Below the pieces are notes generated by a model. That model was not told the origin of the DNA. It searched no databases and saw only the letters and a program-made list of their open reading frames with translations. Of a stretch of DNA of 64,000 nt, positions 1 to 64,000 are shown piece by piece. The position numbers and the translations under genes were made by a program. The stretch comes from Gracilinanus agilis (lineage: Eukaryota). Location: NCBI RefSeq assembly GCF_016433145.1, contig NC_058133.1, positions 194,163,422 through 194,227,421 on the forward strand. The letters run 5' to 3'. Numbering within the stretch: the first letter of the stretch is position 1; every line of letters starts with the position of its first letter.

Positions 1-664
1 ACCCAGCTGCCCCACTTAGTTTACTTTTAATGTAATCAATTAGCAACCTTTAATTTAATCAAATCAAGAACTTAAAGTACCCCTACTTAGCACTTGGCTA
101 ACCATTAAGTAAGAGAGTTCACAAGTCACTTACTAGAGGAAGCTCACACCAGTAAAGGTCACTGCCCCTCCATCACTCCCTCTCCCAGTGCTAGGCAAAT
201 TGGGAAGCTGTGATTAGTTCCCGTGAAGTGGGGGAGTGACAGGAAGTGACATTGAGAAAACTGCTTAAAAAAGGCCAGTCTGAGGATTCTTTCATTCAGC
301 ACTGATGAGCCAGGCTGAAGGGAGACTCTTGGAGGCTGGAGCGTTCTGCACTGGAGAGGTTTGCTGAGTGAGTGAAGAAGCTTGTGTTGGTGGATTTCTG
401 GCTGAAGACACCACCAGGCCTTCCACGTGGAGATTGAGATTTGAGGGAGCTCTTGCGGGGGACTGAGCCAGCCTTCACCAGATCAGCACTTGGGCCGGAG
501 GGCCAGACAATTCTCTACCTCCTTCCTCTATTTCCCACTTTAATATCTCTACTTTGTTGTAAGTAAAAGCTGCTAATAGTTTTTCTGACTTAAGGGTTCA
601 TATTTTATAAATGGCCACCACAATAACTCTCATATTTAGGCAAACCTAATTTAAATCTTATACA
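1..664 (+). mobile_element. LTR-like element, 5' truncated by the window edge
   Basis: ends ...cttataca; AGTAAA signal near 561; tggccaccac motif similar to the LTRs at 26.9 and 29.1 kb. Confidence 0.5.
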
Positions 665-756
665 CTGGAATAGGAAACTCTGAATGAAAAAGCCTCTACC
701 AATATAGATGAGCATCTCGACACTTGTTTGGCAACTTATGGTCCTAGACTGGGCTA

Positions 757-985
757 GCACTCTGGGTAGAAAGATGAATTTGGAGTCAAAGAAGACCTGT
801 GTTCAAATTCTGTCTTAAACACTTCCTTGCCATGTGCCCCATAGCAAATCATTTAATTTTAGCCTCAGTTTCCTTATCTGTCAAACAGAGAAAATAATAG
901 CACATAATGCTCACGGGCTTGTTGTGAGGAACAATGGAGAAGATACATGTAAAGTGTTTTGCAAATCTCAAGGTACTAGAGAAAT
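757..985 (+). mobile_element. MIR-family SINE
   Basis: core cctcagtttccttatctgtcaaa; MIR-type tail. Confidence 0.75.
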
Positions 986-1161
986 ATTTGCTGAAACGCC
1001 AGACTTGGTGTCAGGAAGCTCTGAATTCTAATCTTGCTTCAGACACTAGTTGTGTGACCTTGGACAAGTTATTTTGCCTCTCCGTCTCTCAGTTTTTTGT
1101 ATAATGAGCAAGTTGGGCTTGGCCTCTAAGATCACTTTTTAGTTTTAAATCTATGGACCTT

Positions 1162-1356
1162 GGGGCAGCTGGGTAACTCAGTGGACTGAGAGTCAGGCCT
1201 AGAGATGGGAGGTCGTAGGTTCAAATCCGGCCTCAGACACTTCCGAGCTGTGTGACCCTGGGCAAGTCACTTGACCCCCATTGCCCACCCTTACCACTCT
1301 TCTACCTAGGAGCCAATACACACAGAAGTTAAGGGTTTAAAAAACAAAACAAAAAA
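1162..1356 (+). mobile_element. SINE1_Mdo-like tRNA-derived SINE
   Basis: ggggcagctggg head, B box ggttcaaatcc, A-rich tail, 15-bp TSD taaatc/ttatggacct (1146-1160, 1358-1372). Confidence 0.9.
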
Positions 1357-1619
1357 CTAAATTTATGGACCTGAGGGTCACTGAGAAGTTAAAGGTCTTG
1401 CTGAGATCTTTGAATTCAGGTCTTCCAGACTCGGAGGTGGTATCTCTATCATGTTGCCTCAGACTAATAACTTTTATGATGTCTTCTAGCCTCAAATGCT
1501 ACAATCTTTGCCATGGAGGGTTATTAACCTAAAAGCTGGACCAGAAGTGCATTTGGTATGAGACCAGGAGGCTCAGTTTGCCCTATATTCATTTTCCCTT
1601 TGTTCCTTTCCCCTTATTT

Positions 1620-2060
1620 TTTTAAACCTTTACTTGATGTACTACTAACAACTTTAAGTCAGAAAAACAAGAGCTAAAAAATGGGGTTAAGTGACTTGTC
1701 CAAGGTCACATAGCTAGGAAGAGTCTGAGGCCAGATTTGAACTAGGTTCTCCCGACTCCAGACCTGGCTCTCTATTTACTGTGCCACCTAGCCGCCCCTC
1801 TTTTTGGTTATTGTCCATTTCAGTCCAGCTCTTTGTGACTCCATTTGGAGGTTTGTTGGTTTGTTTGTTTTTTGGCAAAGATCCTAGAGTGGTTTGCCAT
1901 TTCCTTCTCCAGCTTGTTTGACAGATGAGGAAACTGAGGCAAACAGAGTTAAGGGACTCATCCAGAGTCATACAGCTAGTGGGTGACTGAAGCTGGATTT
2001 GAATTCAGGTCTCTCTATCTCCAGGTCAGGCACTCTACCCACTGTGCCACCTAGCTGTCC
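1620..2060 (-). mobile_element. Adjacent marsupial SINEs (SINE1-like and MIR/Mar-like)
   Basis: reverse-oriented heads ending ...cctagccgcccc and ...cctagctgtcc; gaggaaactgagg core. Confidence 0.75.
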
Positions 2061-2116
2061 CTATCTCCCCAAGTCTCCTCTCCCCTATTATTTCCTTAGC
2101 ACAGTAATCCTCTTCA

Positions 2117-2138
2117 CACACACACACACACACACACA
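2117..2138. repeat. (CA)n microsatellite
   Basis: direct. Confidence 0.9.
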
Positions 2139-5100
2139 GCCTATGACTACCAGGTCTGAATGGAAGCCTCAGTCTAGCCCTTACCACTCCTAAGTCTCCC
2201 TAAGTGCTCTTCTCAGGGCACCATGTAAGCTTGAATCGCTTGAATAATGAATTAAGACCATTTTCCCTCCAAGCAGGATAGGGAGGGTCAATACTCAGGA
2301 GAAAGCAACCCTCCTGATCTAGCTTTAGCCCCCTCCGTTCACAGCATCTCCTCCTATTCTCTGTCCAGCCTCCAGAGCCCCCGCTTTCCAAAAAACAAAC
2401 CCCCCAAAACAGGAGACAGACTGTCATCCTGACATTCTCGCCTCTCTACTCACTACAACCCTAGATCCAATGGATTTTTTTCTTCCCCACCCCCCAAAAA
2501 AAGAATCCCAAGGCTGTTACCACGGCAGCAGGTGCCTGGTGGGTGGGTTGAGGAAAGGGTGGGGGGATGAAAGGATACAGAAGACTTTAGGGACAGATCA
2601 GGGCCAGGTGGGGGTAGTTAGCTGCCACTCTCACAGGACCTTTCCATCTCCCTTATACCTCAAGTCTCTTATCCAAATTTCTGTTTTCTCAGCATCCACA
2701 GTCTTTAGGCCTGTGTCTGGTCTGCCTGCAATGGAGAAAGGGATCGAGGGTATTTTCCTGGACAACTGAATTTTTTTTGAAACTGGGAAACATGAGGGTA
2801 TCCCCCATTCCTTTCCTATGTACCCTTCTTTGCCTTGAGGGGCTAAAAGTCCTAGACGAGGGGCAAGGGAGCCAGGAAGCATCCTTCCTCTTGCAGGGTG
2901 CCAAAGAAAAAGAGAATAGTTCACCTGAAGGCAAACACAGACACATGTGGAGGCAGGCAGCCTTAGGAAACAGAGCCCAGTATCCATCTCTGTGCCAGTT
3001 ACTTCAGGCTCTAGGAAGCTGGTGGTGAGGCGGGGGCCCATGGCTTGGCTCCTTGTCCCTTCTACCAGCCCCTGGGGACTTGGCTGCCCCAGATGCCGGG
3101 AGCTGGGAAGTGTGTCAGAGACTTGCGTAAGCTCCCTTCATATTTCCATAAAGTCATAATTACCGATGGCTGCTATGGCAGATAGCTCATTAGACTGGTG
3201 TCTGCCTCCAGGGGCCCAGGGGCACAAGTCCTGCCCTTGTTGGAGGAGAAGCTGAGCCATGGTCTGGTTTCTTGGCCAACCCCACTGTCTTCCACCCATA
3301 GGCACTGCCCCCACTTTGTGACCCCATTTGGGTAGAATTGCTGACTACCACTGCCCTCCTTCCCAGCACAGAGACCAAGAAAATTAGGAAAAATGAACTA
3401 CTCAACCCCCCTCCCACAGGATCTCCAAATTTCATGGCTGGGGACACCGAAGTAGAAGTGAGTCAGTTATTCCAGTCTAGGAATTTTAAGCCTGTTCAGA
3501 AGGGGTCAGAGACACTAGGGAGAAGGTAAAGGGACTCAAAGTCTTCTCAGTTGAACCTACAATACATTAGGTTTTGCTAAGGGATGAAGAGATCCAGATT
3601 GAAGGTTATTTCATCCATCCCCCTACCACATCCAAATCAACCTGTTTCTTCTCCCTTAGTTCTCTCCCAAAAGGAAACATCTGATATAATTCGGGCTTGT
3701 TCCTAGACCCCTCAGTGGTGGTCAAGGGAGCAATCCATCTTGCAGTTTAACTGTTATCCATCTTATTGCTGTGCTATCTCTCACCCTTCCCCTCTTTTCC
3801 TCCCTAAATGAACTCTCTCTCTCTCCTCCTACAAATCATTTCAGTTCTCAGTAGGAGTGGATGGTCCAACCTTATCTGAATCTGGGCTCTGATTTTCCAG
3901 TAGTGCCTCCCTCAGCCTTCTCTAGGAGTAGACACCCCAAATCCACTCCCTTTCTTGTCTGGGGTCTGGAAGCATTCAAAAGCCAAATGACATGAAAGCA
4001 AGAGGCCCGAGTTCATAGCCTGGTCCCAATACTTGTTAGATTTGAGACCTGGTAATCCCTTTTTTGGCTGGTTTCTCGTCTACAAAACGGAGGTATTTCA
4101 TGCCCCTACCTGATAGGGGTGTTGTGGGGAAAGCCCCCTGTTGACCTGAAAGCACTCCTTGGAAAATGTGAGCTGTTATCTTTATTAACAGGGTCAGACA
4201 CAAGATTGGGGAGTGGCCTGTCATTAGGCAGTAGCAGCACGGGCCATGACTCAGACACTATTAAAGAAAGACTATTCTGGTCAGGAGCAGGGATGCTTCA
4301 GGAAGTCATCCAATTCCCAAAGGACCTCCAGAGGTCATATCCTCCAACCCCCTACCTCAGCTAAAAAGGATACCTGGGGTCCAAGTGGGACTTGTTTTTA
4401 GAAGTCTCCAGAGCTAGAAATTTCCCAGCTTCCCCCTTGACCATCTGCCCTACCATTTATTTCATTCTGAGTTCAGCACAAAAAATTTTTTAAGTTCAGC
4501 ATAAAATCTAACTAGAATCTCTGGGTGCCTGAGAACCCCAATTTCTCCTTTCTTAGCCACCATTCCCACTGATAGTCTAAGAGAATGTGGGATCCTTATC
4601 CCCACCCCAAAGAAATAGGAGGGAGAAGTAAGCAATTTTTTAGAAGGAAAAAAATGATTTAATAGAGCAATTGGGTAGTCCCTAACAAGAATGCTATAAT
4701 ACCTTCCCAGCTGAACACCAAACCCAGGACCACAACCTCCCCCCCCCCCATTTCCCCTGTGTCTCGATCAGGGTCTTGCCCCAAGCAGGAAGAGAACACA
4801 AACAACCCTTCCTAGGAGTGCTCAAGTATCTGTAATTCTGGGACTGCAGAGGGGAAGACTGATCTGGACAGGACAAAACAATCTGGAGATGTGGGGAGAT
4901 GGATTGATTTTTGAGGATAACTGGCTTGAGGGCTGGGCTCAGGATAGGTTCTGTTACCCACTCTGCCGAAAATCTCTCCGAGGACCAGAGGAGGAGGATA
5001 GAGGCTTCTGGATGAGGGGAGGGGGTGGTCCAGAGCCAAAAATCTTGTTTGCCCTTGTTCTACTTCCACAGCTTGCAAATAAATCTCCTGCCCTGGGACT

Positions 5101-6854
5101 TGATAACCTGAGTGGGCTGGTAGGGGAAGCAATGAGATCATCATGGGTTGGACAGTAGAGGTAGGGGGATGGCGAAGAAAGGCTGATAGTGGGAGGGGAA
5201 ATTGAGCCTCCAGTAATCTCATTACTGCATTCTCCCCAGATGCCATGTGAGGATAAATAAAGCCCCCCTTCTCCCCCCACCTAATCCGGTGCATCACATC
5301 AGACAACAGGGGAGCCATGGTGAGAGCAATGAAATACATCCTGCCTAGGGTCCTCTGTTCACCCAAAGGAGGGAGGAGATCCTCCTTACACCCCACCCAG
5401 AGAAACACCTGAATGAGGAACAAAGCAATAGAGAGAGGTGCCCCCTCAAGATTCCCCCTTCTCAAGATAACAGTGGAAGGGGAAACTGTGAGGGGAGGAT
5501 TTGAGGAAACCGGCCTCTAGACTAATGACGGTCACAGGGAATGTGGAGAGAGACGTCAGGAGACTCCATAAGAGGGATGCCAGGAGAGTGAAATGTTTTC
5601 ATTGCTGCCCAGCTTCCTCCTCCCAGCCTAGCCTTCCCCTGTCCTTAATTAAGACAACTCCAAGAAGGTCTTTGGTTGGGTGAGGTTTTTCAGATGGGTT
5701 TGGGGACCCTGAGAACAGAGGGAATGTCTCATTCGACTGCTGAGGCCCAAGGGGGCATCGTGAGTCTCAATATCACGAAATGACAATCTGGACAGAAACC
5801 CAGATTCACCAGACGTTAGACTGGCATGGCTTCTTGCTGGCCAAGTCTGCTTGTCTCTGGCCTTTTCTCAGGGAAAGCTTTGACTGAACTTCTTGTCTAA
5901 TCCAGGAGTAGGTAAGGGTGAGGTGGGGTCTCTCTTGATTTTGAGATGAGACAGCCTCATCCTTAGGCACTATTCCCTACCTTCAAACAACTCCTTCCCC
6001 TCACTATAGGGAAGTCCTTCCTTCAGTCTAACCCTCATCTCTCCTGCTGCTTATCCAACTCGTTTTTACCTCCTATCTATCCTCAGTCTCTCAGATCCAT
6101 GCAGAGTAGCTTGGAAGCCCCTACTCTCTCCCCAACCCTTCCCTTTTTTTCCTTGAGGGTCCCTCCAAATCCCCTCCCACCTTTTCTGATCCTTTCTGGC
6201 CCCACCTACCCTAGTTCCCCCCCCCCACCCCCGTCAGAACGGCAGCCAATGGCTATTTACCTGATTTGCATAGCGGAGCGGGGGAGCAGGGAAAAGAAGG
6301 GGGTGGGGCCAAGCGACCTCTTAAATCAAAGTTGGGAGGCGAGGACTGGGCAGAGGGGATGCCAAGTGCCCAGGCAGGGGCTGGGGGAGGGGGGTGGGGG
6401 GCGGGCTCAGAGGACTGTGGGGCCCGACTGGACACAGCCCTGAGCTCTCTCCCTCCATCCCTCCATCCCTGCATTCCTCCTTCCCTCTCTCTTCTGCACA
6501 ACATCCTCTGCAAACCCTCAGTGCCTGGGGGGTCCTCTCTCCCCAATCTGCCTTTAATTACTCATTCATTTAATTGTCTTCCTCCTAGCGGGGCAGCCCC
6601 AGAACTTTCTCTTCCTGCGGAGCAAATTCGGGTATTTGCTCGGCATTTTTAAGGGGGAAGGGGAAGGAGGGTTCCTCTTGGTTTGCTTTTTGGGGGGGAT
6701 CAGGTTCGAGAGCTTGGGAGGAAGGGAGTAGAGGACCCCAGTAAGAATCTCTCCTCCTGGCCTCGCTCGCAACTAAGCCGGCCCTCCTGCCCAGCCTTTG
6801 CCCCCCACCTCCGATATCCCCTTCACGCAGCGCCCAAGCTGCGGGACCACGACC

Positions 6855-6944
6855 ATGACCGAAATGAGCGAGAAGGAGAACGAACCCGAGGACGCTGCCA
6901 CTCTCCCCTCCCCTGGGACTGTTTCCACCCTCCAGGAAACCAAG
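6855..6944 (+). CDS. STAC2: STAC2 exon 1 ([30 protein letters not shown])
   Basis: ATG in gaccATGa; donor AAG|gtaatt, phase 0; CpG-rich context. Confidence 0.96.
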
Positions 6945-7465
6945 GTAATTTGGGGAGGGGTCGCGATTTCCTCCCTTCTCTTCCCGTTCCTTCTTTCCCG
7001 CCCTGCAGCTTTCCCCTCCTCGGCCCGCGGCTGCCGCTTCTGTCCTACCCTCTCCTTGACCCGGGCTTGTTTTGTCCCCGCACTGTCGCGACATAGCAGA
7101 TACACCGCGGCCAGGGTCAAGATGGGGTAGTGATAACTCGCCCCCTCTCCCACCACCACCAGCCCCAGCACCACAGGGCGGGCGCTGTCCAGCATTATCT
7201 GAGAACCTCTCAGCCTCTAGAGAAGACCAGGCTAGGAGAGGAGGGAGTAACTGACCACACGCTCACGCGCACGCACACACACACACACACACACACTCAC
7301 ACCACACCACACCACATACCACATGTGCGCACACTATGCACAAACATACATAGAGACTGAGACCCTGGCGGCGGGTCAGCTCTATCCCGTCTCTCCCGGG
7401 GGAAGGTAGTAACTCCCCTTTGTTGGAGGGAATCAATGCGGAGCCCGAGGAGGAGCTGTGAGATG

Positions 7466-7517
<52 letters not shown>

Positions 7518-10500
7518 GCGCGCGCGCGCGCCTGTATCTGTGTGTGTTTTACGCAGGTGTGTGTTTCCTAGGGATATGAGTCTCGGTGTGTAGCGCTGGC
7601 TCGTTTTGAGTGTGTGGGGGCCCTGGGGTCGCTGACTCGTCTATGCCTTTCCTCTCTGCGTCTCTCTTGGTGTCTCTCGATCTCTCCGTCTCTGTCCAGC
7701 TGCAGTCTCGGGGGAGCCGCGCGCCCAGGAGAGGAGGGCTGCAGAGGGGTGGGGTGGGGGAGGAGGTCCTAGGGTCGGGTCCTCCTGGCTGAAGGTTTCT
7801 CTCCTCTTGGGGGGGTGGGAAGAGGAGCAGGAAGAAAGAAGTAGAGTAGTTCCACTAGCTGTCACTCCCTCCTATCTCCCCTTTCCCACCAAGTATGGGG
7901 GAAGGGGGAAGGAAAGGATTGAGACAGAAAAGCCATCGTAATTAATGTCATAATTAACCCTAATTATTCATGATTATTACTCACGGGAATAACAAGTCAA
8001 TTGAACAATGAATGAGTTATCCCCCAGTGAAGGAGGGCGGGGTCCTCGGAAGCATTAGACCTGGGTAGGGAGGGAGCTTCACGTAGAAGAGCTCCGGCCC
8101 AGATCGCGCGAAAATTTAGCCGCAGGAATTCCCTGCTAGCATTTGGATAGAAACCCCTGACTGGGTAAGCGAAATGGGTACGCACGGGTTAAGAGACCAC
8201 TCCCCTCGGGCCAATAAGCCTCCATTCTCTTAAACCTGGTGGAAAAGCCTGACCTCCCATCTTTGGGTCCTCCAGCTTCTCTATTCGTGTCTATTGGGAA
8301 TATTTATTGGGGGGGGGGGCAGAGGAAGTATTGGAAAGGGCCAGCGTTGGGGGGGAGTGTGCCTCATATTTCTGGTCTCCTCTCTGGTTCTGAAGTTCAC
8401 CTCGAGGATCTGGTGGCCTAAATCCTTCCCTGGACATCTTATCTCCCATCCTCACCCCCATATATACACCTTTCCTTAGGCACAAGAGGTTAATTCAAGG
8501 TCAAAGTCAACCAGTGCTAAGTGCATTCAAGGAAGGCAGGCAATGTCAGTTGTCTGAGAATAAAGATCATGCATGCCCCGGGGGACCAGGGCCATCCTAG
8601 AAGATGGAGTTTGTGGGACCCAAATGTCCAGACCTCCTGGCTCTTAGGGCCCTCGATTCCCTTTGACCTGCTTACCCACCTCCATGGGAGGGGATTGGTA
8701 ACTCCCACCAAGGGTTAACTCAGCCTAGGAAGAGATAAGTGTCTCATAGTTAAGGAATGCTGGGGAGGGGTCCAATTGTGCCATTGGAATCTATTCGAGA
8801 GCCTCTTAGAGCTAGAGGGAATAAAACTGGGGAGGAGATGGGGGCCATAACTCCAATCGGAGATAGCAAACCAAGGTACCAACCCCCTCCCTATCTCTCT
8901 TACCCTCCTCCCTTATCATCTGGGAAGACACCTCTCTTCACAGGTCTTTGGTCTCCCCAGACCTCAAAGTACTTAACAGTGGAACTCATCCAGTCCCAGC
9001 CATCTTCCTCCCTCTAGAACCTGTCTCTCCACTTTCTCCTTTCTCTCAGCAGTTCTGGGGCTGGGGTGGGCAGGGTTGCTCCTGCGGTATCAATGCCATC
9101 TCAGCAAGTTGGCCATCCTGCAAGCTCAGCTTAGGGGGAGGGGAGGGAGAGCAGTCAGCCGATTCAGGCTGCTGTCTTTCCCTCCTTCCCCCCATTCTGA
9201 GGACCCCTTCTGAAAAATCTAGCTCAGAGACAGGGAGAAGAAGGGATGGAGGTCTGGTCTGAGCATCGTCCCCTTCCCCAATCCTGCCTGGGAGGCTACC
9301 TGATCCACTAGACCCTTGTATAAGATCCTAAAAACAAGGCAACCATGCAATAGCAAACAGCCATGGGGAGATCATGGAGGAGCATCACCACTCCTCCCCT
9401 CTCTGTGACTGCCCAAGATAAATGCCCCTTCCCCTTTAGTGGAAGTGGGCAATGAGGATGGAGAAAATGTAGTGTATATGCCCTGACCTAGTATCGGGAG
9501 AGTGGGAGATTCCTTGAGATATAGCCACAGAAAGTTCCTTCATCCCCCTAGGAAGAGAGGGTCTGGTTGCTGCCCACAACACTCTTCCTTCGTGTCTGCT
9601 ACTTGGAGCTGGGCAGGTACAACAGAGGGGGCTGAGCAACTGGCAGACACTGATGCCAGGATTTCAGATCCTATTTTTCATCAGTTCATGGCCCACATAG
9701 GTAGAAAGTACCAACTGTGGCATCTTCTCCCTGCCCTTCTACCCCGTATACCCACTGGATCGACCTAACCCAGGATGACTTCCCTCCCACTCCATCTGCA
9801 CTGCTGACCTGTCCACTCGGCCCTGGGTGGTGAGTTTCAGCTATGATTCCTCTTCTTGTCCTCACTCCCAGACCCAAGCAGCTGAAAAAGGAACTTGCTT
9901 CCAACATGGGACATCCCCACCCCCTCAGCCCACCAGCCTTCGACTCCATCCTCCCCAGGGAAAGGGGACCCTTCTATGCCAGCACCACCATCTGAGTCAG
10001 CTGGCACCGGTGCCCACTGCCGCCTACCCAGCAGCTGCTGCATGCCCTTTCAGGAACTGGGGGAAAGGGAGGAGCGACTCAGATGGGGAAAGGAAGAGAT
10101 GGACAGGGAGATATGATAAGGGAGAGAGGTGGAAAAAACCCTGTACTGAGAGTCAGCAAGCCTAGGTTTTAAGAGGAGCCCTGCCACTAACTAGCTGGGT
10201 GATTTGGGGTAATAATAAAAACAACAACAATAATAAATGTAGCACTCAAAGGTTTGTTATTATATTGATTATGTCATTGATCCACTTTTCCATAATGGGC
10301 TTCAGTTTCCTCCTCTGGAAAACAAGAGGGTTAGCCTAGATGATCTCTATTGTTCCTAGAAGGAAGCCTAGGGGCAGCTAGGTGGCTCTTGGATAAAGAG
10401 CCAGGCCTGGAGACTGAAGGTCCTGGATTCAAATCTAGCCTCAGACATTTCCTACCTATCTGACCCTGGGCAAGTCACTTAATATCAATTGCCTGGCCCT

Positions 10501-13500
10501 TACCTCTCTTCTGCATTAGAATGGACGCTTAGTATTGATTCTAGAATGAAAGGTAAGGGTTTAAAAAAAAAGCAGTGTAGGATAGTAGGAAGAGCTTCTG
10601 GCATTGAAGTTGAGTGCCTAATTCAAACTCTCCCTTTAACTACCTTGTAAGACCTTGCCCAATTCAATTAATCCCTCTGGACCTCAGATATCTGTAAAAA
10701 GGAATTGGACTACATGGCATCCATGGTTCCATCAGTCTGAAGGCTTTTACTCCTGCCAAGTCTTACATTTTAGGCTAAGCCCTCACCATTTATGTCCTAA
10801 GGTCAGTTCCAGCCCTGACAATTTATACTGTTCATGACCTGGAAGGGTGATGTGGGTGGGCAGAAGAAGGAAGCCAACTATTTTCAGTCCTCTGGTCACT
10901 TGGCTAGAAGGAGCCAGAGAAATACCTAAAAGGTTCCAAGATACCCAATAGTCTGCCAGCTACTTCAAAGTGGCATCTCCCCCATGCCAGGGAGCAGTTC
11001 CAAGAGGCATAGGGGGACAGAAGAGAGCTTTGACCTTCCTTTTGCCTTTTGGCTACCCACTACTCAAACCTTCTGATCTTCCTCCACGTTGAAAGGAAAA
11101 AAGAGGAGAAAAGTACTTCTATGGCAATAGGGATGTGGTGAGTCACATCTAGGCATGTTGTTCCCATCCAAGCTGGACTGAGAAGACAGGTCTTAGTTTG
11201 GAACCCAGAAAAGTGCCTGCTGTGGGCAGTGGGACCAGCCATTTCTGGAGCAATCAGGCACTACTCCAGCTGGCAGAGAAGCTGCTGCCTGCCCTCTAGC
11301 ACCTCCATTCTGCATTGGATTGCCACTAGCTCCTCTCCTGAGGGCACAAGTTGTCTCCCCATCTCAATGGTTCCCCTTCCTGCCCTCCTGGGAGTGAATG
11401 CCAGAGATCCAGAATTGGGACAGCCCCTTCACACAAGCTCTGGGGGGACATTTTGTTCAGAAAACTTCCCTCCAGGGACCAGGAGGAAACAATTTCTGGC
11501 AGGGTTGTTCCAGGGGCACCAGTGATTTGGCATTGGCCATGCCAGGGTGAGGAGTGACAAGTCACTCTCTTCCTCTTTGCCCCCAGGGCTTGGTCTGACA
11601 GGCAGGATATATGGCACAGCTCCAGGATAGGTCAGAACAATTCTGGTCACAGAGATGGGATACCTCACTCCCTCCAAAAAATTCCAGGGCATGAGGAAGA
11701 GGGACTCTTTAAACATCCCTGGGTGTCCCATCAGAGATGGTCCTAGGGCTTAAGAAATAATTATTCTGCTCATCCCCAAATGACATTGTTCACATTCTCT
11801 GGAGATGACTCTACATACTGTCACTACCCTATCCCATCTCCCCCAGGGACCTCGGGGCACCAGACTTTATTATCTGCCCTATCTGGAACCTGCAAAGGCA
11901 GAGACCAACAATGCTATCCAGGAAGCCATGGTTTGGAAAATGGTTCAGTGATGCCAACTTCTGGGAAAGCCAGACATCCTGTAAAGCTCAGACTTCATGG
12001 TTGGCAGACCTGATGCTGTTGTGTACATCCCCCCAGGCTCCCACCTTGTCCTCCCAGAGGATAGGGTGGCAGAAGTTGTGTCTGTGTTCTCTGAACCAGC
12101 AGCTGCATCCACTCCTCCCCTGGCAAGGCTAGGAGGTTGGCAGCTGTGGCGCCTTATGCTGTCCAGCTCATCATCTAGGAGCTTTGGTCAACAGTGACAC
12201 AGACTTTGTACCCATATCTTCAGTCTTCTGCCTCCCTCCCCATGGTCTATCTGGGCAGGTTGAACCAGGCAGAACATTGCCAAGAATGGGACCATGAGAT
12301 GGATATAAGGCAGTGAGGGGTCCTGGGTTTGACTCAGTGAGTGGAAAGGAAAGTACAAGACAAGTTTCTGGGATTGATGCTGGTAGTGAGGAGCGTTCGG
12401 ATTTGTGAACATAGAAAATCAACTGAATTTAGAATATCAGGACCTGATCTAGAAACTGCCTGCTTCCTCTCCCTTATAACTTCATCAGCTCTAGAATTCC
12501 AAGTCCAATTCTGAGCCCCAACACTGATTTGTTCAGTCATTTCAATTGCATTCAACGCTTTATGACCCCATTTGGGGTCTTTTTAGCCAAGATCCTGGAG
12601 TGGTTTGCCATTTCTTTCTCCAGGTCATTTTAGAGATGAGGAAACTGAAACAAACAAGGTTAAATGATGTGCCCAGGATCACACAGCTAGTAAATCTCTG
12701 AGACAAGTTTTAAACTCAGGTCTTCCTGACACCAGGCCAGGCACTCTACCCATGGCACCACTTAGCCTTCCTCTGACATTGATTGGGATTACCAATTTGG
12801 GCTTCTGTTTGTGGGGGTGCTGCTAGACATAATCAGAGCCTCCCCTCCTATGGACTCTGGTCCTCTCTATGAACATGACCTCCTCTCTTTCAGCTTCAAC
12901 GTTTCAAGCGTTCCCTATCCCTCAAGACCATCCTTCGAAGCAAGAGTGTGGAAAATTTTTTTCTTCGCTCAGGCACTGAGCTCAAGTGCCCAACGGAAGT
13001 GCTGCTGACCCCCCCAACCCCATTGCCACCTCCCTCACCCCCACCTGTATCCACTGATCCAGGCCTTCCCAACTCTGCCCGATCCCCTTGTCCAGTCCAG
13101 CGTCCTTTGGCACCTCTCAAGCCCCTGAGGACCCACAGCTTCCAAGAGCATGTCTTCAAACGTGCCAGCCCCTGTGAACTCTGCCACCAGGTTATTGTGG
13201 GTAGGTGCCTAGCCATTGAGATGGGAATAGGTGGGAGTGCCAAGGTGGCATGGGGGGAAGATACACAGCGTGGATCTGCCTGTTTCCCCTTCCTCCCTGG
13301 CCCTCCAATGCTGACATGGCTTTTATGGGACATCAGGTGGGGAGTTCTTTTCCTATCTCACACAGCTATCTTCTATAACGTCAACATACCCTAAGTATAT
13401 TTTGATTTGTCCTGTCCCTCTGGGAAGACAGACATGAACAGAAACTGCCTTGNNNNNNNNNNNNNNNNNNNNNNNNNNNNNNNNNNNNNNNNNNNNNNNN

Positions 13501-16500
13501 NNNNNNNNNNNNNNNNNNNNNNNNNNNNNNNNNNNNNNNNNNNNNNNNNNNNNNNNNNNNNNNNNNNNNNNNNNNNNNNNNNNNNNNNNNNNNNNNNNNN
13601 NNNNNNNNNNNNNNNNNNNNNNNNNNNNNNNNNNNNNNNNNNNNNNNNNNNNNNNNNNNNNNNNNNNNNNNNNNNNNNNNNNNNNNNNNNNNNNNNNNNN
13701 NNGGGAGAGGGAAGAGGGGGAAAAGTAGAGAAGAGACCTCTCTCCTTGTCCTTTAAACTCCAAACTACTCTCCAGGCAACTCCAAGCAGGGCTTACGATG
13801 TAAGACGTGCAAAGCCAGCGTCCACCTCTGGTGCTCTGAGGAAATCTCCCACCAGCAGTGCCCAGGGAAAACGGTGAGGAAGGGTCTATCTAGACACTTT
13901 CTTGTTGACTACTCTGTGCTCATTGGTGCCTTGGAGGGTACTTCATCTTCCTTCCTCATTACAAAGAACTCGTTCTGGGGCATCCAGGTGGCTTAGTAGA
14001 CTGAGAGCCAGGCCTACAGACAGGAGGTCCTGGGTCCCAGTCTGGCCTCAGACACTTCCTAGCTGTTTGACTTTGGGCAAGTCACTTAACCCCAAATTGC
14101 CTGACCACTCTTCTTCTGCCTTGGAACCCATACTTAACATTGATTCTAAGATGGAAGGTCAGGGTTAAAAAAAAACAACTGCTCATTTCATGCAGTGGGA
14201 AATAGCAAGGAAGATCAAGCCCTCTGCCCCTTTTGTTGGCACTGATATCTCTCTATTCTTTCTTCCCCTAGTCCACCTCTTTCCGTAGGAACTTCAGCTC
14301 CCCTCTCCTGGTGCATGAGCCACCCCCAGCCTGTACTCGAGAGTCTCCCCCAGCTGGTAAGGACACATTTAATTCCCATTCCTCCTAGACTATAGTGAGA
14401 AAAGGTGCCTTGATCTCTTGGACTGGGGAGTCAAGTTTTCTTGTGATAGGCATTACTTTTGCAGGAAGAGTGGACACTGGCACTACCCACCCAGGGCATT
14501 GTACCAGCTTTTAAGGTGTCCAGATGCAATGCCCAGGGGTCAAGAATTTAGGGGGTTTAAGAAGATTCCTAGGAAGAGGTAAGCTGCCAGGTTCCTGAAG
14601 GTACAACTTTCTTAGGTGCCAGTGGGAAAGTGGATCCTATTTATGAGACCCTCCGCTATGGTACCTCCTTGGCATTAATGAACCGCTCGAGTTTCAGCAG
14701 CACTTCAGAGTCTCCCACCCGAAGCCTGGTACAGACTTTGGCCCAAGCATGGGGGAAAGGCATGAGGGGGAGGAGGGACCAGGGTTGAGATCCAGAGTGG
14801 GGAAAGGCTTTGGGGATGGGATATACTAGGATAGAGAGATGGGGCTCTGAAGTCCCTGAGGGAAGATGTATGGGGGCTGGAGGATATAAGGAAAAGAGAA
14901 GTGGAGCTGGTGGACTCTGAATGGGAGACATTGGGGAAGGGATTGGGGCTGGGAGACTCTAAGGAAAGGGGGATGAGGGCTGGAGGATCCTGAGGGAGAG
15001 GGCTAGGTCAGGGCACATTAGGGAAGATGGTTGAGGGTTGAGGATTCTACCTCAGTCTTCCTTCCTTCCTTTTCCTTTTCTTGTCTTTCCCAGAGTGAGC
15101 GGGATGAATTGGCAGAGGATGGGGAGGGTAGCATCCGTAGCTCAGAGGAGGGTGCCAGTGATAGTGGTAAGTATGAGGAAGGCACTCTAGTGCTAGGGGA
15201 TGGGGGCCCCCTCAACTCCTAAATCTTTACACCCCCATCCCACTCTTATAGTCTTTACATCACCAACTGAGAATGAAGTGACAGGACCTGAGGAGAAAAG
15301 TCCTGGACAGCAGCAGGTAAGGCCCTGTGCCGTTTGGGTATAGATGGAGACTGAGGGATGGGATGGGGAGAGCAGTACCAGGTTAAGCTCATCTGAATGA
15401 GGTACTAGATGGCATCTAATTTTCCTTTTTTAGCCAAGTAGCTAGGTGGCACAGTGGATAAAGTTCCAGACCTGGAGTAGAAAGGATCTGGGTTCAAATC
15501 TGGCCTCAGACATTTCATAGCCGTGTGACCCTGTGCAAGTCACTTAACCCTACAGCCCTTGTCTTTCTTCGTTAAAGATGTTACTAAGACAGAAAGTATT
15601 TAAAAAAAAAAAAAAAGCTCTAAAATTTTAGACTTCTCATCACCAATTCACTGTACAATTTTAAGCAAGCATTTTCCCTTCTTAGGAAAAGGTCAGGGTT
15701 AGATTAGGGTCCAGGGTCCCTTCTAGCTCTGACATTGTTCTAAAGTTCTAATTGGGTGAGTACTTACAGTAGGATGCCAGATTTTATGTCAGTGTTCATC
15801 TCTCCACCATGACACCCCAGGCTTCCAAGGGCACCATTCGGAAGGACGTGGGCCCCATGTATTCCTATGTCGCCCTCTACAAGTTTTTGCCCCAAGAACA
15901 TAATGACCTGGCTCTGCAGTAAGTGTCTTCCCAGAGCTCCAAACCCTTGCTCCTTCCCTTTCCCCCTAGGGTGTCACTTTCCCTGATTGGACATGGGCTT
16001 GCAGCTGTTGGAACTGCCAGGACACCCAACATCCCCACAAGGATCCCAGTTGTTCCCAGTTGGGAAAGGCAGTTGACTACCACAGCTTGGGTCAGGGTGG
16101 GGATGGGTGGGAGTCCTCCTCATCTCCAGAGACTGCCCTCAGTCTGCTCTTTCCCTAGGCCCGGAGATCGGATCATGCTTGTGGATGATTCTAACGAGGA
16201 CTGGTGGAAGGTGATTAGGCTGGTTGGCAGCATGAAGGGAAAAATTTGGGGGGGGGGGAAATGATTGTGCCCCTCTCCAAGCATAGCCTGAGGGAGTCAG
16301 GGTAGAAATGGAGAAAGCCAGAACCATAAGCAAAACCTGCTGTAACAGATTCTGCTGCCTACTAAATCACCCTTTGGGCACTGCCCCCATGGGAGCCATG
16401 GCCAACTAGGTTCAAAACCCCAGCCCACCACCACCTCCACCATCCCAAGTACCCAAGCTGCCACTTTTCCCTTCTTAGAGGCTCTTCCTGCCCACTCCTA

Positions 16501-17717
16501 TCCCCAACCACCCAGGCAGAGTGGGTTATTTCTTTGTTTTAGAAAAGATTAGACTCAACTGGACTGGTGACATGGCACCTTGGGGCTTGAGGTCCGGGAA
16601 ACCAAATGAGAATTGGAAGTGAGCTCATTGGGTTGAGGCTGAGGTCAGGGTGAAGGCTTGCCCCTACCAACCTCACTGAATTTGTCAAAAAGGGCAAGAT
16701 CGGCGACCGAGTCGGCTTCTTCCCAGCCAATTTTGTGCAGCGGGTGAGGCCAGGAGAGAGTGTATGGCGGTGCTGCCAGCCATTTTCTGGGAATAAGGAA
16801 CAGGGCTACATGAGCCTCAAGGAGAGCCAGGTGAGTGATCTAGGGGTACTCTGCCATCCAAAGGGTGAACGAGGTTGGGAGAAAGCAGACAGAGTCAGAG
16901 ATGGAAGGCAGGAGAAAGCTCTCAGATGGTGCCTGGAAGAGAATTCCATCAGCCTTGTAGTGGGAAGAAAGGCAGATAGCTAGAAGAAAGACTATCCTAT
17001 CTGTCAAGCACAGGTTTTCAGAATGGGTGCTCTTCCTCCTACTTATCCCTCTCATCTCATGCCTAGGACAGAATTCTTTTTTTTTTTTTTTAAACCTTTG
17101 TACTTCAGTGTATTGTCTCATAGGTGGAAGATTGGTAAGGGTGGGCAATGGGGGTCAAGTGACTTGCCCAGGGTCACACAGCTGGGAAGTGGCTGAGGCC
17201 GGGTTTGAACCTAGGACCTCCTGTCTCTAGGCCTGACTCTCACTCCACTGAGCTACCCAGCTGCCCCCTAGGACAGAATTCTTGATTCAATGGCTGGGCA
17301 AGAAGGGACAGTGAGGTAGCACACTGGATAGAGTGCCAGGTTTGGAAATGGGAGGTCCCAGGTTCAAATCTGACTTCAGATACTTTTTAGCTGTGTGACT
17401 TTGGGTGAGTCACTTTACCCCATTTCCCTAGCCCTTGTCCTTCTGTCTTAGAGTTGTTACTAATACAGAAAGTAAAGATTTTTTTCTTTAAAGAGGAAAA
17501 TGGTGGGGTCTATAATTATTTGGATTCTGGTCCCACCAGGATCTTGCTAACACAGTGGGCAGCACCTGCCTGGCTGGTGCTGAGCACTCAGCCCTACATC
17601 TTTCCTGTTCAGATCTGTGTAGGTGTGGGCAGAAGCAAGGATGCTGATGGCTTCATCCGAGTTAGTAGTGGCAAGAAGAGAGGCCTGGTACCTGCCGATG
17701 CTCTGACTGAGATCTGA
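6855..17717 (+). CDS. STAC2: STAC2, SH3 and cysteine-rich domain protein 2 (spliced, 11 coding exons, 407 aa)
   Basis: join(6855-6944,12894-13200,13776-13873,14272-14356,14616-14728,15094-15166,15252-15316,15821-15918,16159-16210,16693-16830,17613-17717) = 1224 nt. All introns GT-AG with matching phases. [14 protein letters not shown]-terminus, C1 domain (HSFQEH..CELC..C..C..H..C), tandem SH3, ends DALTEI*. Confidence 0.97.
7274..7302. repeat. (CA)n microsatellite
   Basis: direct, one ct interruption. Confidence 0.9.
7467..7531. repeat. (GT)22 followed by (CG)7
   Basis: GT 7473-7516, CG 7517-7530. Confidence 0.95.
10371..10570 (+). mobile_element. SINE1_Mdo-like SINE
   Basis: ggggcagctaggtggc head, aggtaagggtttaaaaaaaaa tail. 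Confidence 0.85.
12520..12770 (-). mobile_element. MIR/Mar-like marsupial SINE
   Basis: gagtggtttgccatttc..gatgaggaaactga core. Confidence 0.75.
12894..13200 (+). CDS. STAC2: STAC2 exon 2 ([11 protein letters not shown]...[10 protein letters not shown]), start of C1 domain
   Basis: ctctttcag| acceptor, GTGG|gtaggt donor, 307 nt. Confidence 0.96.
13453..13701. other. Assembly gap (249 N), STAC2 intron 2
   Basis: N run. Confidence 1.
13776..13873 (+). CDS. STAC2: STAC2 exon 3 ([33 protein letters not shown])
   Basis: tctccag| acceptor, ACG|gtgagg donor; completes C1 domain. Confidence 0.96.
13977..14176 (+). mobile_element. SINE1_Mdo-like SINE in STAC2 intron 3
   Basis: head, gtcacttaacccc core, A tail. 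Confidence 0.85.
14272..14356 (+). CDS. STAC2: STAC2 exon 4 ([28 protein letters not shown])
   Basis: cccctag| acceptor, G|gtaagg donor. Confidence 0.94.
14616..14728 (+). CDS. STAC2: STAC2 exon 5 ([38 protein letters not shown])
   Basis: ttcttag| acceptor, CTG|gtacag donor; VDPxYETLRYG motif conserved in STAC proteins. Confidence 0.95.
15094..15166 (+). CDS. STAC2: STAC2 exon 6 ([24 protein letters not shown])
   Basis: long pyrimidine tract + cag|, G|gtaagt donor. Confidence 0.94.
15252..15316 (+). CDS. STAC2: STAC2 exon 7 ([22 protein letters not shown])
   Basis: cttatag| acceptor after an 85-nt intron, CAG|gtaagg donor. Confidence 0.92.
15438..15617 (+). mobile_element. SINE1-like SINE in STAC2 intron 7
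   Basis: ctaggtggcacagtggata head, ggttcaaatc, A tail. Confidence 0.8.
15821..15918 (+). CDS. STAC2: STAC2 exon 8 ([32 protein letters not shown]), SH3-1 start
   Basis: accccag| acceptor, CA|gtaagt donor; ALYKF SH3 motif. Confidence 0.96.
16159..16210 (+). CDS. STAC2: STAC2 exon 9 ([18 protein letters not shown])
   Basis: tccctag| acceptor, AAG|gtgatt donor; SH3 WW motif. Confidence 0.96.
16693..16830 (+). CDS. STAC2: STAC2 exon 10 ([46 protein letters not shown])
   Basis: [10 protein letters not shown]3 motif; CAG|gtgagt donor; purine-rich acceptor aaaaag|. Confidence 0.95.
17077..17267 (-). mobile_element. Young SINE1_Mdo-like SINE in STAC2 intron 10
   Basis: T tail, near-consensus body, perfect TSD ctaggacagaattc (17063-17076, 17268-17281). 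Confidence 0.93.
17305..17485 (+). mobile_element. Older SINE1-like SINE in STAC2 intron 10
   Basis: caggttcaaatctgacttcagatac..gctgtgtgactttggg. Confidence 0.8.
17613..17717 (+). CDS. STAC2: STAC2 exon 11 ([34 protein letters not shown])
   Basis: ctgttcag| acceptor, TGA at 17715-17717. Confidence 0.96.
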
Positions 17718-19522
17718 AATCCAGGCATGGCAGGCACAGAAGAAGATAGTGCCCCACCCCTAGGAGATGACCCAGACATCAACTCTGCACCCTTGTTCCC
17801 TGCTTCTGGTTCCAGGGAATGGAGCAGGGTCTCCTTACCCACTTCCCTGCTCACCTGCTGCCACGCTGCTGGGCACCACTCTAAATAGACACAGGAGCTC
17901 CACTATAACAAAGGTTTTGTTTTTCCTCCGGGGGCCCTCTGGAGGGCAGGTTGGAGAGGAAGTTAAGAGCAGGGATCAGCTACCATAAGCAGGTTTGCCC
18001 TCATGCCAAGGTGCCAATTCCCGTGCCCACCAGTGCCCTGCTGCCACAATGAGTCAAGCCCTGGGGAGAGCTGTCCTTCAGGGCTCTCTGTGGCTCTCCC
18101 CAGAATTCTACCCCTCTGGTCATTGCATGCCTTGTGCCACCTTCCCCCTCAGTCCAGCCTGTGTGTATGTCTGTGTGTGTCTCTCTGTCTCTGTCCATTT
18201 GGGCACAGGGGAGGGAATATGTTCCTTTCTCCTGGGCCCTTCTCAATGCCTGCTCCCCTCCTCAGGGTTTGAAGGGGGTGGGAGATATGGGAAGGCCTTC
18301 TCTGCTTCTGTGTTCCTGACTGCTGCCTCCCCAATATCACCATCTCTCACTCACTCAATTCTCAGGAAAGTTTCACTGGTCTCTCCCATAACTTGAAACC
18401 TGGCCTGGCAGAGGAGGGGAGGGATCAAGGAGAAAGAACAGGGCATGTTCTCTTGTTTGAGGGGAAGAGGGAGCCCTAAGCTGGAACAACCATGATGGGG
18501 CCTTTCCCAATTCCACCCCTACTGACCGCTAGCCCAACTGTGGTCTGAATTCCGCCCAAGGCCAGAGCATCCCCAAACTGTCCCACCCTACAACCATAGC
18601 CACGCCAATGAAAGGCGATCCAAGAGTAAGCCACAGCACGCCATTTTGTTATTGGGAAGAGCTCTGGTGTGTCCAGAATAGCTACAGAATGCTAAAAAAA
18701 AAAACAAAAAAAAACACCACCAACCTGTTGTCCTACGCCTGACAAGCTAATGACAAACTTCAAGGATTGAGAGTCAAACCCATTACCCAGATCAGAAAAC
18801 TGATGACGGGCAGTTTTACTTTCCTGCTTCCCCTTTCTTCTCTGGCCTCCTCTCTCTTCTCTGATCAAGACAACCCTCTAAGAGCTGGAAAATCCTCTTA
18901 GATTTGGGAATCTTGGATTTGGAAAGACGGGAAAGTCCTCTCAACAGGGTGAGCCCAAGTCAAAGCAGGGCTGGGCATGAGGAACAAGTCAGCACTTTAA
19001 AAAGAGTCTTGTCCAAGAGCTGAATGTTTCAGGTGGTTCCATCCCCTGCTAAGATAAGGGGCTGTATTTCTGATGCACCCCCAGTGCCCTTCACAGACCC
19101 CTGGGGTAGGAATGTTGAGGTGGGGGACAGGCGCTGGGAGGAAGCTGAGACTCATCTTACTCCCAAGGAAGGGAGGAAGTGTGGGTATCCCAGACAGGAG
19201 GAGATAGCATGTGGGGTCTCACCTGGAAAGTCTGCTCTTCTTCAGCCCCAACTCCCAGGCCCCAAGCTCAGAACCTCCTTCACCATGCCAGCCAATGCCT
19301 CCCCTCCTCTGGGCACAGATACTTACCCTGAGATCCTCGCCTCCCCTCCCTTCTGCTGTTCCCAGATTTGGGGTGGGGAGAGGCTGACACCACACTGCCC
19401 TGTTTGCTGCCATGAAGCTGCCCCAGCAATACCCCCACCCCGGGGCAGGCACGATGCCCACTGTACATAGAGGCTGCATGACGGGTCTGACTCGGGCACT
19501 GCTGGGCCCCCAGACCCACTTG

Positions 19523-19528
19523 ATTAAA
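19523..19528 (+). terminator. Candidate STAC2 polyadenylation signal (ATTAAA)
   Basis: ATTAAA about 1.8 kb after the stop, followed by GT/T-rich sequence; I saw no AATAAA between the stop and this site. Confidence 0.45.
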
Positions 19529-20187
19529 TGTACCTGTGACCCAGATGTGCCTTCTCTGAGTTTCACTGACTGGCTTAGGAATGGGGGTGGCAGTAGGAGG
19601 AAGGCAGCAAGGGCTAGAAAGACCTGGAAAAGGGGAAAGGGTGGGGGCAGATATTGGGGGAGAGGGGCAGGGACTGATGAAACCCTGGAGAAAGTGGAGG
19701 GGAACCCAGACTAAATGGTGAGGCATGGTGCCCACCATCTCTCGACTAGGGGACACTGGCTAGTGACCCTCCCTTCGCTGCTTCCCTAGGTAGTCTCTGG
19801 AGGGACCCCAACCTCAAAGAGTTGATTTCTCCTGGAAAATGAAGGGAATAATGGAGGGTGAGCGTCAGGGGGGTGGCATCTGGACCTCAGGGTCTTCAGA
19901 CTCGGAGTGGCTGGGCAGTAGGGCTGGAGGACCAGGAGGTAGGGAGCCGGGTGGGGGGATATGGGTAAATGTGAATCCTCTGGCCTGTTGGCTTGTCTGG
20001 ATGCTTCAGTATGATTTAAACCCAATTATCATGGGCACCCGTGAGCTCATCAGACAGGGTAAAGTACGATGCCCAGAGCCCACTTGGGCCACCCAAGTCC
20101 AACTAGTCTAAAGAAACTCAGAGTCTGGCTCCTTGAGAAGTCAAGACAAACGTCTCCTAATGCCCAGCTCAGAGCTGGTTCTTTTTT

Positions 20188-20385
20188 TATTTTTATTTTT
20201 ATTTTTTTTAAACCCTTTAGGTTCTGTTTTGGAACCAATATTGGTTCTAAGGCAGACAAGCAGTAAGGACTAGGCAATGGGGGTTGTGACTCCTGCAGGG
20301 TCACCCAGCTAGGAAGGCCCTGAGGCCAGATTTGAAGCCAGGACCTCCCATCTCCAGACCCGGCTCTCTATCCTCTGAGCCCCCC
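20188..20385 (-). mobile_element. SINE1_Mdo-like SINE
   Basis: T-rich tail, ggactaggcaatgggg, gatttgaa. Confidence 0.85.
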
Positions 20386-20705
20386 AGAACTGATGCTTGC
20401 TCTCTGGGTCTCTATCATTCCCTCCCTCACCTCCTTTTGCTCTTCTCCCCACCCTGGCTCTGGGCCAATCCTGCCACTCAAACGCTAGCCCATGAATCGT
20501 GAGGAAGAAGAGTGCCTGGAGGAGCTGGCGGTGACGTGGGGCAGCTGGGCCCCGAGAGATGACTCAATCGTGCCTGTCACTCAGCCCGTGGCACAGCGCA
20601 GGGAAGGGGCGCTCCCCTCCCCCACCCCTCCCGCCCACTGGCGCTGCAAAGTTGACTCCCCTCCGCCTTCCCTGGCCGCGTCATCACTTAGGCGAGTGCA
20701 GAGAG

Positions 20706-20715
20706 CTATTTATAG
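20706..20715. promoter_or_regulatory. MEF2 consensus site CTATTTATAG (TATAAA on the minus strand)
   Basis: exact match inside a GC/CpG-rich segment, where AT-rich 10-mers are rare. Confidence 0.55.
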
Positions 20716-21259
20716 GCTGGATTGTGAGGAGGGGGAAGGGCAAGCCGCCTGGGTTGGGGTGCCAATGCCCGAGCTGCCAGGGTTAGAGTTGGCGAGGGTC
20801 CTGGCAGAACTCTTCCTCCTCCCCCTCCCCATCCCTGCCCCTCCCACAGACATAGCCCGTTGCCCCCGATGCCAGGCTGACCCTGGGTTCTGGAGACCAG
20901 GCAGGGCTCCCAGGATGGGGCTGGGGACGGACAGGAAGGTTTGCTCCAACCTGCATGCTGGGGTCCCTGAAGGGCTTCTCCTTCCTGCCTGGAGTGCTCC
21001 TGCCCCCAGGGAGGCCCCCTGCTTGGCCCGGCACCAGGGCCCCTCGGGACCCCTTCTCCCACCCGCTCCTCCTTCCCTCCTCCTGCCATCACTACAGGAG
21101 GGTTTCCTCGTGGGGGTCGGGGCTGAGGGGAAGGTCTTGCCCCGTCATAACTAGAGAAGGAGGTTGCCCTCTGCGGCCCCGGGCTCGCTTCTCCCTAGGG
21201 CTCTGCCTGGAGAAAGGACTTTACCAGAGAGGAAAGGACTTTAAACGCAGAAGAGGCAA

Positions 21260-22060
21260 AAACAGACATACACGCCAAAAGGGACAGATCAACATGGGTG
21301 CACACAGACAAAAGAGAGACACACAGACAGGCAGACTGACAGGTCCACAGAGACAGAGACAGACAGACACAGGCACAGACACACAGACCCAGAGATAGAT
21401 CCGGTCAGAAAGATGGATTCAGAGACTGATTGGCACAGACATACACAGAGACAGGCCTGAACAGACAGACAGATCACAACAGACACAGAGATACAGAGAT
21501 AGGCCTGGAAAGACTCAGAGATCAGCACAGACACAGAGACACTCCTGGAGAGAGAGACAGATGGACACAGACAGACAAACAGACACAGAGATAAACCTGG
21601 ACAGGCAGACAGACAGACCAGCACCAACAGACACACAGAGATAGGCCTGGAAAGAATCAGAGATCAGCACAGACACAGACTCACTCCTGGAGAGAGAGAC
21701 AGATGGACACAGACAGACACATAGAGTTAGGCCTGGACAGACAGGCACACAGAGATAGAATCAGGGTTCAGCACACAGAGATAGACCCAAATGGACAGAC
21801 AGATTGGCACACACAGACACACCAATTCAGAGATAGACTTTGGACAGAATCTCAGAGATCAGCACAGACTCAAAGACACACCTGGAGAGAGACAGATGGG
21901 CACAGAGACAAATCAACACAGAGATAGAACTAGATGGACAGACAGACCAGCACAGACAGACACACAGAGATAGGCCTGGGCAGACACAGTCAGAGATCAG
22001 CACAGACTTGAAGATTGACCAGGGCAGACAGAGGCAGGCCTGGATAGACAGACAGCCATC
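21260..22060. repeat. Degenerate AC/AG-rich minisatellite
   Basis: identical 18-mer tcagagatcagcacagac at 21515, 21657, 21852 and 21990. Confidence 0.85.
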
Positions 22061-23086
22061 AGAGCAGTTTGGGGGCCTCCTGGGACTCCAGTTTCTCCCT
22101 CCATGCCTTCCACCATATGGCCTTGCTCCAGCTTAGCTTAGGTCCCCCCCCCAAGGCAGGGAAGGGAAGGGCCAGCTGGACGAGGCGCCTCTCCCTCGGG
22201 CCCTTCCCCCTCTTCCCCCCAGCATCCACCCCACCAAACACAGCAGTTTTTCCAAGAGGCTGAGCCCGCTGACTTTGCTTTCGCAGCTGGTGGGAAGTGG
22301 GGAGGTGAGGATGCCAAGGAGGGGAAGACGACTGCCGGCCCTATGTCAGCTCATCCGCCCTGCCCTTCCCCCCGCTGCCCGCTCTTGCTCGGGCCACACG
22401 GGCACGTCCGGTGGCGTGGCTCCCTCAGCTGCTTCTGGCTCCCCGTGCCCCGCTTCTCCCAGCAGGGAGAGGGCCCCCAACCACAGGGAGCTCACAGCGA
22501 GCCGACTGAAAGATACACAAAGGAAACCAGACGGACCCACAGACACGGGCGAGAGATGAGGAGGAGGAGGAGGGAGGACCTCCCCCTCGGTGCCTCCTCC
22601 ATCCCTCCCCAGGAAAGGCCCCGGAGAGGCTCCCCATAAAACCTGCAGCTGGACAGAGGGCAGAGATTGGGGAAGAGGGAGGAAGAGGGCGAGATCCCAG
22701 AAAGAAGAGAAAGGGGAAGGAGGGAGAGAAAGGAGACCCCAGGGCCCCAAGAGGCAGAGACCACGACTCGGGGCAGGGGAGGGAGAAAGAATAGGGCCCA
22801 GAGGGGAGAGACGAAGAAGGAAGGGAGGCGAATCCACATGGAAGGCTGGAAGGAGAGGCAGAGACCTGGAGGGTACAAAGGGAGAGCAGGGAAAAGAGAG
22901 AGACAGAGGCAGAGACATTTCTGAGAGGCCAGAAGGGAAGAGATAGAGAAGTAGGAAGGGGGAGACGGTCAGAGTTGAAGAAGAGAGACAGAATCAGAGA
23001 CAGAAAGATAGAGAGAGATGCAGGTATAGAAAAGGAGAGAAAGATCTGAAACAGAGATCAGAGAGGGAATTAAGATGAGGACAGCT

Positions 23087-23570
23087 GGGGGCAGCTGGGT
23101 AGCTCAGTGGATTGAGAGCCAGGCCTAGAGAAGGGAGGTCCTAGGTTCAAATCTAGCTTCAGACNNNNNNNNNNNNNNNNNNNNNNNNNNNNNNNNNNNN
23201 NNNNNNNNNNNNNNNNNNNNNNNNNNNNNNNNNNNNNNNNNNNNNNNNNNNNNNNNNNNNNNNNNNNNNNNNNNNNNNNNNNNNNNNNNNNNNNNNNNNN
23301 NNNNTAGCACAGAGCCTGGAGCAAGTAAGCACTATAGAAATGTTTTGTTGTTCAATCATGTCTAACTCTTCATGACAAAGATACTGGAGCGGTTTACCAT
23401 TTCCTTCTCCAGCTCATTTTACAGATGAGGAAACTGAGGCAAACAGGATGAAGTGACTTGGCCAGGGTTACACAGCTAGTAAGTGTCTGAGGCTAGATTT
23501 GAACCCAGGAAGAGTAGTCTTCCTGACTCCAGACCTGGCACTCTATTCACTGTGCCACCTAACCGCCTTT
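23087..23570. mobile_element. SINE1 head (+) truncated by the gap, then MIR/Mar-like SINE (-)
   Basis: ggggcagctgggtagctcagtgg at 23087; ccatttccttctccagctcattttacagatgagg near 23397. Confidence 0.75.
23165..23303. other. Assembly gap (139 N)
   Basis: N run. Confidence 1.
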
Positions 23571-24339
23571 ATAAATGTCAGCTATTATTATATATGACTA
23601 TGATGAGTTTGTGTAAGTCGTGCCCTCCTCTGTGCCTGTTTCCTTATGCATGATGATAGATAGCATTGAACTGGACAAACTTGAAAATTCCTTCCAATTC
23701 TACCATCTTGATTTGTGCATGTAGTAAAGCCTTTGGAGAAGGAAATGGCAAAACATCCCAATATCTCTGCCAAGAACACCCAAAATGGGGTCACAAAGTG
23801 TTAGACAGCTTGAGAATGGCTGAACACCAACAAAAAGTGAAGTCTCAGCCTCCTGGTCCAAGTGAGATGCTCCCTGATTGGGAAGAGGAAGAGGCTCCTG
23901 GACGGGTTTGATGGGGAGATGAGTTTCCATTCTGTCCCTTGGAGGAAGGGTCTCCCATGAGGCCAGGCCCTCCAGATGTTGACAACAGCTCTAAGGGGGA
24001 GGGTCTGGGAACTAAACCTCCTTCTCGTGGGCACTGAAGACCTGTTAACTTGCTTTAACACACTGCCAGGTGAGGTGAAGACAGAGGTAGGTGGGTGAAG
24101 AGAGACATAAGTAGAAAGTTAATGGTGTAAAAATGAACTGATGCAAAGTGAAGTGAGCAAAGCCAAGAAAACACTGTATACAGCCATGGAAATAGAATAT
24201 GATGATCAACTGGGAAAGACTAAACTATTATCAGCAAAGCACATCTCCAAGATATCCACGAGGGACTCATGATGAAAAATGTTCTCCACCACCAAGGAAG
24301 GAACAGTTGGAATCTGACCCTCTTAGAATCAATGTAAGT

Positions 24340-24550
24340 GGGGGCAGCTGGGTAGCTCAGTGGATTGAGAGCCAGGCCTAGAGACAAGAGGTCCAGGGTT
24401 CAAATCTGGCCTCACACACTTCCTTGCTGTGTGACCCTGGACAAGTCACTTAGCCCCCATTGCCTAGCCCTTACCACTCTTCTGCCTTGGAGCCAATACA
24501 CAGTATTGACTCCAAGATGGAAGGTAAGGATTTAAAAAAAAAAAAAAAAA
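24340..24550 (+). mobile_element. SINE1_Mdo-like SINE inserted in an L1 3' fragment (about 24040-24905)
   Basis: TSD agaatcaatg/ataagt on both sides; flanks look like L1 3' UTR. Confidence 0.85.
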
Positions 24551-25159
24551 GAATCAATATAAGTAAGGGTGAGGCAATGGGGGTTAAGTGACTTACCCAG
24601 GGTTTATAGCTAGGAAGCGTTTGAAGTCAGATCAGAACCCAGGACCGCCTGGCTCTCTATCTATTAAGCCACTTAGCAGCCCCTCTTCATGAGTTTTTTT
24701 TTTTTTAATTGTATACGTGATATGTGTCTTCTGTCACTGCATGAGCAAAATGGAAATATGTATTGCATAAAAGCCTTGATATTATCTATATCTGACTATT
24801 TAATACCCCGGTGAGGAGGTAGGGTGAAAGGGAAAGAATTCAAATTGTAAAATGCAAGAAAATTTTGTCAAAAATGATTTCTACATATATCTTTAAAAAA
24901 TAGAAATTTAATGGCATAGTAGAAAGAACGTTGGATTTAGAGTTAGAGGATCTGAATTTTAGTCTAAATTCTAACTATTCTACTTACTGCCAGGGTGACT
25001 ATGGAAAGTCATTGAATTTCTCTGCTGCTGGTTTCCTCATCTATAAAATGAATTGATTGTATTAGATGACCTTCAAGGTCATCTTCCTAATTCTAAGTCC
25101 TATGAAGTCTAGCAACAGACTGTTTTACAGAAAACTTACACAGAGGTCAGAAGAAGCAA

Positions 25160-25480
25160 AAAAAAAAAAAAGAAGCAATGCAAGGACACCCTCAAGGTCT
25201 CTCTGAAGAACGTGAATATCCATTCTGGGACTTGCACAGGTCCCAGTCCAAGATGGCGCATCCACATCATGGCGTGTTCTAGGAGGGAAGCAGGCTTGCA
25301 GGAGCTCCAAAGGACCGTGAGACCCACAAAGTGAGAGACATCTCTATCCCAAATGTTCACATGGGCTATTTGTGCCTGACCTCTGGTAGTACCTTCCGAG
25401 CTCCTACTGGTCTGATCAGCCAGTTGGACACATTGGACACTGACCTGGATATATGAAGTCGTTTTGGTCCCCTTTGAGTA
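25160..25480 (+). mobile_element. RTE LINE 3' fragment (decayed end of ORF)
   Basis: translates as KDTLKVSLKN... and NVHMGYLCLTSGSTFRAPTGLISQ, like the RTE C-terminus with a decayed C2H2-like motif. Confidence 0.7.
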
Positions 25481-25539
25481 CACAGGACTAAAAACGGGGG
25501 GTGGTAAAGAACAGAAAGTAGAAGAGGGAAATAGGAGGG

Positions 25540-25935
25540 TAGCTATGTAAGTGTAGGTGGCTTACTGGATAGAGAGACAAGCCTGGAGCCAGAAAATCCT
25601 GGGTTCAAATCTGGTCTCAGATACTTAGCTGTGTGACCTTGGGCAAATCACTTAACCCCAACTGCTTAGTCCTTGCTGCTCTTTTGTCTTAGAACTGATA
25701 CTAAGAGGGGGAAGGTAGGTGGTTCAGTAGATAGAGAATCAGGTCTAGAGACAGGAGGTCCTGGGTTCAAATCTGACCTCGGGCTCTTCCTTATTGTGTG
25801 ACCCTGGAAAAGTCACTTAAACCCCCCCCCCCCCAACCATTGCCTAGTCCTTACCACTCTTCTGCCCTGGAACTGATACTTAGAGTTAGTTCTAAGACAG
25901 AAGGCAAGGATTTAAGGGGGGGGGGGGGGGGGGAA
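25540..25935 (+). mobile_element. Two abutting SINE1-like elements
   Basis: two heads (about 25540 and 25713), each with gggttcaaatctg. Confidence 0.75.
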
Positions 25936-26874
25936 GGAGGATAAGCCAGGTGGTATATTGAATGGAGTCCTAGATTTAAAAGTCAGAAAACCTGAGTTTG
26001 AATCTTGCTCATACCCTTATTAGCTGTATGACCCTAAGAAAGATGTTTATCCACTCCCAGCCTCAGCTTCCTCATCTGTAAAATGGGAAGAATCATAGCA
26101 CCTACACCTCATGGAGCAATTGTGAGAAGAGGATGAGAAAATACAAAAATACATTGTTTTGCAAACCATAAACTGCCATATAAATGCTAGCTGGTTATTA
26201 GGAAGAAGAGGAAAGGGCAGAAGTGGTCACTAGCATGGGCCAGTGGGAGAGCACTGCCATCTCCTGGCACCAGTGGGAACCCCATTTCTACACCTTCTTG
26301 CCCAGAATGCAAGGAGTGGGAAATGAGGCAAGGAGCCATGGTTGCCTTTGTACATGGGGGGTGGGATAAGTTTTTCTATTGTCCCTCTTCCCAGATGCTT
26401 CTAGAACCTAATTCCCATTTGGCCTAAGGAAGCACACAGCTCACTCTGCATCTCTCAGATACCTCCCCTCTACCCCGTCAAAGGTCAGGAAATTACTTCA
26501 AATTTTTAGAGGCTCACTCCATAGCTTATAAGAAGAGAAGGAATAAGAATTTAGAGAGCATCTACCATGTGCTAAATTATTTTTATAAATATTGATTCTT
26601 GTTATTACCTGTAATTTATAATAAATTAAAAAAAAAAACAAATCTCGATTCTCACAACAACCCTTGGAAATGGGTGCTGTTATTATCCCCATTTTTATAG
26701 ATGAGAAAACTGAGGCCCCTGACCATGTACTCTTCATTCTAGTGGCACTGGTGAATGTTCTTTGCACATAACACTCCAATATAATAATGAAAATAAATGT
26801 AATATGTAATAATTAAATGCTATATGTAATATTTAGACATTGGTTTTGTTAAATAATATTAGTAAAAAAATTGT

Positions 26875-27473
26875 TGTGATTGCCATTTATAAAATTAATT
26901 CTTAAGTCACAAGGATGATAGTAGCTTTTAACAATTTAATTTAATATAAATACAGTAAAGGAAGGCATAAGGGTGAAAAAGGGGTTTTATGGGTTCAATA
27001 TATTAAAAGGTGGTCGCCAGAGGATTGAACTTTCAATCCTCAATTAAGAATAATCTCAAGTCAAAATTGACTTTCATGGAAGTGTATTTACAATTAGGAA
27101 GGTTGAAGGTAGGGAAATTGAAAGAAACTCTGGCCCAGACAAGGTAAGAATTTAGAGGCCCCGCAGAGGGGCACAGAGGTTAATTAAACAAGGCTTCTAG
27201 CCACAAGGCCTTTTACAATTAGAGAGGCAAGAGAGGCCTCCCTGAGGGTAGAACCTCCAGAAATGCCAAGGGAAGAGAGAGAGAGACAGTCTAACTTACC
27301 CACATGACAATTCGAAGGGATATTTAAAGCAATCTCACCCGTGTCTCAGCGTTCCAACACTCCTTCATGAACCAGAAGAGGTCCTCACCAGATGCTCTCT
27401 TCCACCAAAGACCTCAGCTGGCTGAGGACCTTCTCCTTTTAAAGGGGTCACTTATGCGTCACTTCCTGTTCCT
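26875..27473 (-). mobile_element. ERV LTR-like element (runs into gap)
   Basis: shares ggtggtcgccag, caagtca, tatttacaattagg and ctaacttacccac.tgacaat with the 29057 LTR. Confidence 0.6.
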
Positions 27474-27660
27474 NNNNNNNNNNNNNNNNNNNNNNNNNNN
27501 NNNNNNNNNNNNNNNNNNNNNNNNNNNNNNNNNNNNNNNNNNNNNNNNNNNNNNNNNNNNNNNNNNNNNNNNNNNNNNNNNNNNNNNNNNNNNNNNNNNN
27601 NNNNNNNNNNNNNNNNNNNNNNNNNNNNNNNNNNNNNNNNNNNNNNNNNNNNNNNNNNNN
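27474..27660. other. Assembly gap (187 N)
   Basis: N run. Confidence 1.
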
Positions 27661-28079
27661 ATACCACTAAAGGCTGGTCCATAGAATTTCAGCTCGCTCC
27701 CCAGCAAGGTTCTGATCTCCAGGTGGAAGTCCAGTAGTCTCTTCAGAGCAAGAGTTTTATCAGCCCACAAGGGTGTCTTCCACCCAAGCCACCAATGCCA
27801 AATGGAGAAGAATCAATCCCAGAAAACTCATGCCAAGGACTTCCATCTCCTCTACCTTCTCATCTTTTATAGCCTTTTTCTTCCTGTCTCCCTCTGAACT
27901 GGTCTATCACATCTCAGGAACCACTCCACATCCCTCTGACAAGGACTCATATCCATTAGTTCCCGGTCACGTTCCTAAGGCTCTTAACCTGTGACTTCTG
28001 TTTGGAGCATTCCAGCCACACTAATAGGATGAGTCAGACAAGAAGAAAGTTCATGATCCTGGGAGGAAGAGGCTCCTTT

Positions 28080-28430
28080 TACACACCATCTTCCTACTCT
28101 GGGCACCTGCACTGGCTGACCCTTATGCCTGGAATTCTCTTCCTCCTCATCTCCTTAAGTTCCAGATAAAACCCAACCTTCTACAAGAAGCTTTTCTCAA
28201 ACCTGCTTAATGTAAAAGCCTTTTTCCTTCTATTGATCATCTCCAATTTGTCCTGAAAACTTCTTGTCTGTAAGTAGTTGTTTGCTTGTTGTCCACACAC
28301 ACACCCCCAACCCCAGACTGGGAGCACTTTGATAGCAGGGACTATTTTTTTGCCTTTCTTGTAGCGCTAGGGCTTAGCACAGTGCCTGGCAAATAGTAGG
28401 TATTTAATAAATGCTTGTTGACTGACATAT
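28080..28430 (+). mobile_element. L2 LINE 3' end
   Basis: cttagcacagtgcctggcaaatagtaggtatttaataaatgcttgttgactga. Confidence 0.8.
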
Positions 28431-28496
28431 TTCAGATACTGTGATTGCCTGCCTCAGATAGTACATATGATATACACAAATCCATTCATATTTATA

Positions 28497-29000
28497 TAAG
28501 CATACTGCAGAAATATTGCCGATTTGGTTCCAGATGCCCACAATAAAGCAAATATCATCATAAAGCAAGTCCCGTGAATTTGGGGGTTTCCCTGTGCATA
28601 TAACAGTTACATTTATACTATACTGGAGTCTGTTAAGTGTGCAGTAGTATTACTGTGCATCTAAAAAAAACAATGTGTATGTCTTAATGAAAAAATACTT
28701 AATTGCTAAAAAAAATGCAAACCACCTTCTGAACCTTTAGCAAGCCCTCATCTTTTTGCTGGTAGAGGGTCTTGCCGCCATGTTGGTGGCTGCTGAAGGC
28801 TGGGGCCAGTTCTTAAAATAGGAGAAAAACAAAGTCTCTCTCATTGATTGACTCTTCCTTTTGTTTCAATATTTAGAGGCCATTCTAGGGTTATTAATTA
28901 ACCTAATTTCAATATTGTTGAATCTTAGGGAATAGGGAGGCCTGAGCAGAGAGGGAGAGAGACAGGGGCAGATGGTTGGGGGAGAAGTCAGAATACATAA
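28497..29000 (+). mobile_element. Tigger1-like TcMar DNA transposon fragment
   Basis: begins TA|taagcatac..atattgccgatttggttccaga..aataaagc, following the Tigger1 terminus as I recall it. Confidence 0.75.
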
Positions 29001-29002
29001 TA

Positions 29003-29810
29003 TTTTCTTTTTTAAACCCTTTCCTTCCATCTTGGAATCAATACTGTTATTGGTTCTGTAAGAATTAAAATTTAGTTATTATAGCTATATATTAAAATTA
29101 TGTGGCCGCCAGGAATCAACAATTCAGGTTGATTCCGTAATTAAATCAGACCCAAGTCAGCATCGGGTTGAAGAGTTTATTTACAATCAGGAAGGTAAGT
29201 AGGGATAAAGAGAAGAGGGAGGTTAGAAGTCTAAATAAATGAAGCTGTAAGCCGCAAGGCCCAACAGCCGGATAGGCAGAGTTTAGAATTGGCCCAGCTA
29301 GGCCAAGGAAGCCAGCCTAACTTACCCACGTGACAATACAGGAGTGTAAGCTGTCTGTGGTCTCAGGAGATGCTTCTTCCTCCAGTTCCAGAGGGCAACT
29401 GCCCCCACAGGAAGTTCACTCACTTACTTAAAGAGATAGTGTCTTTCATCACTTCCTATGGTCCACCTCTAATTCAAATGGACAAATGGCAGTTTCTACA
29501 TTGATTTGGACTGCCCAAAGGGCAGTCCCTTATTCTTGATTTGTTACTTATTGTCACGTGTGGGTAACTCGTCTCCCCTCCCCACTAAGGGAGGTGGGAG
29601 TGACATCATTAGCACGCCTGGGTTGAGTAGATTTTTTTACTATTAATGGGATCTGGCTAATTCTATTTACACAGTTCCAAGGCAGAAGAGTAGTAAAGGC
29701 TGGGCAAAAGGGTTTAAGTGTCTAGGAAGTGTCTCAGGCTAAATTTGAACCCAGGACCTCCAAGCTCTAGGGCTGACTCTCAATTCACTGAATCAGTCAC
29801 CTAATTGCCC
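29003..29810 (-). mobile_element. SINE1_Mdo-like SINE split by an LTR (29003-29056 + 29678-29810)
   Basis: the halves rejoin at tattggttc|caaggcagaagag. Confidence 0.85.
29057..29673 (-). mobile_element. Solo ERV LTR, about 617 bp
   Basis: TG...CA ends (tgtaagaatt / aattctatttacaca), 4-bp TSD gttc, minus-strand AATAAA 29176-29181. Confidence 0.85.
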
Positions 29811-30142
29811 TGTTTCCACTATTTGAAGGCTAAGGTTGAGAACCTCACTGTGAGGAGACTCATCTGTACAGCAAAGATCTAAGCCTAGGCCCAGGCAAGC
29901 ACCCCACAATGGCATGGTTCTGATCCCAGGTGGGGAGAATAGATGTGACTTTCCAGAGGAAGTTGGCATTGAAGGCTGCCAGTTCCCTGAGATATGCTAA
30001 CCACAGGCACAACCAAGGGGCAGCCCTGGGTCAGATGGCTCAAGATTTCTGCATTCTGCCTCTACTCTCAGTCATGCTGCCAACAGCTGTGATAACAGCA
30101 AAGGAGTTGATCCAGCCTGAAAAGTTTTAGGAGTAAGAAAGG

Positions 30143-30350
30143 GGACAGTTGTGTGACTCAGTGGATTTAAGTGCCAGGCCTAGAGATGAGAGGTCCTGGG
30201 TTCAAATCTGGCCTCAGACACTTTCCAGCTGTGTGACCCTGGGCAAGTCACTTAACCCTCATTGCCTAGCCCTTATCACTCTTCTGCCTTGGAACCAACA
30301 TAGTATTGATTCTAAGGCAGAAGGTAAGGGTTTGAAAAAAAAAAAAAGGA
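30143..30350 (+). mobile_element. SINE1_Mdo-like SINE
   Basis: full head to A tail. Confidence 0.88.
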
Positions 30351-32221
30351 ATAAGATAGAAGACAGAGAAATGAGAAAGAGAGAATGAGTTCATCCATCC
30401 ATCCATCCTCTCACTTTTCAAACCTAAACATCCCTAAAGCTTTGGAGAGTAAAACCAGAGCTCAGGCTGCCTAAGGACCAGCTCACCCAGCTCTGGGAAC
30501 TCAGCCCCACACCCTTGGGTCTAGAGCAAAGATTTCTTTGTCCTGTCTAGAGAGAGGAAAGAGCTGGATATACAGGCTGAAGGCAGGGGCCTTCTGGGCC
30601 CCCGGAAGAGAGATGCAAAGGAGAGACTTCAGGAATAGAGACGCTTGCGTGCTAAGTCCTACACCTGAGCAGATAATGTCTTTTTTGAAGTGCTCTTTGA
30701 CTGGCAGAGGTGGCAAATTTCAGGGAACAGTCCAGTACTGGAGCCATCAAGAAATGTCAAGACAAAATGGAAAGTGGAGATAAGAGGTTAAACCTCTCCC
30801 TTGCTGTGAAATGGAGATAAGAGTTTACATACACACACAAAAGGAAGGGAGGGAGGGGGAAGAGGGCAAAGGAGGGAGAAGATGATGGATAGACAGGAGC
30901 CCAATGCTGAACGCCCTGAAGCACTCAGAAAAGGCCAAATGCCAGGACTGGGCTGTTAGATGTACTCAGATCTCTTTTCTTAAGGGTGATCTGTTCACAG
31001 CCTGGTTACTCACACTGGGCTGGGGAAAAGACGACTAGAATTCTTTTCCTATCCTGGTCCTTCCTAACTCCTGCTGTCCCAACCTAGCTGTAGGGAGAGG
31101 CAAGAAGACACCTATATTTATCCTGTCCCTGAGAGAATCGTGGACAGTATCTTATTTTTCCTTCCTTTCATTCCCTTTCTACTCAGACTCCCTTTACCTC
31201 ATACACTATCCTGCCAGGCCATGGAAATGGGGTCTATATATAAATATTCCTATTTGAATTTATATACAAGGATCCCTACAGGCACACAAAGACTTAGAAA
31301 ACCACCTATTAACATTATCTATGTTTCATTGTATTCTTTATTTTGTTAAATATTTTCCAATTATATTTTCATCTGGATCTGGCCACATTAGTGAGTGTTG
31401 CTAAGACCCCCGAGGATGTTTAATACTTCTGGTATGGTAGATACAGCCCTACACTTAAGAGCTAGGACAGGGCGAGTTTTTCCTTTCAGACAATTCCTAG
31501 CTTTATGATCTGGAGCCAGACAGCCCATCTCCCTGAGTTTCAAGGTAAAACCAAGATAATAATAATCTATTCTATAGGGTGGTGAGGACCAAAGGAGATA
31601 ATACATGTAAACCACTGCTTTTCATACCTTAAAGTGATACATAAATGATAGCTAGTATTACTAAAATATTATTTTTAGTGTAATTCCTAAAATTATTACT
31701 GAGAGGCTTTTCCAATGAGAATTCTGAGAGACTAAGCCCCCCCCCCCCAGAAGAGAGACTTAGAGAGAGGAGGGGACTAGGCTGATCTTGGAAAGTAGAT
31801 TTGAGGATATCTTGGGGAAACAAATAGGATAAGTACATAGTAACTATACTGCTTGTTTCACATAGAACTCAAGGTTCAAAGGTCTTTTTAACCATTCCCA
31901 AAGAATTGGGTTATTTTTTTTTCTGCCACATCTCCTGCCCCTGAACATTAAGGGATACAGGCTTCCCTCCCCAACTCCCCATCTCACCATTTTTGCCAAA
32001 GTGCTCCCTTGTACCTACATCTTGCCTATCTTGTAGTTAATGAACTTCTTCCCATTGGTGCCCTTGGCATAGGACCTCTTTGGTGGAGGGTAGGGGAAAA
32101 GATGGGGAAGAATAATTGGTTGAATATATGTGACTCTCCAAAGAGCAAATATCCCACCAATGCCCACTCTTACTTGGACCAAGGGGCTCTCTCTCCTCCA
32201 GGAAAATGGAGGAAAGAGAAA

Positions 32222-32224
<3 letters not shown>

Positions 32225-32270
<46 letters not shown>

Positions 32271-32320
32271 AAGACAGACAGATAGACATAGACAGACAGA
32301 CATAGACAGATAGACAGACA
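32225..32320. repeat. (GATA)n/(GACA)n microsatellite abutting a gap
   Basis: direct. Confidence 0.95.
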
Positions 32321-32455
32321 NNNNNNNNNNNNNNNNNNNNNNNNNNNNNNNNNNNNNNNNNNNNNNNNNNNNNNNNNNNNNNNNNNNNNNNNNNNNNNNN
32401 NNNNNNNNNNNNNNNNNNNNNNNNNNNNNNNNNNNNNNNNNNNNNNNNNNNNNNN
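32321..32455. other. Assembly gap (135 N)
   Basis: N run. Confidence 1.
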
Positions 32456-33539
32456 CCCTTAAGGTTCTGTCACTCTGTAATCTGGCACAAACCACTTCCC
32501 AGGGTCCTCAAAGGATCAGATTGAGATGGAGAAGGAACCTTAGAGGTCAAGTCCAACTCCTTTATTTGACAGATGAGAAATTGTTGTTCAGTCATTTTCA
32601 GTTGTGTCCAACTCTATGACCCCATTTGGGATTTTCTTGGTAGAGATGCTAGAATGGTTTGCCATGTCCTTCTCCAGCTCATTTTACAGTTGAAGAAACT
32701 GAGCAACTTGCCTGAGGTCAAACAGCTAGTAAGTGTCTAAGGCCAGATTTGAAACTCAGGAAAAAGAGGCTTCCTGATTCTAGGTCCTGTACTTTATTCA
32801 CTGCCTCAACGATGAGGAAACAGGTTCAAATAAGCTACCTGTTCCTCATGTTCCCTAGGGTCACACAGCTACTGTGTTGGGCAGAATTCAAACCTAGGCC
32901 TTCCTGACAACATTCTACCACTACCCTGAATTGCCTTCCAAAAATGAGCTTCATTTTCTTGTCTCTGATGAAAACACAGAAATATGGGTGGGAGCTGAGG
33001 GATACAGTGCAAAGAGAGATCATAGCGGGAAGGGACCTTAACATCGAGGTAGACTGATGCCCTCATTTTCCAAATGTGGAAGCAGACCCAGAGTGGTTAA
33101 AAAGGCAGTAAACAACACTGCGGGCATTTGAACTCTCCTTTTACCTGCCCACTCATTCAAATTTTTCACCTATTCTAAATTGTGGTGTAGGGAGTGCACA
33201 AATCCTCTCCAGCCCACTCTCCTAGCTCATTCTCCCTCCTTTCTCCAGTTCATCACCTAAAAGACCATCTTCCTCTTCACTCCAACTCCTGCCCTTATAC
33301 TAAGGGCCTTTGATGTTTAGAGATATATTCTCCACTCCACTGACCTCTCCATTCCTCAGCCTCCTTTAGAACATCTATGATTTGATAATACATATATAAC
33401 CCAAGTTAAATTGTTTACTGTCTCTGGGAAGGGAGAAGGAAGGGAGGGAGACAATCTGGATCATACAACTTCAAAAAACTTATTTGAAAATTTATTACAT
33501 GTAATTGATAAAATATCTTTACCAAAAAAAAAAAAGTCC

Positions 33540-33740
33540 AGGGACAGGTAGGTATAGTAGCTAAAGAACCAGGTCTGAGTTTTAAAAGTTCTGGGTTCAA
33601 ATTCGACCTCAGATACTTCCTAGCTGTGTGACCCAGGGCAAGTCACTTAATCCCCATTGTCTAGCCCTTACCATTCTTCTACGTTGGAATCAATACTTAG
33701 ATTGATTCTGAGACAGAAAGTAAGGGTGGAAAAAAACAAA
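33540..33740 (+). mobile_element. SINE1-like SINE
   Basis: gggttcaaattcgacctcagatacttcctagctgtgtgacc. Confidence 0.85.
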
Positions 33741-33749
33741 CCATGACTA

Positions 33750-35640
33750 AAGTCTTTCACTGCACCCCAGTCACACATGTCACCATTACCCACAAGCATT
33801 CCATTTCCCTAATTAGAAACTCTTGACATTCCTCCATCTGACTATAATCTCCTAACATTCCCCTTCTCCCCAGGCCTCACCCTTGCTAAACCTTTTTTTG
33901 CTCCCAAGACCTCCAATCATTCCACCCCATCTGTACTTTCTCAGTCCTTGTTAGCTTCATTTCCCTTCCCTCTCCCATCTCACCCATACAGCTAATTAAC
34001 CATTTCATCTCTCCATAGTCCTCTGCTCTCAGAGCCCTTGCCAAACCTCAGTCCTGAGTTATTCCCACCATCCACCTCCTCTGCTCATGTTTCCAAGCTG
34101 AACTCAGTGGAGGAAGCTTTTTAATCATGATGACCAGATATATTTCAATTCATGTTATCCAATCTCAAATGGGCCCTCAATGTAGTGAGGCAAGTCCCTC
34201 CTTAACTCCCTGATGGACCCCTCTTCTTAGCCCCCACAGAGGCTATTCCAAGGCTTCCATCTTCAAGTCACAAATCTCCCCATCTCTTCTCTGACCATTT
34301 ACTTAACTGAAAAAAACCCAATTTCTTCCACTGCCATCTCAAAACGCTTTGAAATCTCCTACTCTCTCATTTTCCTAAGTTTCAGACAAAGGTTTCCATG
34401 GTCAGTTTCTCTTGCTGCATATTTAAGCCCATTCCTTTCCAAGTCTCCAGAAGTTTGCCTCTACTGGTTCCTTATGGTTTTCAATAAGTAAACCTTCCTA
34501 ATTCTTAAAATCTTTTATTAGTTCCTATCTCCTTTCCCTTTCCTAGAAAGTTTCACTCACTGCCTTCCCTTCCTCTCCTTTCACTCAACTCTTTGTAATT
34601 TGGCTTCTGACTTTATCACTGAATTTGAACTGAAATTTTCTCTAAAGTTAATTTTCTTAATTGTCAAATCTGATTGTCTTTTCTATCTTTAGCCTTCCTG
34701 CCTTTTCTGCCACTTGACCCTAAAGGTTTCTCTTAGACACTCCTGGGTTCTTCTATCTTTTTGTTTTTGTTTTTTTTTTTAACTCTTATTTTGTCTTAGA
34801 ACCAATACTATGTATTGTTTCCAAGGCAAAGGAGTGGTAAGGGCTGGGCAATGGGTGAAGAGGGGAAGGGTTGTAACTTGTCCAGGGTCATATAGCTGGG
34901 AAGTATCTGAGGTTAAATTTGAACCCAGGACCTCCTGTCTTTAGGCTTGGCCTTCCTATCCACTGGGCCACATACCTGTCCTCTATCTCCTTTGCTGGTT
35001 AATTCCCTTATAACTTCCATTAATTTGGGGAGTACCCCAAATTTGTACACCCTAGGCCCCCTTATCTTCTCCCACTACACCTCTTAGTAACCTGGTCAAT
35101 TCCCACTGGCTTAACTATCATCCATCCCCATTAAGATAATTCATAGATCTGGGTTGACTGATTCAGTGAGCTTTAATCCTAATCAATCACCTATCAAGGC
35201 ATTTCAAACTGGTCTCAGGGATATCTCAAATTAATCATGTCCAAAACTGAACTCTCCCTTTTCCCCAAAACTCTTCCCCCTTCTTGTTAAAGACATCACA
35301 ATACTAGTCACCAAGTCCACTCACCCCACAAATCCAGGCAGTTGCCAGGTCTTGAGTTTTTAACCTATGGAACATCTCAAGCATAACTTTTCCTTCCCAT
35401 AACCAGTTCAAACCCCCATCACCACCACTTCCTAAATCTCAACAGCCTCTTCCCTGTGTTGTGCCTTAGCACTCCTCCACCCTGCTACCAAAATCGTATC
35501 TCTCTGGATGGACAAATGACTCTACTCTATCAACTCCAGTAGCTACCTATGCCCTTTATGCTAAAATATAAATTCCTGTTCTATGTTTAAAGCCCTTTTC
35601 ATGTTTGCCCCAATCGCCTTCCAGCCTCATTTGGAACCTT
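33750..35640. mobile_element. Old L2 fragments, interrupted by a minus-strand SINE (about 34765-34985)
   Basis: pyrimidine-rich L2-like text (catgtccaaaactgaactctccc; aatcatgatgaccaga). Confidence 0.6.
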
Positions 35641-36613
35641 GATTAACTTATAATGTGGGGAGGCAGAATTTGAAACTTAAAATTCTTTTGAAAATGTTGG
35701 AAACCGTCTTTACAGGTCATTGGGGGGAAAGAAATTAAAAATAAACCCATACCTTCTTTAAGAATCAGAACCTAAATGTCTGTTCTAAGGGAGAAGAACA
35801 CTAGCTAGGTAATAGGGAGTTAGGTAATTTGCCTTGAGTCACACGACTATGATGTACCCTGACTATGCAGCCAGGCAGCTAGCTACTCCATCCTGCACTC
35901 TTTTAACCAAGCCAAATTGGCTTTCTACTACTGCACTGGCCATCCCATATATCTGAAATGCACTTCAACCTTTCTCTTTCTTTAAGATACCAAGTCAGGA
36001 ACCACCTTCTGCAGTTTTCTTGACCTTCCTCCTCCTTTGCAAACTCTGTAGACTTTCATTTTTATCTCAACGCATTTTATGTTGTATCCATTTCGATGGA
36101 ATTTCGAGCAGGGAAATTTAACTTTTGTATAGACCCAGCACTTAGCAGAGAACAATCTTAACACTTGCTGACTTGTCTAGGCCCTTTGTAAGACTCTCTA
36201 CCCTAAAAGGGAAATGGGAAGGAATAAGCTTAATAAATTACATGTAATTAGTAACAAAAAAAATTTAAAGGGGGAGTGGAATAAGCTTAGTCAAATATGT
36301 GCGTTGGAGTAACTTTGTTTTCTTGAAGCATCCCATTCCCTTAAGAGGAATAAGTCAGGTTCTATTAAGACACCTGTGTGTTATAGTCTGGCAACTGTTT
36401 TTGACCTATACTAACTTAAAAGATTACAAGGTAAGAATTCATTAAAAACCTCATTATGAATGTTCATGGCTACCTTTCCTTTTTGGCAAAGATCAAGTAT
36501 GGCATCCTACTTGTAAAACCTAGAGGATGGTGCCAAACACAAAACCAAAGCCAAGCATCTTGACTGAGACAAAGAGATAGGACCATATAAGACTGATAGA
36601 CTGACCGATTTTT

Positions 36614-36619
36614 TTTATT
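36614..36619 (-). terminator. RPL19 polyadenylation signal AATAAA
   Basis: tttatt on +, about 50 nt after the stop codon; short 3'UTR typical of ribosomal protein genes. Confidence 0.85.
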
Positions 36620-36667
36620 GTATGAGCCAAATAGAAGGGTACTATATACAGAGGAGATAGAGGAGAA

Positions 36668-40931
<4,264 letters not shown>

Positions 40932-40948
40932 GGCTGCAGCCGCAGCGC

Positions 40949-40969
40949 GGAAAAGGAAAGGAGAGAGAA
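40949..40969 (-). promoter_or_regulatory. RPL19 5' TOP / TCT initiator pyrimidine tract
   Basis: minus strand ttctctctcctttccttttcc, ending about 17 nt before the ATG. Confidence 0.9.
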
Positions 40970-42632
40970 CGACGCAGGCTCGGCCCCTCCCATTATCAGC
41001 GTAGGGGAGAGCCCATTCGAAGCCCCTCCCAGGCTGCCAGCACCACCCACCTTTTGCCTTTCTACCAACCCAAACCCTATTTCCCTTTCGTATCCTGCCG
41101 GAAACTGGGGCCACATTAGATATATTGTCTCGTTCCGATCCAAGAGCGACGGAAAATTTACCCCTCCCCTCTTAGGAAAGTGGTACAGTCCAAAGATGGT
41201 GCATAATGCGCTTGCTCATAAAGAGGGCCAGGCCTGTGGGTGTTGGGTATGTATGTGAGTGGCACGGAAGTGGCGAGAGAGGCCGCTGTCAGCGGAAATT
41301 AGGTCTAGTGAACTGCGCAGGCGTAGCGGAGGCCTGGGCGAGAGTGGGAAGAGGGACATTACGTGAATGGGCTGTCCTACTCCATGAAGTCTTCCAGAGT
41401 TCGGCGGAAGGGAACACCGGATATTCTTAGTTAAAAGTACACTAAGACTCTTGGGACACCTTGAATGCCATCTAAGGCTTTTTCCAGCGCCAAATCTGAG
41501 ATTTTTAGAAGACTTATCTTTTGCAGCATTCACCCCTCCCCCACCCTATTGAGAACAGCAATGGGAGTCTTGGGGAGAAACAAGCTATTTATTAAGCACC
41601 TAACTTGTATCAGACACTGTACTAGGTTCTTGCAACAGAAAAATAAAATAAGCAGACCCTGCCCTCAAGCAAGTTACATTCTGTTAGTACAAAACAATGC
41701 TTCAGAAGGTTCATTGGAAACCTCAGATTCAGAGGAAGGTTGGGACTAACATAAGTTTGAGAGAGCAAGGAAGGAAGTGGCTATCTGGCTCACTTAAGAT
41801 TAGAAGCACAGAGACGTTGAGTGGAGCCATAGGGTAGTAGATTTGTCTTGCTCTTCACAGCAGAGGTAATATTTTTTTAAAAAATAAGTTGTTTGTAATT
41901 TATTCTGTATTCAAGTTAGTTTGACACTTGAAGAATTTGTTGTATTGTACTTATATAAATCCTTTTTATATAATATTGAAATTTACAGCTACTAAGATGT
42001 GTATATATATAGAAAGAGAGAGTAGAAAAAAACTTAAGTTCTCTGGAAAGGTGATGCATGGGGTCCATACTGTAGAACCCTAATTAGGGAGGCAGGGGAG
42101 ATACCAAGATAATCAGTCCATTAGCATAGTATTACTGCTGTATGGTGGTGTATGTCCAAGAACCAAAAATTGACTTCTGGACCTTCAGTTTCTGAGAAAA
42201 AAGAAGAGAAAACAGAGATACAGAGATGTGCACTCTCTGATTCTGCCTGACAGTCAAGGCAAATGAATGGTTGATAAGAGTTCTAGGGCCAATCTGATTA
42301 TAGAGGGATGAGACAGGTTTGAAGATCAAATGAGATTTAGCACAAAATAGGTGCTTAATAAATGGACCTCCCTTATTTAACCAGTATTGAATAGATTATC
42401 TTCCCTAGGAGGAAAGGGAATACTGAAGAGTGTTGGTTCCTTGATTGATAGCTAGTATGGGAGAGCAATGATCCATATCTGTCAAAAGAATCACCAACAA
42501 AATTATAGATCCTTGAAATACTCCCTAATAGATTCCACCCTCAGATTCAAGACCTACCTCTTACCCATATATGAAGGTGACTTTGGACAAATCACCTAGC
42601 TACAAACATTCTAGGGCAGCAATACTCTAAGG

Positions 42633-42836
42633 CAGGGGTTTGCAACGCATGGCTCTTGAGCCACATATGGCTCTTTTGAGGGCCAGATATGGCTCTTTCT
42701 GCAGGAGCCATAAAGTCAATTTTTTTTCAGGTGCTGTTACAGGAGCGCGCACTGTGAGCACTGTACACCTCTCACGAAATTACGTTTTTAAAAATGTGGA
42801 GTTTATGGCTCTCACGGCCAAAGAGGTCAATCCCTG
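42633..42836. mobile_element. Non-autonomous hAT-Charlie MITE (204 bp)
   Basis: ends caggggtttgcaac / ggtcaatccctg, perfect 8-bp TSD ctctaagg (42625-42632, 42837-42844), subterminal atggctct repeats. Confidence 0.92.
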
Positions 42837-43599
42837 CTCTAAGGCTATAAGCTGAAGAGAAAATGATGATCTACATTAGCAGAAGGAGGTTCCATACATG
42901 GAATTCTCCCACATTGATAAAACAAGACATCTAGTTTATATTCCTCCTTGAAAACAGGGGCTTTGTTGATCTTTTTGTTTTGTTTTATTTTTAATCTTTT
43001 TGTCTGTAGAGTCTAGCAGGGGATCCACAAGGAAGAAACATTTCAGGGATTTCATTCAATTCAACAAATATTTATGTACAAGGCACAAGTAGAAGTAAAG
43101 GTTATACAAAGATGAACAGTGACAAACTCCCTCTTGTGATCCCATCAGCTAGAGGTAATTCTTAATAGGGAACTTCCCTCTATTGATGTAGATAGACAAT
43201 TCATCTATAAGAAGAAGCCTAGAAAGTTACCTGGGGCACCAGAAGGTTAAGTACATAGCCTAAGGCTTACTGAAGGGATGCAAGCCTTATCTCTCATTAG
43301 ACTCCGAGGCAGATTCCCTCTGCCTACTACTGGATACAGTTTATGAATTACATGTTACTTTAAATTAGGTTAAAATGATATATAACTTCAATAACATTTT
43401 TCTTCATACCTTATATGTTTTATATCACTTTAATACACTTACTGTTATACAAAAGGTTTTCTGTAGTTATATATTATCCTCGTAGCAGACATAGACTACT
43501 TGCTCCTTGAAAGCCAACATCTGTTATCTTATCCAAATGGTCTTTGTATCTTCCATCATGTCTTCTGCACATGGTAAGCACTTAAGATTAGTTAGGTGG

Positions 43600-43830
43600 C
43601 TCAGTGGATAGAGCACCTGGCTTGGAGTCAGGAAGATTACTTTTCCTGAACTCAAATCTGGCTTCAGATATTTATTAGCTATGTGAGCTTAGACAAGTCA
43701 TTTAACTGTTCCCCTCAGTTTCTTCATCTGTAAAATGAGCTGGAGAAAGAAATTGCAAACCATTTTAATTATCTTTGCCAAGAAACCCCAAATAGGGTCA
43801 TGATCAGTCAGATGTGACTGGATAATGGCA
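43600..43830 (+). mobile_element. MIR/Mar-like SINE
   Basis: ggtggctcagtggatagag head; cagtttcttcatctgtaaaatgagctggag. Confidence 0.8.
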
Positions 43831-44199
43831 ACAACAATCTGAAAGGAGAAAAGAAGATAGTCCCTACCACAAGAGAGCAATAAATCTCTGATTCCTTGAA
43901 GTATGAAAGAAAATGAGCAAAAATAATCCTTGTCTAAGTTTGCTTTTGGGGCTACTGTGAAGATAACTCAAAAGAATCATTGTTAAAGTTCTTTGAGATA
44001 CAAGAGGACCCAAAACAAGCAACATACCAGTAATGTAATGGTATAGTAGAAAACCCAACAGAGCTAGGGTCTCAAAACTTGGGTTCCAATCCCAAAGCTT
44101 TCCTATGTAACCTAAATTAAGTTGCTTTCTTTTTTGGAGTATCAGCTGTCTCAGCTGATCTTTGATAAGATACTTTTTCTTGAAGAATCCAAAGCTTCA

Positions 44200-44700
44200 A
44201 TTTGTTTGTTTTTTAATTAAATTTTATTTTAAGATCCATAATCTCTTCCTTATCCTACTCCTCTACCACCTGAGAAATCAAAAAAAGCAAAACCCTTGTT
44301 ACAAACATGTATAGTGTAGCAAATCCCCACATTCACCATGTCCTTTCCATCTTCTCCCTAATAGGTCTCAATTTATACTTTCTATCAAGTAGTAGATAAT
44401 ATGTTTCATCTGATTCTCTGGCACTCAGGTTAATCATTGTATTAATGAGAGATACTAAGTCTTTCAACATTGTTTATCTTCACAATATAGCTGTATTATA
44501 AAAATTGTTTTCCTGGTTCTGCTCACTTCACTCAGTATCATCAATTCATACAAGTCTTCACTGATTTCTTTGAAACTGTCTCTTTCACCATTTCTTACAG
44601 CACAACAGTATTTCATCATCTATGTATACAACATAACTTTTTCAGCCATTCCCCAATTGATGGGCATCCTGTCAGTTTCCAATTCTTGCCACCACAAAAA
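44200..44700 (-). mobile_element. L1 3' fragment
   Basis: ttttcagccattccccaattgatgggcatcc..ccaattcttgccaccacaaa. Confidence 0.7.
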
Positions 44701-44799
44701 AACTCACTAACAGCTTTTTCCTTTTTCCGCAAGCTACTCTCTCTTAAATGTCAACTTGGCAAGGAGGTCTCCAATGGATTTATGCTGTTTATTTTTTTA

Positions 44800-46150
44800 A
44801 AAATTTAGATAAAGGCATACATAGGTGACACATTCATCTGATTTGTATATGGTATAATTTGGGAAGAAATAAATGGCACCCTGAGTAATAGAATAAAAAT
44901 CCAAAGAGATCTTGACAAGGCCCCAGCACTAGGCTGAGTCTGGTAAGATGAAATTCACTAGGAATAAATGTACAGTTTCTCACTTGGGTTCAAAGTATCA
45001 ATTTCACAATAAAAGAAGTTAGGTAAGGCATATCTAGCCAGCTGTTTGTTTGGAAAAGATCTAGGGGCTTTAATTGATTACAAGCTCAATATGAGTCAGT
45101 ATCAAGACATGAAAACCAAAAAATATTAACATGATTTTGGGCTACATTAAGAGGCAGAGCTTTCTAGAATAAGGGGGTAATAGTTTCCACTTTTTCTGCC
45201 CTGGCCTGGTTATACTGTGTTCTGTTTTGGGTGTCATGTTTTTGTTTTTTAAAGCCCTTAGACTCTTAAAGTCTTAGAATCAGTACTAGCTATCAATTCC
45301 AAGCAAAAGAGCAGCAAGAGCTAAACAATTGGGGTTAAGTGCCTTGCCCAGAGTCACACAGCTGGGAAGTATCTGAGATAAGATTTGAACCCAGGACCTC
45401 CTATCTCTAGGTCCAGCTTTCTACCTACTAAGCCATCTAGCTGCTCCAATGCCATGGTTTTTGAAGAATATTAACAAGCTGGATACAGTTAGGATGGTTG
45501 TAGCCCTCAGTAGTGAGAGTAGGCCCCAATAAAATCAAGATTTTAAAAGGCTGTTATGTAGAAGAATGAATTATAAAGCATTTCTTTAGTATTTCTTATG
45601 TGCTAATCACAGTTCTAGAAGAGGGATTAGACATGATTTGTTTGGCCCCAAAGAGTTGAACCAAGATTAAAGGGTAGAATTTGCAAAGAGGCAAATTTGG
45701 GTTTGATTTCAGGGAAAACTTCCAAATAATTAAAGCTTTCCAAATATGGAACACATTTGTGTTTTTATTTTGGGATTCTGGTTTTACATGAGTATTCTCT
45801 TATAACAATGACCAATATGGAAATATGTTTTACATGATCATACATGTACTACCCAGATCAAATTGCTTGCCATCTTCAGGAGTGGGAAGGGAAAGAAAGA
45901 AGGGAGACAATTTGGATCTTATAAGTTCAGAAAAAGTATGTTGAAAATTGATATTACATATAATTGGGAAAATTAAATATTTAAAGGAAAAAAATGGGGA
46001 ATAGGCTGCCTCAGGTATGGGTGGATTCTCCCACACTGAAGATCTTCAAGTAGAGGCTGGAGATGGTCACTCATTAGATTTTCCTTTGGGTATTTCCATT
46101 GGATATTCCTTTCATGTATGGATTGATCTTCTCCCCCACTTAAAAAAATA
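44800..46150 (+). mobile_element. CR1/L3 LINE fragment with nested SINE (about 45245-45445) and L1 piece
   Basis: aagatgaaattcactaggaataaatgtac..gaaaagatctagggg..caagctcaatatgagtcag, RT-end text typical of CR1. Confidence 0.7.
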
Positions 46151-46529
46151 ATTCTGTGACTATGATTCAGTTATCACATATTTACTAATTAAATTAATCA
46201 GCTTTTATTAAGACTCTTTCATTTACATGAGATAATGTGCTAGGCTCTGAGGATTCAAAGATGACAAATCCCTGTCCTACAGTAGACTACAATCTAATGT
46301 AGATACAGACTTCAACATCTCTATAAATTAGTAGACAACCTTGAATAGTTTCTTTGATCCAAAAAAAAAAAAAAAAAAAACTCACTGACACCAATCTGGT
46401 AATGAACCTCTGGCATGCTTAGCTAGGTTGGACATCTAGCTTGGTAATCCTTGGACACCAGAAGCAGTCTCTGATAGGGACCAGGTTCCAAGTCTTTCCA
46501 GCTTAGCATCATTTTTCAGAACCTGTCCT

Positions 46530-46880
46530 ATGGGGCAGAGTCTTTGAGGCCTCTGAATGGTTGTTGTCCTTCATACTAGAGGTGGACCAAAATTTCATCA
46601 TCAGTGATGTCTTCTGACTTGTGCATAAATTGGATTTAAGTGAGGCAGAGTTACACAAATTAGTTGGCCTCGATGTCTCTTCCAGAGTCATCGAAGTCCA
46701 GGAACAAGACAAAAGTCCAAACAACCAATGATGGCTCAGGATGTGGTGGACAACCTTGGTTTTATCGATGGCTAACCATGCTCTAAGCATTCCACGATGC
46801 CTGTTTCAGCTGTCTTCATGAAGTTTGGAACAAATTGTTCTCATTCACCCCTTCTGCCAGGCAAAGTCTTCACATGCCTG
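46530..46880. mobile_element. RTE-related marsupial element fragment
   Basis: gttgttgtccttcat..ggatttaagtgaggcagag..ccagagtcatcgaagtcca. Confidence 0.5.
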
Positions 46881-48270
46881 GGATTAGACACCTTCATCTA
46901 AAAAGAATTTCTGTAGGGGATTAGAGGGTAGAAGAGGCAATGAAAACCAGGAGTGGGAAGCACTCTGCTATAATAGGAGTGATGGGCCTTGAGTCAGAAG
47001 TCTGGGAGCCCTGGATTTAAATCCTTCCTCTGATTCTTACAGTTACCATAGATAAGTTGTATAACCATTCTGAGTCTTGATCTCATTATCTGTAAAATGG
47101 AGATAACACCTGCAGCACTTATCTAGAAGTTGTTAGTAAGCTATAGCTATACCAACTTATAAACTTTACAGCTGTCCGCAAATGACAGTTATTTATTAAG
47201 ATAAAATAATAACTTATACTATGGATGCATATATAGCTTTGAAAGCCTTCTCTCTAGCCTCTAAACAACACTGCCAGGAGGGTAGTCCAAATATTACCAT
47301 CTCCATTTTACAGATAAGCAAACTGAAAGTCAAAGAAGTTACTCATTCAAGGTCACAAAACCAGAACACTATCAAACCCAGGTTTTGAGAACTTGGGCCT
47401 CTGACTTCAAATTAGGGGGCCCTTTCTAAGACACCAAACCACTTTTCATATACAAAAATGAGTGTGATACCAAATAGGATGTGATTGAGGTTTTTATTGT
47501 TCCTATTATGCCTCCCTATCTCCAGGAAAGGAAGGGTCACTAAGAGTAGTACCTGTATAATCCACTTACTAGCTAATCAAGACCTCATATAATGGTGGAT
47601 TGATTGCCGAATAAGCCAAATTTGGTCCAAGTTAACAAATACTTTTAAGTGTCAACTTATTGCCAAGCACAATGCTAGGCATTGGAGAGAGATACAAAAT
47701 AGAAAACAAAAACAAAAAAGAAAGAAGTATGTCCTGCCTATCTACTGAAATGGCAAGAACTATATTGAATAAATATTCTCCAACTCCCCATCCTTCCAAC
47801 TCAAATTGACTGAGCCTTGTTTAGGGCAAAGACACCCTGGAGAATCCTTTCCATCCACCACCTGTCTATCTTATCCTCTGGCCTTCTGGCTCCATGCCCT
47901 ATAGTAACAATTATTACTAAGGCTTCTACCTACATAGTTTACAAATATATCATTATTTATAATTGTTTTATTAATTTATAGATTAAATTATAAATACAAT
48001 ATGTTGATTTTATAAATTAATTTATAAAATTCTTTCCTATGAGGTAGTCAACCATATACTTCCCATCCTACCCTGCTTCTTCCTAAGTGGAGTGGTGTTT
48101 AGGGGCTCATAGCTGTCCTGCCCAAATCTGTGCCCCAAATCAAAGATCATTAGAGCATAAGATAAAGAGCTAGAAGAGATCTTAGAAATTATATAGTCTA
48201 GTCCTCATTTTATAGAAGATGAAGTCAAAGTATAGAAAGCTTAGATATTATCTTAAAATTAGTGAGTCTT

Positions 48271-48487
48271 GGGGCAGCTAGGTGGCTTGGTGGCTTGGTG
48301 GCTTGGTGGCTTGAGAACCAGGCCTGAAGACAGGTCCTGGGTTCAGATTTGGATCTCATGCAATTCCTAGCTGTCTAACCCTAGGTAAGTCACTTAACCC
48401 CCATTGCCTAGCTTTTACTGATCTTCTGCCTTGGAACCAATACCTGGTATTGATTCTAAGATAGAATGCAAAGGTTAAAAAAAAAGT
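48271..48487 (+). mobile_element. SINE1-like SINE with an internal (GGTGGCTT)4 expansion
   Basis: TSD-like ttagtga.tct flanks; A tail. Confidence 0.85.
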
Positions 48488-48554
48488 TAGTGAATCTGCC
48501 TCTGCCCTGCCACTTTCTTCAATCTTTATTCCCTCTTCTCATGCTCTCTACTTC

Positions 48555-48750
48555 TTTTTTTAAACCCTTATATTCCATCTTAAAATCATAGATATCCGTT
48601 CACAGGCAGAAGAGTGGTAAAGGCTAGGCAATGGGGGTTAAGTGACATGTTCAGGGTCACACAACTAGGAAGTATCTAAAGTTAGATTTGAATCCAAGTC
48701 TTCCAATTCCAGTCCTAATGCTCTATCCACTGTGCCACCCAGCTACCCCA
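48555..48750 (-). mobile_element. SINE1-like SINE
   Basis: T tail, aggctaggcaatgggggttaagtgac. Confidence 0.85.
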
Positions 48751-49099
48751 ACCCATCATTTTTTATTTGTGCCAACTAAGGTCCAAAGAGAGTGAGGGAC
48801 TTGTCAGGTAAGAACAGAAACATAATTCGAACTCACATCTTTGGATTCCGAATCTGATGCTCTTGAGAGAATTAGGGTTGTGCCTCCCCACCGTTCATCA
48901 AGGGACTAAGATATAAAGACTGAATGAGAAAGTTGGGGACTTAAGAAGGGGAAATGGGGAAAGCAGTAGGCTAGGAGATAGAGCTGGAGAGTGGAGAATA
49001 AATCTGAAATTCCTTTTGAATGATTCTCAGATATGAGGCTCTGCTTAGCCTGACCCCAAAGAAGAAGGTGCACACACACAGAGGCTAGACTGAGCCTTC

Positions 49100-49512
49100 A
49101 GTTGCTTTCCACCTGCCCCCCCTCCCCAGCCTCCCCAGCCAGGATGGGGGGCAGAGCTTGGCCAAGGGCCCTCATCTCTAGCTCAGCCCCACTAGCGCCA
49201 AGAGGGGCGTGTCTGCCTCCGGCTGCCTGCTCATTGTCTAGGAGAGGAGTTGGAGGTGGGGGGGAAGAGGGGAGTCAAGGGGAGGGGCTGGGAAGGAGGA
49301 GCAAGCTGGGTTGGGGCGGGGGAGATGCTGAGGCTCCCGGGGCGGAGGAGAAGTAGGAGGCGTTGGAAGGGAGGGAGGGAAAGGGGCATCTGGAGGCTGG
49401 GTGTCTCTTCTCTCCACTGGATTTTCCCATGAGCTGTGAGTGAGCCGGTTTGGGCTGGGCTGGGCTGGGCTAGGCTGAAGCTGGGGCTGGGGTGGGGTGG
49501 GGGGGCCTCTCC
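49100..49512 (+). promoter_or_regulatory. CACNB1 proximal promoter / 5'UTR
   Basis: G-rich with GC boxes (ggggcggg near 49313), immediately upstream of exon 1; (TGGGC)4 and G-run arrays. Confidence 0.65.
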
Positions 49513-49596
49513 ATGGTACAAAAGACCAGTATGTCTCGGGCCTCTTATCCACCCACCCAGGATATCCCGATGGAGGTCTTCGACCCCAGCTTACAG
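49513..49596 (+). CDS. CACNB1: CACNB1 exon 1 ([28 protein letters not shown])
   Basis: tccATGG; CAG|gtaagc donor, phase 0. Confidence 0.95.
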
Positions 49597-49942
49597 GTAA
49601 GCTATGGGGTGGGAGATGGCCGGCTGGCAGAGATGGGGGGAGGCTGGTGGGGAAAGAAGGCAAGCAGGGAGCCGGGAGAGGTTCAAAGGGACCTCTTTGA
49701 AAGACCTCGGGAGCTCTGGCCAACAGGAGAGAGGATGCCAGGGAAGAAGGAGTTAAGCCCTAAGGAGCTGGGGGGGGTGCTGTTCCATGCCTCCCCCATA
49801 CCTGATGGGTTAATGATTGATGGCTGATTGGCACTGAGGCAGCTAGATGCAGAGGTGGGGAGACTAGACAGGGGCTTGATAGCAAGGGTCCCTGCTGTTC
49901 ACCTTCTTTCCTCCTGGTGCCCTGACCATTCTGACTACAGGC

Positions 49943-49986
<44 letters not shown>

Positions 49987-52900
49987 GGGGGTGGGGGGGT
50001 GATCTTTCTATAGGTGGCCCAAAGGGCTGATTTTTAAATCTACAGGATTGGCTTGGGGTGAGGAAGAAATAGGAAGGGAGGCTGGAGAGGAAGTTGGTGT
50101 AGAGGGAGGTAGCTTTCTAGGGGAACCAGGCATGAGGATGAGGAGGATGCTCTAGAGACAGCAAAAGCAATGGGTGAGGCATTGGTGGAAGGGCTGAGGA
50201 CAGTGTCAACAAGACACCAAACCTCTGGGTGGCTGAAGGTAGGGCAGCTAGGGAGTAAGTTGCTGCCAAGGGACAGGCACTCAGGGCAATGGAGGCCCCA
50301 AACCAGGGGAATGGCACAGGAATCAGCATTACCAGGCCATTTCAGATCTTGACTAGGGATTATTCTGCTTTTCCCACTGGCTAACTCTAGACAAGAGCAT
50401 CCCCCACCACCTTTACCCCAAACCCTGCCCCCTAGATATAGACTACTCCAATACAGACTTGCAATTTCCTAGAGCCTTAAAAGGCACCCCAAAGTTTGAA
50501 AAGTTGGGTGAATGCCAACCCATATGGGGATAGGAAGAACAATACCACCTGAGGGGGAGTACTTCTGACACGCTCCCCACCTTGCACACATTCATGTGCA
50601 TTTATCTGAGTTTTGCTACCAAGTTGCCCCCCAAAAGTGAGACATTCCCTGATGTGATATAGACCCACAATCTGGACGGTGGGGCACGAGGTAGCAATAC
50701 TAAGCTGAGCAGCTACCAGGACTAGGAATTTCCCTATTTCAGCCCTGAACCCAGTGATAATTGCCTCTTCCCATCCTGCTCCCCAGGCCTCTAAAACATA
50801 GAAGGTGGTGGTGGAGGTAACATTAACCTCTCCCTTGCTGTCTGCCTCCAGGAAATACTTTGTGGGAATGTGGCTCAATGGGTGTGAGACCTAAAAATAT
50901 CCCCCACCTCCCACCCCAGGCCCCTTGGAGCCAAGAGGCAGCTGGCTTGGGCCTTCTCCTCAGCTGTCCCCTGTCTTTCCTCCATGCCACTCCCTACTTC
51001 CCTTGCCTTCAGTGGGGGTGGGGAATAAGTCAGGGAGCAGGTGAGGGGTTCCTCCTATTAACTCACTGTGTGACCTTGGGCAAGTCAGCTTTCCTCTCTG
51101 AGCTTCATTTCCCTCATCTGTAACATGAGAAGGGTGGATTAGATGTTCTTTAAGGTTCCTTCTAGCTCTGAAATTCTGGGTACAATTCCTTCCACCTCCC
51201 TCCCTCTCTAGGCTTATCCCTGGAGCGAGGTCTCTTTGGAATGGTGCTGGTAGTTGGGGGTGGAGTACTTTGAGTCCCAGAGCTTCTTTAGGGAGTTTCT
51301 AGATGCTCCTTCCCCCTAAATACCACCCCCTCCTCCTTGGGACTTACTATCTCAACACATTAGTTCCCTCCCCCTTTAAATTCAGAGGTTAAAGTTATAG
51401 AATCATAGACTTAAAATTCCAGGGACCTTAGAGGTCTAGAGGATCAAGGTTCAAATCTGCCCCCAGACACTTCCTAGCTGTGAGACCCTGGGCAAGTTAT
51501 TTAACCCCATATACTTAGCCTTGTTGCTTTTCTGTCTTAGAACTGATGCTAAAACAGAAGGTACTTTAAAAAAAGAGGTCAATGATTCCAGGTTCATCAT
51601 TTTACATGTGAGGAAATGGAGGCCCAGAAAGGTTAAGTGACTTGCCCAGTGTCACATATCTGGTTAGTGTCTGAGATAGGATTCAAATCCAGGTTTTCCT
51701 GACTCCAGCTAAGTTTGTATAACCTTATGACCTGTCCAGAGGTAGATGGGATAGTATCATCCCTCTTTGGGGCAGCAAAGGCCAGAGCAGGGGAGGGATT
51801 TGGATTTATTGAAGGTAGGTTAAGAGGAGAGTTTTAGATTAGTCCCAGTTTGGGAAGGGGAGAGAGAAACCCTCTTACTCCCCAAAGTGGTCATGTTTCC
51901 CACACCAAGTTTGTGACCACGAGGAAGTCTTAGCCCTAAATGAGCCATCTCATGCCCCCTCCATAGTAATGGTTTTGTGTGTGTGTGTTTTTTAAAACCT
52001 TTACCTTTTGTCTTAGTGTCAATTCTAAAACAGACAAACAGCAAGGGCTAGGCAGTCAGTGACTTGCCCAGGATCACACAGCAGGGAAGTGTCTGAGGCC
52101 AGATTTGAACCCAGGTCCTCCCAACTCCAGACCTGATACTATATCCACTGTGCTACCTAGCTGTACCTCATACTAGTATTTTTTTTTAATTAAAAAAAAT
52201 TTTTTTTTAATTTTTACCTTCCATCTTGGAGTCAATATTGTACATTGGCCCCAAGGCAGAAGCGTGGTAAGGGTAGGCAATGGGACCTTGCCCAGGGTCA
52301 CACAGCTGGAAAGTGTCTGAGGCCAGATTTGAACCTAGGACCTCCCATCTCTAGGCCTGGTTCTCAATCCACTGAGCTACCCAGCTGCTTCCTCTCATAC
52401 TAGTAGTGATGGGATTCTGTTTTCCAACTGGTTCAGATCTAGATAGAGGACCAAGGGGAGAGGAGACATTTTGTATGACATGAGAGATGATGACATGTTG
52501 GGCAACATGAAAGGAGAAATGAAAAACGATTTTGAAAGTTGTATTAAAGGTAGCATGAGGTGTAGGTTGGGAAATTTTGTTTCTTATGGAGAAAGGTGAG
52601 TCCAGGAGGTGTGGTGGGGGTGGGATTGTACTGAGGACTTGTCGAAGCCAGTGGATGGAGGGCCTGGTAATTGAGGATCAGAGGGGAGGAATGTTACCAA
52701 TGGAGGTGGTGCCCCAGCTGGCTTGTTTATTTTCTAACTGGCCCCATACCTCCTCTTCTTGTGGGAGGATATAGAGGGAATATTTGTTGTTCACTAGTGG
52801 TTAGGATTTTTCATATCCCCCGTTCCCTGTTTTGTTCCCAGGTCCAGATCCCTGGTTCTCCTGTACCCCTTCCCCCTCAAATTCCTGATTGCATCTCTAA

Positions 52901-55900
52901 GGAATACTCTAGGTCTGATTCCCTCTTTCCCAAAGTCTTCTGATCTGAGCCTCATCCCCTGGTTCCCAGGAGGAATTGGTAGAAAGGAACACTATTCTGG
53001 TAAAGAGTTAGGAAGGCAAGGAAAATCCAAAAGGATTTTCTCCAAGAACCCGATGGGGAGTCTACACCCCAGATTTTCAATTTCTCTTTCGCTGGGGGCC
53101 ACTAGCACAGAATATTCTCTCTTGGGAGGTTATGGAGAAGATCTCTCTCTCCTCTGTCTCTCCCTCTACTTCCCCATAACCAGAGGCCAGAGCTCTCTTC
53201 TTCTCAAAGGCTGCTATAGTCTGCCCAGCATCTTAATTAGCTTTTCCCAGCTAACTAGACACTGGCTCCAGCTCTGGGGAGTTGGGGCGGCTCCTCTGCT
53301 CCTTCCTCCTCATCTCCCCAGCCTGAATGTGTTATGTGTTTCATTAGCATCCCCCAGCCCCACCTCCATACCCCAGCAAATGGCTGTGGCCTGGTCCATG
53401 CCTTGGGGAAGAAGGGGGACCCTCTCAGACTGTACCACCTGGCAAAGAAGATGAAGGGTGGGGAATGGAGGAGAAGGTTACTAGGAAGGGAGGGAATTTG
53501 TGGTTACAAATCTTGGTCAGGTCTGGGGGATAGGTGAGGAGACCCCTTCTGACTTTGCCCTTATTGCCCCCCCACTAGCAAGGCAAATACAGCAAAAGGA
53601 AGGGACGCTTTAAACGCTCTGATGGCAGCACCTCCTCTGATACCACATCTAACAGCTTTGTCCGACAGGTAAGTGGGAGAGGTCAGGGATGGGAGCGGTC
53701 TGGGAGTCCTGGGAGGAGAATTTGGGATTGGAAGCAAGAATTAAGGTTGTTTCCCAGGCCTTCATCTCTAGAGTGGCCATTGGTTGCTAGTCTGGGAGCC
53801 TCTCTCCACCCCTACACTTTTTCTGTCTTTACTTAAGGTATGCTATGACTAAGCCCAGACTCTTAAGTCATCATATTCATGGCATTGGTTTATAATCCCC
53901 ATCCTGTAATCACTTCTCCTGACATCTACCCCAAGACACTTGGGTCACCTAGATTCAGAGATACTTCAGAGAGAATATAGGCTTTTACCTCTACCCATTG
54001 TCCTCCTGCTCCCACCTCACTAGTAGCCTCTTCAGGCTGAGGGTAGGAATAGAGGGAGAGATCATTAGGGCTCCCTAGGTCCAAGAGGGATAGTTGGCTC
54101 TATCCCTAGAACACCGAGGCCCCCTAGAAAATTCTGATCTAAAAATAGCTAGAGAAAATCTATCCACACCGATTCTTTGAGGAGATATAGATTGGGGGTG
54201 GGAGGCAGTGTTCAGAAGGAAGAGAGAGTGAAATCAGAGGCAGAGGGTTTTAAACCAGAAATACTGACTACAGTGTGATGAGCAATATTGGGAAAGCTAG
54301 TTTATGGGTCTCCTTTTCACTCTGCTCCCCTTCCTCACACCCCACTTCGTTCCACCCCCAAACCCAACCAACCAAACCCAGGCCTCAGTGAGAAGCAGTA
54401 AGAAAGGCGATGCAGTTGTCATGGCAACCATGCATCTTGACAAGGACCTGGTACCCAGAATAGATGGTGCTCCAATGGCAGAGTTCCTGGTGCTGGGGGT
54501 GGGGGGTGGGGCGGGGCACTGCTGGAGAAGAGAGACGGGGGTGAGTGGCTGGAAGGAACAGATCAGAAGGGACAGGATATACTTCCAGAGGTCACTCTTC
54601 TGAGTCCAGGAAAGGATTGAGGCTACTGAGGTTCAACCTAGTTCAAGGCAAAGTCTTCTAGTCTGTTTCCTGCCGTTTTGACTAGTTGCCCTATCATGGA
54701 CCCAGAACCAACCAGAGAAAATAGTTTGGGAGTTAAACCTTCATTCCAGGGTCTCCTATCCCCTCAACAGGGGGACGTCCTTTGGTTGATCTATGTCTCT
54801 ACTTGGAAGCTAAGCCAGTGCTGGAATATAAGATAAAGCCATGCCCAAGGCTGTACCTTTCTTTGGTAGAAAAATAACTCTCTGGTCTTACAGAGTTTGC
54901 TAAGCCAGGGGAGTCAGGATTATCTCTCCACACACACCATATCCCAAGTTCTCCAGCTCCTCCCCATTCCCTGCCTGACCCTACTCATAGTAGGAGAGGG
55001 TGCCCAGTTCCTGTTGTGTCTCTGGGCTAAATATACCCCAGCAGTTTGCAAATGTAGCAACTCTGCCTGAAACCTGAGCCCCCTGGGGGGAGCAGGCAGC
55101 TAGGGCAGCCCCTGCCCACCCCTTGGGGATGGGCAGAGAGGGCGCCAGCATGGAGACACCCGGCCGGACCAGACAGGCTGTGTTGGTGAGCAATGGGGTA
55201 TGGGTGCATGCAGCCCCTCAGAGGGGCTTAGAAGGAGATGAGGGGTTGGTGTGGAGAACCTGTCTCCTTTGAGCCCTCTCCTTTCCTTATGGCCTTCCCA
55301 TTTTCTCCCAACTGTCTCTTTCTCCCTGCTTTTCTTCCATTCTTTCTCTGAGTAGGCCCAGTCTGGAGGAGAGATGTTCAGGAATGGTGAGGGTGAATGT
55401 GGATATTTGGAATTACTCTCCTGTCTTCTTGTCTGGCATTTCCCTTCCTCAGTCTTCTATACTTAAGTTTTCCCCTGCACCCAGTTCCCTCCATTTTTGT
55501 TGTCTGTGTGAGAGGGGTTGATTGATTGAATAGTTAGTTTATTGACTGGGTGTGAGGAAGGGGCTCTTTTTGTTCCTTTTACTCTATTCTCCTTTTTTTG
55601 GTGGGGGTTCATCTCTTAAATCCTTCCTCTGGGGCAAGACTGAGGGACTTATAAGAAAGAAAACTAGCCACATTAGGAGGAAGAACTGTGGGAGGAGAAA
55701 CACAGAAGAAAAACAACTGCTTGAACACATGGGCTGATGGGGATATTATTGGAGATGTAGACACTAAACAATAACTCTAGTCCAACTATCAATAATATGG
55801 AATTAGGTCTTGATCAATGATGTAAAACCCAGTGGAATTGTGTGTCAGCTAAGCAGGGTTAGAAGGGTTTGGGGGAGAAGGAAAGAACATGAAATATTTA

Positions 55901-58900
55901 ACTAGGAGAAAATATTCAAAATAAAAAAATTTTTTTAAGAAATCCTTCCTCTGGGGATTGAGAGCCAGACCTAGAGACTGGAGGTCTTGGATTAAAATCT
56001 GACCTCAGATCTTTCCTAGCTGTGTGACCCTGGACAAGTCACTTAACCCCTATTGCCTAGCCTTTACCACTCTTCTGCCTAACCAATATGCAGTACTGAT
56101 TCTAAGACAAAAGTTAAGGTTTAAAAAAAAATATCCCTTCACTGCCTGGACCCATTCTCCTTTTGGACCAGCTTAGCTATTTCCTCCTGGTCCCTTCATT
56201 CCCACTATCTCCCCCGCAACTTCCCAGACCTATTCCTCCCTAGAAAGAGCCAAAGAGCCACCATAGGGAGGTAGAACCTCTTTTTGCTTTCTGAGGAAAG
56301 GTTTCTTCCAGCTCTGACCACCCTCACAATGACATACTCCACCCCTGTTCAAACACCCCCTCACAGACGGCACAAAACCAGCCCTCGCTGCTCCCCTCAC
56401 TTGTACACCCACAAGCAGTAACATAATCAGGCACACACTGTCACAGGCACATGCAGGCTGCAAGCATCCGCAAAACTCTCTCTCTGTCTGTCTCTCTGCC
56501 TCTGTTTCTCTCTCCATTCAGCCCCCCTTTCTCTAACTCAATCTCTCTTACTTTCTTTGATAATATACATAGTTGTGCTCACACATGCACACATAGAAAC
56601 ATTGATTTAATCACATATATGCAAAGTCAAATAATCATGGGTACCTGCAGAAAAACATGCTTATTTTTGCTGAATATCCTCGTCATTACCAACAGTCAAT
56701 TGGGCACAGCTTCCAAGGCAGGTACACCTTAGCTTGAACATCCCTGTCATCTCTGTATCCTTGGGAGTGTTCAATGCTTATTCCATCTTGGGCTCCAGGG
56801 CAGAAGGCAAGGAATACTTCCATAGGTGGGAGGCTGCCACTAACATGTGCTCCAGGCTTGCTTCTTCAGTGGGCACTCTCTGGGAAGCCTTGTGTCCTTG
56901 TGGTGCTAAATAAGGAAGGGAAGGGAGTTATGACCGAAGACCCAGGCTGTGCGATGATTGTCTTTAGGAAAGGAACTCAGGTCTATGGGATGGTACCTGA
57001 TAGTGCCAACCAGAAAAATTACTTCAGTGGGCATGAAGGCCTGATTATGGTGGTAGCAGTGGAGGGTTGGAGAGGGGCAGGGAAGAGTTCTGATTCTGTC
57101 CCTTGAATAAACAGGAAACAGTATAACTGCTTTTTGGTATCTGTTGCAACCAGATTCCCCTTTCCAGGTTGGAGCACCCACTTCCAGCAGTTCAGTGATC
57201 CCAATTCCAGGTCTGGGCAAACTGCAGTTGGCTAGCAGGGATGCCATGGGAGGCATGAATTAGACTCAACTGAATAAGGGGATGTAGAGAAGTGGGGAGG
57301 GCTAAGAGGCTGCAGTGACACTCATGTTGGCGTTGCTCCCCTGAGCTTATGTCCCTATCAAGTTCCCTTCCCCTCCCTTGGCCCCCAGAACAGCTGTTCC
57401 TCACCTTAATCTTGTTCAGGCGAGTGCCACCCCTTTCCTTCAATGACCCTGACCCCCTCCAACCCTTTCTTCCCATCCTCTACCCCAGCCCGTGTTCCTT
57501 CTCCCCAGTGTTTACACAATTGCTTCCCTAGAAACTGCCTTGTGGCCTCATGTCACCCCAGCTTCTGGCCTCCTTTTGTGGAGTCAACTCTAAAACTGAC
57601 CACTCTTCCCTAGTATCTTCTTAATCCTGTCCAATGTTTCTTCTGCCTCTGTCTTTCTCCTCTTAGGTATTCGACCCAAACCCTGGCCACTCTTTCCCAG
57701 TATCTCCCTAGTCCTGTCCAAGGTTTTTTTTAGCTCCTTTCTTCTTGGCCTCCCTGACTCTTTCACTCTCATCCCAGAGTTCTGTTAGTCTTCATAAGTC
57801 TGTTCCCTGCCCTATCCCCGATTCTTTCCATATGCACCCAGATCCTGGTTGTCTCCTAGTGCCATCCCAACCTCTATTGTGTTACATGGAATTAACTTGT
57901 TCTTGAAAATCTCCAGTTTGGGTTGTCCTTGGTCCCCTTAATCAATTTTACTGCAATTCTGATACTGGAATGGAGGTGGGGCTCATGGTATAGGGGGAGG
58001 AGGAAAGACTGCATAGATGTCCTTCCTCTCTCCACTTCCAGGGCTCCGCGGAGTCCTATACCAGTCGGCCCTCGGACTCAGATGTATCTCTGGAGGAGGA
58101 CAGGGAAGCCCTAAGGAAGGAGGCAGAGCGCCAGGCATTGGCACAGCTTGAGAAAGCTAAGGTAGGTTCATGCATGCATAGGAGATATGTTGGCTTTGTT
58201 GTTACACTTCCATTCCCACCTTCTCCTTGGATCAACCCTCAATTTCAATCCAGATCTCCTCTACTTGCAGCCGTCTCTCTAAAGAGCAATTAATATACTG
58301 GTGGGCTCTGGACAGGGAAAGAGGGGGTTTTTGCTTATTATATTTCTCCTACTCTTGCCCAGACCAAGCCAGTGGCATTTGCAGTGCGGACAAATGTGGG
58401 CTACAATCCATCACGAGGGGATGAGGCACCTGTCCAGGGCATGGCCATCACCTTTGAACCCAAGGATTTTCTGCACATCAAGGAGGTAAGGGATAGGGAA
58501 AGTGGGGCACACATGGGGAAGGGGTGAGACAAAATAACCCCAGGGCTGGGCAGTCACAGGTGGAGGCTCTCCAGAGGGAAAAACATTGGGATATGAAGGG
58601 GCATTGGTGCATAAAGAGAGGCAGAAGCTCTAGGCAGCATCCATAGGTGTTCAGACTTCAGTCAAGTAGGCTTTAGAGAAGAGATTGGCTCTTGGTGGGT
58701 GTTCAAAATGGAAACGAACTGGAAGATACATTTTGAGGGGCAACTCTATTGGACTGGGGTGGGCAAAGCTAATGAAGCTAAAGGTATTGGTAAAGGTACT
58801 TCTGGGAGGCAAAGGGATTTCTTGTAAGACAGAGGGGAGGAGTAGTAGCAGGGACTGTCTAATGGAGGGAAGCTCCACATCTTGGAGCAGGGCTGTTGTG

Positions 58901-61900
58901 CCCTCCCATGTGGGTCAATCTCTGCTCCCAATACCCGACTCAGTCTCTCCTTCCTGTCTCTCCTCACATGGGCAGAAATACAATAATGACTGGTGGATAG
59001 GCCGGCTGGTAAAGGAAGGCTGCGAGGTAGGCTTTATCCCCAGCCCTGTCAAACTGGACAGCCTACGGATGGTTCAGGAACAGAAGATGCGTCAGAATCG
59101 TCTCAGTTCCAGGTACCTATCCAGGGTAGGGAGGGTAGGTGCGTACGGCTGTGGTCATGCCCCTTAGAGAGGCCCAAATGTAATATCTTGATGATGCCTA
59201 TTCTGATCTTGGACTTTAGCCCAGTACTCTGGGCATTGGGTTTGAGGGACAGAATATCTGGCACTAATCACTATCCATTGGTTCACTAACCAGATAGATC
59301 CAAAATTTGGAATAGGATATGGAGTGGCCCATGATGGTACTGGGACTGGGAGAGAACAGTATGGTGTCATGGGGCTAAAGAGCTAGGCCTGGCTAGACAG
59401 AGGCCCCCTCTAATATTTGGTAGCTCAGTCACTTCACCTCTGGTTCCAAAGTCTCAGCTTCCTCATCTATAAACTAGTATTGTTTACCTAAGAGGGCTGT
59501 TTAAAGAGTCAAAGAGACAATGTATAGAAATCAGTTTGTAACCTTTAAAGTCAGCTATTGGGGGGCAACAGGACTTACTAGCCAGAGGGCTGGTTTGGGC
59601 ATGAAAAATCTCTGATACACACTAGTCATGTGACTGTGCACAAATCACTTAACCTCTGGGTTCAAGGCAGCTCTCCAAGTCTATAAGCTACAGATGAATT
59701 TCTGATCTATATCAATAAAGGTCATTTTCCTTTCTTTTCCTTTCCTTTTTTTTCTTTTCTTTTCTCTTCTTTTTTTTCTTTCCTTTCCTTTCCTTTTCTT
59801 TCTCTCTTTCTCTTCTCTTCTTTCATAAACCCTTACCTTCCATCACTTAGGTATTGGTTCCAAGGCAGAAGAGCAGTAAGGGCTAGGCAATGGGGGTTAA
59901 GTGACTCACACAATTAGGAAGTATTTTGAGACCATATTGGAACCCAAGAGCTCCTGACTGTAGGCCTGGCCCTTAATCCACTGAGCCACTTCAATGCCCT
60001 TGGAGGTAGTTTTCAAACTGAGTTCCCTACACCAATGATTTTCAAATTTTTTGGTCTGAAGACCCCATTTAACTCTCTTTTTCCTTTCTTTTTTTCCTTA
60101 CCTTCTGTCTTTGAATCCGTGCTAAGTATTGGTTCTAACGAAGAAGAGCAGTAAGTGTTAGGCAATTGGGTTTAAGTGATTTGCCCAGGGTCACATGGCT
60201 AGGAAGTATCTTGAGGCTAGATTGGAAACCAGATCTTCTGGACTCAGGGCCTGGCTCTTTGTCCACTAGGCCCCTACACTTCCCTCTTTTACATGCTTAA
60301 AAATTATTGAGGATTCCAAAGAGCTTCTGCTCATGTGGATTTTCTTTACTAATATATACCATACTAGAAATTAAAAGTGACACATTAAAAATATGTATTT
60401 ATTAATTCATTGAAAATAAGAAACCTATTACATATGAAAACAAATAACATTTTAATATTATTGAATATGAAATTATCTAATATGAAAATTAATTATCTTC
60501 TCCAAAACAAAAAAAATTGGCGAGAATGACAATTTTACATATTTTTACATATTCTTTCATTACTAATTTACTAGGAGACAGCTAGACTAGACTCTCATTG
60601 TTTTGGTTGAAGTCTAGGAAGAAAATCCAGACTCACAAAGATAGGTAGTTAGAAAAGGGAGGAGTATGTTAATAGGTATATAACATCTTAGTATTATTAG
60701 ACTTTTTTTTTTAACCCTTACCTTCTGTCTTGGTATTGTGTATTGGTTCCAAGGCAGAGGAGGGTAAGGTCTAGGCAATGGGGGTTAAGTGACTTGCCCA
60801 GGGTCACAGAGCTAGGAAGTTTCTGAGGGCAGATTTGAACCTGGGCCTTCCCAGCTCTAGGCCTGGCTTTTAACTTGCTGAGCCCTCCAACTGCCCCCAT
60901 ATTATTATACTTTTGACCAAAATAGTTTCAACCTGGCAAACCCTGTGAAAGGGTCTCAGAGACCCTCCCGGAATTCAGAAACCACACTAATGATATCAGT
61001 GAAATCACAATTCCAGACTACTCCAAAGTCTGCTATGCTCCTCATTCTTGTCATAATTATAATTATTATTCCCATTCTTTTTATCCTAGAATCTCATCTA
61101 TTATCATTATTATGTTGTCTAATCTTTTGGATGGGTTCAGATAGAAACAATCCTAGGACAGGTTGATAGCCTGATATTTCTTTCTTTTCATTGTCTTAGT
61201 ATTGTAATTTAAAAGAAGAATCATGGTATAAGTACATGGAGAGCTGGCCTTAAAATCAGGAAGACCCCTCCACTGGCACATGCTGTTTGTGTGGCCTTGG
61301 GTTCAAATCCTTTAGCCCCTCAGTGTTTTGGACAACTCTGTAAGACTGATTTGCTGCAAAGCTGCCAATCTGCATCTTTAGAGTCTCCTATATGATTGAC
61401 ACCACAAGTTCGTTCCCTATCCCTGTATTATTTTATTATGAACAGATGGTTCCTTGGATTCTTTGCTTATGACTTAGTTCCCTTCCTCTTTCTTCCTTTT
61501 CAGCAAATCAGGTGACAACTCGAGTTCCAGTCTGGGAGATGTCGTGACTGGCACCCGAAGACCCACGCCGCCAGCCAGCGGTAAGAGCGAGCGCCTTCCC
61601 TTTTCTCAGGGGACCAGGGAGTGAAAGGGAGGGGGCTTTCCTGGAGAGATGACTCTTAGTCTGGAGCTCTATAATCCTAGTTCCCTTTCCTCATCTCCAT
61701 TTGGACCTCTGGCATCTAGACAATGGAAAGGCCAACCAATCCCTCTCTACTCTTTGGCCCTGCCCCCAACATCCACCTCATCCCCATCAGGTTCTCCCCT
61801 TTCCATTAAAGGGTAAGAGATTCGTGCAGGCTGGGCACATTAGCACCACCCCCACGCCTGCCACCCACCTTCCCCCTTCATGTCTCTCCTCCCATTTCTT

Positions 61901-63522
61901 TGGTGGCTCCATTTCTCTCACCCTCACCCAACCCCATGTTCATTCTCCTTAGCACCTTTCATTCACCTCTTCTTCTTTCTCTTTTTTCCCCTGTTTCCCC
62001 ATCCCTTTTTCTATTCTGTTCTACCCATGACCTTTTGTGTCTATCTCTGTGTGTGTATGTGTGTGTGTTGGTGTTTCTTTCTCCTGCATTCTCCTTCTGT
62101 CTATCTGTCTGTCTCCCTCTCTCACTTTCTCCTTCTCTGACCCAGGTAATGATATGACTAATTTAGCTTTTGAGTTAGATCCCCTAGAATTAGAGGAGGA
62201 AGAAGCAGAGCTCTGCGACCACACTGGCTCCCCCAAGCCTAGTGTTAGCAGTATCACCACCCCGTCTCCCCATGGCAAGCGAATCCCCTTCTTTAAGAAG
62301 GTAATCCTCCTGTTCATACGTCTGTGTTCACTCCTGTGTCCTTTGGTGGAGAGTGACAGAGATGGGGAGGGCACAGGAAATATAGGTCTGGGGGGCGAGG
62401 AAGAGACACATTTGACTCCTGTGGGCCCCTGCCCAGACACTGCTAACCTGATCCTTTGAAAGTTTGAGGTAAGGAGAAAGGGGTATGTGAGAGGGGTGCC
62501 TCTAAAGGGGGGTTTAACAAGTTCAAATCCTCATCGACACCCACCGTCTCCAAGGAGTCATTCCAACAATGACATGGCCCTCTATTTCTGTTCATGGAAT
62601 TCTCCGAAACACCCTTCTACCTTTCAGAGGATGGGACCATGATGGTGCCTGACTTTATCCCTTTGTGTGGCAATGAGACCTTCCAATCTCATTTCTAACC
62701 CCCTATAGAAAAGATAAAATATTCCCCCTTTTCCCAGGGACCCGTTTCAGAGAACATGGGTTGACTTTGCCTGGTCACTAACCAGTAGGAGGCCAAAAGG
62801 ATAGGGACATTTCCTTCCTCATCATCTTCATCTCATAGCCTCAGGTTGGGGAAAAAGGAGTGGAGCTGGTGGTAGGGGACGGTGAATCCTTCCACTATTC
62901 ACTGGGTCTCCATCGGGGGCCAGTGGCAGGCAGGGCCCCCAAGAGACAAACCTTGCCTTCATGTGGGGCCCCTGCCCCTTTCCCTCAGCTGCTTGTCACT
63001 AACACGCATGCCTTGTTATTTCTTCTCATCCCCCTGCTCTCTACAACCCTCCTGTTTCCCTTGGTTCCTTGTCCTTTGCCCCTTGTGCCTGGGTACCCCC
63101 CTCCTTTCCCCCTCCCTACCCCCACCCAATGCTGGCAATCACTGGATCCAGCCAAACAGAAGCAGAAATCGGTAAGTAAGACAGCTTTGTGGGTCTCCTC
63201 CCGCCCCCACTGGGACACAGCAAGGAGGGTGTGGGGCTCCTGATAGCCACCTTCCCAGTTCTTCCTGCTTTGTCCCAGCCCCTACCAGTGGATGGGTCCT
63301 CCTCCCTTTGCTGTATATGGACCTTGGGACCAAGGGATGGGAGTGGGAATGGGAAGGATCACCAAGGGCTTCCCCTGCCCCCTGAATGGTGGAGAAGGGG
63401 CTAATGCTGTCCCCTACCATAGGGCCTTTCCTTTTCCTTAGGCGGAACATGTCCCCCCTTACGATGTGGTACCTTCCATGAGGCCCATTATCCTGGTGGG
63501 ACCATCACTCAAGGGTTACGAG
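49513..63522 (+). CDS. CACNB1: CACNB1, voltage-gated Ca channel beta-1 subunit (spliced, exons 1-8, 3' partial)
   Basis: join(49513-49596,53579-53668,58042-58161,58363-58485,58976-59112,61504-61580,[62146-62300 or 63152-63171],63442-63522,...). [10 protein letters not shown]-terminus, split SH3 ([27 protein letters not shown]), HOOK, start of GK domain ([22 protein letters not shown]). Confidence 0.97.
49943..49985. repeat. (TG)n microsatellite, CACNB1 intron 1
   Basis: direct. Confidence 0.9.
51980..52393 (-). mobile_element. Two tandem SINE1-like SINEs
   Basis: second copy 52179-52393 has 12-bp TSD ctcatactagta (52167-52178, 52394-52405). Confidence 0.88.
53579..53668 (+). CDS. CACNB1: CACNB1 exon 2 ([30 protein letters not shown])
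   Basis: the only in-frame AG acceptor is TAG 53576-53578; CAG|gtaagt donor. Confidence 0.88.
54139..54148. promoter_or_regulatory. MEF2 consensus site CTAAAAATAG in CACNB1 intron 2
   Basis: exact YTAWWWWTAR match about 1 kb upstream of the candidate first exon. Confidence 0.55.
55150..55185 (+). CDS. CACNB1: CACNB1 candidate alternative first exon ('2B'-like; [12 protein letters not shown])
   Basis: Kozak-like gccagcATGG, 12 codons, TTG|gtgagc donor in phase 0, matching exon 3; resembles a short eutherian CACNB1 N-terminus I recall as MEVPSRTLVV. Confidence 0.72.
55690..56130 (+). mobile_element. L1 3' fragment followed by a SINE1-like SINE
   Basis: tgtaaaacccagtggaattg..A-rich tail; SINE about 55950-56130. 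Confidence 0.7.
58042..58161 (+). CDS. CACNB1: CACNB1 exon 3 ([40 protein letters not shown])
   Basis: cttccag| acceptor, AAG|gtaggt donor. Confidence 0.97.
58363..58485 (+). CDS. CACNB1: CACNB1 exon 4 ([41 protein letters not shown])
   Basis: tgcccag| acceptor, GAG|gtaagg donor. Confidence 0.97.
58976..59112 (+). CDS. CACNB1: CACNB1 exon 5 ([45 protein letters not shown])
   Basis: gggcag| acceptor, AG|gtacct donor; SH3 core. Confidence 0.97.
59725..59825. repeat. (TTTC/TTTTC)n low-complexity tract (SINE tail-derived)
   Basis: direct; joins a minus-strand SINE to about 60000. Confidence 0.85.
60033..61001 (+). mobile_element. Charlie1/MER33-like hAT transposon, interrupted by two SINEs (about 60077-60285 and 60703-60898)
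   Basis: ttcaaattttttggtc..aaaaattattgagga..caaagagctt at the start; tgaaagggtctc..accacact at the end. Confidence 0.72.
61504..61580 (+). CDS. CACNB1: CACNB1 exon 6 ([26 protein letters not shown])
   Basis: cttttcag| acceptor, G|gtaaga donor. Confidence 0.96.
62146..62300 (+). CDS. CACNB1: CACNB1 exon 7A, skeletal-muscle beta1a HOOK exon ([23 protein letters not shown]...GKRIPFFKK)
   Basis: 155 nt, phase 1 to 0, gacccag| and AAG|gtaatc. Confidence 0.95.
63152..63171 (+). CDS. CACNB1: CACNB1 exon 7B, 20-nt microexon (AKQKQKS; beta1b/c)
   Basis: gatccag|CCAAACAGAAGCAGAAATCG|gtaagt; same phases as 7A. Confidence 0.95.
63442..63522 (+). CDS. CACNB1: CACNB1 exon 8 ([27 protein letters not shown])
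   Basis: tccttag| acceptor, GAG|gtgagt donor. Confidence 0.96.
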
Positions 63523-63654
63523 GTGAGTGTCCCCTCTGTCCTGACTTCAGATCAGAACACTAGACTTCCCTATGAGATTCCACAGAAGGGACCTCAGGAA
63601 AGATTACAGAGGATCCCCTTACCACCCAACACCACTTTGATGCAGCGAGTTCCA

Positions 63655-64000
63655 ATCTTTTTTTTTTTTTAATTTAATTAACAAACCTTTATTTTCTTTC
63701 ATTTCTGTCTCCCTTATTGAAAAAAGAAAAGCCAAATCCTTGTAATAAATATGCAGAATGAAGCAAAATGAATTTCTGCATTGGCCTTGTCCAGAAATAT
63801 GTGTCTGGTTCTATCTTGAGTTCATCATCTCTCTGTCAGAGATGGGTAAGGGCCTCTAGAATTGTGACTGGTCATTGCATTGATTGGAGTTCTTAAGCCT
63901 TTAAAGTGATTTGTCTTAACTGTGTTCTTACTGTATAAATTGTTCTCCTGGCCTGTTCACTTTAAATCAGTTTATAGAAGTCTTCCCAAGCTTCTCTGAA
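63655..64000 (-). mobile_element. L1 3' end
   Basis: T tail then aaatccttgtaataaatatgc..aaatgaatttctgcattggcc. Confidence 0.7.

What the first reader, a model, noticed from the sequence alone, without database searches (positions are those of the whole stretch)
55027..55191. Hidden alternative first exon of CACNB1 in intron 2 ([12 protein letters not shown])
Seen: Kozak-like gccagcATGG at 55150, 12 open codons, and a TTG|gtgagc donor in phase 0 that joins exon 3 in frame ([22 protein letters not shown]...). A TATA/MEF2-like CTAAATATAC lies at 55027-55036. The ORF track misses it. Known: CaV beta genes (CACNB2, CACNB4) vary their N-termini through alternative first exons spliced to the equivalent exon. 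Recall, unverified: eutherian CACNB1 has a short N-terminus like MEVPSRTLVV, and a mouse adult-muscle isoform starts at an intron-2 exon. Inference: this is the marsupial orthologue, so the promoter switch would predate the therian split.
Basis: partly seen in the sequence, partly recalled or inferred. Interest (0 to 1): 0.75.

Follow-up and report, generated by a model that had tools for sequence, protein, structure and literature searches.

The report
Opossum CACNB1 adult-muscle alternative first exon
This is the opossum copy of a known second promoter and short first exon inside the calcium-channel beta-1 gene (mouse "exon 2B"); it is real and very old, but it is not a new kind of element.

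Summary
ATG 55150, 12 open codons, a phase-0 GT donor at 55186, in-frame exon 3 at 58042 and CTAAATATAC at 55027 are all present, in intron 2 of CACNB1. The window is Gracilinanus agilis.

The pattern alone is not beyond chance, because four such ATG-plus-donor sites lie in this intron. Conservation settles it:
- The block 54980-55180 is about 96% identical in three Australian marsupials, against about 70% for the intron.
- It is the best of only three intron-2 blocks that align to eutherians (E 8e-23 and 4e-28).
- In eutherians it reads MEVPSRTLIV|GTGAGC, the annotated eutherian alternative N-terminus (MEVPSRTLVV).
- Antechinus RefSeq models already carry [12 protein letters not shown] spliced to exon 3.

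Homologous 12-residue first exons are annotated from sharks and zebrafish to birds. The upstream motif GCTAAATATAC, with a nearby MEF3/Six site in mammals and the bird, occurs once per locus in opossum, bats, a bird and an eel.

Transcription, splicing and muscle specificity in opossum remain inferred. This is a known kind of element, so interest is modest.

The parts
55019..55128 (+). Conserved core promoter and probable 5' UTR of the alternative first exon (the counterpart of mouse Prom2)
   Evidence: About 96% identical among 4 marsupials, against about 70% for the intron. Aligns to pangolin L005 4847-4994 (76%, E 8e-23) and bat L007 4833-4981 (78%, E 4e-28). The TSS itself was not observed.
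55026..55036 (+). GCTAAATATAC, an A/T-rich TATA-like / MEF2-like box
   Evidence: Invariant in 4 marsupials, pangolin, bat, cuckoo and eel. It occurs exactly once in the 64-kb window and once in each of loci L001-L008, always upstream of the alternative exon. It matches YTAWWWWTAR at 9 of 10 positions; the strict MEF2 and TATAWAW patterns gave no hit.
55069..55077 (+). GAAACCTGA, an exact MEF3 (Six1/Six4) consensus
   Evidence: The only copy in the window. CTGAAACCTGAGCC is identical in cuckoo L006 3119-3132. Other mammals have GTAAC[CT]TGA. The consensus is as quoted in PMC5062961. Binding was not tested.
55129..55131 (+). Upstream in-frame ATG (context ggggATGg). It would give the N-terminus [19 protein letters not shown].
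   Evidence: Conserved in all 4 marsupials and absent in pangolin and bat. The Antechinus RefSeq X4 model P0260 starts there ([19 protein letters not shown]). Its 7 codons show 5 amino-acid changes against 1 silent change, so constraint as protein is weak.
55150..55185 (+). Coding part of the alternative first exon: 12 codons, [12 protein letters not shown]
   Evidence: The first 9 codons are invariant at the DNA level in 4 marsupials, with no indels. It is homologous to eutherian MEVPSRTLVV/LIV, which has a 6-nt deletion, and to 12-residue first exons of birds, turtles, amphibians and fish.
55186..55191 (+). Phase-0 splice donor GTGAGC
   Evidence: Identical in 4 marsupials, pangolin, bat and cuckoo. 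Home-made matrix score 7.3, against 10-12.7 for the donors of exons 1-3.
55198..55203 (+). Possible second donor 12 nt downstream (GGG|GTATGG, phase 0), which would add VSNG
   Evidence: Antechinus X3 (P0266) uses the equivalent donor, giving ...AAVVSTG|GSAESY. It scores lower here, at 5.1.
58042..58161 (+). CACNB1 exon 3, the shared acceptor exon ([12 protein letters not shown]...EKAK)
   Evidence: 100% identical to exon 3 of many tetrapod CACNB1 proteins.
49513..49596 (+). Canonical exon 1 ([28 protein letters not shown]), the start that the alternative exon replaces
53579..53668 (+). Canonical exon 2 ([17 protein letters not shown]...FVRQ), which transcripts from the alternative exon skip

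Best explanation
The element is the Gracilinanus agilis orthologue of the internal promoter and alternative first exon of CACNB1, known as mouse 'exon 2B / Prom2' and human 'exon 1b'.

Inferred mechanism: RNA polymerase II starts inside intron 2, just downstream of a TATA/MEF2-like box (55026-55036) that is paired with a MEF3/Six site (55069-55077). The first exon carries a 5' UTR without competing upstream ORFs, then 12 codons from ATG 55150, or 19 codons from ATG 55129. It ends at the phase-0 donor at 55186 and splices to exon 3 at 58042.

The product is a CaV-beta-1 subunit whose 58-residue exon-1/2 N-terminus is replaced by a short one; the SH3, HOOK and GK regions are unchanged. By analogy with mouse Cacnb1D, this is expected to be the main adult skeletal-muscle form.

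Shown here: the sequence features, orthology, and strong constraint on the promoter block, the ATG, the frame and the donor. Inferred: transcription start, splicing and tissue or stage specificity in opossum.
For: 1. Position in intron 2, with an ATG, an open frame and a phase-0 donor in frame with exon 3.
2. Among four marsupials that span the American-Australian split, 54980-55180 is about 96% identical, against about 70% for the intron. The ATGs, the donor and both motifs are invariant, and the coding part has no indel.
3. It is the strongest of only three collinear intron-2 blocks that align to eutherians. In pangolin and bat the homologous stretch reads ATG...|GTGAGC in the same frame, encoding MEVPSRTLIV and MEALSRTLMV.
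4. Annotated eutherian isoforms begin MEVPSRTLVV, MEAPSRTLVV or MEAPNRTLVV directly before GSAESY.
5. Antechinus flavipes RefSeq isoforms X4 and X3 begin (MDTEGAN)[12 protein letters not shown] spliced to exon 3.
6. Twelve-residue homologues are annotated in turtle (METPSKEHRPVL), birds (MEIPGKDHPTAP), salamander, coelacanth, lungfish, sturgeon, zebrafish (METTARIQRPAM), eel and sharks.
7. GCTAAATATAC occurs once per locus, always upstream of this exon, in all 9 sequences. Cuckoo shares 15-nt and 14-nt exact blocks with opossum, and eel shares 24 of 27 nt.
8. Mouse experiments show that exon 2B has its own promoter, is never joined to exon 1, and marks the postnatal and adult Cacnb1D isoform. 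MEF2A is listed there among candidate Prom2 binders.
Against: - No RNA evidence was available for this species: no TSS, no junction reads and no protein.
- No G. agilis protein with this N-terminus appeared in two database searches that ranked such isoforms at the top. The exon is therefore unannotated there, or its expression was too low for the annotation pipeline.
- The donor is weaker than those of the neighbouring exons.
- The sequence pattern alone is within chance expectation.
- CTAAATATAC is not a perfect MEF2 or TATA consensus.
- In human myotube culture, exon-1b transcripts were only about 1.3% of CACNB1 reads, so usage depends strongly on context.
Confidence: 0.9

Rival explanations
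1. The exon is real, but in marsupials translation starts at the upstream in-frame ATG 55129. The N-terminus would then be the 19-residue [19 protein letters not shown] rather than the reader's 12-mer.
For: - ATG 55129 has G at -3 and G at +4 and is conserved in all four marsupials.
- No other ATG lies between the conserved promoter box and it, except ATG-TAG at 55052.
- The Antechinus X4 RefSeq model starts at the equivalent ATG.
- Under the scanning model the first good AUG is used.
Against: - The seven extra codons change mostly at the amino-acid level among marsupials (5 replacement changes, 1 silent).
- They are absent in eutherians, the bird and fish.
- ATG 55150 has the better context (A at -3) and is the start conserved across vertebrates.
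- The TSS could lie downstream of 55129.
Confidence: 0.45
2. The block is a conserved intronic enhancer, or a promoter of a non-coding transcript. In opossum the short ORF is not translated into a CaV-beta-1 N-terminus.
For: The upstream 110 nt are as conserved as the ORF. A second block at 54280-54600 is even more conserved without being coding. No RNA data were available for this species.
Against: The ATG, the frame, an indel-free ORF and GTGAGC in phase 0 are kept in every mammal examined and in the bird. Annotated proteins with this N-terminus exist in a marsupial and in many vertebrates.
Confidence: 0.05
3. It is a chance ATG-plus-GT arrangement in an intron, with no function.
For: Four comparable arrangements exist in intron 2, against an expected 0.3-1.3 per intron.
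Against: Conservation is far above the intron background, and there is significant alignment to eutherians, the bird and the eel at the orthologous place. The other good candidate, 54421-54540, fails the same test: it has a 2-nt indel and a changed donor.
Confidence: 0.01
4. It is an internal cassette exon spliced between exon 2 and exon 3, rather than a first exon with its own promoter.
For: None specific. AG dinucleotides exist upstream.
Against: An in-frame TGA at 55075-55077 closes the frame upstream (one search lists an ORF ending at 55077). No pyrimidine-rich acceptor precedes the ORF. All annotated homologues start at this Met. In mouse long reads, transcripts starting at exon 1 never contain exon 2B.
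Confidence: 0.03

Closest known systems
Mouse Cacnb1 exon 2B / promoter Prom2 (isoform Cacnb1D, CaV-beta-1D); human CACNB1 'exon 1b'
   Same: - Same gene and same intron (between exons 2 and 3).
- Own ATG, a short ORF and a phase-0 GTGAGC donor onto exon 3.
- DNA-level homology of promoter plus exon to eutherian loci (E 8e-23 and 4e-28).
- The peptide is ME.P.RT..V., like the annotated rodent MEVPSRTLVV.
   Different: - 12 codons instead of 10; eutherians carry a 6-nt deletion.
- Marsupials have an extra in-frame upstream ATG.
- Adult-muscle specificity, the denervation response and chromatin marks are known only for mouse. I did not hold a mouse or human locus, so pangolin and bat stand in for eutherians.
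Antechinus flavipes RefSeq predicted isoforms X3 and X4 of CACNB1 (P0266, P0260)
   Same: Marsupial orthologues. [10 protein letters not shown] is identical, and so are the upstream ATG and the donor. The surrounding DNA is about 88% identical.
   Different: The last two residues are AV against VL. These are annotation-pipeline models, not experimentally characterised isoforms. X3 uses a donor 12 nt further downstream.
'CaV-beta-B type' short N-terminal first exons of other beta genes (beta-2b, beta-2e, beta-3, beta-4a and snail LCav-beta-B; PMC3972191)
   Same: Same gene architecture. A downstream, mutually exclusive first exon encodes a short N-terminus that splices to the exon beginning GSA(D/E)SYTSRPSD.
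   Different: - There is no clear sequence similarity between the beta-1 peptide and those of beta-2, beta-3 or beta-4.
- That 2014 paper stated that vertebrate beta-1 has only the exon 1a/1b form.
- A second, beta-3/beta-4a-like class (MYLY.LDDSE) is annotated for CACNB1 of turtles, a caecilian and sharks, but I did not find it in this window.
Muscle promoters driven by MEF3/Six plus MEF2 sites (myogenin promoter, aldolase A pM promoter)
   Same: An exact MEF3 consensus GAAACCTGA lies next to an A/T-rich MEF2-like box, and both are deeply conserved.
   Different: Factor binding is untested here. The A/T box departs from the MEF2 consensus at its last base and may act simply as a TATA box. No conserved E-box is present: CAAATG in marsupials is CACATG in the bat and TACATG in the pangolin.

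Membership tests
CACNB1 exon 2B / 1b alternative first exon | Lies in the intron between canonical exon 2 and exon 3 of CACNB1, on the same strand | tested here: met
   Exon 2 ends at 53668 and exon 3 starts at 58042; the element is at 55019-55185 on the + strand.
CACNB1 exon 2B / 1b alternative first exon | Own start codon, a short ORF, and a phase-0 donor compatible with exon 3 | tested here: met
   ATG 55150 (and 55129), 12 (or 19) codons, TTG|GTGAGC; exon 3 starts in phase 0.
CACNB1 exon 2B / 1b alternative first exon | Sequence homology to the eutherian exon and its flank | tested here: met
   blastn of window 55019-55170 against pangolin L005 (76%, E 8e-23) and bat L007 (78%, E 4e-28). 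Same frame and same donor. The peptide compares with MEVPSRTLVV of P0165 and P0236.
CACNB1 exon 2B / 1b alternative first exon | Actually spliced to exon 3 in mRNA | not testable with these tools
   No RNA data for G. agilis. Indirect support comes from the Antechinus RefSeq X3 and X4 models with this junction.
CACNB1 exon 2B / 1b alternative first exon | Own promoter (TSS, Pol II, H3K27ac) and never joined to exon 1 | not testable with these tools
   Shown only in mouse. Here there is only a deeply conserved upstream block with TATA/MEF2-like and MEF3 motifs.
CACNB1 exon 2B / 1b alternative first exon | Postnatal or adult skeletal-muscle expression, falling after denervation | not testable with these tools
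   Mouse data only.
MEF2 binding site | Matches YTA(A/T)4TAR | tested here: not met
   CTAAATATAC has C where the consensus has R at the last position. The strict pattern gave no hit in 54700-55260.
MEF3 (Six1/Six4) binding site | Matches the myogenin MEF3 consensus GAAACCTGA | tested here: met
   Exact match at 55069-55077, unique in the 64-kb window. Consensus from PMC5062961. Protein binding was not tested.

The most novel reading that the evidence does not exclude
The two-promoter design of CACNB1 is ancestral to bony, and probably all jawed, vertebrates. A roughly 60-nt core promoter (GCTAAATATAC plus a MEF3/Six site) and its 12-codon first exon have travelled together for more than 400 million years. 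The embryonic-to-adult promoter switch described in mouse muscle would then be an ancient vertebrate programme, not a mammalian one. Marsupials would add a lineage-specific upstream AUG that lengthens the N-terminus to 19 residues.
Probability: 0.5. Interest if true: 0.45.

Novelty: new member of a known kind. Interest (0 to 1): 0.3.

Why it matters
For annotation, G. agilis, and apparently most marsupial gene sets in the collection searched, lack the isoform that in mouse is the main adult skeletal-muscle CaV-beta-1. Adding it corrects the expected muscle protein.

For biology, the comparison gives the groups working on Cacnb1 Prom1/Prom2 a short, sharply defined footprint to mutate: GCTAAATATAC and GAAACCTGA, kept from opossum to bird and in part to eel. 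It also shows that the short N-terminus is under long-term constraint.

The human disorder caused by truncating variants in exons 1-2 (PMC12963491) depends on how much the exon-1b isoform can compensate. A deeply conserved promoter argues that this isoform is functionally important.

None of this changes the known picture; it extends it.

Tried and rejected
- Pattern-only test. ATG plus open frame plus phase-0 donor is not significant in this intron, so I dropped it as evidence.
- Competing candidate 54304/54421-54540, which has the better donor and sits in a block 98% conserved among marsupials. I rejected it as coding because marsupials differ there by a 2-nt indel and the donor changes from GTGAGT to GTGAAT. 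It looks regulatory.
- The strict MEF2, TATAWAW, CArG and CAGCTG/CACCTG E-box patterns gave no hit near the exon. The one E-box-like CAAATG is not kept as CAAATG in eutherians.
- There is no CpG island: CpG observed/expected is 0.16 or less.
- The second alternative N-terminus class (MYLY.LDDSE) is not found anywhere in the window.
- The look-up of encoding contigs returned nothing for P0156, P0321, P0252 and P0207, because only the longest product of a gene is on record. As a result I obtained no rodent, frog or Dromiciops locus.
- Species assignment from protein identity failed because the protein is too conserved. DNA identity settled it.
- The search of earlier findings held nothing on CACNB1.
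- Exon 3 was searched by reference on its own, and full-length database proteins served as later queries.
- A human protein (P0164) surfaced in the hit lists. I excluded it from the first N-terminus tabulation and used it in no query, alignment or look-up. I took no contig for human.
- I take L005 for pangolin because its called product is identical to Manis javanica isoform X1.
- L003 is the same genome as the window. It overlaps only the N-free part, and I used it only to identify the species, not to read any masked stretch.

Full report
**What is in the sequence.**
The window carries the 5' half of CACNB1 on the + strand.
- Exon 1 runs from ATG 49513 to 49596, exon 2 is 53579-53668 and exon 3 is 58042-58161. 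Further exons reach about 63.5 kb.
They are gccagcATGg at 55150, twelve open codons ([12 protein letters not shown]), a TTG|GTGAGC donor at 55186 in phase 0, and exon 3 starting in phase 0 with [20 protein letters not shown] lies at 55027-55036.
It would give [19 protein letters not shown].

**Is it more than chance?**
Not by pattern alone. A simple donor matrix finds four donors in intron 2 that follow an open ATG frame in phase 0 and score at least as well. Shuffled introns give 0.3-1.3 such sites. One of the four, 54421-54540, even has the better donor. The question therefore had to be settled by comparison with other genomes.

**Species and comparison loci.**
- I searched exon 3 by reference on its own (result). 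I never assembled the spliced 12-mer plus exon 3 model.
- Full-length database proteins then served as queries.
- The loci of their longest isoforms were fetched: L001 Antechinus flavipes, L002 Petaurus breviceps, L003 Gracilinanus agilis, L004 Trichosurus vulpecula, L005 (its product is identical to Manis javanica X1), L006 Cuculus canorus, L007 Rousettus aegyptiacus and L008 Anguilla anguilla.
- L003 is 100% identical to the window over 4701 nt, so the window is G. agilis.

**Conservation in marsupials.**
- Across intron 2, the mean identity of the window to the three Australian marsupials is about 0.70.
- Two blocks stand out: 54380-54530 at 0.98 and 54980-55180 at 0.96.
- In the second block, both ATGs, the first nine codons, the donor GTGAGC and the upstream motifs are invariant, and the ORF has no indel.
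- The peptides are [12 protein letters not shown] (Gracilinanus), ...AVV (Petaurus) and ...AAV (Antechinus, Trichosurus).
- The first block fails as a coding exon because it has a 2-nt indel and a changed donor.

**Orthology with the eutherian exon.**
- Only three collinear pieces of intron 2 align to the pangolin locus. By far the best is 55019-55170 (76%, E 8e-23). The bat gives 78%, E 4e-28.
- In the alignment, the eutherian sequence reads ATG...|GTGAGC in the same frame. It encodes MEVPSRTLIV (pangolin) and MEALSRTLMV (bat), and a 6-nt deletion explains 10 codons instead of 12.
- Annotated eutherian isoforms begin MEVPSRTLVV (Acomys X4, Octodon X4), MEAPSRTLVV (Ursus, Molossus), MEAPNRTLVV (Urocitellus) or MEAPNQTLVV (Bos), directly before GSAESY.
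- The literature confirms the rest. In mouse, 'exon 2B' has its own promoter (Prom2), marked by Pol II and H3K27ac in adult muscle. It is never joined to exon 1 in long reads, and it defines the postnatal and adult Cacnb1D isoform (bioRxiv 10.1101/2025.06.10.658789).
- The same exon is called 'exon 1b' in human (PMC12963491).

**Already annotated in a marsupial.**
- Antechinus flavipes RefSeq isoform X4 begins [26 protein letters not shown]3 begins [22 protein letters not shown] and uses a second donor 12 nt downstream.
- The window has the equivalent weaker donor at 55198.
- No protein with this N-terminus from G. agilis or the other marsupials appeared in searches that ranked such isoforms first.
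- The exon is therefore 'hidden' in this genome's protein set, but not unknown in marsupials.

**Much older than the therian split.**
- Twelve-residue first exons of the same pattern (M-E/D-T-x-x-K/R-x-H/R-R/Q-x-x-L) are spliced to the same exon in many annotated proteins.
- They include birds (MEIPGKDHPTAP), turtles (METPSKEHRPVL), geckos, a salamander (MEPPNRAHRTAL), a caecilian, lungfish, coelacanth (MDTAERVHRTVL), sturgeon, zebrafish (METTARIQRPAM), eel and sharks (MNTLEKTHRGLL).
- Marsupials keep the ancestral length; eutherians lost two codons.

**The promoter footprint.**
- GCTAAATATAC occurs exactly once in the 64-kb window and once in each of the eight loci, always upstream of this exon.
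- The cuckoo shares GGCTAAATATACCCC and CTGAAACCTGAGCC exactly with the opossum. Their spacing is 38 nt in the cuckoo and 41 nt in the opossum, and they lie about 100 nt before its MEIPGKDHLAAP|GTGAGC exon.
- The eel shares 24 of 27 nt starting at the same box, about 400 nt before its ATG. That fits a core promoter anchored to the TSS rather than to the ATG.
- GAAACCTGA at 55069 is the exact MEF3 (Six1/Six4) consensus quoted in PMC5062961 and is unique in the window.
- The A/T box misses the strict MEF2 consensus by one base and may serve as a TATA box, a MEF2 site or both.
- There is no CpG island and no conserved E-box.
- Between the box and ATG 55129 the only ATG is an ATG-TAG at 55052.

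**Mechanism and limits.**
- The best reading is an internal, probably muscle-type, promoter. Its first exon splices to exon 3 and swaps the 58-residue exon-1/2 N-terminus for a short one, leaving the SH3, HOOK and GK regions untouched.
- Which AUG marsupials use is open. The upstream one is conserved and first in line, but its seven codons evolve like non-coding sequence, with 5 replacement changes against 1 silent.
- Transcription start, splicing and adult-muscle specificity in opossum are inferred from mouse and from the Antechinus models. No RNA data could be consulted.

**Verdict.**
The element is a member of a known kind, so novelty is low. The deep promoter footprint and the marsupial upstream AUG are modest additions.

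**Housekeeping.**
- A human protein (P0164) appeared in the hit lists. I excluded it from the first N-terminus tabulation and used it in no query, alignment or look-up.
- I took no contig for human.
- I did not touch any N stretch.

Noticed in passing
window 54280-54600: This is the most conserved block of intron 2 among marsupials (up to 98%), with a weak match in pangolin (54385-54463, E about 3e-5 to 8e-5). It is not coding, because it has a 2-nt indel. It holds an RFX-like palindrome GTTGTCATGGCAAC near 54415 and a CCAAT motif. It is probably an enhancer, or part of the upstream control region of the alternative promoter.
   Followed up: partly
window 57328-57397: This is the third and last intron-2 block that aligns to the eutherian locus (80% over 70 nt, E 1e-9). 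It is also a local identity peak among marsupials (0.93). Its function is unknown.
   Followed up: no
window about 55600-56130: This stretch is absent from the three Australian marsupial loci, and 74-88% similar copies lie elsewhere in the same gene (L003). It is most likely a lineage-specific interspersed repeat inserted just downstream of the alternative exon.
   Followed up: no
window 53576-53584 (exon 2 acceptor): The opossum acceptor reads ctag|CAAGGC, giving ...PSLQ-QGKY. Australian marsupial RefSeq sets list both QQGKY and QGKY forms, which suggests a tandem acceptor there that the didelphid sequence cannot offer.
   Followed up: no
database proteins P0205, P0213, P0251, P0212, P0007: A second alternative N-terminus of CACNB1 is annotated in turtles, a caecilian and sharks. 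It resembles beta-3 and beta-4a (MYLY.LDDSE, spliced to GSAESY). No trace of it was found in this window, so it may have been lost in mammals.
   Followed up: partly
L008 2205-2215 (eel), minus strand: An inverted AACCTGAGCCC lies about 100 nt downstream of the conserved A/T box in the eel. It may be the fish counterpart of the MEF3 site, in the other orientation.
   Followed up: no
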